Shown: piece by piece, positions 1 to 64,000 of the stretch | How the letters are laid out: every line of letters begins with the position of its first letter | How positions within the stretch are numbered: position 1 is the stretch's first letter | Origin: Octopus sinensis | Taxonomy: Eukaryota | Length of the DNA: 64,000 bases | Direction: 5' to 3' | Assembly (NCBI RefSeq): GCF_006345805.1 | Contig: NC_043002.1 | Location: forward strand, 11,036,001 to 11,100,000 | The notes under the pieces: generated by a model | Told to the model about the DNA's origin: nothing | The model's input: the letters and a program-made list of their open reading frames with translations, nothing else | Database searches by the model: none | Position numbers and translations under genes: made by a program

Positions 1-879
1 CTCGGCAGAAAGAAAGAAAGAAAGAAAGAAATTCAATTATATATAGAGAACTATTGCGCGAAGGCAGCATAAATAAAACAACCCTTCCTCAATTTTACCT
101 GCGAGCATTGTAAGAAGATGCGTCTTCGTCAAAGCAATTACCCCCCAAAGCAAATTAAGTAATATTTGAGATACGTGGAACGTCCAAGCTGCTAACGAAA
201 ACAGGACATTGAAAACATTCGGTAAGGGCTTTTTAAACCTAACGAGTTGAAGTGGTGAATGCTGGAGAAAAAAATCTTTGCCAAGAGACAGAAAAGAATG
301 CGTCTTACAAGTATAAGCTGAAAGAGAAGAAAAAGAATTACATTTAGAAATAGAGAACTATAATTATTGAGGACAGAATTTGAGTTAGAAATAAGGAACT
401 ATAAATATTGAATTTTGCATAAAGTGGTGGCTTACATTCGGGGCTTCCAATTTCTCTGTAATATAGAAGATAATCGCAAAATCATCGTACATGTCACCAT
501 CGATTACGAACACCGGTGGAAAATAAAAGCTCTAGAGGAACTTCTTGTTCTTTCATTCGTACAAGGATCGTATTATGTTTCGGCTTAAAATAAATTATAG
601 ATACAAATATAATGTATAGATATATATATAAAAGCCAGAATAGAAAATATACGTCTTAGACATATAAAATGAGATAACATGAGATATGAAGGTGTTATAA
701 ACTTGAAACGTACATCATAGATTATATATACCAAGTCATCCAATCAGTTCTGTCCAATTTTATCTTGTTTTAGATTTGAATGAAATTTAATAGTATTTTC
801 AAATGTCTAAATTGAATTAAAAAGTATTTTTATGCATTTATGTACGTTTAAACTAATTCAATATTGTTTTACAAAATAA

Positions 880-1666
880 TAGAGGGTGTCCACAAAGTCT
901 GCGTACATGGGGATTAACACATACTTTTAAAACAAAACAATTTTATTTAATTATATTTAATTATAAATAATATTTTCAAAGTGATTTTCATCATTTTCAA
1001 TGCATATCTTTATGCGCCTTGGAAAATTCAGGTAGACTTGATTAAATAAGTCTACATCGCCATCGGTGGAGGCGTAATGGCCCTGTGGTTAGGGCAGCGG
1101 ACTCGCGGTCATACGATCGCGGTTTCGATTCCCAGACCGGGCGTTGTGAGTGTTTATTGAGCGAAAACACCTAAAAGCTCCACGAGGCTCCGGCAGGGGA
1201 TGGTGGTGATCCCTGCTGTACTCTTTCACCACAACTTTCTCTCACTCTTACTTCCTGTTTCTCTTGTACCTGTATTTCAAAGGGCCGGCCTTGTCACTCT
1301 CTGTGTCACGCTGAATATCCCCGAGAACTACGTTAAGGGTGCTTGTGTCTGTGGAGTGCTCAGCCACTTACACGTTAATTTCACGAGCCGGCTGTTCCGT
1401 TGATTCGGATCAACCGGAACGATCATCGTCGTAACCGACGGAGTGCTTCCATCCATTGCCATCAATTTCAGCACATTGACTGGTAATGCGTTCTCTCATG
1501 TGTTTTAAATCTGTAATCTTTATTGTAATCTTTCTCTTTCAACATACCCCAGAAAAAGAAATCAAGGGGAGAAATGTCTGGTGAACGAGGGGACCTTTCC
1601 ATATGAGCCCTTCTTCCAATCCAGTGAGGAAAAGTGTCATTAAGCCAATCTCTAACAGTTGTGGCA
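880..1666 (-). mobile_element. Tc1/mariner (IS630-Tc1-mariner) transposase C-terminal relic with terminal inverted repeat, interrupted by a SINE
   Basis: Minus strand 1540-1665 reads ATTVRDWLNDTFPHWIGRR..SPRSPDISPLDFFFWG, the conserved catalytic C-terminal block. A TIR-like end TAGAGGGTGTCCACAAAGTC lies at ~880. Confidence 0.75.
1065..1453 (+). mobile_element. tRNA-derived SINE, family C (tail type 1)
   Basis: A-box-like TGGCCCTGTGG and B-box-like GGTTTCGATTCCC. TSD CAT(C/T)GCCATC at 1055-1064 and 1454-1463. Second copy at 37459-37803. Confidence 0.9.
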
Positions 1667-1890
1667 GACGAAATACCTATTTCTTTACTACCTACAAGGG
1701 GCTAAACACAGAGAGGACAAACAAGGACAGACAAACAGATTAAGACGATTATATCGACCCCAGTGCGTAACTGGTACTTAATTTATCGACCCCGAAACAA
1801 TGAAAGGCAAAGTCGACCTCGCCGAAATTTGAATTCAGAACGTAAAGACGGATGAAATGTCGCTACGCATTTTGTTCGGTGTGCTAACTA
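1665..1890 (-). mobile_element. SINE family A (tail-1 unit)
   Basis: Reverse complement of the GTTCAAATTCCGCCGAGGTCGAC...CCCCTTGTGGGTAGTAAAGAAATA unit repeated throughout the window. Confidence 0.85.
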
Positions 1891-2339
1891 TTCTGTCCCT
1901 TCACCGTCTTATAGCATATCGGTTATGTCGTCATGCGACTGCATCGCATATCCTCTATTTCGACGATATTATTATCACTACGTGTGACCCTTCCAGCAAA
2001 CAAACAAACAAACAAACAAAAGAAATGAAAAGAGATCGGGTTCTGTGTTTGTGCAGCCATGTTTGGGCACCACCTTTACGGTTAGTTTAAGTCAATCATA
2101 ACAACGCCATTACTGAATGAAGACTCGTAGTTATTAATATCGATATCTATTTTATTGATTGGCTAAATATGCGTTTAGACGTAATATGTATTCTTTGGTA
2201 GACAAGTGTTGTGTCAAACACCCAACATAAACATATAGACCTAAGTACATATAGAAGCACAATACAACACATATAAGTATACATACATACGTACATACAT
2301 ACATACATACATACATACATACATACATACATAAATACA

Positions 2340-3656
2340 CTAGCAGAGATACCCGGCGTTGCCCGGTTACATTCAATTGAAGAATTAGACTTTTCTGTTA
2401 TATTTTCTGTAATTAACTGGAATATGTGTTTCGAATTTCATCAAAATTGCAAATGAGGGTTATTTCCCTCTTTACACACCCTAAAAAATTGTAATCGTGC
2501 CACATGTATCCCACACTCCTGATTTTTATGCGCATATTCCAAAATTCCAGTCTTATTGAACCTGTTAAAAAGATTTTGCTCCAGAAAAATGAAGGTCATG
2601 GAGCTCTAAAATGTGAGAGTTGAGGCCCCTGTTGGGGGTGGGTATCTTAATGTCAACTAGAGAAGTTGAATTGTTGAAAATCTTTTTAACTTGGGTATTA
2701 TATCTATTGTTTGAATTTTTTTGAAATAGGAAATATATGTTCACTGGGTTTGTAAAAGAGAGCAAAGCTACAGAAAACCAAAAGACGAATGATCACAATA
2801 AGCAGTCAGTTACCCTACCCTAGTCGTTACCACTCCCAATGTAGGATTCCTCACCATTCATGTAACAGGCACAGCCGTAAAATGCATTACGAATCTATAG
2901 CAATTGGAAGGGCGTGACTCAACTGAAATAAACATTAACAACTGTGTGACGTGAGGGCTAAGGAGAAATGAAAGTTGGAGTTTGCATATGACCACTATAC
3001 TGATATGTAACTAGACAGAATAAATTTACAATCTATAAAAGTCTTTGAATAACCAGTCACTCATCTGGGAAGGCCTTGAAATCAATGTTACCATCTGGGG
3101 ACTATGTGTGACCGAGTGATAATAAAAAGACTGAAAGATGGCCTGCAATCAAATAACTTTACTCAACACTTTGCAACTGAATCAGTGGAGGCAAAGATGC
3201 CTCTCATTTACTTAAAAATTTATGCACCACATTGCAGAAATCACAATGTAAGTGTATGTTAACGTAAACTGTTACACTATTGTACCATTAAATTACAAAT
3301 AATGCCGAACTTTTATGCTCGGGTAACCCTACAGCTTCCAAGAGCACAACTGTATTCGTTTTTACTTAGATAAAATGACAAAATTGTGGGTGTTAAGTCC
3401 CCATGGAGGGGTCTTTCTAACTTTGTAAGAAGATGAAATTTTATAAATATTACTTCATTTGTGTCTAATATCTATGGTTAAAATTTCATCAACAGCAAAA
3501 ATATATGAATTGTCATGGGGGCTATGGCCCTTATGCATAGAATATAATTTCCAAATTTCATAAAGATCCATTCAGTACTTATGACCTAGTTTTAGATCAA
3601 ATAAGAAATGACTAAAATTTCGGAGTTAAGGCTCCCATTAGGGTTTTATATATATA
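2340..3656 (-). mobile_element. Non-autonomous Helitron
   Basis: Minus strand ends CCGGGCAACGCCGGGTATCTCTGCTAG|T (GC hairpin plus CTAG terminus). Candidate 5' end (TA)nTAAAACC near 3640-3656. No Rep/helicase ORF. Confidence 0.65.
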
Positions 3657-3659
3657 TAT

Positions 3660-3876
3660 TTTGCACGCATATTTTTTCTCTCCTTCTTTCTGTGTTTTTT
3701 TCTCTGTGTATCTTTCTGTTGAAGAGCGTAGGCTCGAAACGTTAAATACTTGTTTCATTTGTATTTCCTGAGCGCCATACTAATACAATTGTTTGTTTGT
3801 ATTCCACCTGCCTTCGTCTTTTGTTTATTTCCGTAAACCTGCCTTCGTCTTTTGTCTATTTTCATAAAGCTTACCG

Positions 3877-3880
<4 letters not shown>
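3660..3880 (+). mobile_element. Short Penelope-like non-autonomous element with minimal hammerhead motif (family H1)
   Basis: TCTTT-CTGTTGA-A-GAGC-GTAG-GCTC-GAAACGTT-AAA at 3711-3746. Related copies at 61750-61912 and 41680-41910. Flanked by (TA)n. Confidence 0.6.
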
Positions 3881-3932
<52 letters not shown>

Positions 3933-3965
3933 CACACATATATATATACATATATTATATATATG

Positions 3966-4042
<77 letters not shown>

Positions 4043-4095
4043 GATAGATAGATAGATAAATAGATAGATAGATATAGATATATACACACACACAT
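3878..4095. repeat. Compound (TA)n/(GATA)n microsatellite
   Basis: Direct reading. Confidence 0.98.
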
Positions 4096-4129
4096 ACAAA
4101 GATAAATTGATAGATACAACTGAGTGGGC

Positions 4130-4366
4130 AAACAAAAATATGAGACACAGCCTAGTACATTTTTATGCTGCTGTTTGGATGGATCCATCCCATGTGGAGT
4201 ACCTCGAGACCAGTATAGAAGATTCTGTCTGTTGACCTCACCATTTACATAAAACGTAGCTTCGTCACTGAACAACAAAGTTTTTCGTAAAACTAGACAG
4301 AAGGACCGATTAAATTGCTCGTGTTCTTATTTAGTCCGGACTTCCTGATGGACAAAACCCCTGTAG
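4130..4366 (-). mobile_element. Tc1/mariner transposase relic (first catalytic Asp block) with possible TIR
   Basis: ORF 3955-4278 begins LFSDEATFYVNGEVNRQNLLYW. TACAGGGG..TGTCCA..AAGTC on the minus strand at ~4366 resembles the TIR at 880, so both relics may be one element. Confidence 0.7.
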
Positions 4367-4663
4367 GATCGAGCAGAAGTGACGAATGCATGTATAGCCC
4401 TACTGGTTCACGATAAGCTCTACAAAACGGAAGTGCTATCAGACAGACCCGTTTGTGCGATGAGCGGGGCAACGAAACCCTTCTGCTTGCACTCGTCTAG
4501 TGCCCGGCAATTGCTGCCTTGTGAAGCTTTGTCAAACAGCTTTTGACGTGCGTAGGACGGATCTATTTTATATGCGAATCTTTGTGCAGTCCTTTCTATC
4601 GCTTGTGTTGCATTGACCTCTTTTGTTTTGTGTTCGTCCCTTGTGACCTGAAATGTAAAGAGT

Positions 4664-5166
4664 ATTATTATTATTCAGTAGTTTCATTTTTATATCGTGC
4701 TTTCACTTCACTACCGAGCGCAGCTCTGTGTACCTTGGGTATGTGCTGTGATTTGTTGTGATGCTCTGATGGTTACTGTATTGAAAGTGTTCTGCGTAGG
4801 ATGTGTGCAGTGCCTAGTAGTGCAATTTTCTGTATGTTGTATATAAGCCCTGGTGTTTTTGTCATGTATTTGTGTAATTTTTTTTTTATTATACCTAATG
4901 CGCCTACTATGATAGGAATTGTTTCTGTTTTTAGATTCCACATTCGAGTTACCTCTATTTCCAGGTCTTTGTATTTTGAAAGTTTCTCCATTTCTTTTAG
5001 AGAAACATTGTCATCAGCTGGTATTGATACATCAATTAGAAAGCATTTTTTTTCTTCATGATCTCTGACAAGTATATCTGGCCTATTGGCCTTAATTTCT
5101 CTATCTGTGTATATTGGTATATCCCAGAGTATGGTTGCTTTCTTGTTTTCTGTGACCTTTTCTGGT
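4664..5166 (-). mobile_element. 5'-truncated R4/Dong-clade non-LTR retrotransposon (RLE domain and 3' UTR)
   Basis: ILWDIPIYTDREIKANRPDILVRD..CFLIDVSIP..EKLSKYKDL..PIIVGALG (restriction-like endonuclease PD..D motif). (TAA)n at both ends. Confidence 0.9.
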
Positions 5167-5227
5167 ATTATTATTATTATTATAATTATTGTTGTTGTTG
5201 TTGCTGTTTTTATTATTATTATTATTA

Positions 5228-5275
<48 letters not shown>
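5166..5275. repeat. (TTA)n/(TTG)n microsatellite
   Basis: Direct reading. Confidence 0.98.
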
Positions 5276-5894
5276 CTGCCACAAACGTAAAAATCTGATA
5301 AGCGTTATATGGGAGTATAGTTGCATCAGAATATCTGACATACATCGCCAAAAGAATTATGATATCACACAACCAGCGACAACAATATTTCTCAACGGTG
5401 GCTTCAATTAACATAGAACCAGTCGGAGGTCATATTTCGAGCTCAATGGAAACCTGTCGAAAAATTCTTCGCTCCAAAACACAACAATGAAGCAGAGATG
5501 AAATTGATTGAATAACAGGAGAAACAGGAGACACAAGAACAAATACAGAAATAATACAAATCTTACTGAAAAAAAAAATCATCATCCTAATGATCTCCGA
5601 AAGAAACGTTGTTTGGTAAATCCTTAGGAAGCTTAGTTCGACGCCAGGTGTTTGGTCCACTTTTGTTTAAAATTTATTCATTTCTTGAGGCAAATGTGAC
5701 AAAGGAATGGTATAATGGAGTGAAAGGGAATGAAAGAAAAAATGAGAAGAGAGTTGGAAGAAAGAAAATTAAGAGAAAATAATGAAATGACAAAAATTAT
5801 CTTTTTGTTTTTCTTTAGAAAGAGTAATTTTTTTTTTTTTTAACGATGAAGGATTAAGACAATGGAGAAAAGGAAACGAAGTGGAGTGAAGGAA

Positions 5895-6163
5895 TCCGAA
5901 GAAAGAAAGAAAAGAAAGAAAGAAAGAAAGAAAGAGTGAGAGAAGAAAGAAAGAAAGAAAGAAAGACAGAGTGAGAGAAAGAAAGAAAGAAAGAGAGAAA
6001 GAAAGAGAGAAAGAGAGAAAGAAAGAAGGAAAGAAAGAAAGAGAGAAAGAGAGAAAGAAAGAAAGAAAGATGAAAGGAAAGAAAGAGAGAAAGAGTGAGA
6101 GAAAGAGGGAAAGAGAGAAAGAAAGAAAGAAAGAAAGAAAGAGTGAGAGAAATAGAGAAAGAG

Positions 6164-6194
<31 letters not shown>

Positions 6195-6562
6195 AGGATG
6201 AAAGGAAACAATGAAAGGAAGAAAGAAGGAAGGAAAGAAGGAAAGAAAGAAAGAAAGAAAGAAAGGAGGAAAGAAAGCCAAAAAGAAAGAGAGGGAGAAA
6301 GAGAGAAGAAAGAAAGAAAGAAAGAAAAAGAAAGAAAGATGAAAGGAAACAATGAAAGAAAGAAGAAGAAGAAGAAAGAAGAAAGAGTGAGAGAAAGAAA
6401 GAAAGAAAGAAAGAAGAGTGAGAGAAAGAAAGAAAGAAAGAGAGAAAGAAAGAGAGAAAGAGAGAAAGAAAGAAGAAAGAAAGAAAGAGAGAAAGAGAGA
6501 AAGAAAAAGAAAGAAAGATGAAAGGAAGAAAGAGAGAAAGAGTGAGAGAAAGAGGGAAAGAG

Positions 6563-6593
<31 letters not shown>

Positions 6594-6796
6594 GTGAGAG
6601 AAAGAAAGAAAGAAGGAAAGAAAGAAAGAAAGAAGAAGATGAAAGGAAAACATGAAAGGAAGAAAGAAGGAAGGAAGAAGGAAAGAAAGAAAGAAAGAAA
6701 GAAAGAAGGAAAGAAGCCAAAAAGAAAGAGAGGGAGAAAGAGAGAAAGAAAGAAAGAAAGAAAGGAAAAAGAAAGAAAGATGAAAGGAAACAATGA

Positions 6797-6848
<52 letters not shown>

Positions 6849-6950
6849 GAGAAAGAGAAGAAGAAAGAAAGATGAAAGGAAACAATGAAAGAAAGAAAGA
6901 AAGAAAGAAAGAAAGGGGGGAAAGAAAGAAAGAAAGGAGGAAAGAAAGCA
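5895..6950. repeat. ~1-kb polypurine (AAAG)n-based complex satellite
   Basis: Almost pure A/G with recurring markers such as GATGAAAGGAAACAATGAAAG and GAGTGAGA. Confidence 0.97.
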
Positions 6951-7364
6951 GATAAGAGAACGCTGTATAATTAATTAGATATTCAAAGTTCAGTTTAATC
7001 CTGTTTCTTCTCCTTCCTCTGATTTCCTCTTCCTTTCCATTCTATCTTCCTTGATTGACCAATAAAGAAGGCAATCTTTTGTTCATCGGTTCCCACCTAA
7101 GGCTGTATTATCAAGTTGAATGCAACTTATTGAAGGCATTCTCTATAACTATTTATTCAACTTCGTCAGGTATTTTCCACGCTCAATATTGGATAAATTG
7201 AGTTACACGACACATCATTATAACCTAAAATGTTTCACACTGCTTCCAATATATCAAATGGTTCTAATGTACCAAATGATGAAGATGTAATACAAATACC
7301 GAGCTTTTAAAAATCGCCTGACTTGCTTCCAGTTTCTTGAACCTAACAATTTTAATTTGTTGAT

Positions 7365-8172
7365 AAGGCGGCGAGCTGGCAGAATCGTTAGCACGCCGGG
7401 TGAAATCCGTAGCCGTATTTCGTCTGTCGTTACGTTCTGAGTTCAAATTCCGCCGAGGTCGACTTTGCCTTTCTTCATTTCGGGGTCGATGAATTAAGTA
7501 CCAGTTACGCACTGGGGTCGATATAATTGACTTACTCCGTTTGTCTGTCCTTGTTTGTCCTCTCTGTGTTTAGCCCCTTGTGGGTAGTAAAGAAATAGAA
7601 ATAGGTATGACGTCTGCCGCTACGTTCTGAATTCAAATTCCGCCGAGGTCGACTTTGCCTTTCATCATTTCGGGGTCGATAAATTAAGTACCAGTTACGC
7701 ACTGGGGTCGATATAATTGACTTAGTCCGTTTGTCTGTCCTTGTTTGTCCTCTCTGTGTTTAGCCCCTTGTGGGTAGTAAAGAAATAGAAATAGGTATTT
7801 CGTCTGCCGCTACGTTCTGAATTCAAATTCCGCCGAGGTCGACTTTGCCTTTCATCCTTTCGGGGTCGATAAATTAAGTACCAGTTACGCACTGGGGTCG
7901 ATGTAATCGACTTAATCTCTTTGTCCTTGTTTGTCCCCTCTATGTTTAGCCCCTTGTGGACAATAAAGAAGTAAGAAACGTTAGAACGCCGAGCGAAATG
8001 CTTAGCGGTATGTCGTCTGCCTTTACGTTCTGAGTTCAAATTCCGCTGAGGTTGACTTTGCCTTCCATCCTTCCGAGGTCGATAAATTAAGTACCAGTTG
8101 CATACTGGCTCGATCTAATCGACTGGACCCCTCCCACCAAATTTCGGGCCTTGTGCCTAGAGTAGAAAAGAA
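7365..8172 (+). mobile_element. Tandem array of four SINE-A units (three tail-1, terminal tail-2)
   Basis: Head AAGGCGGCGAGCTGGCAGAATCGTTAGCACG, ~185-bp repeating units, last unit ends GGCCTTGTGCCTAGAGTAGAAAAGAAT. Confidence 0.92.
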
Positions 8173-8236
8173 TTTAAATTTGTTGATAAATTATGTTGCT
8201 TCAATGTTTTCTTTTGCTTTTTTTTTTATTATTCAT

Positions 8237-8870
8237 AGGCGCGAACATGGCTGTGTCGTTAAGAATCTCATTTTACAACCGCGCGGTTTCGGGTTCAGTT
8301 TCCTGGAGTGACACTTCGGCAAGTGTCTTCGACTGTAGTCCAGTGTCGATCAATGCCTTGTGAATTAATTTGGTAGACGGAATGAGTATGGAAGCCCGTC
8401 GTATATATCTATGTGTATAAAGGCGGCGAGCTGGCAGAAACGTTAGCACGCCGGGTAAATGCGTAGCCGTATTTCGTCTGTCGTCACGTTCCGAGTTCAA
8501 ATTCCGCCGAAATCGACTTTGCCTTTCATCCTTTCGGGGTCGATAAATTAAGTACCAGTTCTGCACTGGGGTCGATGTAATCGATTTTATCCGTTTGTCT
8601 GTCCTTGTTTGTCCCCTCTATGTTTAGCCCCTTGTGGGCAGTAAAGAAATACGTATTTCGTCTGTCGTCACGTTCCGAATTCAAATTCCGCCGAGATCGA
8701 CTTTGCCTTTCATCCTTTCGGGGTCGATAAATTAAGTACCAGTTACGCACTGGGGTCGATATAATTGACTTAGTCCGTTTGTCTGTCCTTGTTTGTCCTC
8801 TCTGTGTTTAGCCCCTTGTGGGTAGTAGAGAAATATATACATTTGTGTGTATGTGTGTATGTGTGTGTGT
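8237..8870 (+). mobile_element. Degenerate SINE-B with a SINE-A dimer (8420-8835) nested in its internal microsatellite
   Basis: B head AGGCGCGAACATGGCTGTGT..GGTTCAGT. A units begin AAGGCGGCGAGCTGG at ~8420. Confidence 0.8.
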
Positions 8871-9815
8871 GAGTAAGAGAGAGAGGGGGAGTGGGGGAGA
8901 AAGAAAGTAAGTCATTGATAGAAACCTCAAGAGGGTAAAATCTCGCTCGTCTTCTTTATCGTCTGCTTGAAATTTTTGAAATGTTTTTTCTGGTGGAATT
9001 GTTATATAAAATCTATTAAAAACCAACTCCTTCGAAGCTGGATCCGGGGAATTCCTTGATTAATATCCCACGCCTCTAAAACAATTACCAAAGGACATAC
9101 ATTTTGAAGAAGATCATCGGAACTCTTATGTACATCCTTTATTCTTTTATTGATTAATGTCTTACAGTAACCTCATATTCGCCAGAAATTATTGGAGAAC
9201 AGTAACACTTGGCCTACAAACAGCGCATGATCAAACTCGTATTCCACAAATAGAACAACTGCTCTCATTAGGAAACAATGATCTATTATTCTTGGTTTGT
9301 AATGTAAATATTTCAATCGGTAAAATCTGTTCAAATTACATCTTCCACATCGGAATAAGCTCCAGTGACGGATTTCTCACAAAATTAATCTTTTTACTTA
9401 ATACATAATTCGTGCACAGAAGCATATGTCCACCAAGAGAGGCGATTGAATTATGCGTTCGGTAAAATATATCACGATATAAATCTGACATAAATCTATA
9501 TAACAAGTACTATGCAAAAAAATGACCACCACCGCCACCATTATCAATCCAGAATTTTCGCTAGTCAACAACACCCTTTCCTTCTTGCCAGATTATTGCA
9601 TTATGGGAATTTTCGCCTTGTAGTGTTAGATTTTACCGCAAATAGCTCTAGTCTCGAAGGGCCAGCAAACGATATGTGCAAAACCCCACACTACGAACAA
9701 ATTCAAATAAATTATTTTGAAAAATAGTTGTGTTGTTGTTGTTGTTGTTGTGATGGTTATCGTTGCAATAATAATAATTATCATCATCATCATCATCATC
9801 ATCATCGTTATTATT

Positions 9816-10025
9816 AAGGCGGCGAGCTGGCAGAACCGTTAGCGTGCCGGACGAAATGCTTAGCGGTTTTTCGCCCGTCGCTACGTTCTGAGTTAAAATT
9901 CCACCGAGGTCGACTTTACTTTTCATCCTTCCGAGATCGATAAAATAAGTGCCAGCTACGCACTTGATTCGATGAAATCGACTAAGTCTCCTCCCCTAAG
10001 CTGTCTTTGTGGCAAAATTTGAAAT
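9816..10025 (+). mobile_element. SINE-A monomer
   Basis: AAGGCGGCGAGCTGGCAGAACCGTTAG head plus GTCGAC core. Confidence 0.85.
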
Positions 10026-11320
10026 TATTATTATTATTTATTGTCTTTGCACTGCTTCAAACGCTGGCGAAGTTCTACAGTGTCAGCTGTTCTCTACCAG
10101 TGAACGAAGGTAACACATTTTTCGAGCACCAACCGGAGTATTCAAGCGGTTTCAAGCAGTGCTGTTTTCTACAAGTGCTCCACCCTTATTGCAGCCCCTA
10201 TTTGTTCCATGTACTTCTCAAGATTTTTACTCAATATTCCTAGGGATCCGACAATTATTGGTACTACTACAACTTTTTTCATTGACCACAACTGCTTAAC
10301 TTCCCTAGCTAACCTGTCATGTCTATCGACTTTTCTTTCTTCCTTATCGCATACATTGTTTTCAGCTGGACATGCTATAGCTATGATCCAGCATCGTTTG
10401 TTTTCTTTCTCAATTAACACGATGTCTGCCTTCCTATTCTCTATCTCATGGTCGCACTGAATCATGAAATCCTATAGGATCGTTGCATTATCATTTTCGA
10501 TGATGCCTTCGGGTTTCTGTTCGTACCACGTTTTTGCTCTGTCAAGTTCATACTTGTTGCAAAGTGTCCAATGGATAATCGTTGCTATGTTGTCATGAGT
10601 CTTTTATATTCTTTCCTGGCTAGTGACGTACATTGACTGGTAATATGCCAAACGGTTTCACCGTTTTGTCCACAAATTCTGCAATTATCACTTTCTGATG
10701 TGTTGTCTATTCTGTATTTGATGTAATTCGTTCTTAATGATTGCTCAGCACAGATTAGATCCTCCGTTTTTGGATTTAAATGACTTTTAGTCATCCATAG
10801 CTATCTTTTTCCGCTGTCTTCCTTATCTTCAACATCCCTATGAAATTGTCCATGCATTCTTTTCTTTACCCACCTATTTTCAGTTTCATTCATTCTCAAC
10901 TGCTTGTGCAGTGCTTTATCTTTGCAATCGCCCATCCAGCACAAGCCTGACCTTCTTATTTCCAATAATAGTGGTTCTGTGACATTATTACATACCATGC
11001 TATGTTGCTGTCTTCTGCTCTAATGCTGTGTTCGCATCCAGTCAATCCTCTTCCCCCTCTTTTTCATGGTACATATAGTATGGAGTATCCCATATTTAGT
11101 CAGCAACTTCCTTGTCTTTCTGTCAAAGCTGTTTAGTTCGTCTACTGTCGATGCGATTACCCCTGCTCCATATCTAAGGAGTGAAACCGCCCAGGTGTTG
11201 ATAGCTTCAATCTTATTCCTTCCGTTTAATTTCGACTTAAGGATCAGTCTCAGTCTCCTCAACTACTCCACCTTCAATTTTTGTCATTTCTTTCTCCATC
11301 AATTTATCCATTATCCCCAA
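10025..11320 (-). mobile_element. 5'-truncated R4/Dong-clade retrotransposon (post-RT region, CCHC knuckle, RLE)
   Basis: LILKSKLNGRNKIEAINTWAVSLLRYGAG; CRICGQNGETVWHITSQC; RKADIVLIEK..PIIVGSLG. 3' end in (TAA)n. Frameshifted. Confidence 0.9.
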
Positions 11321-11384
11321 GTCGGTGTCCCCTAACATGAGCACCATTTTCGTCTTTATTCCCGATGTTTTTGGATAGACACGA

Positions 11385-11642
11385 AAAGAATTCCTCTCAA
11401 CACACGGCTATGATTCTCCCGCACTACTTCTGCTTGTGATCAGAGATGCACATGTCGTCAGGCACTAAGGGACATGCTCAACTGGTTAAGGTCAAATGAC
11501 TGACAAGCAAGTCTGTGGTATTGAGCAGAATATTTGCTGTAGCCCATCTTTTATACCAAGACAAAACAATGTACATGATAACACTTCCAATCAGTTAAGA
11601 TCAGAAGCCATGAGAGCCACTGCCTGGTACTGCATCAGGGCA
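11385..11642 (-). mobile_element. Partial copy of TAA-associated non-coding element D
   Basis: Near-identical to 11955-12213. Confidence 0.85.
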
Positions 11643-11659
11643 TTATTATTATTATTATT

Positions 11660-12212
11660 GAGCGAGAGAGCAGTGCATGCCATCACAGTGACACAGGGGT
11701 AAAACATACGAAGTCCAGTATACCCATCATGACTACCCGTCTGATAAGGGTACACCAGGCACATGCATCACAACCATATGTGCGCGACATGCTGATCTCA
11801 TATCAAGATAAACAGCGCATGACCTTGCAGGTGGGGCCCAGTTAGAATTTTCTTCTGGTCAAGTAGCCCATCCCGCTCAAAAGGTCCCTGAATAAGGATT
11901 GTTTAAAGATGTTGAACGAAACACTCATGTTCCCAAAGGTGAATTATCCAAACCTCTAAGAATTCCTTTCAACACACGACTATGATGCTCCTCCACTACT
12001 TCTGCTCGTGATCAGAGATGCACATACTCTCAGCCACTAAGGGACATGTTCAACTGGTTACGGTCAAACAACTGACAAGCAAATCTGTGGTATTGAGCAG
12101 AATATTTGCTGTAGCCCATCTTTTATACCAATACAAAACAATGTACATAATAACACTTCCAATCAGTTAAGATCAGAAGCCATGAGAGCCACTGCCTGGT
12201 ACTGGATCAGGG

Positions 12213-12213
<1 letters not shown>
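11660..12213 (-). mobile_element. Full-length ~555-bp TAA-associated non-coding element D
   Basis: Matches 48836-49391 end to end and 43470-43882 in reverse. (TAA)n on both sides. Confidence 0.88.
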
Positions 12214-12282
<69 letters not shown>

Positions 12283-12753
12283 TACTTTTAATCTGCACGT
12301 TTGTTACAATCACTTGCCGAGACACACTCAGCGACCTAGGGAGAGTGAAGGATAAGAAATGTTACAGAATGACTGAAAGCTTGGGGAGGGGAAGTGGCAA
12401 GAGCAGTAGCGAAATATCTTCATGTAATACGACACATACATTTAAATTGATAGGGTTTTCTAAGGATGTGGGCAGTACTTGTCAGCACAATCTTTCGGAT
12501 TTCTCTGAGACATAGTTCTCCTGGGATATTATCCATATGTTTCTGACATCCCTTCCTTATCATACCCAAGGTACCCACAATAACAGGAACAGTTCTCGCT
12601 TTAAGATGCCACATCTTTTGTATTTCAATTTCCAGGCCCTTATATTTACTTAGTTTGTCAAATTCCTTTACATCTATTATTCTACAAGTATTTTCTTTCC
12701 TATCTCTAATGACTATGTCTGGTCGATTAGCCTGGATCATTCTGTCGGTGTTG

Positions 12754-12980
12754 CTCCAAGTAAGTTCCGTGAAAATATTTCTTTACACCTGGATTGGTGT
12801 TGTTTTGCAATATTTATTTTATTCCAAGTTGTGAATAGAAACACCAGGAACCTGTTACTGGTTTTCTATGTTTGTTTAGCCCTTAGAGGGGCCACATTCG
12901 TCCCATCAAATAATTTTGGTGGACGTTTAATTTAATTGAATCAAATACTACACGACAAGATGGCGGAGCGCGTCTTGAAA
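12754..12980. mobile_element. 227-bp unclassified insertion inside the Dong RLE region
   Basis: Flanked by GTGTTG (12748-12753 and 12981-12986). Removing it restores WDFPVNTDRMIQANRPD. Confidence 0.7.
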
Positions 12981-15223
12981 GTGTTGACGGGAAAATCCCA
13001 GGGGATAGTGACGACCGGCTCAGGATGATGTTCGTACCAGTAAGCAGGAGTGTTGATCTTTTAGTATTTACATATTTTCCAATGTAAATACTGTTCTACC
13101 CTGTTGTGGCGATTTTTGTATTTGTTTGGTGTCAGCACAGGACATCCCGAGACAAGATGATCTACTGTTTCATCAAATGAACCGCATAAATCTGCATTTA
13201 GGGTCAAAACCGTTTTGAAGAACGTTAGCCTGGCAGTTGTTTGTGAGCAAGCTTTGATCTTGCGCCGCTAATATAAAACCTTGAGTTTTTGCTTTCAGTT
13301 TTGAGCTTCTCAGCCACTGATGGGTTGTGGCTTGGTTTACATTAGCATTGTGGCTTCGAAGTATATACAGTCCATGTAGAGGTTTCTGTCTCCACCGCTC
13401 CTCAATTTGTTTCTGCCCGTTCTTTCTTGTAGTCTGTTTCGTCCATTTTGATGGCTTGGTTTTAGGTTCTTCCTCTAATTCGGGGTTAATACCGAGTTCC
13501 CTTGCGAATTTGCAAGCTTCCTTGACAATATAATGTGATCTTTTGCGGCTTCCGTATTTGCACACAAGCCGCAGCATCCAGTCCTCTGTACTATATAAAT
13601 ACTTGTTTATTGCTAACGTGGGAGACTTATAGCACAGTTCAACCGCCTTCATTCCTTTTCCCCCATTACTTCTAGGTTGATACAGGCGATCAACATCTGC
13701 TCTTGGATGGTGCATGATCTTAGTTGTGAGTAGCTTTCTTCTTCCTGTCTAGACATTAGAATTCTGTGAGATTCTAGTTAATGATGTTAAAACTGTATTG
13801 GGCAGCTGGAAGTGCCAGGGTTTTAATGGCCTCGATGCGATTTTGGGAGTTGAGTTCAGTTTTTAGTATGAGTATGTAATACTCCTTGCTTATTTTTTCC
13901 TTCATAGTAGCATGTTGTATTCCATCTCCTTCGTTTATCCCCCGGTATTTGTAATTTTCTTGTGGGTCAAGCTCTTTGATGGTTATGTCGGTATCTAATT
14001 TAATGGAAGCTACTTGTTTGAGCTTGCCTCTTACAAAAGTTCCTTTAGCACACTTATCAAAACCAAAATCCATCCAAATGTCATTGCTTAACTCTTTAAC
14101 AGTTGTTAACAGCCCTACTAGCAAACAGCTTCAGATCGTCCATATAAAACAGATGGTTTTTAACCCATACCTGGTGTTACTCAGATCTTTTGAGAGTGGG
14201 ATCAGTGCCATGCAAAAGAGTAAGGGGGGAGTTACCTTCAAAGATGCCTCGTTCGATGTTGATGTTGTTAGATTGGCTCATCTCATTATTATGCTGTAGA
14301 AGGAGACGTGTATTCCACTTGGCCATGCAACCTTGTAAGAATTTGGAGACAACACAATCAAACACTTTCCTGTCGTCTGTCCATGCCATACTCAGGTTCT
14401 TTTTCCTCCGGCAATTCTCTACAATCATTTTATTTATGAGTAATTGATCGTTGCATCCATAAGTATTCTTTTTACAACCTTTTTGAGCTTGTGGAAGGAT
14501 AGAGTTCTGTTTCAGGAAAGCGTATATTCCTTCAGTTTGAATCGAAGTGAGGATCTTGTACGTGGTGTTGAGACATGTTGTTGGTCGGTAGTTCTTTGGA
14601 TTTTTCCTGTCTTAAATTTTTGGTAGAAGGTATGTTGTTGCTTTGGTCCACCAAGCAGGTATTTGCTCTGGGTTCTAGATGACATCAGTTAAGGATGCAG
14701 CAAAATTTTGCTGTACTTCTATCAAACAATTCAACCAGAGGTTAGGGATCTGGTCCAGTCGTGGGGGTTCTCCATTTGTGACACTTTCTAAGAACACATA
14801 TTAGCTCTTCTACTCCTATTGCCTCTCATTTCTCCTCTTCAACTTCATCCAGTCTCACTTTCTCACGTTTTATCCAGTCAGCTTCAACACTATACTCTTT
14901 TTGTTGCCCCATATCTTCTTCCACAACTCTTCCATTTCCTCAGCCTTAGGTGGCTTCTTTACTTCTATCTTACTTCTGTCTTACAATTTCGCTATAACAT
15001 TTCTTTACATAAGTTTTGAATACCTTGTTTTGTCGATAAAATTTGATTCTTTTGTCGTATTTTCTGAGCCGTTGGGCTTTCACTTGTATTCGTTATTTCA
15101 CAATTTCCTTGGTTACAGGGAGGTTTATAAAATCTTTGAATTTTATATTTTTGCTTGATTTTTCTAGCTTGTTTCTTCTTAACATTTACTCCTCTACCAA
15201 GTTCATCGAGAACTGATCTATTA

Positions 15224-15493
15224 TTTGAAATGTTTTTTCTAGTAGAACTGTTATATAAAATCTATTAAAAACCAACTCCTTCGAAGCTGGATCCAGGGAA
15301 TTCCTTGATTAATATCCCACGAAGTTTTCCTTCAATTGCACCGATGTTATCATTTATAAGCGTAGGAGTGGCTGTGTGGTAAGTAGTTTGCTTACCAGCC
15401 ACATGGTTCCGGGTTCAGTCCCAATGTGGCACGCCGTGGGACTGAACCCGGAACCATGTGATTGGTAAGCAAACTACTTACCACACAGCCACT
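15224..15493 (+). repeat. Chimeric local duplication (copy of 8975-9072 joined to copy of 17420-17595)
   Basis: Direct match to both donors, with 4-bp CACG microhomology at the junction (15318-15321). Confidence 0.9.
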
Positions 15494-16011
15494 ACATTGT
15501 TGCCCGCAAAAATTCGATCTCTTTTTGCATTCCTAATTTCAACTTAGGCGGTCTATTGACATGGTTGGTCCTTTTCTCTGTCGTCCTGGTACCTCGTTGA
15601 GCAGTTACAACTTCAGTAGTAGAACAGATGAGGTTTATTTAAGCTCGTTAGGTTAGTTCCCTAATTTATTAAGAACTAAGAACAACATTATATAGCATGA
15701 TTGTGTTGTTATATTTTATGCTGTTTGAGAGATCTGGTAGCGGTTCTCTATTGATCATGTCAGTAAATTCAGTCTTGCTGAGTTCTCTCATAATATCTTC
15801 TTTTGCTTCTATGATCTTCTCTTTATTATTCACCTCAAATTCTATGTCATATCTATTCTATTGAGGTAGGTCTACATTTTCCTCTTTTTCCATACCTCTG
15901 TTCTTCACTATTCTCCGTTCAGCTCCCTCGTTGGGATGTACAGCTCGTACACTGAGTTCTGTGCTTCTCTTATCTATTTTATTTACATTGTTGCTCTTTT
16001 CAATTGGTCTG

Positions 16012-16410
16012 CTATGAGTGGCTGTGTGGTAAGTAGCTTGTTTACCAACCACATGGTTCCGGGTTCAGTCCCATTGCGTGGCACCTTGGGCAAGTGTCTT
16101 CTACTAATGCCTCGGGCCGACCAAAGCCTTGTGAGTGGATTTGGTAGACGGAAACTGGAAGAATCCAGTCGTATATATGTATATATATGTGTGTGCGTGA
16201 TTGTTTGTGTGTCCCCTAGCATTGCTTGACAACCGATGCTGGTGTGTTTACGTCCCCGTCACTTAGCGGTTCGACAAAAGAGACCGATATAATAAGTACT
16301 GGGCTTACGAAGAATAAGTCCCGGGGTCGAGTTTCTCGATTAAAGGCGGTGCTCCAGCATGGCTGCAGTCAAAATGACTGAAACAAGTAAAAAGAGTAAA
16401 AAAAAAAGAG
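16012..16410 (+). mobile_element. SINE-B nested in Dong element
   Basis: GAGTGGCTGTGTGGTAAGTAGCTTG head, internal microsatellite, GACTGAAACAAGTAAAA tail. Confidence 0.92.
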
Positions 16411-17459
16411 TCCTAATTTGTTTAATTTCAGCCTCAGTTAACCTTTTATTCTTAATGATGTCTCAACATACATTATTTAGTTTATTTGCGCTTAAATATT
16501 TGCGTACTTCATTGCCTACTAAGTTTCTCCATGAAGTGTATGTTTGTACAATGAGGTGATTGTTTGGGTTCCGTTGGACTGTATAGAAAGCTTTCAACAC
16601 ATCTCTATAATCCTTTCTAGTCCATTTTATGCATTTTGGTTTAGGTTGTGGTTTTGCTGGTGTCCTTATAGGCCTAGGATTAGGCTTATCCTGGTTCTAG
16701 TTACCTAGTAGTTCGTTCTTTTTGTTGGGGTTTTTTTTTTTAGAGAGAGTTTGTTCCGGAAACAAACTTTTCGACCTCATTTTAGTTCCCCCCTGGGTAA
16801 CGTGGTCTTTATCCCAGGGGATGACCGATCCGGCATGAGCTTTGGTTTGTCATTAAAGCATTGAAGGTGACAATAGGAGGCGGGTCTGTTTGTTCAGAGT
16901 TGACCTTTTGACATGACACCTCTTCCTTGTTCTTCGAATTGATATATGTCTCATATCGTAGGCTGATAGATCGGAAATCGCCTCCATCTTTTTTTGGTAG
17001 CTATGTTTCCGGGTATAACTGTTTGCTGATGTTTTAAACTGAGTGACCAATTTGTTCCTTTTTATATTTGTTTGTGGGAAGTTGCTTTCTTTTATTTGAT
17101 TCGGCGTCGCTCGTGACACGTATTTTTCTTTTATTTTCTCTACGCGTACGTGTTTGTCGTGTAGGCATTATTTACGTTGCTTGTAAATATCAGCATGTGC
17201 ACATGGATGTGTGGACAGTTGCATGTATAGGTAATTATTCAATGTACAAACTTACTGTGTAATCGGTGTATTTTCCAGGGTTCGTGGTGCTGGTTTCGAA
17301 GTCTTGCGTATGTCACATGAGATATCGCGCGTTTAAGAAAGAAACTACGCTGTATCTAACAAAAATCTTTCCGATTTTTTTGCTCCTTTGCTTTAACAGA
17401 ACTTTTTCTACAGTTGTATCACGAAGTTTTCCTTCAATTGCACCGATGTTATCATTTAT

Positions 17460-18110
17460 AAGCGTAGGAGTGGCTGTGTGGTAAGTAGTTTGCTTACCAA
17501 CCACATGGTTCCGGGTTCAGTCCCAATGTGGCGCGCAGTGGGGCTGAACCCGGAACCATGTGGTTGGTAAGCAAACTACTTACCACACCGCCACTCCTAC
17601 GCCAATGAGTGTTGTCGGAGTTTCTACTATTCATGTGTACGTAAGAACAGTTTTAACATCTCTTAACTCTTTACTCTTTTACTCTTTTACTTGTTTCAGT
17701 CTTTTGACTGTGGCCACGCTGGAGCACCGCCTTTAGTCGAGCAAATCGACCTCAGGACTTATTCTTTGTAAGCCTAGTACTTATTCTATCGGCGTCTTCT
17801 ACTATAGCCTCGGGCTGACTAAAGCCTTGTGGATTTGGTAGACGAAAACTGAAAGAAGCTCGTCGTATATATGTATATATACATGTTTGTGTGTGTATAT
17901 GTTTATGTGTCTGTGTTTGTCCCCCAACATCGTTTGACAACCGATGCTGGTGTGCTTACGTCCCCGTAACTTAGCAGTTCAGAAAAGAGGCCGATAGAAT
18001 AAGTACTAGGCTTACAAAGAATAAGTCCTGGGGTCGATTTACTCGACTAAAGGTGGTGCTCCAGCATGGCCACAGTCAAAATGACTGAAACAAGTAAAAG
18101 AGTAAAAGTG
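17460..18110 (+). mobile_element. SINE-B carrying an internal inverted, templated insertion (17534-17792)
   Basis: Head at 17460-17533 resumes at 17793 (GTCTTCTACTATAGCC). Between them lie an inverted head and an inverted copy of 19745-19927. Confidence 0.85.
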
Positions 18111-18521
18111 TATTCGTATTATTATTGGTTCGTGGCAGGCGGCAGAAGCATGCCACGTGTTCTTTATGATCACATGATAACTTCCTGTCTCGGCAAGTAC
18201 ATTGCCTTTTATGTAGAAGACTGCTGTTATTACGGTGGATGTAATTTCTGGTATTTACATCTTTTATTTTATTGAATATTAATAACTGCATTAATTAATT
18301 ATGTAATCCTTCGTTTATATAACAAATTTGAAATTAATTTAAATCGTTGTCGCAACAACTTCATTAAAAATTAAATTTGGTATAAGAAAACTAACGTCTG
18401 TAAGCGGTTCTTGACATTATGACTAATCAAAAATATACTCCGGTGAATGTGTTAAATTTAGATTTATTTGGCAGAAGACTATGGTGTGGTTTTGTCATTA
18501 TGTGTTTTATGTTTTAAAGAT

Positions 18522-18930
18522 TCCATCCATCCAACCATCTTCTCTGCCTAGAGGAGGATCATGTAAGGAGTCCTCAAGCATCTCCTCTATTGGAGACTAT
18601 CAAAAGCAACCCTCATTACACTTTCCACCTGGATTCTTAAGCGTGACCGAGTAACACTATGGATCTTATCGAACCATCTCGTTCTTGGTCTCCTGTTAGC
18701 TGGATTGGGCCTGAAGAATCAATCTTTTGTTTCTTTCCTGCAACATTCAAATCACATATCCGTAGCGCCGGAGCTGTGACCTCACAATGCGGAGAAGTAC
18801 ACACTCTGTAGAGTAACGTTACTACAGAATTCCTTCAAAGGAATCCCATTTTGGCCGCTTGTGTTCGTGTACGTAGTCTTTCGGTCATACCCAACGTTCA
18901 TGATCATAGGTGAGAATAGGCTCGGAAACC
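18522..18930 (-). mobile_element. RTE-clade LINE 3' fragment
   Basis: PILTYDHERWVMTERLRTRTQAAKMGFL; LLRIVRSQLRRYGY; RPRTRWFDKI. (TGGA)n-type tail. Confidence 0.8.
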
Positions 18931-18967
18931 GAAATAAAAATAGCAGGTTTGTTTTTTTTTTTAGGGC

Positions 18968-19222
18968 TTATAAATCTAATATTTTCCTATCCTTCCTTAA
19001 TACCGGTTCCCATATGGTGTTCATATCTGCACTCGGTCTGCTTAGGAGGTTGTTGTATCCTAGCATATGTGCTGCTTCTTTTAGTTTTCGTATTTTCCAG
19101 TGGTGTTCTCTGTCTATTATTTTAATTTCATCCCACGGGGGGAGGTGGTCTCCATTTGTGAAGATATGAGCAGATATGAGTAGCATATGGGAACCGGTAT
19201 TAAGGAAGGATAGAAAAATATT
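18968..19222 (-). mobile_element. Penelope-like element, GIY-YIG endonuclease C-terminal fragment with inverted terminal duplication
   Basis: HLPPWDEIKIIDREHHWKIRKLKEAAHM..SRPSADMNTIWEPVL. 18977-19031 is inverted at 19168-19222. Confidence 0.75.
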
Positions 19223-19450
19223 CTGGTGAAAATATGCTCTCCAAGAACAACGTATCTGCATTGCTTCAATAAAGCATTGGTTGCTTAACGATTAGAAAGT
19301 GATATTGATGTCCAGTCTAAAAGAGTCATGAAGATAGTTAATTAAGCCAAATTCCCAACCCTAAATACAAGACTTCAAAAGTCTCTGCCGAGGTATGAGC
19401 TCGGAACAAGAAGCTAAACATTTCTAAACTGAATGTTAGAAATGTTCTGT

Positions 19451-19862
19451 TAGGCGTAGGAGTGGCTGTGTGGTAAGTAGCTTGCGTACGAACAGCATTG
19501 TTGCGAGTTCAGTCCCACTGCGTGGTACCTTGGGCAAGTGTCTTCTACTATAGCCTCAGACCGACCAAAGCCTTGTGAGTGCATTTGGTAGACGGAAACT
19601 GAAAGAAGCCCATCGTATATATGTATATGTATAAATGTATGTGTGTGTATGTTTGTGTGTCTGTGTTTGTCCCCCTACATCGCTTGACAACCGATGCTGG
19701 TGTATTTACATCCCCGTAACTTAGCGGTTCGGCAAAAGAGACCCATAGAATAAGTACTAGGCTTACAAAGAATAAGTCCTGAGGTCGATTTGCTCGACTA
19801 AAGGCGGTGCTCCAGCGTGGCCACAGTCAAAAGACTGAAACGAGTAAAAGAGTAAAGAGTTA
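19451..19862 (+). mobile_element. SINE-B, full length
   Basis: Matches the family consensus seen across the window. Confidence 0.93.
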
Positions 19863-20500
19863 AGAGATGTTAAAACTGTCCTTACGCACACATGAATAAT
19901 AGAAACTCCGACAACACTCATTGGCGTTTCCTTTGGAAGGCGGCATTTATGTTTTACTGAGATTTTTGAAGACCTGAGTTAATGGAACCTTTGTTAAGAA
20001 AGGAAAACCTGACGTCTTATAACGCACGGAGGAAAAAAATCAAACGTTTCCTCAAGAATATGGATTTTTTGGACAAAAGCAGTACAGGGGGGAATCTACA
20101 TCCAATTTCCTAATCTAAATTACATTATTGAGTGAACAAAAAAAAAAAACATAATAATCCAGAAAAAATCAAATAACCTTAGAAAATTTGAAGGAAATGT
20201 TCTGGTATTTATTCCGGGCGCCGTCAAAGAGAATATTTTGGGGTGATGTTCATCAAAGCGTTCATAAAACAAAATTCGACAAAATTCCAGAACTTATTCA
20301 AGAGGAGATGTTAAAATTGAAGAATAAACTTTTTTTTTTTTGGCCCTCATGTCACATAGTTATTTCCTGGTGCCATAGATCAATCACACAGAATCTTTCT
20401 ACTCTGCATCGACGTATTTTGGTAAACATGTGATTTTTGTTGTTGTTTGTTTTGTTTTTTTGCAATTCTCAAAGTTGAATCAAAAAATAGAAACCTTTTG

Positions 20501-20930
20501 AGATCTTTTCGGTTTGAACGGCAGTTTTTTCTAGCGGTGTCATATGAAATTGTCACCCATAATTATGACCCTAGTATCGATCTATTGCATTTCAATCTAT
20601 TTTAGGGTTAGGGTTAGTTTGGGTTAGTTAGGGTTAGGGGTGAGGGGAAGGGTACCTTTTATCGTCACAAATGTAAATAAACCCAATCTGTTTCTTAAAC
20701 GAGGGACATATTCATACGGCACAGAATGTTGTTTACCTCAATGGACGTCAGTGATTGGTTGAAATTGCAGAAATTGAAGAAAAAAAACAACAAATATCTT
20801 ACAAACTATAGAATTTTCTCAATAAAGCCAAGAGAAAAAGATGTTTTATAAACACATTCTACCAGTATACGAAGTTTTAAATTTTTTAGTTATCTAAAAA
20901 TTATGTTAAAAACTGCCGTTCAAACCGTTC
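20501..20930 (+). mobile_element. TTAGGG-carrying MITE (right TIR damaged)
   Basis: TIR GATCTTTTCGGTTTGAACGGCAG; TSD ACCTTTTG; TTAGGG-like tract at 20602-20640. Confidence 0.9.
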
Positions 20931-21039
20931 AAACCTTTTGATTGTTGGAAATGATCTGTTTCCCTGATTTAACGAATACACGACACAAAATTAAATGAGT
21001 CATAGCCATCAGATATTCATTTATCTATTTATTTATTTG

Positions 21040-21218
21040 TTTCGGTCATTTAGCTGCGGCCATGCTGGAGGAACACATTTAGGCGAACAAATCGACCCCA
21101 GGACTTATTCTTACTTATTCTTTGTAAGCCTAGTACTTATTCTATCCGTCCCTTTTGCCGAACCGCTAAGTTACGGGGACGTAAACACATCAGCATCGGT
21201 TGTCAAGCGATGTTGAGG

Positions 21219-21274
<56 letters not shown>

Positions 21275-22242
21275 CGACGGGCTTCTTTCAGTTTCCGCCT
21301 ACCAAATCCACTCACAAAGTTTTGGTTGATCTGAGACTATAGTAGAAGACACTTGCTCAAGGTTCCACGCAGTGGGACTGAACCCGGAACCATGTGGTTG
21401 GGTGGTTGGTAAGCAAGCTACGTTATTTCAAAATTTTGCCATAAAGGCATTACAAAGAGTAGCTTGTGGGCTGGACAGAAACATTGATGAGATGAATGAT
21501 GAAAAAGGATGATATTGATGGGAGAAGACAAAAAACGCCCGCCGAATTTTTGCTTCTCTAATACATTATTCTTTTTTTTTTACATAGTAAACCTCTTACT
21601 TTAGTATGTAATGTTAAATTATTATTAGATTTTTTTTTTCATTCTTTTGCCTATGTTTATTTTATATGGCGACGTACCGTAAAAGATTGGCGACGTACCG
21701 TAAAAGAGGGAATACAAAGGAGTGACAGAGAGAGAGAGGAGAAATGGAAAGAAAGGAAGAGACGAAAACAAGAGACTATGGTACTACAACCAGCCAGGAA
21801 CAGTCTTCGCTACATTTGCGGTACCTGCCAGAGGAAGTGTTTGTCCAGGATAGGACTACACAGCCACAGCAGGAAACGTATCAAGACATGAAATATAAAA
21901 GCCGGACTAGACTACTTCATGCGCAACTCCATTGTCTCCCGAGACAGAAAGGATGCCAATACAATACCAATACTTTAGTATGTAAACCTCTCACTTTAGT
22001 TCTGTAGTTCGTTCTCAGTTGAGGCTTACAAACAATAAACACAAGACAAAACAACAGACTGAGGCATTAAACCTCCTACATTAATGTTAATACACAATAC
22101 GAGGCACTAAGCCTCTTAATTTTTCCGCCCCGCCGTCACCCGACCAGGCTTAATGCCACACTCAAGCACCTCGATGGTGCTAGGTCGGGACTTTTTGGCA
22201 AAAAGCGAAAAGCTACTTATCACACAGCCACTCCTGCGCTTA
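21040..22242 (-). mobile_element. SINE-B split in its head by a retroelement insertion
   Basis: Body at 21040-21422; remainder of the head (AGCTACTTATCACACAGCCACTCCTGCGC) at 22211-22240. Confidence 0.88.
21423..22210 (-). mobile_element. 5'-truncated ORF1-only L1/Tx1-like element inserted in SINE-B head
   Basis: 3' ~165 bp closely match 34755-34910. ORF end KSPDLAPSRCLSVALSLV resembles GPDLELEHCLREVYDLI of the 34-kb copy. Shared AGAGG..CCT hairpins. Confidence 0.75.
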
Positions 22243-22507
22243 TATTCATAATTAATTTACCACATATTAGAGTAGCATCAAGTCTTACTTTTTGTCCCTA
22301 TATGTTTATTCAATTACTTATCTTCTTCTCTGTGAGGTTACAATATGTCTTTATCTAATTGAATTCTTCTTTAATGTTTGGTAAATTTTGGTTAATTACA
22401 CTTACATTTATGCCCAAGTGCCCCATCAAAACATTGTGTAAATCTAAGTGACCCACGATAATAAACCAGTTAAGAACCCCTTCTCTACAGACTCCACGAG
22501 TATTTTA

Positions 22508-22923
22508 GGATCTTTTCGGTTTGAACGGCAGATTTTAACATAATTTCTAAGTAACTAAAAAATTTTAAACTTCGTATACTGGTAGAATGTGTTTATAAAA
22601 CATCTTTTTCTCTTGACTTTATTGAGAAAATTCTATAGTTTCTAAGATATTTGTTGTTTTATTTCTTCAATTTCTGCAATTTCAACCAATCAGTGACATC
22701 TGTTGAGGTAAAAAGCATTCTGTGCCGTATGAATATGTCCCTCGTTTAAGAAACAGATTGGGTTTATTTACATTTGTGAAGAAAAAAGATACCCTTACCC
22801 CCACCCCTAACCCTAACCCTAAAATAGATTGAAATGCAATAGATCGATACTAGGGTCATAATTATGGGTGACAATTTCATATGACACCGCTAGAAAAGAC
22901 TGCCGTTCAAACCGAAAAGGTCC
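22508..22923 (-). mobile_element. TTAGGG-carrying MITE, intact
   Basis: GG...CC TIRs; perfect 8-bp TSD GTATTTTA (22500-22507 and 22924-22931). Confidence 0.95.
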
Positions 22924-23379
22924 GTATTTTACCTGAATGACAGTTATTATTACTAGTAAATATGTTTCTGCTACACGTATTCACTATCACCGAGCATGCT
23001 CGGTAAATGTTTCGTTAATTTCCTAGTGCTTATTCTATCTTCATTCCAATTTCAAAGTTTCCCTTCTAAAATCCCTGACATCAGCCTTGCTATGATTTGT
23101 TAAAAACAGCGTAGATTGTTGACGTCGTCTTTCAGCTTTAAACAAGTCCCAACCGAGAAGATATTCAATCAAAAGTCGTTTAACAATGACCATCTTTCCT
23201 TTTTAGTTTTAGATACAACTGCTTTATTCGATGCGAGATTACTTTATTTCAGGCCGTAACATGTTATTTGAGGAATAATTCGTTGCTTTTTTCTAGCAAA
23301 TCGCATGAAAATTTATTTGTGTTTGTATTTTCTTCAGTAAAATTTTTAATTCATTTTGTTATTTGGAAATTTATCGAAC

Positions 23380-24170
23380 AATTTTTAAACCAATCGTCGT
23401 AAAATTAACCTAATAGCTCGAGGTCCCAGATATAATTTATTAATCTGAGATTCAGCAACTTCTTAATGTAGATATAATTGAAGAATGTCAGTTTCCATGG
23501 CGAGAACAAGTGCCGGTAATAAAACAAGGAAGAACACAAGAGAATCATGATTGATTATAATCAAACAATAAAAATTTTATAATGAATTGGACGCTTATCC
23601 ATTACGAAAAATTAATGAGATGGTATTGAATATTGCTCCGAATGAAGTATAAAACACATTAGTAGCGGGTTGTGCTTATCATCAAGTAGCACTTATAGTG
23701 TCAGAATGACCTACCACTGTATTTGAAGCATATAATTCACTTTGCTGGTTTAATCATATACCATTTGGAGAAATCAGTGGAGCTGCATTCTTTGAACTTG
23801 TAATAGATGAGATTATATGAAAGAAAGATGTTAAAGGAGTTTTCACTTATCTGGGCAATATAACAATTGTTGCTGTAAGTCAATTATATTATGATAATAA
23901 GTTAAAGCAATTTCTCGAGATGGTAAAATTCTATAACGTTAACCTCAATCAAGACAAAAGTATTTTCTCAATAAAGAAATAAGCTTTATTATTTTCAGGA
24001 GTTACATTAGATCCATCAACGACAGTAAAGATACTATTGATAAATTTTATGGATAACAACCTAAAGTTAAAAACACTGACAGGCATATTTTCGCGTTGCC
24101 TTTTCGCTCACATCCAAGATTTTCCAAGAAAGATGAGATAATTGACGAAAAACAGGAAATTTGATGTGAT
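23380..24170 (+). mobile_element. Degenerate Ty3/gypsy reverse transcriptase relic
   Basis: MIDYNQTIKFYNELDAYPLRKINEM..AYHQV..TVFEA..HIPFGEISG..FTYLGNITI..NLNQDKSIFS, with stops. Confidence 0.85.
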
Positions 24171-24204
24171 AACTTGACGCAGATGTCTTTCAATATATTT
24201 TAAA

Positions 24205-24740
24205 TAAAGTCGCCGACCTGGCAGAAACGTTAGCACGCCGGGCGAAATACGTAGCCGTATTTCGTCTGCCGTTACGTTCTGAGTTCCGCCGAGGTCGACT
24301 TTGCCTTTCATCCTTTCGGGGTCGATAAATTCAGTACCAGTTACGCACTGGGGTCGATGTAATCGACTTAATCCGTTTGTCTGTCCTTGATTGTCCCCTC
24401 TGTGTTTAGCTCCTTTTGGGTAGTAAAGAAATAGGTATTTCGTCTGCCGCTACGTTCTGAGTTCAAATTCCGCCGAGGTCGACTTTGCCTTTCGTCCTTT
24501 CGGGGTCGATAAATTAAGTACCAGTTACGCACTGGGGTCGATATAATCGACTTAATCCGTTTGTCTGTCCTTGTTTGTTCTCTCTGTGTTTAGCCCCTTC
24601 TGGGTAGTAAAAAAATAGGTATTTCGTCTGTCTTTATGTTCTGAGTTCAAAATCCGCCGAGATCGACTTTGCCTTTTTATCCTTTCGGGGTCGATTAAAT
24701 AAGCACCAGTTACGCACTGGGGTCGATATAATCGACTTAA
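24205..24740 (+). mobile_element. SINE-A array (three units, last lacks tail)
   Basis: Repeated A units; the third ends at ATCGACTTA, directly before the Tx1-like element. Confidence 0.9.
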
Positions 24741-27142
24741 ATGTAAAATAAACTGTGAAATATTAAGTATGCCGACGGCAGAAAAATTTGTAGGGACGGC
24801 AAAAAAGATTAATTTTGCAGCTGCGGCTGGACTGAAAAAAAGAAAAATTATCTGTTGACAAAAATGTACTAATGCAGCACCAAACCATGTTTTCAAAGGA
24901 GGGATACGACGTAAAAGCCACCCTCCCGAGTGAAATTATAGAAGAAGCGGCAAAAAAAAAATAGCCGTATTTAAAACTCTTGTTGTAAAAGAAAATAATC
25001 TAGACAAAGCACCAAAAGAAGCTATAGAAAAATGCCTACAGCCGATCTGGCAGAACATAGAATACCTGACCAGAGGCAAATGCTTTGCCACGCTAGTAGT
25101 GTATTTCAAAAGTGAAGAGAAAGCGAAAATACATTCGGTACAACCTTTGAAAACCACGGATTTTGTATTGCTGCCAACATACTTTGGCAGGCGCACGTCA
25201 ATGATCACGGTAGAAGATATCCCGCCAGAAATGAACGTATCATGGCTATTCCCAGCCATACTAATGAGAATAATAGAAATAACGATATAAGAGACCTCAA
25301 AAATACCCCAGCAGAACTGGAAGGGGCAAGGCCTCGAGGTCATTATCCAAGCAGCGCCTCAGACCCTGAAAATGATCACAGAGAACATACACCTCGGAGA
25401 AGAAACCACCTTACGGGTAATGGTGGAGGGGAGAAGACCCCGGTGCTTCAAATGTAGAGAGAAAGGCCACATTCGGGCAAACTGTCCTACCCGTAAGGTG
25501 GAGACGGCTCAAAAAAAGAACGCAGAAGACCGACCAGTAGGCTCCCAGCAATGAAAACACTCAACTAGCTGGGAGTGAAGAAGGATGGTCTACGATAAAA
25601 AGGAAGAAATTAACCAAAAGGAAGAACCCCAATCCCATCCCTTCAACATCCAGCTCGAACAAGAAAAAAGCTCCCTCAACAGACACACACACGAAACTCA
25701 AACTACCCCAACCCACCACTATTCACCAAAAGAAACACCGATATCTCCTCCTTCCAACCCTGATAACCTCCCCTCCCCTCCCTCCCACTCAGCCCTGAAA
25801 TTTCACCCCTCCAATCCCCATCCTCCAGTCCCCGATCTCTCCCCCGTATATCCCCTCCGTCCGGCCCAGAAAAATCATCCCTCCAGTCCTGGAAAAAATA
25901 TATGGCAAAACAAGTTACTATTAGTGGCAATAAATGCCACGAACGAACAATTGACAACTAGAATTTAAAATATTCCTACAGCAGAAATCTTCAAAGGACA
26001 TTACACTAAACGGATCTTTTCGGTTTGACCGGCAGTTTTTTTTTAATAATTTCCACGTAACTAAACACTTTTAAACTTCGTATACTGGTAGAATGTGTTT
26101 ATAAAACATATTTTTCTCTTGGCTTTATTGAGAAAATTCTATAGTTTGTAAGATATTTGTTGGTTTTTTCTTCAATTTCTGCAATTTCAACCAATCAATG
26201 ACATCTATTGAGGTGAAAACATTCTGTGCCGTATGGATATGTCCCTCGTTTAAGAAACAGATTGGGCTTATTTACATTTCTGAAGAAAAAAATATACCCT
26301 TCCCCCCACCCCTAACCCTAACCCTAACTAACCCTAACTCTAACCCTAACCCTAAAACAGATTGAAATGCAATAGATCGATACTAGGGTCATAATTATGG
26401 GTGACAATTTCATATGACACCGATAGAAAAAACTGCCGTTCAAACCGAATAGATCCCGCTAAACTTCCAGAAGGAATTATGATAATACAAATAGACGACA
26501 TAAGCCTTGTAATATTAAAATCATATTTCCTCACAGACATAGGCTAGAGACACTATGGAGGGATTAGCATTAGCTAAGGACTTATGCCAAACAACTGTTG
26601 TCAAGTACAGGAAGAGTACAGCTATCGACTGAGTCAATAGTAAAAACTGACCCACCGGATTTCCTACCGAAAGAAGGTAAGAATTGCTTTCCCGTCATTG
26701 TAGCAATTGCGAAAGAGGTGATTTGGAAGACGCGAATGAAAGGGTTAATAACAGGCATTTTTATCTCTGGCCCTGGCTTGGTGAATTTCTTCACCTTCCA
26801 CCTAAGAAAGAAAATAGGGTTAGATAAAAAATGCCTGTCTGCGAAAATGTTCCAAGATCGATGGAAGAATGTCGCACGAATGTTGCGTATAGATGGAACC
26901 GAATGAATACAACGCAGGATGAACCCAAAGCATCAGTGTTGAGACGGGGTCTCGTGGTGTCCGAGCATATCCCGCCTCTCCACTCGATTCTGTATTGTTG
27001 TCTTGTATATGTTATCATTCGAACTATTCATATTTATGTAAAATTTTTAAATTCATCTTTTTGTTAACTCATACGATAAATCTGACCCCATATCAGATTG
27101 TACTGTCCTCTCTTTGTTCTCCCCTTGTGGGAAATAAAAAAT
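24741..27142 (+). mobile_element. Internally deleted L1/Tx1-like element: degenerate ORF1, ORF2 C-terminal remnant and 3' UTR
   Basis: ORF1 from ATG 24769, frameshifted: LPTYFGRR..VEDIPPE..VEGRRPRCFKCREKGHIRANC (CCHC knuckle). 26598-26906 has AKEVIWKTR..FQDRW, typical of L1/Tx1 ORF2 C-termini. No endonuclease or RT. Confidence 0.8.
26012..26456 (-). mobile_element. TTAGGG-carrying MITE nested in the Tx1-like element
   Basis: GGATC...GATCC TIRs; 8-bp TSD C(A/G)CTAAAC; (CCCTAA)n at 26311-26355. Confidence 0.95.
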
Positions 27143-27870
27143 TTGCGAAATGCTTATCGGTATTTCATCTGACTTTACGTTCTGAGTTCAAATTCCGCCG
27201 AGGTCGACTTTACTTTTCATCCTTTCGGGGTCGATTAAATATGTACCAGTTACGCACTGTGGACGATATAATCGACTTAATCCCTTTGTCTGTCCTTGTT
27301 TGTCCTCTCTGTGTTTAGCCCCTCGTGGGTAGTAAAGAAATAGGTATTTCGTTTGCCGTTACTTTGTGAGTTCAAATTCCGCCGAGGTCGACTTTGCCTT
27401 TCATCCTTTCGGGTTCGATAAATTAAGTACCAGTTACGCACTGGGGTCGATGTAATCGACTTAAAACCTGTGTCTCTCGTTAGTCCACTCTCTGTTTAGT
27501 CCCTTGTGGATAATAAAGAAATAGGTATTTCGTCTACCGTTACGTTCTGAGTTCAAATTCCGCCGAGGTCGACTTTGCCTTTCATCTTTTCGGGGTCGAT
27601 AGATTAAGTACCAGTTACACACTGGGGTCGATATAATTGACTTAATCCGTTTGTCTGTCCTTGTTAGTCCCCTCTGTGTTTAGCCCCTTGTGAGTAGTAA
27701 AGAAATAGGTATTTCGTCTGGTATTTCGTCTGCTGCTACGTTCTGAGTTCAAATTCCGCCTTTCATCTTTTCGGGGTCGATAAATTAAGTACCAGTTGCG
27801 TACTGGGATCGATATAATTGACTGGCCCCTTTCCTAAAATTTCGGGCTTTATTCCTAGAGTAGGAAATAA
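27143..27870 (+). mobile_element. SINE-A array (four units, terminal tail-2)
   Basis: Repeated A units starting at GCGAAATGCTT. Confidence 0.9.
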
Positions 27871-28119
27871 TATATTTTAAACATACGTCCAATTTACATT
27901 AGTAATTCATCACTTTTCTCAATTAATCATTGCCTTGTTATGTATTCTGTCCTCTATAAATATTTAATTGCAGTTCCTTTGAATTAATCAGAGTATCCTG
28001 ACGCATTACTTTCATAGAAGCTACCCATCAACAACAATCACAAACCATCTATTAGAAAGTTGTTGACATTTCTCTAATTCATTACTGATCAACGATATAT
28101 TTTATGTGTTTGATATTAG

Positions 28120-28790
28120 AAGGGTTCTGAGTTCAAATTCCGCCGAGGTCGACTTTGCCTTTCCCCTTTCGGGGTCGATAAATTAAGTACCACAAGAGAA
28201 CTGGGGGGTCGATGTAATCGATTCGCTTACTCCCACGAAATTGCAGGCCATGTGCCAAGATCTGAAACTGATATTAGAAGACATGTTACCACACCGGACA
28301 AAAAGCTTAATGGTATTTATTCCGTCTTAAGGCGGCGAGCTGGCAGAAATGTTAGCACGCCGGACGAATTGCTTTGTGGTATTTCGTCCGCTGCTGCGTT
28401 CTGAGTTCAAATTCCGCCGAGGTCGACTTTGCCTTTCATCCTTTCGGGGTCGATTAAATAAGTACCACTTACGCACTGGGGTCGATATGATCGACTTAAT
28501 CCGTTTGCCTGTCCTTGTTTGTCCCTTCTGTGTTTAGCCCCCTGTGGGTAGTAAAGAAATAAGCATTCTGTCTTTGCATAAGTCAGCGAGCTGGCAGAAA
28601 CGTTAACACGCTGGGTGAAATGCGTAGGTATTTATTCCGTCTTTGCATTCTGAGTTCAAATACCACCGCGGTCGACTTTGTCATCCTTTTGGGGTCGATA
28701 AAATAGGTACCAGTCAACTACTTGCGTCGATGTAATCGATTAACACTTAACCCCTAAAGTTTAGGCTTTATTACCTTTATGAGAAACGAA
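28120..28790 (+). mobile_element. Cluster of SINE-A copies
   Basis: Units at ~28120, 28329 and 28580. Confidence 0.85.
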
Positions 28791-28921
28791 ATATGAAAAT
28801 GCGAAAAGGCAGTGAATTACTAGAATGATAAGCGAGTCGGACAAAATGCATAACAGTGTTTCTTACAGCTTTATGTTCTGAGTTCAAATCCTTCGGTGGT
28901 CAACTTTGTCTTTCGTTCACT

Positions 28922-29976
28922 GGAGCTAATACAGTTTCGCACCTCTCCTTGAGAAATGCATTTTTTTGAAAAAAATGTTTCGGATTCCTACGTTTTATTA
29001 CGAATATGCAAAAAGAAAAAAAAGTTGGAACTTTTTCGAATTTTTTTCCCCTTATGTTTTAGATGGTGGAGGCACATGGTCTAGTGGCTAGAGCAGCGGA
29101 CTCGCAGTCGAGGGATCGCGGATTCGAATCTCAGACCGGGCGATGTGTGTGTTTATGAGCGAAACACCTAAGCTCCACACAGCTCTGGCAGAAGGTAATG
29201 GCGAACTTCTGCTGACTCTTTCGCCACAACTTTCTCTCACTCTTTCCTCCTGCATCTTGCAGCTCACTTGTGACTGACCGGCGTCCCATCCAGGTGGGGA
29301 ACCTATACGCCAAGGAACCGGGAAGCCCGCCCTTATGAGCCAGGCATGGCTCGAGAAGGAACAAACAATGTTTTAGATGACGGAGATTCCGAATATTCTG
29401 GAAAGCACGTTTTCAAAATTTTAAATTCAATAATCATATAGATATGTATACAAAGAGATAGATATGAATGTCTTCCTGAGGTTAAAAACAACAGTAACAA
29501 CGTCTTCTATAGGACCGCCACATTTAGTTGACAAATATATTTTATGAACAAACGAACAGGGATAAATAAATAAATGGATGAAAAAGTTCAAACTATAAAA
29601 TTGAGGTGGGGAGTGAAATTTGAGCCCCTTATTAAACTTAATAACCTTAATTATTAAACATTGTTTCTCATAAAATGACGTATATTTGATTTACATTAAA
29701 TTATTATTTACGATTATTTAAGGCAAAACACAAGTAAAACGCTAATTCTTTTCACTTTAATGTTTTTTGTCTGTATTTAATTTCGATTTGCATTTGTTCG
29801 TCAATACGCTTCGATCTCTTTAAAGTAAACAAAACCAAGAATTTTAATTGGCGGTGGTGAAATTAAATTTTTGGTTTTTTTTGCATATTCGTAATCTCCG
29901 ACATCTAAAACGTAGGAATGCGAAAAAAAATTTTAATGCATTTTTCAAAAAGAGGTGCGAAACTGCATTAGCCTCC
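28922..29976. mobile_element. Non-autonomous DNA transposon with long TIRs, superfamily unresolved
   Basis: GCTAATACAGTTTCGCACCTCT at the left, AGAGGTGCGAAACTGCATTAGC at the right, plus inverted subterminal blocks (TTACGAATATGCAAAAA / TTTTTGCATATTCGTAA). Confidence 0.8.
29065..29368 (+). mobile_element. tRNA-derived SINE, family C tail type 2
   Basis: A/B boxes TGGTCTAGTGG and GATTCGAATCT; TSD ATGTTTTAGAT; (AAAC)n tail. Confidence 0.9.
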
Positions 29977-30113
29977 ATTCATTCGGGACTCGATAAAAAA
30001 TCCTGGCTCTGTGCAAAAAATTGGTAAGGCTGTTAGAAGACACACAAACATCAAAATTATTTTCAAAAATACTTGATTGCAAATTAAAATTTTCCTAGTT
30101 TAAATATGAACTT

Positions 30114-30405
30114 GTGGAGGCACATGGCCTGGTGGTTAGAGCAGCGGATTCGCGGTCGAGGGATCGCGGGTTCGAATCTTAGACCGGGCGATGTGTGTGT
30201 TTATGCGCGAAAAACCTAAGCTCCACGCGGCTCCGGCTGAAGGTAATGGCGAACTTCTGCTGACTGTTTTGCCACAACTTTCTCTCACTCTTTCCTCCTG
30301 CATCTTGCAATTCACCTGGGACGGTACGGCGTCTCGTCCAGGAAACCGGGAAACCGGCCCTTATGAGCCAGACATAGCTCGAGAAGGACCAAACAAACAA
30401 ACAAC
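30114..30405 (+). mobile_element. tRNA-derived SINE, family C tail type 2
   Basis: Matches 29065-29368. Confidence 0.9.
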
Positions 30406-30635
30406 AAAACTCTTCCACCTTAGCTTAAAAAAGAAAAGCATTATCGTATCTCATATACTGATTCTTGAACAAGACATTTCTGCAAAAAATCAAATGGTTC
30501 TGTGTTCGATCCCATTGCCTGGTACTTGTAGCAAGCGTCCTCTAACATAATCTCGGCTGGACAGTGTTTTGAGAGTGGAACTTTATGGAAAAGGAATTCT
30601 TTAACAATACGCCCTATATGCGCGTGCAATGCATA

Positions 30636-31208
30636 TCCTTTTCTACTCTAGGGACAAGGCCCGAAATTTGGGGGGAGGAGGCCAGTCGATTAGTTCGACC
30701 CAGTACGCAACTGGTACTTAATTTATCGACCCCGAAAGGATAAAAGGGTAAAGTCGATCTCGACGGAATTTGAACTCAGAACGTAGCGGCAGACGAAATA
30801 CCTATTTTTTTACTACCCACATGGGGCTAAACACAAACAAGGACAGACAAAGGGATTAAGTCGATTATATCGACCCCAGTGCGTAACTGGTACTGAATTT
30901 ATCGACCCCGAATGCATGAAATGTAAAGCCGACCGCGGCGGAATTTGAACTCAGAACGTAACGGCAGACGAAATGCCTATTTCTTTACTACCCACAAGGG
31001 GCTAAACACAGAGAAGAGAAACAAGGACAGACAAACGGATCAATCGATTACATCGACGCCAGTGCGTAACTGGTACTTAATTTATCGACCCCGAAAGGAT
31101 GAAAGGCAAAGTCGACCTCGGCGGAATTTGAACTCAGAATATAAAGACAGACAAACTACCACTAAGCATTTCGCCCGGCGTGCTAACGTTTCTGCCAGCT
31201 CGCCGCCC
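30636..31208 (-). mobile_element. SINE-A array (three units)
   Basis: Reverse complement of A units with terminal tail-2. Confidence 0.9.
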
Positions 31209-31619
31209 TAAAATTCTACATTAATTAAAATAGAAATAATGGTTTCTAATTTAGGCACCCGACCAGCAATCTTGCGGTGGGTTTGGGTGAGGTTAGTCAA
31301 TTAAAACTGAACCCAGCATTAGACATGTACAGTATTTTACGGACTCTGTAAGGAGGGAAAGCAAAGTTGACCTGGGCAAGATTTGAACTCGGGATCTACA
31401 CAACCAGAATAAATACCACAATATAAAACATATTTTGAAGATACTCGTCTCCAACAACATGCACAGTATGATTCGTTCGATAGAAATTGAATGTCTGTCA
31501 ATTTTAACACAAATTCATTCAAATCTTTAGAATTAGTCAAATCCACACGACTATTCAAAATCTAAACGCACCACTGTGATGAAGGCATTGAAATAAATAC
31601 GAATTAATTGTATCGGGAT

Positions 31620-32420
31620 TCTTCCAATTCTTCGTTCACTTGGTTTTCTTCTATTCTCTACATTTGGATTCTTCCATTTGTCTATATCTATAACGATTCT
31701 TCCCTTTTCTGTTTATAGTTGGATTCTTCCTTTTCTCTTTGTATCTCGATTCTTCCATTTTGATTTCTTTCTTTTTTGCAATTGGATTCTAAAATTTTAT
31801 TTTTGTATTTGGAATCTTCCGTTTTCTTTTCAGATTTGCTGCCTTCTCCTTTCTATATATCTAAAGGATTCTTCTATATTTTCTCTATTTTTCGATTCTT
31901 CAATTTTATCTTATATTTAGATTATTCCATTTCCAAATTGCAAGTGGATTCTTAATTTTTCTCATTATATTTAGATTATTCCATTTTCTCTTTGTATATG
32001 AATTCTACAAATAACTTTCTTCGTCTTGGGGTTCTACCAGATTTTGTATTTGGGTTCTTCCATTTTTTCTTTTCGTTTGAATTCTTCCATTTTCTCTTTT
32101 CGTTTGGATTCTTCCATTTTCTCTTTTCTTTTAGAACCTTCCATTTTTTTCTCTTTGAGTTAACCCATTTTTCCATTGTATTTTTCCATTGTATTTTTCC
32201 ATTTTGTCTTTGCACATTCATCCTTCAATTTTCTTTTTATATTTGCATTCCTCCATTTTCTCTTTTTTCCGTAAATTCTTCCATTTTCTCTTTGTATCTG
32301 GATTCTACCATTTCCTCTATCATGTTTAAATTCTTCCACTTTCTGTATGTATTTTGACTCTTCCATTTTGTCTTTCTATTTGGATTATTCCATTTTCTAT
32401 TTTTATTTCAATTCTTCAAT
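31620..32420. repeat. Degenerate ~27-30-bp pyrimidine-rich minisatellite
   Basis: Recurring GGATTCTTCCATTTTCTCTTTGTATTT motif. Confidence 0.85.
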
Positions 32421-32784
32421 TCGGTCATACAACGTCTTGCTTTAACAACACAGTTCCATTCCTGATCTTAAAAACATGACAGAATTATCCCACTCAAAGT
32501 AGACCAGTGTTTGTAATTTAAAAAAATACTCATTTGAGGATGTATTCGTTGCTACCAATAGACAATATGATATTTAAATGCAGAGGCGGTGGTCTTTTCA
32601 ACACAGAGTGAATTTTAAATGCATAGAAAAGTGTATCAGCACGTTTGTTCCAAGTAAAATTTTATCTCTTTGAATTTAGACGTTCAGAGGTTTCCTACTT
32701 AGATTATCGTTTCCCATCGGTTTTTAGGAACTTTGCCAATGCGTAGTTTCAAGTTTGAATCTTTCTTCATTCTTTTATTCTCTT

Positions 32785-33328
32785 ATTCTTTTACTTGTAT
32801 CAGTCATTTGACGGCGGCCATGCTGTGGTACCAGCTTGAAGAAATTTTAGTCGAACGAATCGACCCCAGTAATTTTGTTGTTGTTGTGGTTGTTGCTGTT
32901 GTTGTTATTGTCTTTTAAGCCTGGTACTTAGTCTATTGGTCTCTTTTGTTGAACCGTTAAGTTACAGGGCTGTAACCGCATCAACACCGATTGTCAAATG
33001 GCGGTAGGGGACGAACACGAACACAAAGATACACACACTAACACACACACGCACGCACATACACACATACACCAGCACATAAACACACACACACGCATAC
33101 ATACACACATACACACACATACACACACACGCACACAAACAAATACATATATACACATATACGGTGGGCTTCTTTCAGTTTCCATCAATCAAATCCACTT
33201 ACAAAAGGTTTTGGCCGGCCCGAGGCTATAATAAAAGACACTTGCCCAAGATATCACGTAGCGGGATTGAACCCAGAAGCAGTCGTTAGGGAGCAAACGT
33301 CTTGCAGCACAGCAACCTCTGCGCCTAT
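32785..33328 (-). mobile_element. Older SINE-B copy
   Basis: Reverse complement of B with an expanded (CA)n. Confidence 0.85.
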
Positions 33329-33857
33329 AATAGGGACTAAATTTCTCCCGTATGTAAAGGGTCGCTCACCCACGCTTTAATGAAACGGGTTTAATATATT
33401 AGTGAGAGGAAATTTACATATATTTACCGTCCAAAAGAGCTGGAGGCAACAGCTTTTCCTCTGCTGTATGATAGATTAAAGGGCTGATAAATGATGACAA
33501 TTATAACACCAGAATTCGAATGACTAATGGATGCATCGTTTGCAGTCACTCCACTTTTAGCGATTGTGAATGATATGTCCATTAATCGTCCATTAGCAAC
33601 ATAGTCGTTGGTGGTTGCTGAGATAACACATTATTCAACTTGTGATTATATCATTACAAATAGAATACACAGTTTTCACAAAAACTACGTTCACCTTCTG
33701 GCGCAAGCCAATGAGAGAGGCTTTTACGTTGTCACACAATCTGCTAGAAATAGCAATCAAATCTCATCCAAGCCATATTTTAACGTTCTTAAACAGGAAG
33801 GACACATTGGAAAATGTAGTTCTAGATATACTTAGTCTGAAGAAAAAAATTTAGACA

Positions 33858-34998
33858 TAGGCGTAGGAGTGGCTGTGTGGTAAGTAGCGTGCTTATTTGT
33901 GCCTGGGCCACATTAAGAAAAACTGGGCCACATTAAGAAAAACTGTTCCCAGGACCAAGGTAAGGTCCTGGAGCAGTTAATAAAAGTAACGCTTATTTGT
34001 GCCTGGGCCACATTAAGAAAAACTGTTCCCAGGACCAAGGTAAGGTCCTGGAGCAGTTAATAAAAGTAACGCCCCGCTCCCCCATTGGAGGGAGAGATGG
34101 AGGCAGTCGAGGAGGTGGAGATCTCTTCGAAAAAAGGAAAGAAAAGAAAGAAGGTGGTCAACAATGGTTGCCCACCGAACGACCCTAAAGCAGCAGGAGG
34201 GGAGGAAGATCCTCCGAATAAAGCGGAGGTACCACACCCTCCCGTAGCAAAGGGGAGAAAAAGAAAAAAGAAAAAGAACGGGACATTACCGGCATGCCCT
34301 GAAACTTTGTCGGTGCGAGGTGTGCCACCGACAGAGAAAACTGTGGCCCCTCCCAGAGCGACGAGAGATGATTTTGTTATCTTCTTCCATAAGGGAGGGG
34401 CAATACAGAGCTTCTTAAGGAAGCTAGAGAGTCGGAGGGAGGAGCCCATGCCCTGAACTGAAGACCCGGATTGGCCTCCGCACGTGACTACGGAGGTCAG
34501 ATCGGAAATTGATATGTTCAGGGTGGTTGACTCCTTCCCGTAGGACCTGTTTAGGTTCGACTTCTGGGGCCCCGATCTGGAGCTGGAGCATTGCCTACGG
34601 GAGGTATACGACCTGATCAGGGAGGAAGGATAAAGAGGCTTTAGTGCCTGAATGTTTATTGTATGTAAGAGGCTCAGCGCCTCAATTTGTTATGGACTTT
34701 TAATTGTAAGAACTGAAGTAAGAGGTTTAATACCTCGTTTTTTTTTTCCTGTATAAAAAAAGAATAACGTATTAGAGAAGCAAAAATTCGGCGGGCGTTT
34801 TTTGTCTTCTCCCATCAACATCATCCTTTTTCATTATTCATCTCATCAATGTTTTTTGTCCAGCCCACAAGCTACTCTGTGTTATGCCTTTATGGCAAAA
34901 TTTTGAAATAAAGTAGCTTGCTTACCAACTACATTGTTCTAGGTTCAGTTCCACTGCGTGGCACCTTGGGCAAGTGTCTTCTACTATAGCCTCGGGCT
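33858..34998 (+). mobile_element. SINE-B (3'-truncated) split in its head by a retroelement insertion
   Basis: Head at 33858-33895 resumes at 34911. TSD AAGTAGC(G/T)TGCTTA. Confidence 0.88.
33896..34910 (+). mobile_element. 5'-truncated ORF1-only L1/Tx1-like element inserted in SINE-B head
   Basis: Knuckle remnant CLGHIKKNC, basic linker, ORF end at ~34633, ~280-bp 3' UTR, no RT. Internal tandem duplication at 33891-34072. Confidence 0.78.
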
Positions 34999-35164
34999 AT
35001 AGTAAAATGTATTATTAACAAGTTTATAAAGCTACAGTCTATATTAATGCATTGGAATATTTGATAGTTTATTGTTCTGCTATTGTTGTTGATTGCTAGC
35101 AATCTTGTCTGTTCTCTCATTTATTTATTTATTTAACCACGTATGCCTATCATAATATTGATAT

Positions 35165-35375
35165 TAAAATTTTGCCGCAAGGCTGACAAGTTCGGGGAAT
35201 GGGGTAAGTCGATTACATCGACTCCCAGTGCTCAACTGGTACTCATTTTAACGACCCCGAAAGGATGAAGGGCAAAATGGACCTCGGTAGAATTTGAACT
35301 CAGAACATAAGGACGGACGAAATGCCGCTAAGCATTTTACCCGGAGTGCTCACGAATCTACCAGCTCGCCGCCTT
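35165..35375 (-). mobile_element. SINE-A monomer
   Basis: Reverse complement of A head and core. Confidence 0.85.
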
Positions 35376-35406
35376 GGCATACACATCGATGATATTAAGG
35401 TCATAT

Positions 35407-35800
35407 ACTCTTTTTACTCTTTTACTTGTTTCAGTCATTTGACTGCGGCCATGCTGGAGCACCGCCTTTAGTCGAGCAAATCGACCCCGGGACTTATTCT
35501 TTGTAAGCCCAGTACTTATTCTATCGGTCTCTTTTGCCGAACCGCTAAGTGACGGGGACGTAAACACACCAGCATCGGTTGTCAAGCAATGTTAGGGGGA
35601 CAAACACAGACACACAAACACACACATACATATATACGACAGGCTTCTTTCAGTTTCCGTCTACCAAATCCACTCACAAGGCATTGGTCGGCCCGGGGCT
35701 ATAGCAGAAGACACTTGCCCAAGATGCCACGCAGTGGGACTGAACCCCGAACCATGTGGTTGGTTAGCAAGCTACTTACCACACAGCCACTCCGGCGCCT
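35407..35800 (-). mobile_element. SINE-B, full length
   Basis: Reverse complement of the B consensus. Confidence 0.93.
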
Positions 35801-36327
35801 ATATCTCGTTTATTTTTACTTCTGTGATCTTGTAACGGAAGCGATTACGTTTTTTTTTGTCCACGTCTAACGTACGTGCTTCCTGATAAAATCTCTCATA
35901 TTTGGCAGTTTTGTTCATTTTAGTATCCCATTGTTTGGAGAAATACCTTTTCTGCGAAATTTTTGCGACTGAATGCAGTTGTCTTATTATGAAGGTACGA
36001 AGGTTTTTCATCTGATTCGTATATACTATCTAGGTTTAGGAAACGTACGAAAGCAAGGTGAAAACAACTGCTCTCTAAACACTGCACTTGATTCTGATGA
36101 AAACAATATCAATGCTTTTTGGTTGTAGACGCAGTCTTCTGATTGCTATGCTTATTTTTGTCATCTTTTCTTTGTATCTCAGTATCAAGATGCCTACCAA
36201 TCGATATTGTATCACTAAAACATGTAAAGGAGTATACAATTTTCAGATTAATAGCATTGACTTCACTTTGGAACTGTTTTCATTTTTTTTTTTTGTTTGT
36301 TTGTTCGTTTTTTACAACGAATGTTTT

Positions 36328-36680
36328 GGATCTTTTCGCTTTGACCGGCAGATTTTTAAAATAATTCTTTGTAACTAAACACTTTTAAACTTCGTATACT
36401 GGTAGAATGTGTTTATAAAACATCATATGATACCGCAAATAATTGTTGTTGACAAAGATCTGGAGATATTGTATTCACCTCAATAGACGTCATTGATTGG
36501 TTGAAATTGCCGAAATCCAAGAAACTAAACAACAAATAGCTTACAAACTACAGAATTTTCTCAAGAAAGCCAAGAGAAAAAGATGTTTTATAAACACATT
36601 CTACCAGTATACGAAGTTTGAAAGTGTTTAGTTATAAAGAAATTACTTTTAAAAATCTGCCGGTCAAATCGAAAAGATCC
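36328..36680. mobile_element. Symmetric variant of the MITE (same arm at both ends, no TTAGGG)
   Basis: Perfect 8-bp TSD AATGTTTT (36320-36327 and 36681-36688); ~95-bp inverted arms. Confidence 0.93.
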
Positions 36681-37458
36681 AATGTTTTTGTTCTTCAGTA
36701 ATTCTCATCCTTCCCTCTCGTCTTTCTAAACTCTTTTCTTATTCCTGTATCTAGTGGAAGTGAACACTAGCAATGTCCTCCCACTTTTTAACGTTCCTAT
36801 ACAGAAACATCATTTTGCTCTCGCAGACAATTTTAACACTAAGCGTTGTACTGAGATATATATCAACAACCACTGAGGTATAGTAGCTGTCAGTCGCTTC
36901 TGATTTAATGTATATCTTACCCTACATCGCTGTAGACACCAACTGAATTCACAGATGTACACAGAAGCCTAAACACGGTCATCTAACCAGCGAGAACAAA
37001 ATAACTAAATATATCTCATTGGACAGTACGGGCTATATACTAAAACAATAGAACAGTCGTTATTAATCATAGATTTACTCGGTCTTCGCAGACATAGAGC
37101 AAAACAAACAACAGGAGAACAGAAATAGATTAAAGTTCAATCAACTGGTTGATTCAATGAACTAAACGGACTTAACAGCCGGCAATTTTACCGAACGACT
37201 TCTTGTTGCCATATATTGTGGATTTCATAAATTGAATAAAATTCGGTTGAAAATTTACCAGAATAAAATACACTATTTCGAGTGGAAGAATTCTATGATT
37301 AATTTTATTTTTAATCACAGCGCGAAATATGATTGCATCGAAGAAGCAATATTAGTCTTGAAATCGAAAACAGTTCCTCTTAATCAGAGATCTAAACAAA
37401 GAATGAAAATTGTTATCTTATTTTGCGTCAACGTCACTGCCATCCTATATTCCTATCT

Positions 37459-37803
37459 GTGTGGAGGCGCAAGGGATCGCGGTTTCGATTCCCAGACCGG
37501 GCGTTGTGAGTGTTTATTGAGCGAAAACACCTAAAGCTCCACGACGCTCCGGCAGGGGATGGTGGTGATCCCTGCTGTACTCTTTCACCACAACTTTCTC
37601 TCACTCTTACTTCCTGTTTCTGTTGTACCCGTATTTCAAGGGACCGGCCTTGTCACGCTGAATATCCCCGAGAACTACGTTAAGCGTGCACGTGTCTGTG
37701 GAGTGCTCAGCCACTTACACGTTAATTTCACGAGCAGGCTGTTCCGTTGATTCGGATCAACCGGAACCCTCATCGTCGTAACCGACGGAGTGCTTCCCAT
37801 CCC
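37459..37803 (+). mobile_element. SINE family C tail type 1 (head partly deleted)
   Basis: Matches 1065-1453; TSD ATATTCCTATCT. Confidence 0.9.
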
Positions 37804-37941
37804 ATATTCCTATCTAATATATTTCACACGCATGCGCACACAGACTCACACACACACACACACATAAGCTCACGTTTATGTATGAATGTATGTATGTATG
37901 AGCGCATGGATAGATGGGTTTATGTATATATATATATATAT

Positions 37942-38288
37942 TTCGGAACCCCCTTCGGTCACGAATGACCGTGGGATTGCACCTAGAAAGTTACCCTCCC
38001 AGGCACAAGCCCGGGCAAGGTTGTTTATAGAAGACTAGGAGTTGCCCATGTATACCGGCCTCCCATCTCTTTCTGCCACCGATGTTATCCAAGGGAAAGG
38101 CAAAGGCCGATACAGCTTCGCATCAGTGGCGCCGCAACTCATTTCTACAGGTGAGTGAACTGGAGCAACGTGAAATAAAAAAAATGTTTCTTGCTCAAGA
38201 ACACAACACGCAGCCCGGTCCAGGATTCGAGCTCACAACCTCACGGTCGGAAGATCGACGCTCTAACGACTGAGCCATGCGCCTTCAC
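37942..38288 (-). mobile_element. tRNA-derived SINE, family E
   Basis: Minus strand GTGAAGGCGCATGGCTCAGTCGTTAGAGC..GCTCGAATCC (A/B boxes), central TCTTGAGCAAG block, 3' hairpin CGGTCATTCGTGACCG. Confidence 0.8.
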
Positions 38289-38339
38289 ATGTATATATGT
38301 GAAGGCGCATGCGCATTGTTTGTTTTTGATTTTGTCAGA

Positions 38340-39202
38340 TACACAGTATAGTAGGGCCAGTTGGGCACCCTCTGGAAGGATAAAGGCACCATGACGCAAT
38401 TCGCTCTTCCAGAAATTTGAAAACGACATGCTGCGTTGCTTGGCATTCGATCCGGAATCTCCAGTACGAACAGATGATGAACACACAGAACAACCGTTGG
38501 CTTGCCGTGTCCCCAAAACCATGTACCGGGAGTGCTAAAAATAGAACATCCAATTAACATCATGGTGTTTGGAGTAATCACTAGTGTTGGCGACTTTATG
38601 CCTCCATTCATCTTCCCACACGGCCTCAGACTCAACACGGAGGCCTACATCAAATGCCTGGAAGAGGTAGTACAGCCCTGGGTCAAAAGTGTAGCTGCTG
38701 CAAGACCCTATGTCTACCAGTAGGACTCTGCGCCATGCCACACAATCAGAAGAACCCAGTCTTGGCTGTTAGCCAATTTCTGCGACCACATTACCCCTAA
38801 CATCTGGCCACCTAACTCCCCAGACTGCAACCCCCTTGATTATTATGTGTGGGGCGCAGTTGAGCAAGAGACAAACAAAACTACTTGTAACGCCAAAGAT
38901 GCACTGAAGGCAAAGATTTGGCAGCATTTACAAACTTAAACAAGGAGACCGTCCAGAAGAGTTGCAGGAGATTCCGAAGTCGTCTGAAGGTCGTGGTTGG
39001 AACTACTGGCGATTTTATTGAATAAATTTACTCTATAGGCGCAGGAGTGGCTGTGTGGTAAGTAGCTTGCTAACCAACCACATGGTTCTGGGTTCAGTCC
39101 CACTGCGTGGCATCTTGGGCAAGTGTCTTCTGCTATAGCCCCGGGCCGACCAATGCCTTGTGAGTGGATTTGGTAGACTGAAACTGAAAGAAGCATGTCG
39201 TA

Positions 39203-39256
<54 letters not shown>

Positions 39257-39862
39257 TGTGTGTGTGTGTGTGTCTGTGTTTGTCCCCCTAGCATTGCTTG
39301 ACAACCGATGCTGGTGTGCTTACGTCTCCGTCACTTAGCGATTCGGCAAAAGAGACCGATATGGGTGCACGTGTCTGTGGAGTGCTCAGCCACTTACACG
39401 TTAATTTCACGAGCAGGCTGTTCCGTTGATTTGGATCAACCGGAACCCTCATCATCGTAACCGACGGAGTGCTTCCCATACCATATTCCTATCTAATATA
39501 TTTCACACGCATGCGCACACAGACACACACTCACACACACGTAAGCTCACGTTTATGTATGAATGTATGTATGATAGATGGGTTTATGTATATATATATA
39601 TATATTTCGCAAACCCCCTTCGGTCACGAATGACCGTGGGATTGCATCTAGAAAGTTACCCTCCCAGGCACAAGAATAAGTCCCGGGGTCGATTTGCTCG
39701 ACTAAAGGCGGTGCTCCAGCATGGCCGCAGTCAAATGACTGAAACAAGTAAAAGAGTAAAAGAGTATATTTCAATATTTTAAAGTAATTTTGGTAAATAT
39801 CATCTTTTAAAATGAGATACCATTTATGTGTAATTTAGACGCGATATATTCACCGGAGCCTG
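38340..39862 (+). mobile_element. maT (DD37D) transposase relic
   Basis: NTQNNRW..IMVFGVITSVG..LNTEAYI..DSAPCH..WPPNSPDCNPLDYYVWG, with 37 residues between the second and third Asp. In-frame stop at 38721. A SINE-B sits in the 3' end. Confidence 0.9.
39037..39764 (+). mobile_element. SINE-B containing a local duplication (39365-39674 copies 37686-38009)
   Basis: B head and tail are intact; the inserted segment matches upstream sequence. Confidence 0.9.
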
Positions 39863-39879
39863 TTAATACATATGTGAGT

Positions 39880-40281
39880 ATGTATGCATGTATATATGCT
39901 GCGTGCGTGCGTGTATGTATGTATGTATGTATGTATGTATGTATGTATGTATGTATGTATGTATGTATCTATGTATGTATGTATGTATGTATGTATGTAT
40001 GTTTGTATGTATGTATGTATCTATGTATGTATGTATGTATGTATGTTTGTATGTATGTATGTATGTATACATATATGTATGTATGTATGTATATATGTAT
40101 GTTTGTATGTATGTATGTATATATGTATGTTTGTATGTATGTATGTATGTATATATGTATGTATGTATGTATGTATACATATATGTATGTATGTATACAT
40201 ATATGTATGTATGTATGTATACATATATGTATGTATGTATGAATGTATGTATGTATGTATGTATGTATGTATGTATGTATG

Positions 40282-40311
<30 letters not shown>
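39880..40311. repeat. (TATG)n microsatellite
   Basis: Direct reading. Confidence 0.98.
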
Positions 40312-40312
<1 letters not shown>

Positions 40313-40806
40313 GCAGTCTCAGTACGTCTTTTCCTTTAAAATCGATTCGTTATAAATGTTGACGAGAAAATAATATAAAACCAAAAGAGCGTAGCATAAA
40401 TAAACATATATATATAAACAAAAAAAATGATGACTCCTAGTCATTCTTCAACTTCTTCCATTTCTCGACACAAGATACAATCTTTCTTCTGCTGTCTGTT
40501 TCTTGGAGACGTAACTCTTTCAATTAACAGCAATACTTGAAATATTAAAGAGACAAAGTAATCTTGCGAACGAAATTTTATTTAAACAGATGCAAATTAA
40601 GAAACTTCTTAAAAGGAATCTCTTTTATCTTTTATACACTCAAAACTCTCGTAAAATACTCAAAAACATTATACCTTCTTCCATGTACTAAGCATACAAT
40701 GTTTCCATTTTTATTCTCCCCTTGCGGTCTACCTTTGTATTGCCCTAAAGAAAATCATGGTATTATATTAAAATTATAAGACATAAGTACAATATATATA
40801 TATATA

Positions 40807-40980
40807 TTCCTCTGTCTTCCCTTCTCGGGATCTTTCCTTCTCCTTTGTTTCCGACGAAGAGCTCCGCTCGAAACGTTAAACCCTCCTTCCCTTCTTTCCT
40901 GGGCGTCAAATAATACTTTAATTGTTCCACGTCCTCGCGTTGCTGCGTTTTTTTTCTGTGTTTTCTTGTTTGGATTAACT
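40807..40980 (+). mobile_element. Short hammerhead-motif element, family H2
   Basis: GTTT-CCGACGA-A-GAGC-TCC-GCTC-GAAACGTT-AAAC at 40847-40881. Matches 61452-61660. (TA)n flanks. Confidence 0.65.
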
Positions 40981-40993
40981 ATATATATATATA

Positions 40994-41226
40994 TTTCTTT
41001 ACTACCCACAAGGGGCTAAACATAGAGAGGACAAACAAAGACAGACAAACGGATTAAGTCGATTACATCGACACCAGTGCGTAACTGGTACTTAATTTAT
41101 CGCCCCCGAAAGGATAAAAGGTAAAGTCGACCTCGGCGGATTATGAACTCAGAACATTAACGGCAGACGTAAATACGGCTACGCATTTCGCTCAGCGTGC
41201 TAACGTTTCTGCCAGCTCGCCGCCTC
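40994..41226 (-). mobile_element. SINE-A tail-1 monomer in (TA)n
   Basis: Complete head, core and tail-1 between TA tracts. Confidence 0.9.
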
Positions 41227-41237
41227 TATATATATAT

Positions 41238-41410
41238 AGGCGTAGGAGTGGCCAAGTCGTAAGTAGATTGCTTACCAACCACATGGTTCCGGGTTCAGTC
41301 CCACTGCGTGACACCTTGGGCAAAGCCTTGTGAGTGGATTTTGTAGACGGAAACTGAAAGAAGCCCGTTGTATATATATATATATATATATGCGTTTGTG
41401 TGTGTGTGTG

Positions 41411-41450
<40 letters not shown>

Positions 41451-41655
41451 TGTGTCTGTGTTTGTCCCACCAACATCACTTGACAACCGATGCTGGTGTG
41501 TTTACGTCCCCGTAAGTTAGCGGCTCGGGAAAAGAGATCGATAGAATAAGTACTAGGCTTACAAAGAATAAGTCCTGGGGTCGATTTGCTCGACTAAAGG
41601 CGGTGCTCCAGCATGGCCACAGTCAAATGACTGAAACAAGTAAGAGAGTAAAAGA
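41238..41655 (+). mobile_element. SINE-B
   Basis: Matches the family consensus. Confidence 0.92.
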
Positions 41656-41679
41656 ATATATAATTGAAATTTATAATAA

Positions 41680-41910
41680 ATCGAAAGACGAAGACAGGTG
41701 TTCCCCCAACATTTACTTCCTCCTCAAAATATTGTTGAAATGTACAGAAAAACAAAACACGAAGACACGTGTAATAGTTTGACGAAGCAGGTGTAATAAT
41801 TTGACGCTGGGGAAGGTGAGAAAGTCTTTTACGTTTCAACAGGAAGGAACACGGGGAAATAAACAGAATAAAAAAAAACTTGTGAATTTAGCGGTCAATC
41901 ATGGCGAATA
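41680..41910 (-). mobile_element. H1 element with hammerhead stem II deleted
   Basis: Minus strand CTGTTGAAACGTAAAAGAC at 41824-41842; downstream CACCTGTCTTCGTCTT matches the 3.8-kb copy. Confidence 0.55.
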
Positions 41911-43109
41911 TATAAATATATATATATAAGTTCAGCAAAATTTAGATTCAGATGAATATGGTACTTAAGTTAAAGGCACCAGAATTCTGTATGGTATTAT
42001 CCATATAAATCAAATGGGGTGATTATAATCATAATAAGCAACAAGGATATCCAAGGTAGTGTAGTAGAATCGTTTCATGCTACTTCATTTTATTAAACAC
42101 TGTAAGTATTACATCAGTTTTAAAATGTCGAGCAATCTTCAGCCACATATAGAATTCTTTTAATTAAATGAACAATGTACATTTTTATACTTATTTCATT
42201 TGCCAACATTACAAAGAGGGTAGATATATAGACAGAGAGGTTAATTTCATCATTAAGAACATGGTAGTAGAATGTCCCTTCTCCATCTGTAGATTTTTTG
42301 TCACTGAGTTCACTTTGTTATTTAGATATATCAGTGGGGAGGGGGTTTCTTTTCTTGGTTCAATGGAGACAAACAAGAGTTTTTTTCTATTTATAGATAG
42401 AGGAAGGGGTAGTACTACCCCTTCCTCTATAAACAGAAAAAGACCGATAGAATAAGTACTAGGCTTACAAAGAATAAGTCCTGGGGGTCGATTTACTCGA
42501 CTAAAAGGCGGTGCTCCAGCATGGCCACAGTCAATTGAGTGAAACAAATAAAAGAGATAGAAATCACACCGATAAAAATTCAGTTAGAGAAAACCCTACC
42601 AATAGGAGCAACACAAATAATAATAAAAGAATGCATAAACGTAAGAACTGTAGATTACGTAACTATATATGGTATAACATACCATATAATGTAGCAGTTA
42701 CAGGAAAATTATGCAAGAAAATATTTTCAATCATAGCAAATAACTTTCCACCCACTCATAAATATAGTAGTATTGTATCCACTAAAACTATTTGAATCTC
42801 TTATTCGACTCTCCCCAACATGAACTGCCTCATAGCTAAGCATAATAAAACCAGAATTTAAAAAGCTAGATTAAGGGCAAACAATAATAATCACTCAAAC
42901 CCCAATATTCCAAGAACTAATAATGGTAGTAACCAAATTAATAACAATAACCAAGTTATTATTCCTACAACTATGGTGTCTAACCACCGGGTTAACGACT
43001 TAGAGATAACTGATAGTAGTTCCCTAAATAATGACTTTAGTATTGATAACAGCAGTAGCTATACTAATAATAGTAACAGTAACTATAATAATAATAATAA
43101 TAATAATAA

Positions 43110-43445
43110 TACAAAAGATGTGGAATCTTAAAACAAAAACTGTTCCTGTTATTGTAGGTGCCCTAGGTATGATAAAAAAAGGGATGTCAGAAACACCTAG
43201 ACAATATCCCTGGAGAACCGTGTCTCAAGGAAATCCAAAAGATTGTGCTAACAAGTACTGCCCACATCCTTAGAAAAACCCTATCAATGTAAATGTTTGT
43301 GTTGTATTACATGGAGATATTTCTCTACTTCCCCTCCCCAAGCTTTCAGCTATATTTCAACAACTCTTAACCTTCACTTGCCCTAGGGCGCTGGGTGTGC
43401 CCCGGCAAGTGATTGCATCAAACATGCAGATTAAAAGTAAATGAC
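43110..43445 (+). mobile_element. R4/Dong 3' fragment, same subfamily as the 12.3-16.8 kb copy
   Basis: IQKMWNLKTKTVPVIVGALGMIKKG; 3' UTR matches 12283-12430; (TAA)n on both sides. Confidence 0.88.
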
Positions 43446-43469
43446 AATAATAATAATGATAATAATAAT

Positions 43470-43882
43470 TGTTTGACCTTAACCAGTTGAGCATGTCCCT
43501 TAGTGGCTGACGATATGTGCATCTCTGATCACAAGCAGAAGTAGTGGGGGAGCATCATAGCCATGTGTTGAGAGGGATTCTTTGGGGTTTGAATAGTTCG
43601 CCTCTGGAAACATGGGTGGTTCTTTCAACATCCTTAAACAACCCTTATTCAGAGACCGTTTGAGCGGGATGGGCTACTCAACCTGAAGAAAATTCTAACT
43701 GGGCCCCACCTCCAAGGTCATGTGCTGTTTATCTTGATATGAGGATCACCATGTCACGCACATATGGTTGTGATGCATGTGCCTGGTGTACCCTTATCAG
43801 ACGGGTAGTCATGATGGGTATATTGGGCTTCGTATATTTTACCCCAGTGTCGCCTTGATGGCATGAACTGCTCTCTCACTCA
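43470..43882 (+). mobile_element. 5'-truncated element D
   Basis: Reverse complement of 11660-12070; TAA-type tracts on both sides. Confidence 0.88.
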
Positions 43883-44332
43883 ATGATAATAATAATAATA
43901 ATAATGATGATGATGATAATAATAATAATAACACAAACAGTAATTACTATAGTAATAATCATGATAGTAATAACAATGTTGAGAATGGTAGTAACAGCAC
44001 TAATTATAATGATAGCAATAATATTAGGCCCAATAACACTACTCCTATATCGAATCACAGTGTAACGGATGAACCGATAAACCCAGACCCAACACGGATT
44101 AGTGGCACACCATATGATACTGCCGCGTTAAATGAAGCTACTACTACTAATAATAATAGAATAACTCAGTCCACCTCAAACAATAATTGCGAAAATAATT
44201 ATACTAATCACAATACCAATAAGGAGAATATATTTTAGATTAAAAAAGAACTTTGTTTATCCTAATTTTGAATAATAAAAGAAGTATTTGTAAAAAACGC
44301 ATTGTTTATGGGATGACCCAGTATATATATAT

Positions 44333-44636
44333 ATCACGTGATTACGTGACCGACCAGACCATCAGATATTTTACACATCGCTGGTCACAATGCGTTCGCA
44401 CAGTTTTAGCCTTCAAATGACGCCACCCCTCTGGCTAAGCGAGCAGGCCAACAGAAGAAAGAGAGAAAGAGTGGTGAAAGAGTACAGCAGGGATCACCAC
44501 CCCCTGCCGGAGCTTCGTGGAGCTTTTAGGTGTTTTTCGCTCAATAAACACTCACAACGCCCGGTCTGGGAATCGAAACCGCGATCCTATGACCGCGAGT
44601 CCGCTGCCCTAACCACTGGGCCATTGCGCCTCCACA
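44333..44636 (-). mobile_element. SINE with family-C head and a third tail type
   Basis: Head matches 1065-1260; tail ends GGTCGGTCACGTAATCACGTGATA; in (TA)n. Confidence 0.88.
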
Positions 44637-44637
44637 C

Positions 44638-44692
<55 letters not shown>

Positions 44693-44696
44693 TATA

Positions 44697-44776
<80 letters not shown>

Positions 44777-44780
<4 letters not shown>

Positions 44781-44896
44781 CCTGCTCGCTTAGCCAGCGA
44801 GGTGGCGTCATTCGAAGGCTAAAACAATGCGAACGCATTATGACCAGCGATGTGTAACAACATCTGATGGTCTGGTCGGTCACGTGATCACGTGAT
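44777..44896 (+). mobile_element. Tail-only copy of the third C tail
   Basis: Inverted relative to 44333-44451; adjacent to (TA)n. Confidence 0.85.
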
Positions 44897-45170
44897 ATGT
44901 ATGTATGTATGAAAGAAGGTTTGAAAATGCAAATTTAAAGATGTTTATTCACTTGACCGGTTTCACTTTTTTAGAAAAAGATTGTCAAATGCTAAATGTA
45001 AAGCTTTGTATGAGTTTTGTTGCGTGAACTACTGGTTGTCACAAAAGTATTAAAATACATATATGCATTCTTTGATAATAATAAGAAAAACAGTTTAGAA
45101 GGAAATATTTGAGGAAATATTAAACAAAAAGTATTACGAGTTCAATAAAAAAAATCATGTTTGTTTGGTA

Positions 45171-45210
<40 letters not shown>

Positions 45211-45447
45211 TAATATATAATCGTGAATTTCATTACAAACAACATGGACCAAATTTCTTCTAAAGAAAAAAATATATATTCATATAAATTAAACATTACA
45301 TCATGAATAGCGATTGCGAAACCGGTCGATACATTAAAAATTATATTATAACCATGTAAGTGTGCGTATTTTCCTTTTTAATTTCTTATATAAATTACAA
45401 TCCCCCACGTGGGGACAACCGAAATTCCTCTTTTCTGTTACTACTAC

Positions 45448-45514
<67 letters not shown>

Positions 45515-45837
45515 AGAGATATATTTAGGAGTTTACAAAGAATTTGAGATGAACCAAGTAGTTCATTAAGTAGTACTCAGAGGCATCAGTTACTTAATAT
45601 CCAACCCTTCCATCGAGCTGAAGTAATCCAGATGTAGAAAGGTTGGCGAGAAGAACAAACGAAGAAGTATGACAGACGAACAATAACAGGTGAAGAACCT
45701 ATATATATAATAAATTCCAAATAATATTTACATGATGCAAGCAGGTTTTATCTTTACAGCTGTTTCGAATTATCCGTGAATAGTTGATATAACAATGCAA
45801 AGAGGTGCAATACTAAGGCAATATTGCTCAAAAACAC

Positions 45838-46420
45838 AAGGCGGCGAGCTGGCAGAATCGTTAGCACGCCGGGCGAAATGCGTAGCCGTATTTCGTCTGT
45901 CTTTACGTTCTGAGTTCAAATTCCGCCGAGGTCTACTTTGCCTTTCATCCTTTCAGGGTCGATAAATTAAGTACCAGTTACGCACTGGGGTCGATGTAAT
46001 CGACTTAATCCGTTTGTCTGTCCTTGTTTGTCTTCTCTGCGTTTAGCCCCTTGTGGGTAATAAAAAAATATGTATCTCGTCTGTCTTTACGTTCTGAGTT
46101 CAAATTCCACCGAGGTCTACTTTGCCTTTAATCTTTCGGGGTCGATTAATTGATTATTTAAGTACCTTTTGTGATTAATTTAAGCACCATTTGTGTACTG
46201 GAGTCGATCTAATCAACTAGTCCCCTCCCCAAAAAATTTGGGCCTTTAGCACGCCTGGTAAAATGCTTAGCTATGTCCTGAGTTCAAATTCTGCCAAAGT
46301 TTACTTTGTCTTTCATCCTTTCGGAATTGATAAATTAAATACCAGTTGCATACTGGGTCGATCTAATCGATTGGTCGTCTCCCCAAAAATTTTGGTCCTT
46401 GTGCCTAGAGTAGAAAAGAA
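45838..46420 (+). mobile_element. SINE-A array
   Basis: Three units. Confidence 0.88.
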
Positions 46421-46544
46421 CATTACTCATTAAGACAAATGCCAGAATAGAAGCAACGAGCAGGAATTTTGGTGGCTGAGCATCTCCGTGCGAGAGAATC
46501 AAATTTCCTCGGGAGACGAATGAAGAATAATATTGGATTCAAAT

Positions 46545-47602
46545 TTTGGCACAAGGACAGCAATTCCGGGGAAGGGGTTCAGTCGATTACATCGACTCCA
46601 GTCCTTAGCTGGCATTTATTTCATATATTTCTTTGTTGCCCAAGCAAGGACAGACAAAGAGATTAAGTCGATTACATCTACCCCAGTGCGTAACTGGTTC
46701 TTACTTAATCGATCCCGAAAAGATGAAAGGCTAAGTAGACCTCGGCGGTATTTGAACTCAGAACGTAGCGGCAGACGAAATACCGCTAGGTATTTCGCCC
46801 AGCATGCTAACGGTTCTGCTAGCTCGCCGACTTAGTATGGCATTTATTTTATCGACTCCAAATGGATGAAATGTAAAGTTGACCTCGGTAGATTTTGAAC
46901 TCAGAACATAAAGAAGAATAAAATTCCGCTAAGCATTTTGCGCCACATGCTAACGGTTCTGCCAGCTCGCCGCCTTACGAAGGGTGAATGATATTCTTTT
47001 CTACTCTAGGCACAAAGCCCGAAAATGTTTGGGGAGCGGGGGCCAGTCGATTAGATCCACCCCAGTACACAACTGGTAATTAATTTATCGACCCCGAAAG
47101 GGTGAAAGGCGAAGTCGACCTCGGCGGAATTTGAACTCAGAACGTAGCGGCAGACGAAATACCGCTAAGCATTTCGCCAACCGTGGTAACGTTTCTTATT
47201 TCTTTACTGCCCACAAGGGGCTACATACAGACGGGACAAACAAGGACAGACAAACGGATTAAGTTGATTATATCGACCTCAGTGCGTAACTGATACTTAT
47301 TTAATCGACCCCAAGAGGATGAAAGGCAAAGTCGACCTCGGCGGAATTTGAACTCAGAACGTAGTGGCAGACGAAATAATTATTTCGTTACTACCCACAA
47401 GGGGCTAAACACAGAGAGGACAAACAAGGACAGACAAACGGATTAAGTCGATTATATCGACCCCAGTACTTATTTAATCGACCCCGAAAGGATGAAAGGC
47501 AAAGTCGACCTCGGCAGAATTTGAACTCAGAACGTAGCAGCAGACGAAATACCGCTAAGCATTTCGCCCGACGTGCTAACGTTTCTGCCAGCTCGCCGCG
47601 TT
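46545..47602 (-). mobile_element. Nested and tandem SINE-A copies
   Basis: At least five reverse-complement A cores. Confidence 0.88.
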
Positions 47603-48112
47603 GAAGGGTAAATAATAATAATATTGCTTGAGCTTTCTATCTTACTCCTCCAACAAAGCTGAAACGAAAATGTTAACGTGAGATTAAGAAAGGAGAAATG
47701 AAGAACATAAATTTCCTTAACACTTCTCTAGTAATATCAAGATATATTGTTGTTTAGCAAGCAGTCGTTGTTTTCCTTTGGTTCCGGGTCATTCTAACAC
47801 ATATTGTATAAATTACGTGCCTCAATTTGTAGAAAAGTTTTCTTAGTGAACAAAAACTAATTTGGCATCAGTCTTCAGATAACAAACACCTCACACGGAT
47901 ACAACATGTATTTTCTTTCTTCCGGCATCTCAGTTCCGAACAATTTACCGGTGTTGCTATACCACATGTATGTACCTAAAAGTGTCTTTTCAGAAAATAA
48001 TTATCCATGAGAGAAATTCCAGTAAAAGTACGAAAACTTTTCTGGCCCAAGGCCATCACAACTTACAAAAAATTATCATATCTCACATTTCAAGGACTAA
48101 TTAGTAGCATCA

Positions 48113-48114
48113 AC

Positions 48115-48183
<69 letters not shown>
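48113..48183. repeat. (AGT)n microsatellite
   Basis: Direct reading. Confidence 0.98.
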
Positions 48184-48186
<3 letters not shown>

Positions 48187-48776
48187 TGGTGTTGTTGTTG
48201 CTGCTGTTGTTGAAGTTACTCCCAGGTTGATTAAACCATTAATTATTTAGGGGTTAATAAAATATTTACAAATGAAATAGGGTAGATTTAATCGACCATC
48301 GACCAAACCTCCTCGATGGTTTTGGCATTGTACCTATGTTTAGAAATCCTAATTGCTAATATTGACAAGTCGGTGAACCGGCAAAATTGCTGGCGCGTCG
48401 AAAAAAAACAGAAAAACCGTGTGTTGAGGTATTTGCTTTTTCAGTTCTTTGATTTCGAAGTTCAAATCCAGCTGAAGTCATCTTCATCTTTCATCCTACC
48501 GGTAGCGATGAAACGAAACTCTACTCAAGGACTAACATCGATAACGATAATTAATCCCCTGTCCCATCTCAAAATTACTGCCTTTTACCTAAATTAAAAA
48601 CCCTTATTATTAATCCAACGTGGTTGCACCCCCTACATCATCTATCATATTGGGACATTTCGTTTCATACATTTCTCTACTTATATTTCTATTGCCACTA
48701 TTTTTACTGATTCCGGTAAAACCAACGCCCAACACCGTTTTTTTCTTAATATGTTCTATTATTATTATTATTATTA

Positions 48777-48835
<59 letters not shown>

Positions 48836-49391
48836 GAGTGAGAGAGCAGTGCATGCCATCAAAGTGACACTGGGGTAAAATATACGAAGCCCAGTATACC
48901 CATCACGACTACCCGTCTGATAAGGGTACACTAGGCACATGCATCACAACCATATGTAGACGACACGCTGATCTTATATCAAGATAAACAGCACATGACC
49001 TTGCAGGTGGGGCTCAGTTAGAATTTTCTTCTGATTGAGTAACCCATCCTACTCAAAAGGTTCCTGAATAAGGGTTCTTTAAGGATGTTGAACGAAACAC
49101 TCATGTTTCCAGAGGTGAATTATTCAAATCCCCAAAGAATCCCTCTTAACAGATGGCTATGATGCTCCCCAACCACTTCTGCTCATGATCAGAGATGCAC
49201 ATATCGTCAGACACTAAGGGACATGCTCAACTGGTTAAGGTCAAACAAATGACAAGCAAATATGTGGTATTGAGCAGAATATTTGCTGTAGCCCATCTTT
49301 TATACCAAGACAAAACAATGTACATGATAATACTTCCAATCAGTTAAGATCAGAAGCCATGAGAGCCACTGTCTGGTACTGCATCAGGGCT
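48836..49391 (-). mobile_element. Full-length element D
   Basis: Matches 11660-12213; long (TAA)n flanks. Confidence 0.9.
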
Positions 49392-49413
49392 ATAATAATA
49401 ATAATAATAATTA

Positions 49414-49454
<41 letters not shown>

Positions 49455-49588
49455 TATTATTATTATCATTATTATTATTATAATTATTATTATTATATTA
49501 TTATTATTATTATTATTATTATAGACTTGCACAGTGGTGTAATTAACGTCTTTCACTATTGAATTGTATAATAGAGGTTTTTCTCTTA

Positions 49589-49638
<50 letters not shown>

Positions 49639-49707
49639 GAAATTTGATTTAGAATTGCTAAATTGAATTTTTCCCTGTAAGCTTGGAATAATATTCCCTA
49701 CTACTAC

Positions 49708-49755
<48 letters not shown>

Positions 49756-49799
49756 CAGTATATATATATATATATATATATACTGTATATACATTCTTA

Positions 49800-50632
49800 A
49801 CCGACATGTGAGAGGTCAACGAGAGGGCACCATTACTGAAAGAAATGGTTTCCATGCTTCAAGGAGAGGAAATTCGACCTCACTGACCTTCTGCGTTCTG
49901 GCCGACTTTTTTAGTTAAATAGCAATTGATTGAACGAGCTCATTTGCGAGGATCCGTGCCAGTCCAGTCGAGAATTAACCCATCAGATGGAATACCCTCA
50001 CGATACCGTCGCCTGTCGCCTTCACTCAACGGGCATAATCCAAACGACTCGACGGCCGATATGGCGTGCTTCATCAAACACGACAAAGCGCTCGCCCATG
50101 TCGCTAACTTGACCAAAATGCTATTCAAGATCTCGGCTGGAAATTCTACTGCATTCTTCCAATATAGCACCTTCAGATTATTATATTTTCAGTCGTTTTT
50201 CACAGTCTGCAAGGTGTTTCGTTCAACACCAATGTGGAGCTGAAAACGTAACTCGATAAAGTATTGGTGTTAAAATTCGGCGATTTCTATAATCAAGGCA
50301 TTGACAAATTAATGGAATCATCACTACCGTCAATTAGCAACATTACTGATGTTGCTAGTGATTGTGATGGTTAGAATGAAGGTGCTCGGTTGTTAGTAGT
50401 TGTAACCTTAACTGAAAGCAAAATGGAAAAGGTATATTTTTTTTTCTGCTTGACAATTCATCGCAATATATTTGAAACTACGTAAAATTTCTGCAAGTTT
50501 CAAATCTGATAAACAAAAGTTGTGAGAAGAAGAATAGAGTAACTAAAAGTCCATAAAACACCGCGATAACATTTTTTGTATTAATTCAAATAACACTGAA
50601 AAGAAACGAAAGAATTTATCTGATGACCTAAT
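49800..50632 (+). mobile_element. Highly degenerate mariner relic
   Basis: KWFPCFKERKFDLTDLLRSGR at ~49840 resembles the mariner WFxRF..DL.D..RSGRP block. TIR-like end GAATTTATCTGATGACCTAATA at ~50610-50632. Confidence 0.65.
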
Positions 50633-51974
50633 ATAATATATAGGCTAGCTTGAAGACAAAAACCAGTTTCTTTTTTTGTTTCGTTTCGTTCACATTCTGT
50701 AGATATTTACATTGTTTCCTTTTATATTTTACTAGATATTTTTGTAATCCTACAAAAGTAATAACGTAATGCGTTTGTAATATTCCCTCTCTACTTTTTT
50801 TCTTTCATTTGTCTATGCCGTAATCTGACTAATTCAATTATTCTAAGTATTTATAACTCTTTATTTATGTTCACTCTAATCCCCTTATCTCTGATTCTTC
50901 ATCAAACAGGAGAAAGTAATGACAAGATTGTTGTGACACATTTTTTTTACTAAGCCGAATTTCATGTGAATTCCTTTAGTAAAGCTCTGAGTTCTAACAC
51001 TGTCTTTTCTTTATCGTTTGCATCGTACATCTTCAGGTCTTCCATGTACAAAAGTTGGCTGATTATCCTTTCATAGTATTTAAATCCGAGCCTGTGTGAC
51101 TGTTAATTAAATGTGTTAACAGGAAGCAGACTAGGAATGGAGATAAAGAATTCTCTTGGAATATCTATTGAGGGTATGTTTTATGTACCTGTCATTAAGA
51201 GAACAACTTTAGTTAATAGCATATTAATTGGAACTAATGAAAAAAAAAAGGGTGATACTCTCTAAGATGGCTGATAGGGAAAATCCAGAAAAAGTCAAAG
51301 AAATTTTCACAAAATCTTTCAGGAAAAAAGGTATCATTAAAAGCTAGGATTGGTGATTGACTTAATGGATATTTTTTGTTCATTGTTTTATTTAAGATAT
51401 TACATAAAAGGTGCTATTTTTTCATCTTTTGTCACGTGTATTGCCATTATATAAGTTGTTTTATCATTTTGTTACAAGTCACGTTTTATCAGTCGCTGAC
51501 ATGAAATATTTGGCTTAATCACACTTTAAACAATTACTCATTGTGTTTAAATGAAATATAAGCATTTTCTCATGTTTCTTTCGTTTCGTAAGCAGAACTG
51601 TAACTTACTTTGAGATTTAAAAAAAAATTTTTTTTTTTAGCTCTAGGATTCATGAGGCTGCTTACTGAGTTTCCATGGAGTATAAGTGACCAAGATAACA
51701 ACGTACCCCTTGAACGAGACTCCGGTCCGTTGCAGGGTTCGAAACCAGCAATTTTGAGTGGATGAAACAAGACGATTATATCGACCCCTGTAGTTTGACT
51801 GCTGCTTTATTTTATCGACCCCGAAAGGATGAAATACAAAGTTGACCTCGACACGATTTGAGCTCAGAACGTACAAAACCAGAGGAAACACCGCTAAGCA
51901 TTTTGTTCGACACCTTAACATCCTGTCGGTTCACCGCCTTGAGATTTATTCCTTTTTTTATAACTGACTTTATA

Positions 51975-52141
51975 TAGGCGCATGAGTGGCTGTGTGGTAA
52001 GTAGCTTGCTTACCAACCACATGGTTCTGGGTTCAGTCCCACTGCATGGCACCTTGGGCAAGTGTCTTCTACTATAGCCTCGGGCCGACCAAAGCCTTGT
52101 GGGTAGATTTGGTAGACGGAAACTGAAAGAAGCCTGTCGTA

Positions 52142-52205
<64 letters not shown>

Positions 52206-52450
52206 TGTGTGTATGTGTTTGTGTGTATGTGTTTGTGTGTCTGTGTTTGTCTCCCTAGCATTGCTTGACAACCAATTCTGGTGTGTTTACGTCCCCATCA
52301 CTTAGCGGTTCGACAAAAGAGACCGATAGAATAAGTACTAGGCTTACAAAGAATAAGTCCCGAGGTCGATTTGCTCGACTAAAGGCGGTGCTCCAGCATG
52401 GCCGAAGTCAAATGACTGAAACAAGTAAAAGAGTAAAAGAGTAAAAGAGT
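51975..52450 (+). mobile_element. SINE-B, full length
   Basis: Matches the family consensus. Confidence 0.93.
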
Positions 52451-52959
52451 ATATGTTTACCGATGATAAAGACCACTCACAGATCCTGTTTCAACAAATT
52501 AGTAATACAAATACTGTACAGCCTTGTATACGATGCTACTGAATACGTACTACAAATGACGAGAGTTGAAGATATGATCAGTTATACTAATTGTAATTAT
52601 AGACAGCTATTTCACCTCCTTAATGTTTCATTTATTAAAATCTTTCGACAGACTGCTTAAACTTGACCTGTATACAGAGAGTCTACCATACAGAATCCGT
52701 GTCTCTTTCAGCACGCAATCTAGAATTAGATCCCTGGCCAATCAAATGCAACGAACGAAAACAATTAATTTCGCATCTTGCTATCTGTAACTCTTGATAC
52801 TTCAAAATCGTCTGGAAACATGACAAAATGAAAGATACGTTTTGTCATAGAATATAGAATAATGACATGAACATCGTGTGTGAGGTGTGTATGTGTGTAC
52901 ATGTATGTGTATCCATTTTGTATTATTAATATATATATAGCGGCGTACGTACACTTTGG

Positions 52960-53017
<58 letters not shown>

Positions 53018-53744
53018 AATATATATATATAATAGACATATATAAATATAAATTTTTAATCATCTATTAGATATAACCATATCTGTGGTTTGGTGTGTTA
53101 CGTTACATGTCTGTGTGTGTTGGGGTGTGTTGTGTGTGTGGTGTGTGTGTGTGTGTATGTGTGCGAACATGTGATCAGTCATCATATTCTGTGAATGAAC
53201 TTTTCATTCTATTTTTGATCACGTTTGTTTTTAATCTTCGGGAAATGAAGAAAAAATATCAAAATTAATGAATTCTCATACACTATAGCTTTCCCGGCGA
53301 TAATTAGCTATTTTCTGAGATATATTTTCATCGTCCTAAATAAACAAAACCAGGAAAACAACATCATAATTATATCTTTCAGATAAAATTTGGATGTTTG
53401 TTTTGGTTGTTTAGACGTCAACATCCAGTTTGTTAATGAATGTTCGCCAGTCGAAAGACTTTCCCATAATACCTTCTGTATCACGCTGGGATAATCTTGG
53501 AATGCCATTTCAATCCTTGCTTGAAACCACTTCATTTCAATTATATTTGTCAATGTTCTTGAAAAATGTACAATAGATACAACACCCTGATTTCCTTTCT
53601 ATAAAGTAGCGAGAAGTCTTCTTTCTCTTAGGGAGAAATCTCCTTTCTATAAAGTAGGGCAACGTTGAAAACGAAACCAATATCGGTGATGAACATATTA
53701 GAATAAAGAAAATCTTTTGGTGTATCAATACTGAGGCCTAGGGT

Positions 53745-54205
53745 ATGACGGCGAGATGGTAGGATCGTTATGCTTAGCAGTATTTCGTCTGCCGTTACGC
53801 TCTGAGTTCAAATTCCGCCGAGGTCGACTTTGCCTTTCATCCTTTCGGGGTCGATAAATTAAGTACTATTTACGCATTGGGCTCGATGTAATCGACTTAA
53901 TACCTTTTGTCTGTCCTTGTTTGTCTTGTCTGTGTTTAGCCCCTTGTGGGTAGTAAAGAAATAGGTATTTCGTCTGCCGCTACGTTCTGAGTTCAAATTC
54001 CGCCGAGGTCGACTTTGCCTTTCATCCTTTCGGGGTCGATTAAATAAGTACCAGTTACGCACTGGGGTCGATATAATCGACTTAATCCGTTTGTCTGTCC
54101 TTGTTTGTCCTCTCTGGTTTTAGCCCCTTGTGGGTAGTAAAGAAATAGGTATTTTGTCTGCCGCTACGTTCTGAGTTCAAATTCCACCGAGGTTGACTTC
54201 CCCTT
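53745..54205 (+). mobile_element. SINE-A array
   Basis: Two full units plus one partial unit. Confidence 0.88.
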
Positions 54206-54709
54206 TTTTTTCTTTACGAATAGGTGAAACAGGTATCAGAACCAAGTTGTAGTTTTTATGCCTTTTAATTGAGGTCTCAGTTATGAACAAGTAGTATAAG
54301 TTATACAAAATATTTACAAGTGAAGACCATCTTCAGTGAAATCTAAATCATAGTGGCTCAATGTCTACTTGCCGTTGCTTGTCTCATGGTTGTGCATCTC
54401 TCCATGCTGAGATTAAGAGCTGAGGATGTCACGTCTTGCTTGCTGTGAGCCGCGGTGAAAAAGAGAGAGAAACAAGTCCCAGAATTCAAAAGTTACACGC
54501 TACTCCGCCTAGCGGCGAGCTATTGCGACAGCTACCGTCAGGGGAGGTTACTGTGCCTACAACAGAGACGGTTGCTGGCCGAGATCATAGCTGTCTCCTT
54601 GATGGTCCGGTGCAGGGTCCAAGGCCGACAAGTATGAGAAGAAGGAACAAATCCCTCGACTATCGCGGATGTTCAGTTCCAACGCCTCCACCTGGCGATA
54701 GGGACGGGG

Positions 54710-55110
54710 TCGACCCCAGTGCTCAGCTGCTACTTATTTTATCGACCCTGAACGGCTGAAAGGTAAAGTCGACCTCAGCGGAATTTGAACTCAGAACATA
54801 TAGACGGACGAAATACCTATTTCTTTATTACCCACAAGGGGCTAAACACAGAGGGGACAAACAAGGACAGACATAGGTATTAAGTCGATTACATCGACCC
54901 CAGTGCGTAACTGGTACTTAATTTATCGACCCCGAAAGGATGAAAGGCAAAGTCGACCTCGGTGGAATTTGAACTCAGAACGTAGCGGCAGACGAAATAC
55001 CGCTAAACATTTCGCCCGGCGTGCTAACGTTTCTGCCAGCTCGACGGACGAAATACCACCAAGCATTTTGCTTGGCTTATTAACAATTCTGCTAGCTCGC
55101 CATATTAAAA
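54710..55110 (-). mobile_element. SINE-A nested pair
   Basis: Reverse-complement A units. Confidence 0.85.
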
Positions 55111-55570
55111 GAAAGGTTTCGTTTTTGGATGTGCTGTAGATATTTGTTGACCGAGTGTGATCCTATGGAATTGTAATGCCCAGTGTTTCTAATGTTCATG
55201 AGCTGACAATGATTAATGTTGTAAAAGTGGTTCTTTGATGTGTGCAATAGTTAAACATGGTTGCAGTTGACGTTAAGCCAGCATCCTCCCACACGGTCGC
55301 TTCAAATAGGCGTATATATGCAGGTGCTTGTTGAATAAGAATGATGAATACAAACGAAAAGCAATCGAAGAGTAAAGGTTGCTTTATCTGTATATGAACA
55401 TGTTTGGTTACGTGTAATAGGCAAGTTTTTGTTTTAGAGTAGATACTCGAACAGATATATTCAAGCACTCAGTTACAACGTGTTAGGGAAATAACAGACC
55501 AAGAGCGGTTTGTTAGTAAACATCCAGAGGAGTTCGTAGTCTAATCGGTATAATATATATATATAATATA

Positions 55571-55622
<52 letters not shown>

Positions 55623-55704
55623 CATATATGTATATATATGTACATATTATATATATGTACATATATATACATATATATATATATGTACATATATATACAT
55701 ATAC

Positions 55705-58700
55705 ACCTTTCACAACTCATACACACACACGCACCTACACACCCACTCGAAACCCCATCATTTGCCGATGTTCTCTTCGCCATAGACTGTGCACTGATAG
55801 AGACTGTAAATTCACCCATTTACCTGGAACAAAACGCTCTATCCCCACAAACTACAACACCACCACAACCACCAATATCTCAAACAAGGAATCCCCAAAT
55901 CTGCCGCTATTCCCAGCGAGACAGATTGTGTTTGCACAGGGATTGCCCCTTTACCCATCTCCCGGGGACTCGCCGGACATTTAAAGATAACCACTCATAT
56001 AAAAATAACCACAACCACAGTCACCTACAGTTCCCTAGACAGGAAACCACCTCTTTTTTAGCTATAATGAATCTAGCAAAAGAACTGGAAAAAAACATCT
56101 GAGCTATCACCCACCACCATCCACCACTATTACCCCACTGCACATGCCATTAAAAAGCAATCAATAAACAAACAATCACCAAAACAATTAAAAAACCATC
56201 CACTCTCGCCTCAACATTTTTGCTTAACGCCCAAGGCATCAGCCCTTCCACAATACACAAAAATGGAAGATAAGATTCCTGGAGGACTGGGTCGAGGCCC
56301 ATCCAAACCACATCCCTTTCTTCGTCCTCACTGAAACCCATCTTAGTGACCTCCACTTGGAAGCCGAGGGGAAAGTTAAAAATTTCAAAACCATTCGTGC
56401 TGATCGTGCTGGCAGAAGAAAGGGTGGGACTGCCATTTATGTCCATGATTCGTTCTCAACAGAAGCCATGAACATATTCCAATGGATACTGCGAAGCAGT
56501 CGCTGTATTCAGTCAAACCAACAACTTAACAGTAGTGGGCTCTACAGACCACCCCAAACGCCCCTACCATGCTTCAAGAATGCCTCAACAGCATAAAGTG
56601 GTTCATTCAGCAGTGTCAACCTGACAACATTTTAATGATGGGAGACTTCAACCTTCCCGGGGTTGACTGGTCTACAAACAGTCTGCCGCCAGGTTCTCTC
56701 TCTCAACCCCTGACAGAGAGGCAGTGGAATCGCTTCTTGACTTCATGGATGATTTCTTCCTGTCCCAACTGGTACTCGAACCAACGAGATGTCACAAAAA
56801 CGTCTTAGACTTAATTTTCAGCAATCACACTGATACTATCCACAATATTACAGTGGAGAAAACCCTACTCTCCGACTATGACATGGTTCTCTGTGATCTG
56901 AGATTTCACTGGCCAAAATGCAAAACAAATGTCATCCCTCCTGTTCATCCATTTGACACCATGGATTTCCACAATGCAAACTGGGAAGCGATCAATAATG
57001 ATCTTGCACAAGTCGATTGGTCCTTCACGCACACTACACACCACTAACATCAAAAAGTCCTGGCAGTCACTTGTAGACACCATCACGAACATATGTGCAA
57101 GACACACCCCATTAAGATCTGCAAACAAATCTAAGTGTCGAATCCCTAAAAATAGAAAATCTCTCATAAGAAAATTAAAAGAATTAACAAAAAGATCAAC
57201 ATGCTGAAATACTGTCAACAGCAACACACCAACCTGACTGCCATTTCGTCGCTAGAGATTAAAAAACATAAACTCCAAAACAACATGATGTCTAACATCA
57301 ATAGTCAGCGAAGAGCTGAAGAGGCCTGGGCCATTGAGAAGATCAAACTCAATCCCAAAGTGTTCTTTTCATTTGCAAAAAAACACAGAGTCACTGGTTC
57401 TACTGTTGGCCCTCTGATTGATGAAAATGGTACTCTTCAAGACAATGGGAGAGATATGCCAAAACCATGGGAGAGATATTGCAGAAACAATATTGCTCTG
57501 TTTTCAGCAGTCCTGATATGACTGATCTGGGCTGTATCAGTGATGTTACTCCCCAATACACTTTATAGGACATAACATTTGGCGCTCCTGATGTCTTAGC
57601 AGCAATAAAGGAAATGAAGCATAATTCAGCAGTAGGTCCCGATAGGTTCCCTGCTTGTGTCTTGAAGATGTGTCAAAACCAACTTGCACCCCTCTAGCCA
57701 ATCTGTGGCGGAACTCACTGGATGCTGGATATATACCAGAAGACCTTCTATCCCAGTCTGTCGTCCCAGTTTTCAAAAAAGGAAACAAATCGCTTGCCGT
57801 GAATTACCGTCCAATCTCACTCACCTCTCATATCATCAAGGTATTGAGAGGGTGCTGAGATCGCGTATGACTCACTTCCTTGAGAGTCATAATATGCTGA
57901 ACCCCAACCAGCATGGATTCCGTAATGGGAGAGATTGCCTGACGCAGCTACTGCATCATTTTGATGACATTTTGAGAGCCTTGGGAGAAGGTTCCAACAC
58001 TGATGTCATCTACCTTGATTTCAGCAAGGCCTTTGACAGGGTTGATCATAAGATCCTTCTGAGAAAGCTGTCCAATATTGGTGTCACTGGAAAGCTGCTG
58101 CAGTGGATCAAGTGCTTCCTGTCTAACAGAACCCAACATGTTGTAGTCGAAGGAGTCAAATCCAGCCCAGCCAAAGTCAGCAGTGGTGTCCCACAAGGCA
58201 CTGTGTTGGGCCACTTCTCTTCATCATCTACATAAATGATATTACTGACACCATCAAACACAGTAACATCAGAACCTTCGCTGATGATTCCAAGCTCCAG
58301 AAGGTCATCAATGGCGTGGATGACCGAATAAACCTTCAGTCAGACCTACTGGCTGTTGTCCAATGGGCGGAAAAGAATAACATGTTGCTAAATGAAGACA
58401 AATTCGAACTGATCCACTTTGGAAGGGAGGACGCTCTGAAACTCCCATACTCTCTTCCTTCTGGAGAAATTCTCATGGCATCCAACAACATCAGAGACTT
58501 GGGAGTAACAGTGGACAACAACATAAGCTGGGCTACACATATAAGCAGCAAAGTTGATATGGCCCGCAGAATGTGTTCCTGGATTCCCAGAACCTTCCAG
58601 TCGAGAGATTCCCACGCTATTATCCTTCTCTTCTCCACTTTTGCCCGACCCCGCCTTGAATACTGCTGTCCACTGTGGTCTCCCTACACAAAACAAAATA

Positions 58701-59236
58701 TTATGAGAATTGAAGCTCCCCAAAGGTCAATCACAAAAAAGATAGATGGCATGTCAGACCTTGACTACTGGGGTAGACTAGAGAAGCTGAAACTGTATTC
58801 ACTCCAACGACGCCGTGAACGCTACATTATCTGTATGACGTAGAAAATATTCCATCAGCACTGTCCGAATGATGTTGGCTTCACCTTCAAAATACATCCA
58901 AGGCTTGGACCACGTGCCATCCGTCCACAACAAAAATCTAAATCGCATCACATAACGACAATACGGCACAACTATTTCACCTCAATTGGACCCGCTCTCT
59001 TCAACATTACACCAGGACACGTCAAAAAAGAAACTGACCACACAAAATTCAAGAAGTCTTTGGACAAATTCCTTCAAACAGTCCCGGACAAACCACCCAC
59101 ACCCGGATATGTCTCCGCAAGCAATAACTCTCTGCTCGAATGGGCCTTGGTGCCCAAAAGAAGTTGAAAGACTTCGCCAGGTGGTGCTATTAAGTTAGAC
59201 ATGCCTGGGCCAATACTGGCCAAAACCTTTCTAAGT
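55705..59236 (+). mobile_element. CR1-clade LINE with near-complete but frameshifted ORF2 (APE endonuclease + RT) and ORF1 C-terminal part
   Basis: APE motifs LTETHL, GGTAIYV, YRPP, MGDFNLP, PTR..VLDLIF. RT motifs NYRPISLTS, QHGFR, LDFSKAFD, SGVPQGTVLG, FADD, RDLGV, PRLEYCCPLWSP. Long (TA)n on both sides. Confidence 0.93.
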
Positions 59237-59290
59237 TATATTATACACATATACATATATACATATATATATATATAGATATATTATATA

Positions 59291-59398
<108 letters not shown>

Positions 59399-59507
59399 CA
59401 TATATTATATACATATATATATATTGTACATATATATATTACATATATATATATATACATGTATATATACACTGTATGGTGTATATATATATATTATATA
59501 TATATAT

Positions 59508-59540
<33 letters not shown>

Positions 59541-59546
59541 GTATAT

Positions 59547-60598
59547 GCTTGATTCATCTGAGATGATAGCCGTCCCATCAACACACGCACCACACTCCAT
59601 CACACAGCACAATCACTCCGTTGATGAGCCCTTAAATGACTTTTAGGACCAGCTGCTCACTGACAGGGTTTAAAACACAAGTGACAGGAATTATTCAGGT
59701 TTCTTCTATATATCTGCCCTTTGGAATCTGATTCTGAAGGAATGTCTTTGTGACCTAGCATATGTCTTTTAAGTCCAGATATTGTCTTACACGTTTTTTG
59801 ACATATAACACAAGACATAAGAGGTTGGTGGTGTCCTATCTGGCCAAAATGATTTTCATGTGACTTCATATGGTTCATGTACCCTGCTTTTGACAACAGA
59901 ACACGGTCACATATAATACATATCCGATGTTCACCGTTGATTGCAGTTTATTTGTGACAGGCCCTTTTAAGTTCGGAGTGTCGAATCATCATTCGTCCCA
60001 GTCATTACAACCAGTTCTAACAGCACTTCTCCAATTGTTCCGATCTAGAGCATCATTTTTCCAATCACTTTTCTTCATATCTAGTTTCTTCAGGTTTTCC
60101 TTCATACAACCTTTATACCTTTTCTTTGGCTTATGTTGTGGCCGCTTACCAGAGTTGAGCTCACCATAGAAAAGATGCTTTAGTAAATGCTCGTATTCCA
60201 TTCTAATAACATTTTTCAGTCCATCTCGGTTGAGCCAAGATAACATGTTGTTCAACTGAGCTGCAACGTGCTATGCACAAAGCCTCTGTATCTTGTATGA
60301 AACATTCCCACTTGACTCTTAAGATACGTCTGAGTCACTTTTGGCGAAGTCTCTCCAGCATTTTTATGTGACGCTTGTAAGTGGTCCATGTCTCACTTGA
60401 ATAAAGAAGTGCAGACAGTACACACGCTTTATAGCCACTGATTTTTGTATGCAAGGAAATAACTCTATCCTCCCATACACGCTTTTCGAGCTTTCCAAAT
60501 GCAACACTTCCCTTCCCTATTCCTTAGCAAATCTCTGCATCACGATTACCATCTTTTGACAGTGTGCTTCCAAGGTAAACAAAGGTGTCAATGAATTC
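59547..60598 (-). mobile_element. RTE-clade LINE 3' fragment with three C-terminal C2H2-like fingers
   Basis: FVYLGSTL; YKACVLSALLYSSETWTTY; LFYGEL..GKRPQHKPKKRYK; DRNNWRSAV. Then ICDRVLLSKAGYMNHMKSH, CVICQKTCKTISGLKRHMLGH and [20 protein letters not shown]. Confidence 0.88.
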
Positions 60599-60633
60599 TA
60601 ACCTTGTTCCATTCTCAAAAAAATATAGTCATA

Positions 60634-61080
60634 TAGGCGTAGGAGTGGCTGTGTGGTAAGTAGCTTGCTTACCAACCACATGGTTCCAGGTTCAGTCCCA
60701 CTGCGTGGCCCCTTGGGCAAGTGTGTTCTACTATAGACTAGGGCTGACCAAAGCCTTGTGAGTGGATTTGGTAGACGGAAACTGAAAGAAGCCCTTCGTA
60801 TATCTATATATGTGTGTGTGTCTGTGTGTGTGTATGTATATATGTATGTGCATGTGTATATGTTTGTATGTCTGTGTTTGCCCCCCCCCCCCAACATCGC
60901 TTGACAACCGATGCTGGTGTGTTTACGTCCCTTTAATTTAGCGGTTTGGCTAAAGAGACCGACAGAATAAGTACTAGGCTTACAAAGAATAAATCCTGGG
61001 GTCGATTTGCTCGACTAAAGGCGGTGATCCAGCATGGCCACAGTCAAATGACTGAAACAAGTAAAAGAGAGTAAAAGAGA
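60634..61080 (+). mobile_element. SINE-B, full length
   Basis: Matches the family consensus. Confidence 0.93.
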
Positions 61081-61101
61081 GATGTGTGTGTGTATATATA
61101 A

Positions 61102-61174
<73 letters not shown>

Positions 61175-61451
61175 TATATCAAATGTGAGGATAAAATTCT
61201 TTTCGAAAAAAAAATATTTTCTCGAAAAAAATTTTATCAATGGCCAGCATATTAAAAAATACCTTTAACGGTTAAATTTATAAACAATTCATAAATGAGG
61301 GCAAAGGAAAAAATTCTAATGCCAAATATGCCGAAAAATTGGACATATTGTCCATTAACCATATAATTTTTTCACAATACGCAAGCTACTCGAAAAAAGG
61401 CTGACAGAAATTTCTAAAATATATATACACACACATATATATGTATGTATG

Positions 61452-61660
61452 TGACCGCGTGTGTACCGTTGGCGATTTTTTTTCCTCCGTCTTCCCTTCT
61501 TTGGATCTTTCCTTTTCCTATGTTTCTGACGAAGAGCTCCGCTCGAAACGTTAAACCCTCCTTCTTTCCTTCTTTCCTGAGCGTCCAATAATACTATATT
61601 TGTTCCACGTCCTCGCGTTGTTGTGTTTTCTCTTTGTGTTTTCACGTTTGGATTAACTAT
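61452..61660 (+). mobile_element. Short hammerhead-motif element, family H2
   Basis: Matches 40807-40980; microsatellite flanks. Confidence 0.65.
61522..61556 (+). ncRNA. Putative minimal type I hammerhead ribozyme
   Basis: Stem I GTTT/AAAC, core CTGACGA, extra A, stem II GAGC/GCTC, GAAA, palindromic ACGT, GUU triplet. Confidence 0.55.
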
Positions 61661-61749
61661 ATATATGTGTGTGTATGTGTGTGTGTGTGTGTGTGTGTCT
61701 AACTACTTCTGTCCAACCAGCCACCATGATTGACCGCTAGCTCCAAAAG

Positions 61750-61912
61750 CCTTTTTTATTATTCTCTCTTTGTTTATTTTCTCATATTCTTTTCTGTTGC
61801 AGAGCGTAGGCTCGAAACTTGAAAGACATTCTCACCTTCCTGAGCGTTAAACTAATTCACCTGCACGTTTCATTTCATACACCTGTCTTTTGTTTTTCTG
61901 TAAATTTCAACT
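61750..61912 (+). mobile_element. Degenerate H1 hammerhead-motif element
   Basis: TCTTTT-CTGTTGC-AGAGCGTAGGCTC-GAAACTT-GAAAGA at 61788-61826. Confidence 0.55.
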
Positions 61913-62339
61913 ATATATATATAGTTATTGTGAAAGAAACTTCACTTTCGACTAAATAAAAGTACATTTTAGTGTTAAGTACAAGGCATATGAATTTCAA
62001 ATTGTTGCCAAAACAAGAAAGATAATTATATTTTTGAAAATAATGTAAAGTGATGTGTCGGAAAAGAAAAATTTTGTTAATGAAATTTGAATGAATTCCA
62101 GTGATATTACTGCTAGTCACCCCTTCCGTTTCCTTTTTCACCTCCTAGCCATCATTATCATTATCAGTTATCCGTAGGGAGCATACCTAGTCGTAATATA
62201 TATATAGTAATTTTTTAAGAATGCGTATTTAATCTAATTATTATGTCAATGTAAACAATATCTGAATTATTTTATATATTTATTTTGTTTATGTGTGCGC
62301 GCGTTCTGTGCGTCTGTGTGTGTGTGTATGTGTATTCTT

Positions 62340-62609
62340 TTTTTCCGTTTATTTGATTCAGTCATTTGGCTTCGGCCATGCTGGAGCACCGCCTTTAGTC
62401 GAATGCATCGACTCCAGGATTTGTTCTTTGCAAGCCTGGCACTTAGTCTATCGATCTCTTTTGCCGAACTGCTAATTTGCTGGGACGTAAACACACCAGC
62501 ATCGGTTGTCAAGCGGTGGTTGAGGGACAAACACGGACACACAAATACATATGTGTGTGTGTGCGTGTGTGCGTGTGTGTGTGTATGTGTGTGTGTGTGT
62601 GCTTGTTTA

Positions 62610-62643
<34 letters not shown>

Positions 62644-62688
62644 AGCCTTGTGAGTGGATCTGGGAGACGGAAACTAAAATAAGTCCGT

Positions 62689-62746
<58 letters not shown>

Positions 62747-63213
62747 TGTATGTATGTACGTTAATCATATCTGTCAGGCATGTGGAAGAGAGTGTAATTC
62801 GGCAAGAGGACATAAACGACATGCAAAGGTACATGAAGCCCAGTTACAACTACAGCCGGCTATTACCGGTAAAGGTTTCAGTTGCCAATTCTGTACAAGA
62901 CATTGTAGATCTTTAGCTGGGCTAAAAAGTCACATTCGATCACAGTACCAATAACAGTTACGCTTCGTGCAATGGCCATACTCGATAACGAGGGGGCAGC
63001 CATCATGTATGTATGTATATGTTTGTGTGTCTGTGTCTGTCCCCCACCATCACTTGATAACCGATGCTGGTGCGTTTACGTCCCCGTAAATTAGCGGTTC
63101 GGCAAAAGATACCGATAGAATAAGTACTAGGCTTACAAAGAATAAGTCCTGGGATGGATTTGTTCGACTAAAGGTGATGCAGTTAAATGACTGAAACAAG
63201 TAAAAGAATAAAA

Positions 63214-63215
<2 letters not shown>
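62340..63215. mobile_element. Two opposed SINE-B pieces (62340-62570 minus; 62642-63215 plus)
   Basis: Matches to B tail and body. Confidence 0.82.
62757..63005 (+). mobile_element. Extreme 3' end of an RTE-like LINE with two C2H2-like fingers, nested in the SINE-B microsatellite
   Basis: CQACGRECNSARGHKRHAKVH and CQFCTRHCRSLAGLKSHIRSQ, stop, ~50-bp 3' UTR, (ATGT)n on both sides. Confidence 0.7.
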
Positions 63216-63249
<34 letters not shown>

Positions 63250-63449
63250 TAATAATACGGGTTCGGCAAAAGAATTGCGTTGCCGCATACCGAAGTTCAG
63301 ATATAGCAGCCAAAATCTTAGCCATTTCTTCTACTTTAAAAAGGCTCTTCCAGAGAACTCAAAATACTAGAAGTTTAAACACAGGCAGAGGGTAAAGCAA
63401 ACGAAAATCAATCGATATCTGATCAATTAATTAATTTTACCCTTTGTTA

Positions 63450-63668
63450 TCATATATATATATATATATATATATAATGCATATATATTTACATATATAC
63501 ATATATATACACATATTTCATATACACATTTATATATACATATATATATATGTATATATATATATGTGTGTGTATATATATATATATACATACATACATA
63601 CATGCATACATACATACATATATACATATATATATATACACATATTTCATATACACATTTATATATAC

Positions 63669-63700
<32 letters not shown>

Positions 63701-63810
63701 ATATATATATATATACATACATACATGCATACATACATACATACATACATACATACATGCATGCATGCATACATACATACATACATACATATATGTATAC
63801 ATATAAATAC
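63450..63810. repeat. Compound TA/CATA microsatellite with an internal tandem duplication
   Basis: ACACATATTTCATATACACATTTATATATACA occurs twice, ~130 bp apart. Confidence 0.9.
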
Positions 63811-64000
63811 CGTGTACATTTAAACGCATAAGAAGTATCCTTCATAGGATTCCTTTCACGCTAGAAGGAACAGCTAAAGTCCAAACCACTATTAGGGATA
63901 AATACACTATATTTATATGAATAATATATAGTCTATTTACTAATTTTTCTACACGCTAGGCCACAGGTAGTAAAAATTTCTAAAATCTTTATTACCCTGA

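What the first reader, a model, noticed from the sequence alone, without database searches (positions are those of the whole stretch)
24618..27200. Tx1-like element shares its 3' tail with SINE-A and takes the tail's place inside a SINE-A array
Seen: the element ends TGTCCTCTCTTTGTTCTCCCCTTGTGGGAAATAAAAAAT (27104-27142). SINE-A tail-1 ends TGTCCTCTCTGTGTTTAGCCCCTTGTGGGTAGTAAAGAAAT. The element begins right after ATCGACTTA, where tail-1 normally starts, and is followed by another SINE-A unit entered inside its head. Established: many SINEs share 3' tails with their partner LINE. Inference: this is the lineage that mobilises SINE-A tail-1. Either the LINE carries a SINE-derived 5' end and SINE-A/tail-1 is its internal-deletion derivative, or it targets SINE-A.
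Basis: partly seen in the sequence, partly recalled or inferred. Interest (0 to 1): 0.72.

Follow-up and report, generated by a model that had tools for sequence, protein, structure and literature searches.

The report
Octopus SINE that targets itself
A broken Tx1-like retrotransposon shares its 3' hairpin tail with an abundant short repeat (SINE) and sits inside that SINE's own head, which likely means this retrotransposon lineage inserts both itself and the SINE into existing copies of the SINE and so builds tandem arrays, probably in an octopus.

Summary
The element (24741-27142) is a dead Tx1-like LINE: ORF1 with a zinc knuckle, a MITE inside it, and about 3 kb of ORF2 missing. Its last 39 nt match SINE-A tail-1 (0 of 2000 shuffles reach the score), including a 4-bp hairpin with two compensated pairs. 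Of 22 tail-1 ends in the window, 16 join SINE-A at head position 48; the same junction shows in hundreds of contigs in four runs. One array shows a 14-bp target duplication there. Tail-2 diagnostic bases rule out a long duplication for tail-1 units. The LINE joins at position 34, not 48; one 88%-identical paralogue joins in the same register. Best reading (0.55): a Tx1-like lineage nicks the SINE head, and a sister family mobilises tail-1 SINEs into their own family's head. Tail-1 is not a simple deletion product of this LINE. The SINE head/core before ORF1 may have come with the LINE's RNA or be a ~135-bp duplication; no genome was held, so this stays open. Closest precedent: crocodilian Tx1-Mar/SINEU, whose target is a DNA transposon and not the SINE itself.

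The parts
24209..24433 (+). SINE-A unit with whole head and tail-1 (first unit of the array)
24434..24617 (+). SINE-A unit q48-q231 with tail-1
24618..24740 (+). SINE-A head/core q48-q169 without tail, directly before the LINE (LINE 5' end or long target duplication; unresolved)
24741..24768 (+). 28-nt unique leader before the likely ORF1 ATG (24769)
   Evidence: sequence; frames
24769..26547 (+). Broken ORF1 (frameshifts, stops, MITE inside) with a CCHC zinc knuckle near 25441-25488; likely stop 26545-26547
   Evidence: Pfam zf-CCHC E 1.1e-4, above cut-off; frames
26011..26458 (.). MITE-like insertion with terminal inverted repeats and a 5-bp duplication CTAAA; absent from other LINE copies
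   Evidence: joint 26007->26461 skipping 453 nt in 3 of 4 runs
26555..26581 (+). Candidate ORF2 start remnant and internal-deletion breakpoint (about 3 kb of ORF2 missing)
   Evidence: contigs of longer relatives begin to align at 26582; the start codon itself is inference
26582..26906 (+). C-terminal ~108 aa of a Tx1-like ORF2
   Evidence: 111 phmmer hits; 47% identical to the end of an EN+RT+zinc-finger protein
26907..27142 (+). 3' UTR; 27104-27142 shared with SINE-A tail-1; hairpin 27120-27132 with loop CTTGT
27145..27342 (+). SINE-A q34-q231 (target entered inside its head) with tail-1
   Evidence: paralogue in the same register, table 8 record 16
27343..27707 (+). Two SINE-A units q48-q231 with tail-1 (the first an older tail variant)
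27708..27719 (+). 12-nt duplication of q48-q59
27720..27870 (+). Terminal SINE-A unit of the tail-2 subfamily (likely the original resident; end approximate)

Best explanation
This is a dead, internally deleted copy of a Tx1-like LINE joined to position 34 of a SINE-A head, from a lineage whose endonuclease likely nicks SINE-A heads and whose reverse transcriptase likely recognises the shared 3' hairpin, so that tail-1 SINEs would be copied into position 47/48 of existing SINE-A copies and build 184-bp arrays. Shown: the anatomy, the shared tail and hairpin, the fixed junctions, short target duplications, and that array units are mostly not copies of their neighbours. Inferred: (1) bottom-strand nick at q47/48 for tail-1 SINEs and about q33/34 for this LINE, second nick 12-16 nt downstream. 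(2) The new cDNA usually pairs with the homologous overhang, giving seamless units that start at q48; when it does not, a short duplication is left. (3) The direct partner of tail-1 is a sister family of this element. (4) The SINE head/core in front of ORF1 arrived with the LINE's RNA, as a SINE-derived 5' end or read-through from its target. Step 4 is the weakest, about even odds.
For: Tail match beyond chance. Hairpin: 96.6% of 88 cells paired, 2 of 4 pairs changed on both sides (one of them LINE versus SINE), 4 of 500 shuffles as high. Junctions: 16 of 22 tail-1 ends join q48 (13 directly, 2 after a 6-nt tail repeat, 1 after a 12-nt duplication), 2 join q15, 2 lie in (TA)n, 2 other. A tail-1 end is the loose-end consensus before q48 in 747, 951, 472 and 493 contigs of four runs from four organism labels. 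Array K (55104-54710, minus strand): an old resident is split by a young, nearly full-length tail-1 SINE with a 14-nt duplication that carries the resident's base and not the insert's. Three tail-2 diagnostic bases (4/4, 4/4, 3/4 terminal units) are in 0 of 4 upstream neighbours; tail-1 units share no more derived bases within arrays than between (0.76 vs 0.74, p 0.47). One paralogous contig (224 nt, 27 differences, no gap) runs from the LINE UTR 33 nt into the SINE side in the same register (record 16), while a contig of this copy's ORF1 is identical in three runs. A full ORF2 relative has endonuclease, RT and zinc finger and scores 340 bits to Xenopus Tx1 ORF2 against 175 to human L1. Many Tx1 families are target-specific (PMC4494074).
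Against: LINE and tail-1 junctions differ by 14 nt. Only one paralogue bridges the 3' junction. Of the three listed pieces that reach the tail, one ends 19 nt past it with 16 gap letters, and one leaves the alignment at 27134 with 38 unaligned letters (32 of 267,543 pieces shown). A distant relative that reads through the tail (P0029, 38% identical) shows no SINE-A peptide after it (160 of 500 shuffles as high), and a second Tx1-like remnant at 4297-4660 is not followed by SINE-A. 2 of 22 tail-1 ends lie in (TA)n, so targeting is not strict. In arrays B, D and G the first unit has C at q48 while the next unit does not, which simple resident-splitting does not predict. Arrays B, C and G show signs of local duplication. 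No listed contig resolves the 5' junction in another copy. The loose-end consensus is mixed (agreement 0.50-0.59), so those counts overstate tail-1 junctions, and they cannot tell independent insertions from inherited multimers.
Confidence: 0.55

Rival explanations
1. Ordinary SINE-LINE partnership without real targeting: the LINE landed in a SINE because SINEs are abundant, and the arrays come from a multimeric master copy plus DNA-level duplication.
For: Tandem SINE arrays with a whole first head and truncated later heads are known in a bivalve and were put down to unequal recombination (PMC11481361 passages). Arrays B, C and G share local variants. A distant LINE relative and the second remnant are not followed by SINE-A.
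Against: 14-nt duplication with the resident's base in array K and a 12-nt duplication at 27708. Terminal units belong to different subfamilies. No overall excess of shared variants within arrays. A paralogue has the same q34 register.
Confidence: 0.2
2. The LINE targets SINE-A but has no SINE 5' end: it makes an unusually long (~135 bp) target duplication of q34-q169, later trimmed to q48 by tail-1 insertions upstream.
For: The two units flanking the LINE are the only 2 of 31 carrying all three of their shared variant bases (single frequencies 8, 7 and 10 of 31; post hoc). A rotifer R9 paper title reports an exceptionally long duplication (reference list of PMC2861651; the 126-bp figure is recalled).
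Against: The flanking units differ at 10% of sites. Tail-1 insertions leave 12-16 nt duplications, and a long one is excluded for them. A shared subfamily or age explains the three bases as well.
Confidence: 0.13
3. One reading: SINE-A with tail-1 is an internal-deletion derivative of this SINE-headed LINE.
For: The LINE body starts exactly at the core/tail boundary. Bipartite LINE derivatives fused to SINE heads are known (PMC5786205 passages).
Against: The first ~23 nt of tail-1 match no part of this element. Stem pair and junction differ. The core carries other tails. A deletion from a sister family is not excluded.
Confidence: 0.08
4. Chance similarity or assembly artefact.
For: The shared stretch is short and T/C-rich. 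No listed contig of this very copy bridges either junction.
Against: Shuffle and background tests. The tail reads LVGNK in two independent LINE relatives. A 243-nt piece is identical in three runs and a paralogue bridges the 3' junction.
Confidence: 0.04

Closest known systems
Tx1-Mar LINEs and SINEU of crocodilians (Kojima 2015, PMC4494074; parts 1-4 of 5 read)
   Same: Tx1 LINE and SINE share a target; tandem SINE insertions sandwich a ~16-bp duplication; some Tx1-Mar families carry the same small-RNA head as the SINE; transcription from the target is proposed.
   Different: The target there is a Mariner DNA transposon, heads are U1/U2, and no LINE sharing the SINE 3' end was found. Here the target is the SINE's own head and the 3' tail is shared.
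Target-specific Tx1 families: Tx1 (Xenopus), Keno, Kibi, Koshi (as listed in PMC4494074)
   Same: Endonuclease-RT ORF2, zinc-knuckle ORF1, insertion into a multicopy repeat.
   Different: Listed targets are DNA transposons, snRNA genes, microsatellites, satellites, 5S rRNA and LTR elements; a SINE is not among those I read.
Bipartite, ORF1-retaining non-autonomous LINEs such as HAL1 (PMC5786205 passage)
   Same: ORF1 kept, ORF2 almost wholly deleted, 3' tail kept.
   Different: Not shown that this deletion is shared by several copies; it may be private.
Tandem SINE arrays in the bivalve Scapharca and SINE-derived satellites of squamates (PMC11481361, PMC10702118; passages)
   Same: First unit with whole head, later units cut at a fixed head position.
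   Different: Explained there by unequal recombination. Here units are mostly not copies of neighbours and short duplications mark the junction.
Octopus tRNA-CORE SINEs (OR2; named in PMC4758252 and PMC8967140 passages)
   Same: Abundant octopus SINE with head, conserved body and exchangeable tails.
   Different: That SINE-A is OR1/OR2 is a recalled resemblance; no reference sequence could be compared.

Membership tests
Tx1 clade of non-LTR retrotransposons | ORF2 with apurinic-type endonuclease and RT | tested here: inconclusive
   Deleted in this copy; present in relative P0116, 47% identical over the last 108 aa
Tx1 clade of non-LTR retrotransposons | ORF1 with CCHC zinc knuckle | tested here: met
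   Pfam zf-CCHC 22.5 bits, cut-off 20.8
Tx1 clade of non-LTR retrotransposons | RT phylogeny groups with Tx1 apart from L1 | tested here: inconclusive
   Relative scores 340 bits to Tx1 vs 175 to human L1. The quick tree of 53 rows puts it with Argonauta sequences (support 100) but has no L1 outgroup and an open base.
Tx1 clade of non-LTR retrotransposons | Sequence-specific insertion into a multicopy repeat | tested here: inconclusive
   This copy plus one paralogue at q34; other listed pieces unclear
Stringent SINE-LINE partner pair | Shared 3' terminal sequence | tested here: met
   39 nt, score 44, 0 of 2000 shuffles
Stringent SINE-LINE partner pair | Conserved stem-loop with compensatory changes | tested here: met
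   only 4 pairs and 2 compensated cells, so modest
Stringent SINE-LINE partner pair | Mobilisation in trans by the LINE protein | not testable with these tools
   needs a retrotransposition assay
CORE-SINE (OR1/OR2) | tRNA-derived head with A and B boxes | tested here: inconclusive
   ARAGORN found 0 genes; Rfam gave no tRNA hit in 24000-29000; box-like motifs seen by eye against a recalled consensus
CORE-SINE (OR1/OR2) | CORE domain similarity | not testable with these tools
   no Repbase, Dfam or SINEBase sequence on hand
HAL1-like bipartite non-autonomous LINE | Same internal deletion in several copies | tested here: inconclusive
   no listed contig or joint settles the 26581/26582 breakpoint
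TRIM (Helenus/Cassandra-like) | TG..CA terminal repeats with primer site and polypurine tract | tested here: not met
   units start at GG/CG/TG and end at the core/tail boundary without such termini (by eye)

The most novel reading that the evidence does not exclude
A closed self-targeting loop. A Tx1-like LINE lineage in octopods uses an abundant SINE's head both as its insertion target and as its own 5' end and promoter, and mobilises a SINE subfamily that inserts into its own family. A large share of octopus SINE DNA would then have grown as arrays by repeated targeted insertion, and 'SINE head + core + whole LINE' would be the missing intermediate of SINE tail swapping.
Probability: 0.3. 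Interest if true: 0.72.

Novelty: new variant of a known kind. Interest (0 to 1): 0.5.

Why it matters
SINEs make up 11.6% of the Octopus vulgaris genome, with 80 L1-Tx1 families annotated (PMC13282606, passages and supplement rows). A SINE steered into its own head has a self-renewing safe target and grows in arrays by insertion, not only by recombination. That would change how repeat counts, ages and array origins are read in cephalopods. It would add a SINE as target class for Tx1 endonucleases, with two neighbouring cut sites (q34, q48) as a natural test of how specificity shifts. If the LINE really starts with the SINE head and core, it shows how CORE-type SINEs pick up new LINE tails. 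The parts all have precedents, so this is a new arrangement and not a new kind of element.

Tried and rejected
No whole genome is held, so copies could not be collected. SINE pattern scans found 0 matches in viral, metagenome and prokaryote contigs, and the search for related loci with P0116 found no locus. Word-index protein searches with ORF1 and with the ORF2 end gave 0 hits among 33 and 73 candidates; the exhaustive search then gave 111. Atlas search with ORF1: best score 0.89, uninformative. Single-sequence AlphaFold of the 118-aa ORF1 piece: pLDDT 36.6, no fold search done. No RNA holder listed, which says nothing on expression. Six look-ups of earlier findings returned nothing. Long-duplication model for tail-1 units: rejected by tail-2 diagnostic bases. 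Local duplication as the general source of arrays: not supported; the all-31-copy test (0.64 vs 1.03, p 0.98) is biased by old single copies, so I repeated it on 22 tail-1-bearing units. The first pair count was one column out of register and is superseded. The tail of the second Tx1-like remnant matches tail-1 only weakly (184 of 1000 shuffles; 13 of 1000 for one variant picked after the fact), so it is not used as support. The careful tree did not finish. Summed contig depths were not used as copy numbers.

Full report
Setting. The window is animal DNA, rich in microsatellites and SINEs. The closest named relatives of the element's protein are from the octopod Argonauta hians, so an octopus source is my inference; no tool named it. 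No whole genome is held. Positions 'q' refer to the SINE-A copy at 28331-28561: head and core q1 to about q169, tail-1 to q231.

Anatomy. The unique part runs from 24741 to 27142. A likely ORF1 starts at ATG 24769, 28 nt after the SINE core, and is broken by frameshifts and stops. It holds a CCHC zinc knuckle and ends at about 26547. A 448-bp MITE-like element with a 5-bp duplication sits in it at 26011-26458; contigs in 3 of 4 runs skip it. After about 35 nt comes the C-terminal ~108 aa of ORF2, with 111 hits in an exhaustive search. One hit's cluster holds a 1111-aa protein with endonuclease, RT and zinc finger, 47% identical over this stretch, so about 3 kb is missing here. Contigs of longer relatives begin to align at 26582 with 100-477 unaligned letters upstream. 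That relative scores 340 bits to Xenopus Tx1 ORF2 and 175 to human L1. The quick tree groups it with Argonauta sequences but has no L1 outgroup. So the element is Tx1-like; formal clade membership is not proven. It belongs to a family: contigs with another letter number 6-13 per run at an ORF1 site (25093) and 40-71 at an ORF2 site (26647), and the ORF1 stop at 25288 is absent from most other copies.

The shared tail is real. The last 39 nt score 44 against the majority of 17 tail-1 copies. No shuffle of 2000 reaches this, the best of 491 background windows is 33, and five tail-2/tail-3 copies score 12-17. The shared part holds a 4-bp stem around the loop CTTGT: 96.6% of 88 cells pair, and two pairs change on both sides, one in the LINE and one in an older tail-1 variant (4 of 500 shuffles; a small helix, so modest evidence). 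Two independent LINE relatives read LVGNK at their ends, the LINE form of the tail (2 of 125 proteins). Stem-loops of this kind are typical of stringent SINE-LINE pairs (PMC3747384 passage). The first ~23 nt of tail-1 match nothing in the element, which speaks against tail-1 being a one-step deletion product of it.

Tail-1 SINEs join the SINE head at a fixed place. Of 22 tail-1 ends in the window, 16 are followed by q48, 2 by q15, 2 by (TA)n and 2 by something else. In four runs from four organism labels, the loose-end consensus before q48 is a tail-1 end in 747, 951, 472 and 493 contigs (agreement 0.50-0.59, so these are upper figures). Three observations point to insertion and not copying. 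First, in array K an old resident is split by a young, nearly full-length tail-1 SINE with a 14-nt duplication of q48-q61 that carries the resident's base; 27708-27719 is a bare 12-nt duplication of the same site, and 28331-28561 is a less clean third case. Second, three bases diagnostic of tail-2 terminal units appear in 0 of 4 upstream neighbours, which excludes a 120-bp duplication for tail-1 units. Third, among 22 tail-1-bearing units, derived bases are shared equally within and between arrays (0.76 in 17 pairs, 0.74 in 214, p 0.47). Against this: arrays B, C and G do share local variants, first units in B, D and G differ from the next unit at q48, and two tail-1 ends lie in (TA)n, one with a 13-bp duplication. 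Both insertion and some later duplication probably act.

The LINE's own junctions. Its 3' end joins q34, 14 nt upstream of the tail-1 site. One contig in run X2 covers 26952-27175 with 27 differences and no gap, 33 nt past the junction (record 16). A contig of this copy's ORF1 is identical in X1, X2 and X6, so record 16 is a paralogue in the same register. Two other listed pieces reach the tail: one ends 19 nt past it with 16 gap letters, one leaves at 27134 with 38 unknown letters. Only 32 of 267,543 pieces were shown. A distant relative (P0029) has no SINE peptide after its tail, and a second remnant at 4297-4660 is not followed by SINE-A, so the wider group does not all target SINE-A. At the 5' end the LINE starts exactly at the core/tail boundary with no trace of a short q34-q46 duplication. 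Either the SINE head/core came in with the RNA, or the duplication is ~135 bp, or 62 nt of target were lost to that exact point. The two flanking units are the only 2 of 31 with all three of their shared variants but differ at 10% of sites, which keeps the long-duplication reading alive. No listed row settles it.

Mechanism, committed. Shown: anatomy, tail, hairpin, fixed junctions, short duplications. Inferred from target-primed reverse transcription (established knowledge): a Tx1-type endonuclease nicks the SINE head; the RT binds the hairpin; cDNA that is homologous to the target pairs with the overhang and yields seamless 184-bp units; repeated rounds add units on the 5' side. In this array the two 5' units are indeed closest to the majority sequence (1.7% and 2.7% against 4.2-8.4%). 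The direct partner of tail-1 is likely a sister family that cuts at q47/48. Confidence 0.55 for the whole, about even odds for a SINE-derived LINE 5' end.

Comparison with what is known. Crocodilian Tx1-Mar and SINEU share a target, make tandem insertions with ~16-bp duplications, and some Tx1-Mar families share the SINE's head, but the target is a Mariner element and no shared tail was found (PMC4494074, parts 1-4 of 5 read). Tandem SINEs in bivalves and squamates were put down to recombination (PMC11481361, PMC10702118; passages). Cephalopod repeat surveys list L1-Tx1 and tRNA-CORE SINEs, and the passages I saw do not link them (PMC13282606 passages and supplement search; PMC8967140 and PMC4758252 passages). 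Nine literature searches showed no paper on a Tx1 element that targets its own partner SINE. The library lacks most subscription papers, including Ohshima and Okada 1994 and the R9 paper (titles seen only in reference lists), Repbase and Dfam could not be searched, and supplements of the other papers were not read. An entry noting this target may exist there.

Verdict. Observation confirmed with one correction (q34 against q48). Interpretation partly supported. New variant of a known kind; interest 0.5, up to 0.72 if the self-targeting loop with a SINE-headed LINE holds genome-wide.

Noticed in passing
window 4297-4660 (+): Second, more decayed Tx1-like ORF2 remnant with an internal deletion; it ends in a weakly similar tail (same loop) and is not followed by SINE-A.
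   Followed up: partly
window 26011-26458, 22508-22925, 20502-20927, 36328-36680: High-copy MITE-like family, about 420-450 bp, with terminal inverted repeats, an apparent 5-bp target duplication and an internal (CCCTAA)n telomere-like run.
   Followed up: partly
window 40992-41224 (-) and 8422-8835 (+): Tail-1 SINEs lying in (TA)n runs, one with a clean 13-bp duplication, the other in the TA-rich part of what looks like a second SINE-like family: a possible second target.
   Followed up: partly
window 7973/7974 (+) and 47197/47196 (-): A third junction class: tail-1 variants joined to head position 15, both in front of tail-2 units; perhaps another sister endonuclease.
   Followed up: no
window 8125, 27824, 30683, 47044 (tail-2); 9984, 35204 (tail-3): SINE-A carries at least two other tails, starting at the same core boundary; their partner LINEs are unknown.
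   Followed up: no
window 14084-14779 (-) and 57694-58211 (+): Two other decayed reverse transcriptase fragments, only distantly related to the Tx1-like protein.
   Followed up: no
window 23480-24160 (+): Decayed coding-like stretch just upstream of the array that looks by eye like a retroelement RT/pol remnant; not tested.
   Followed up: no
window 1678-1910 (-): SINE-A unit with an old-type 5' part and a young-type 3' part, followed by only 17 nt of q48-q64 and then unrelated DNA; may be 3' read-through carried along.
   Followed up: no

Follow-up and report, generated by a model that had tools for sequence, protein, structure and literature searches.

The window, by which we mean the whole 64,000-nt stretch of Octopus sinensis DNA analysed here, contains two copies of a LINE-type element, each of which interrupts a different copy of one SINE; the insertion point is the same base in both, directly following the A-box-like TGGCTGTGTGGT. 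Copy 1 (33896..34910, + strand) is 5'-truncated and consists of an ORF1 remnant that runs directly into the 3' UTR, without ORF2 and without poly(A); it separates the 5' half of a tRNA-like SINE head, with its A-box-like part (33860..33895, +), from the 3' half of the same SINE (34911..34997, +), which is truncated downstream. Copy 2 (21424..22209, − strand) lies in another SINE copy and has its last 156 nt in common with copy 1, the two differing at 7 of these 156 tail columns; homology in the UTR hairpins is also present and is weaker than in the last 156 nt. No tRNA was called in the SINE head by ARAGORN or Rfam, and its tRNA origin is read from motifs. The target-site duplication of copy 1 is 14 nt long, with one mismatch between its 5' copy (33882..33895, +), whose last 4-5 nt may be microhomology, and its 3' copy AAGTAGCTTGCTTA (34911..34924, +), which forms the start of the downstream SINE half; that of copy 2 is 9 nt long, again with one mismatch (3' copy 21415..21423, −; 5' copy 22210-22218). 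Neither 3' junction carries poly(A), and with target-site duplications, the same 3' end and differing 5' starts the two copies bear the marks of TPRT inserts. A composite element that carries the SINE half along was ruled out, since each copy has a SINE 5' half of its own, the flanks are not the same, and the duplications differ in length.

The element is site-specific in the SINE head. Both window copies occupy one base of this multicopy repeat, and among the 13 young SINE heads in the window (a count that excludes three older heads) 11 are intact and two are interrupted, both at that base. Tail-target junctions were also found in contigs from all of four runs drawn from a list of 24 (X1, X4, X9 and X11, a single run per organism for A, C, D and E, with 1436, 1059, 859 and 627 contigs aligned, respectively), and a variant tail is joined to the same SINE site in 16, 11 and 13 contigs of three runs. 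Off-target copies appear to exist as well: three of the 32 contig pieces listed stop at 34911-34912 and continue with about 560 nt of unlike sequence, and two of these may be one locus.

The coding part of copy 1 (33896..34633, +) is a broken C-terminal portion of ORF1, from the zinc knuckle on, with two in-frame stops and a tandem duplication of about 80 nt at its 5' end; this duplication, at the 5' junction of the copy (33894-34074), contains an inner 19-nt repeat, and template jumping is likely there. The remnant is 81% identical over 57 aa to XP_029652367 (O. sinensis LOC115225585; tblastn E=1e-22), which was the one true relative returned by protein searches with ORF1; three weak protein matches (E 7e-5 to 3e-4, 29-38% identity) were dropped, the query being low-complexity. 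In the ORF1 homologue, P0003, zf-CCHC scored below the cutoff (E=0.058), the Atlas neighbours were zf-CCHC, RRM and ZCCHC3-RBD at 0.90-0.93, and the single-sequence fold was unusable (pLDDT 38), with no solved relative found. Queries with ORF1 gave no related loci, and DNA scans with the tail and junction gave 0 loci in metagenome, prokaryote-genome and viral collections. Neither copy holds ORF2, and no longer homologue was found. Since ORF1 runs directly into the 3' UTR and contigs of four of four runs cross the junction between the ORF1 stop and the UTR, the element is likely to represent an ORF1-only non-autonomous family. Judged from its site specificity, duplication length and ORF1 type, it likely belongs to the Tx1/L1 group, and a link between ZCCHC3 and the Tx1 clade is presumed, for which the literature search found no paper. 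The ORF1 is LINE-type, combining an RRM with a CCHC knuckle, which corresponds to type I in the accessible text of PMC4120745; the same text reports such ORF1s in many clades. L1-Tx1 families have been recently active in O. vulgaris, according to the available part of PMC13282606 (Table 1).

The surroundings of copy 2 form a nest of DNA transposon, SINE and LINE, in which 301-nt inverted arms (20627-20927 and 22517-22817, 94%) enclose the SINE that holds the copy; a shorter relative (25995-26460) interrupts a third element (24771-27136). The middle part of copy 2 (21620-21980, −) matches nothing in copy 1 or in the rest of the window and is flanked by the repeated motif ACTAAAGT(A/G)AGAGGTTTAC. 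Both 3' UTRs contain repeated short hairpins of the form GAGG(C/T)-5 nt-(G/A)CCTC with stem and loop variants (34636-34737 and 22115-22060, −), and that of copy 1 also contains a long hairpin, GAGAAG...CTTCTC (34775..34811, +).

Near its 3' end the element carries a short copy of its own target in antisense orientation. The sequence-only reading had pointed out that CAAGCTACT (34868-34876, +) is the exact reverse complement of AGTAGCTTG (34912-34920), the target just after the insertion point, and had placed it about 35 nt before the end of the element; a check of the sequence agrees on both counts, with 34 nt counted between the motif and the end at 34910. It had also remarked that the 9-mer is intact in the other copy. 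The 9-mer is indeed present there (21458..21466, −), but its preservation carries no weight, because with differences at just 7 of 156 tail columns any 9-mer would be intact with P=0.66; the downstream target of copy 2 is moreover CGTAGCTTG, which leaves a complement of 8 nt. With the base G at 34867, which is the majority base of the family, the motif becomes GCAAGCTACT, a 10-nt complement of 34912-34921 that covers bases 2-11 of the duplicated interval. The 3' copy of the duplication (34911..34924) in turn belongs to a quasi-palindrome, GGTAAGTAGCTTGCTTACC, in which 14 of 19 bases are self-complementary. Outside the element tails the exact 9-mer occurs eight times in the window, seven of them in SINE heads. 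The tail thus has the kind of segment expected of a guide, 9-10 nt complementary to the target where it is cut and spanning the duplicated interval.

The probability of such a match arising by chance was estimated by dinucleotide shuffling, with 20,000 shuffles per setting. A reverse complement of at least 9 nt to the 14-nt duplicated site arose with p=0.0012 in the last 60 nt and p=0.003 in the 155-nt tail, and in the loosest setting, in which the 276-nt UTR was compared with the 80-nt SINE head in either orientation, a 9-nt match had p=0.068; for a 10-nt match p ranged from 0.00025 to 0.018. The earlier caution that chance was not excluded is borne out: with the breadth of the search, the chance value varies from 0.1 to 7% for a 9-nt match and from 0.03 to 1.8% for a 10-nt one. 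Empirical rates, taken over about 54,000 non-low-complexity window positions per strand, were 0.4% (60 nt) and 0.9% (157 nt) per position for 9 nt, and 0.17% (60 nt) and 0.42% (157 nt) for 10 nt. When the tail was compared with all 365 fourteen-nt windows of a full SINE copy, matches of at least 8 nt were confined to eight overlapping windows at the target, and the copy 1 UTR had no match of at least 7 nt to the head of the other SINE, SINE-A. The match between motif and target is unusual, yet not beyond chance for a scan of many windows.

The contigs of the four runs allowed the tail to be followed across family members. G at 34867 made up 0.76 (X1), 0.76 (X4), 0.72 (X9) and 0.15 (X11) of the summed contig depth and was carried by 31, 33, 25 and 1 contigs, and because it is the majority base in three of the four organisms the complement extends to 10 nt; both window copies have A at this position, and because the site is a CpG this A may be decay or a subfamily mark. 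Among the 40 of 129 variant rows listed, none falls within 34868-34882, with variation at 34867, 34883 and 34884 on either side, and none falls in the target, so that no compensatory change of motif and target was seen. Stronger conservation of the 9-mer than of its neighbours does not emerge from these data, in which its conservation does not exceed background: on the same 40 of 129 rows, 67 of 148 nine-nt and 24 of 142 fifteen-nt tail windows are equally clean. In two runs a deletion of one base at 34869 rises to 6.5% and 5.6%, a few single-locus contigs have no motif region, and three loose-end consensuses, which are noisy (agreement 0.58-0.65), read T at the place of 34875, a change that, if real, would form a wobble pair. 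Inside the element, upstream of the junction, contig depth peaks on the long hairpin at 34775-34811 and not on the motif in X1, X4 and X9, and does not do so in X11.

A comparison with homologous tails was made possible by SINE-A and by the third element (24771..27136, +), a distant relative that serves as a control outside the family, whose ORF1 is 27% identical to XP_029652367 (tblastn E=7e-14; zf-CCHC E=4e-5) and which keeps a C-terminal remnant of ORF2. The studied element, the third element and SINE-A have a common tail layout of TGTCC, a slot, CTCTGTGTT, a hairpin and GAAATA, and the slot is wholly different, reading AGCCC(A/G)CAAGCTA in the studied family and TTGTTTGTCC in SINE-A. Because the slot differs in the homologous tail family, the complement is family-specific, save for its last two bases, which are part of a CTCT block common to the second tail family. 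The terminal hairpin TGCC-TTTAT-GGCA (34885..34897, +) is kept in that family with compensatory changes: all cells (100%) are paired and two of the four pairs are changed on both sides, a score reached by 16 of 500 shuffles and based on four distinct rows. Of 22 matches to the tail pattern, two were the studied copies, one was unrelated and was dropped, and 19 were SINE-A tails; 18 of these 19 have a complement of at most 6 nt to their own downstream flank, and one has 8 nt, at the very end. The SINE-A tail family joins several sites and may therefore not be a strict test, and its slot does not complement its own flank. The third element likewise shows no complement of its own flank near the end, just an A/T 8-mer far upstream.

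The third element is L1/Tx1-like, is preceded by a SINE-A body without tail, and ends in a tail homologous to that of SINE-A, with SINE-A head sequence after it; SINE-A probably has this element as its partner LINE and may itself have arisen from a SINE-headed LINE by internal deletion. SINE-A also forms arrays (for example 24250-24740, 27140-27720, 7370-7800 and 53780-54150) of tandem units of about 184 nt, which mostly restart at GGTATTTCG in the head; the tail end GAAATA of the unit is complementary to TATTTC, giving short inverted ends that may underlie array formation, and other SINE-A junctions lie at AGAAACGTT (about 8.0 kb and 47.2 kb). The studied tail is absent from the other degraded LINEs in the window (55.7-59.2 kb and 12.2-15.2 kb). 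One of these (55700-59230, +) retains endonuclease and RT remnants (Pfam Exo_endo_phos_2, RVT_1) and is, judged by its motifs, CR1/L2-like, and the other (12200-15200, −), with an RT remnant and an AAT-repeat tail, we presume on the same basis to be R4/Dong-like. By eye, no complement of at least 7 nt was seen in the last 70 nt of eight Utopia families, in the sequences available from PMC4640811. An antisense-to-target motif in the tail is not a general rule.

The reading that we tentatively favour is that, in the element RNA, the tail motif folds back on the target sequence gained by read-through and is later exchanged for the DNA primer. An AATAAA poly(A) signal (34907..34912, +), the only such hexamer in 34620-34920, straddles the element end and the target, and for this reason transcripts likely include the target. 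Poly(A) cleavage falls some 10-30 nt downstream of AATAAA, and the absence of copied poly(A) at the junctions fits cleavage beyond the target. The sequence-only reading had already suggested a fold-back on read-through sequence, and folding gives that suggestion substance, the core pairs having a predicted probability of about 1.0 with at least 30 nt of read-through; the read-through itself is something we infer, as RNA ends are not visible in contigs. Pairing with the read-through is predicted at 0.74-1.0 per pair, and the two 65-nt junctions gave z=-3.0 and -2.4. An Rfam search at the junction returned wcaG as its only match, at 20.9 bits against a cutoff of 42, and a hammerhead at the junction was rejected, there being no third stem between GAAA and the outer stem.

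In such a mechanism the endonuclease of an autonomous partner, absent from the window, would choose the quasi-palindromic site, and poly(A) cleavage past AATAAA would keep the target in the RNA, with reverse transcription starting internally at the junction, as with read-through R1/R2 RNAs. The motif and the read-through would close a stem around the terminal hairpin, placing the first templated base at the foot of the 3' arm. Having the sequence of the bottom-strand primer, the motif would act as a placeholder in a stem that would mimic the primer-template duplex; the primer would then displace the motif, and the freed motif could hold the displaced top strand. On-target donor copies alone would form the stem, and the propagation of such copies would be favoured. 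Each functional step here is one that we infer, and the computed energetics of the exchange are unfavourable without protein: by nearest-neighbour estimates, releasing the read-through from its stem would take about 9.6 kcal/mol, and the net cost of exchanging the four strands is about 5 kcal/mol, so that the stem could also hinder priming. Precedents for individual elements of the scheme exist in the accessible portions of earlier reports: R2Ol is more efficient when its read-through can pair with the target DNA (PMC6530143), such pairing is also stated for R1Bm (PMC7265360), SART1 has target-like sequence in its UTR that is proposed to anneal (PMC6530143, PMC7265360), and in R2Bm the template is positioned by a 3'-terminal stem (PMC11194090). 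The observation itself has been somewhat strengthened, in that the match grew by a tenth base, sits on the duplicated interval and fills a family-specific slot.

Coincidence is about as likely as a functional fold-back. The motif would then be ordinary sequence in a conserved LINE tail, possibly part of a weak, protein-bound internal hairpin, with the endonuclease alone picking the target. The chance values, 0.1-7% for a 9-nt match and no more than 1.8% for a 10-nt one, have to be set among the very many windows scanned; the empirical 9-nt rate is 0.4-0.9% per position, and motif conservation is at background level. The element alone also contains a hairpin, CACA-AGCTACTC-TGTG; it tolerates A or G at 34867, both of which pair with 34880, so that the A/G change fits this hairpin too. 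The presence of the last two motif bases within the CTCT block of the second tail family, and the lack of such a motif in SINE-A tails, in the third element and in the eight Utopia families, point the same way, as does the view, in the accessible text of PMC4494074, that target choice lies mainly with the endonuclease. Coincidence has more difficulty with the independent contig data, which lengthened the match to 10 nt, with the fact that this is the single best match of the tail to the whole SINE and falls on the duplicated interval, and with the location of the motif in a family-specific slot.

Against these two readings, it seems unlikely that the motif is a functionless relic of an ancestor that captured an inverted piece of the target, either by a fold-back template switch or by insertion in reverse into the quasi-palindromic site and subsequent 3' capture. 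The self-complementarity of the target (14 of 19 bases) and the family-specific slot would suit such an origin, and fold-back pairs of the target SINE head do occur twice in the window (15355-15493 and 17457-17603), as two similar head-to-head pairs in which all four heads carry the variant AGTAGTTTG, possibly as a small palindromic family. The match, however, does not go beyond 10 nt, the sequence to its left and right bearing no resemblance to inverted SINE, and it shows no common substitutions in the four organisms among the 40 of 129 variant rows listed, which is not what a relic leads one to expect.

A guide acting in trans, in which the motif itself would find the site by base-pairing to the top strand of the DNA and no read-through would be involved, we hold to be quite improbable, and the guide-like recognition of the displaced strand raised by the sequence-only reading has lost ground accordingly. 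The motif does span bases 2-11 of the duplicated interval, its core is mostly unpaired in the element-only RNA (predicted P 0.79-0.88 at four positions), and the seven SINE heads among eight exact 9-mers outside element tails suggest that 9-10 nt would be fairly selective. Strand invasion, however, is predicted to be energetically neutral at best (+0.3 to +0.8 kcal/mol), the motif would be occupied because read-through is likely, some copies appear off target, no strand-change joints lie at the motif among the 15 of 23 joints listed, no such case was found in the literature searched, and the endonuclease mainly chooses the target in the account available from PMC4494074. Guidance by RNA only is unlikely. 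The pairing of the motif with SINE RNA, for co-localisation or for hitching on SINE transcription, is the least likely of the options raised and barely credible, for despite a predicted duplex of -11.6 kcal/mol (9 nt) or -15.0 kcal/mol (10 nt) and the abundance of SINEs in octopus (PMC13282606, in its accessible part), the target segment is predicted to lie in its own hairpin in one of the two intact heads folded and to be paired elsewhere in the other, and such pairing does not account for a match that falls exactly on the duplicated interval.

In the literature searched, which included few subscription papers and did not extend to Repbase, we found neither an account of the target of this family nor a LINE tail described as carrying an antisense target motif. 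The choice of site by LINEs is attributed for the most part to the endonuclease, RNA contributing only through sense pairing with the primer, and a selected antisense target motif in a LINE tail would, if true, surprise specialists, as it would add an RNA check on the target and explain how on-target donor copies alone stay productive. In its most far-reaching form the proposal would be that the RNA of a eukaryotic LINE serves to read the DNA target of the element, the sense read-through and the antisense 3' UTR copies of the 10-nt target swapping onto both strands at the nick, in a manner that may be likened to group II intron EBS pairing or to a bridge RNA. We give little credence to this form; were it true, changing ten tail bases would shift or gate the insertion site, which would make it possible to tune site-specific gene insertion by LINE proteins through a short handle. 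If the match is a coincidence, what remains is a new target, the SINE head, for a known habit.

In group II introns, through EBS/IBS and delta pairings, and in the IS110 bridge RNA, the element RNA carries the complement of its own flank or target. The octopus motif, if functional, would work like the EBS/IBS or bridge RNA pairing, in an element that differs from both systems in having no ribozyme or recombinase and a single segment of 9-10 nt of putative function. HAL1-type elements are ORF1-only non-autonomous elements. Copy 1 resembles them (the name is used in the accessible text of PMC5753468) in that ORF1 runs directly into the 3' UTR, and differs in its RRM plus CCHC ORF1 and its site-specific insertion. 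As far as the available text of PMC4494074 goes, Tx1 in Tx1D, Tx1-Mar with SINEU-3 in Mariner-N4_AMi, and Keno in U2 each use one site of a multicopy repeat, as the octopus element does, and Tx1-clade elements likewise make duplications of about 10-16 nt and have non-autonomous passengers; Tx1 elements that target other transposons are known from that text, and SINE targeting is an ordinary extension. The octopus element differs from these systems in that its target is a tRNA-like SINE head, in that SINEU has poly(A) at the junction whereas the octopus element has none, and in its target complement, which the portions of PMC4494074 available to us do not mention for Tx1-clade tails. In R2Ol (r4/r10), R1Bm and SART1 (GGUU/AGG), the point at which reverse transcription starts is fixed by RNA-DNA pairing at the 3' junction (PMC6530143 and PMC7265360, in their accessible parts), and since no poly(A) is copied such junction pairing is likely in the octopus element too. 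The pairing sequences described there are sense to the top strand, in contrast to the octopus motif, which is antisense, has the sequence of the primer strand and sits 34 nt in from the element end. Finally, the terminal hairpin at 34885-34897 resembles the 3'-terminal stem-loops of stringent LINE/SINE tails and of the R2Bm 3' RNA, as these appear in the accessible text of PMC3747384 and PMC11194090, whereas the proposed outer stem, unlike those stems, needs sequence outside the element.

Follow-up and report, generated by a model that had tools for sequence, protein, structure and literature searches.

An ORF1-only retroelement of Octopus sinensis that prefers the head of a SINE and likely borrows the enzymes of a LINE inserting at the same base

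Introduction

A stretch of 64,000 nucleotides from the genome of Octopus sinensis (contig NC_043002.1, positions 11,036,001 to 11,100,000; hereafter the window) contains two retroelement-like inserts, each interrupting the tRNA-like head of a SINE. A preliminary description, made from the sequence alone, proposed that they are ORF1-only, HAL1-like passengers which use a very high-copy SINE as a safe landing site. We asked whether such a family exists, how strictly it selects the SINE, and which enzymes could mobilise it.

Both halves of this proposal have precedents, cited here from the accessible parts of the papers. Mammalian HAL1 is a non-autonomous element encoding only ORF1p (PMC5753468). 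Tx1 elements that target other transposable elements include Tx1 in Tx1D of Xenopus and, in crocodilians, Tx1-Mar, Tx1-8_Crp, Tx1-4_AMi and Tx1-9_AMi, with SINEU passengers (PMC4494074). Small-RNA sequences are targets of non-LTR elements as well (PMC3706591, PMC4640811): Keno inserts in U2, Mutsu in 5S and Dewa in a tRNA spacer (PMC4494074, PMC3706591). For R1Bm and SART1Bm, target-like RNA at the 3' end has been proposed to anneal to the nicked strand, and the SIDEs of R2 and R1 are passengers that share the site and duplication length of their partner (PMC7265360, PMC3414825). In the available sections of octopus repeat surveys L1-Tx1 is listed with no target named (PMC13282606, PMC8967140), and OR1 is the only octopus SINE mentioned in the corresponding part of PMC4824008.

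Results

Two inserts end at the same SINE base

Insert A (33896-34910, plus strand, 1015 bp) is, by sequence comparison, a 5'-truncated copy of an ORF1-only family and is closest to loci L026 and L057 (84-87%). SINE bases 1-38 precede it (33858-33895): bases 1-24 of the host head (33858-33881), then the 14-bp 5' copy of the target-site duplication (33882-33895), which has one mismatch to the 3' copy. Downstream, the 3' target copy and remaining host head resume at base 25 and run to base 111 (34911-34997, plus strand). A motif at 33870-33880, read by eye, resembles the A box of type-2 Pol III promoters; a B-box-like motif, also read by eye, lies at 34942-34952.

The insert starts inside a CCHC zinc knuckle, in agreement with the knuckle remnant first noticed, and carries short internal duplications close to its 5' end. 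The C-terminal half of ORF1 follows (33896-34633, stop codon at 34631-34633), broken by frameshifts and stops. Near the 3' end are a 9-nt antisense match to the first bases of the target site (34868-34876; 4 of 1000 shuffles reach it) and a terminal hairpin with an AATAAA that spans the element/target junction (34886-34912), a feature shared with the autonomous LINE described below. There is also a short target-like stretch within ORF1 at 33976-33992, at the boundary of the internal duplication.

Insert B (21424-22209, minus strand) belongs to another subfamily, closest to L010 and L003 (86-87%). It too is 5'-truncated, and retains the last ~25 codons and the 3' UTR. The 5' part of its host SINE head lies at 22219-22242, the 5' copy of its duplication (~9 bp, one mismatch) at 22210-22218, and the 3' target copy with the remaining SINE at 21034-21423, all on the minus strand. 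Within its 3' UTR a foreign segment of ~360 bp (21611-21972, no strand assigned) is bounded by 14-bp direct repeats; it matched none of the fetched loci and is probably a later insertion.

The two inserts thus end at the identical SINE base in identical orientation, as had been described, with proposed bounds that were exact for A and within 1 nt for B and with target duplications of the reported kind. Their common 3' block, put at ~165 bp beforehand, aligns over 175 columns at 95%, about 20 nt of SINE flank included. The divergence reported upstream of it reflects different subfamilies, but part of the difference in B is the foreign segment. The shared peptide motif PDL-x4-CL-x5-L is real in the DNA, but a stop codon precedes it in the L111-L114 subfamily. 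The ORF2 of the partner described below matches neither insert, as expected from the claimed lack of RT, but both are 5'-truncated and their lack alone is uninformative; the proof comes from full-length copies.

A large family with a single ORF

We searched the whole genome with the 156-bp tail (best 40 of 1547 first-look candidates scored, 30 loci examined) and with the body and ORF1 (best 150 of 9510 candidates scored). This confirms that inserts A and B are 5'-truncated and belong to a large non-LTR family with ORF1 alone, here called the half-element. Full-length copies measure 2.0-2.3 kb: a single ORF, at most ~425 aa long, lies between a 5' UTR of 550-720 nt and a 3' UTR of 250-550 nt. 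In seven of them no match to the partner ORF2 and no APE or RT was found, which bears out the ORF1-only structure. The footprint of TPRT is present: a fixed 3' end, variable 5' truncation and target duplications.

An AlphaFold model of the first 205 ORF1 residues (pLDDT 82, 22-row alignment) resembles proteins with tandem RRMs (Foldseek E 1e-4 to 1e-3, with low whole-chain TM of 0.25-0.35), and a CCHC knuckle follows the two RRM-like domains (Pfam E 0.004-0.006, below cut-off); a Pfam scan of a 177-aa piece returned nothing. The product is predicted to be an RNA-binding protein with two RRMs and a CCHC knuckle. Protein searches gave only one or two Octopus proteins as named relatives. A link between ZCCHC3 and Tx1, suggested by an Atlas lead, found no support in our literature search.

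ORF1 dN/dS is 0.12-0.32 in 44 of 45 pairs (170 codons) and 0.88 in the single close pair, values biased downward because copies were selected by protein similarity; we infer that the protein has been under purifying selection. Half-element ORF1 is 24-33% identical (E down to 1e-24) to all local autonomous ORF1s examined and occupies a long branch of the tree, no nearer to the proposed partner than to others, which together indicate an old lineage rather than a recent deletion product. L1 ORF1p was matched neither by profile nor among the fold matches listed, and the half-element appears to have originated independently and not by descent from mammalian L1 ORF1.

Other short elements were encountered along the way. 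One type, seen at L177 (G000:C2, near 0.62 Mb) and as tails that lie upstream of both L289 and L290, likewise ends at the SINE target; its ORF1 is distant (25-35%) and its tail differs, and it is possibly another half-LINE lineage. A second short repeat (L175, L215, L285) has a 3' end made of a hairpin and AATAAAG like the local autonomous families, and its L175 copy is located at the SINE target.

Strong but not exclusive preference for SINE base 25

The target is a dispersed, high-copy SINE of ~400 bp, present in roughly 370,000 copies by extrapolation. Its head aligns weakly and locally to tRNA-Ala/Thr and is not called as a tRNA by ARAGORN or Rfam; the SINE is not assigned to any of the named families OR1, OR2 and OK. 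In the window, the first ~80 bases of this SINE also form head-to-head inverted dimers in two instances (15357-15493 and 17459-17603).

In 12 of 30 tail-selected loci the flank is the SINE from base 25 on (10 of 28 when the window's two are set aside), and the others mostly run into A(A/T)GTA-like sequence. Several of these off-target copies, 280-1290 bp long, have their own 13-17-bp duplications. An exact 19-nt tail pattern found 41 matches genome-wide, 25 of which lie within three mismatches of SINE bases 25-40 by hand count (23/39 without the window's two), with a slight bias towards the SINE since the pattern allows no G at the 16th flank base. For background we sampled 20 stretches of 10 kb at round coordinates (200 kb), which hold 27 SINE-type 16-mer target sites. 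The SINE-type share of short motifs there is 21/680 for AWGWAG, 16/109 for AAGTAG and 14/28 for AAGTAGC; from the first two, 3-15% of insertions would be expected on the SINE, and the loose-motif background overall is 1-15%. The observed 25/41 has a binomial P of 1e-27 against the AWGWAG and 1e-11 against the AAGTAG background.

Among 49 distinct ORF1-bearing copies (one duplicate dropped), 37 begin in the SINE 5' part, five directly after the tail of another family member and seven elsewhere. As for true tRNA genes, the target is absent from 27 distinct tRNA sequences (six isotypes only), with at least 7 of 16 bases different, and none of nine rejoined off-target sites contains a tRNA. Downstream flanks are therefore non-random genome-wide, and preferential insertion at base 25 of the SINE head is strongly supported. 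The targeting first proposed holds as a strong preference but is not exclusive, as ~40% of tails in the window's subfamilies are off target.

A candidate autonomous partner uses the same base

The top 30 zf-RVT loci yielded many L1/Tx1-like families, none with both the half-element tail and the target. The partner was found through the junction pattern, one of whose 15 matches was the end of an ORF2. This LINE is 5.4-5.7 kb long and encodes ORF1 and an ORF2 with APE (PF03372), RT (PF00078) and zf-RVT (PF13966) domains; its best PDB match is human L1 ORF2p (E 7e-49, vs 1e-20 for R2). By domain order and an RT closest to L1 it is an L1-group LINE, and from architecture and targeting it probably belongs to the Tx1 clade. 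No named Tx1 reference occurs among its best 120 homologues (unnamed or hypothetical), the cluster members or the tree.

Of 30 partner loci selected by ORF2, 20 run into the SINE body, seed included, and seven into the target and then another family member (six by script, L209 read directly); one more enters a SINE with a short deletion and two are without the native end. When 30 young loci were selected by tail, 28 continued at SINE base 25, one was in tandem and one off target. Both the half-element (25/41) and the young LINE (28/30) exceed the >20% one-flank-type criterion given in the accessible part of PMC4494074. The APE- and RT-bearing partner that was to be sought by 5' extension thus has a candidate, at the same SINE base.

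By BLASTN, half-element and partner have only their last 37-38 nt in common (79-82%): the small hairpin with AATAAA across the junction. The junctions examined show no poly(A) tail. The same insertion base and similar tail suggest that the half-element likely borrows the enzymes of the LINE. As half-element ORF1 is no closer to this partner, some subfamilies may owe their mobilisation to older or sister LINEs. The window itself contains fragments matching partner ORF2 at 26574-26900 (57% identity), 57990-58208 (37%) and 4423-4584 (41%).

Several other LINE loci deserve mention. At L333:6859-7022 (G000:C15, near 29.05 Mb) an L1/Tx1-like ORF2 family has its end just a few bases short of an intact U1 snRNA sequence, in the one copy seen. 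Another young L1/Tx1-like family (L152-L157, L334) has its own fixed 3' flank, which gave no Rfam match, and forms tandem arrays with ~5.3 kb spacing. The LINE copy at L184 carries a ~190-bp GC-rich insertion in its 3' UTR that presumably resembles antisense rRNA pieces; it had no Rfam match at the gathering threshold.

Independent insertion and mixed trains

The bodies of young LINEs are 96-99% identical over 1.6 kb, and their downstream SINE segments average 90% (25 copies), close to the 87% of background SINEs (18 SINEs). Truncated half-element copies of 195-1630 bp directly adjoin the SINE 5' part. Varied truncation points and near-identical LINEs in diverged SINE flanks refute a fixed SINE composite, the reading that would have undone the initial proposal.

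Insertions also accumulate in trains that contain both half-elements and LINEs. One (L228, G000:C3:166992000-167001900) comprises five or more family members, and a single private variant of the target recurs at four of its junctions, which is what successive duplications predict. In a tandem region (L193, L194, L230; G000:C27, near 6.33 Mb) partner ORF2 and half-element sequence are interleaved with several copies of a third ORF1 type. A search for the empty allele of L284 in four public contig sets gave no informative junction.

Full-length copies carry a target-like 5' tip

To the seven copies collected earlier we added 5' junctions from young loci, 20 of 25 being fetched further and 19 reaching the 5' end. 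Family letters occur at 25 of these 26 junctions (24 by script, L287 read directly), and in 14 of 15 informative cases the 5' copy does not follow the differing local 3' target copy. From these cases, the element itself supplies the distal 5-8 nt of what looks like a 15-16-bp duplication. The claim that the SINE is no part of the element therefore holds overall, except that the short target-like 5' tip of full-length copies is the element's own. Of 41 loci with two junctions (a few of them mis-paired), 38 have the same SINE subtype at either end, while only 2 of 23 private variants seen in the 3' target copy recur in the 5' one. This is fewer than plain duplication of diverged SINEs predicts, unless most variants arose after insertion; either post-insertion decay or a longer tip would fit.

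Full-length copies are on target in 43/46 cases vs 19/46 for truncated ones, or 42/45 vs 15/42 without five junction-chosen loci; three unresolved loci are left out, L031 and L129 were wrongly scored off target, and the two sets come from different searches with a different subfamily mix. We also considered whether extra-T variants of the tip are inherited, and rejected this: on a tree that is itself poorly resolved (10 changes, 26 rows) they form no cluster, and so probably arise at each junction.

An antisense copy of the target start in both tails

The tails of half-element and LINE each contain a stretch of 8-10 nt that is the reverse complement of the beginning of the target, located ~43 nt (half-element) and ~80 nt (LINE) from the end (shuffle P 0-0.024, six examples). 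It was not found in 11 ends of other autonomous families. When the RNA is read through, the motif folds onto the target around the hairpin, at -13.6 to -23.7 vs -8.1 to -10.2 kcal/mol. Judging from the sequences, three pairing partners are conceivable for it: RNA made by read-through, the DNA strand that is displaced, and the 5' tip.

We scored covariation of motif and target in 52 of 110 collected ends, after dropping 29 LINE-type, 13 off-target and seven non-family ends and nine without the motif. Of 16 copies inserted at the second SINE subtype, 10 have a motif that matches this subtype and six go against covariation; none of 36 copies at the first subtype has such a match. Because of kinship the raw Fisher p is invalid as evidence, and correction leaves three independent pairs (sign test p 0.25).

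Discussion

We consider it highly probable that an ORF1-only element inserts at base 25 of this SINE with the borrowed endonuclease and RT of a LINE using the same base, and the HAL1-like, SINE-targeting reading of the locus is supported; that the SINE serves as a safe landing site is conjecture. Mobilisation in trans is suggested by the shared terminus, the shared site and the mixed trains. In such a scheme, half-element RNA would be packaged by its own ORF1p and its terminal hairpin bound by partner ORF2p. The partner endonuclease would nick between the SINE A and B boxes, and copying would begin from a fixed start point without a poly(A) tail. The target-like tip at the full-length cDNA end, 5-8 nt or more, could then anneal to the staggered target end, favouring completion at SINE sites, while truncated copies would also be completed at loose A(A/T)GTA-like sites. 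Each insertion would regenerate the target, and mixed trains of half-elements and LINEs would accumulate.

Other explanations must be weighed against this one. The endonuclease might simply read a short AAGTAG or AAGTAGC, of which the SINE is the commonest carrier: off-target sites do share A(A/T)GTA(G/T), half of the AAGTAGC heptamers in the background sample (14/28) are in the SINE, and L027 and L256 are non-SINE insertions at AAGTAGCT. However, all 14 AAGTAGC-starting flanks among the 41 tails are SINE-type where half were expected, 28/30 young LINE copies are in the SINE, and the loose-motif background is 1-15%; we regard this as improbable. Less credible still, to the point of being nearly dismissed, is an old SINE-element-SINE composite copied whole, or a 3' SINE carried along by read-through (3' transduction). 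The family-typical rather than local 5' target copy of full-length elements speaks for it, as does the AATAAA, whose position across the junction makes read-through plausible. Against it stand the truncated copies that adjoin the SINE 5' part directly, near-identical LINEs in SINE flanks near background divergence, a site common to two unrelated bodies and many subfamilies, copies that have the tail of another element, not the SINE 5' part, in front of them, and off-target copies with duplications of their own.

The role of the 5' tip is less certain. Insertion could be loose, with off-SINE full-length copies selected out or younger subfamilies being stricter, and the tip irrelevant to the site. 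The contrast between full-length and truncated copies is confounded by search and subfamily, shrinks to 4/4 vs 10/27 (P 0.03) in the group resembling insert A, and is breached by L068 and L083, near-full copies off target. Yet the tip is element-derived in 14/15 informative young copies, unlike human full-length L1, whose 5' junctions show microhomology at chance level only in the available part of PMC2912911; we see this loose-insertion account as possible but doubtful. Beside the preferred reading of borrowed enzymes, we put forward RNA-assisted homing only tentatively, with the sense 5' tip and the antisense 8-10-mer both pairing with the target. That RNA pairing is a real determinant of site choice, in addition to the endonuclease, is likewise a speculative suggestion. 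If true, pairing would track an evolving SINE, the tail motif switching with SINE subfamily, in a three-tier parasite chain of SINE, SINE-homing LINE and ancient ORF1-only passenger.

The comparisons that follow rest on the accessible portions of the cited papers. Like HAL1, the half-element is an L1-group element with ORF1p only, a long 5' UTR, 5' truncation and ~15-bp duplications (PMC5753468). Unlike HAL1, it has a predicted two-RRM and CCHC ORF1 related to local Tx1-like LINE ORF1s, prefers a site, lacks a poly(A) tail and is of independent origin by our reading. As with TE-targeting Tx1, an APE-type LINE prefers another mobile element and a non-autonomous passenger does likewise, but the targets there are DNA transposons and LTR elements rather than a SINE head, and the crocodilian passenger is a non-coding, snRNA-headed SINE whereas the octopus one is a coding half-LINE (PMC4494074). 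Site-specific insertion at or near a multicopy small-RNA-type sequence is shared with Keno, Mutsu and Dewa, whose targets are functional gene arrays and not a dispersed SINE (PMC4494074, PMC3706591). Target-like RNA and a passenger at its partner's site recall R1Bm/SART1Bm and the R2/R1 SIDEs; clades and targets differ, SIDEs are non-coding, and an internal antisense target copy, present in the octopus tails, was seen for none of them in the parts available (PMC7265360, PMC3414825).

TE-targeting Tx1 and HAL1 are each already known. What appears new, and is strongly supported, is the combination of a SINE-head target with a long-diverged half-LINE passenger of an L1-group LINE. No LINE or half-LINE that targets a SINE head was present in the literature searched; entries for these families may exist in Repbase, Dfam, Repbase Reports or subscription papers.

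The finding places a SINE promoter among the sequences that site-specific LINEs are known to target, and provides a non-mammalian case of an ORF1-only passenger that evolved independently and is long-lived. The LINE has young copies that are nearly intact and the target is abundant and naturally variable, which makes the system tractable; it could address how an APE-type LINE completes its 5' junction and whether RNA-DNA pairing acts beyond endonuclease specificity. Each insertion parts the A and B boxes of a SINE by 0.2-5 kb and would probably silence the copy it hits, which may make the LINE a parasite of the SINE.
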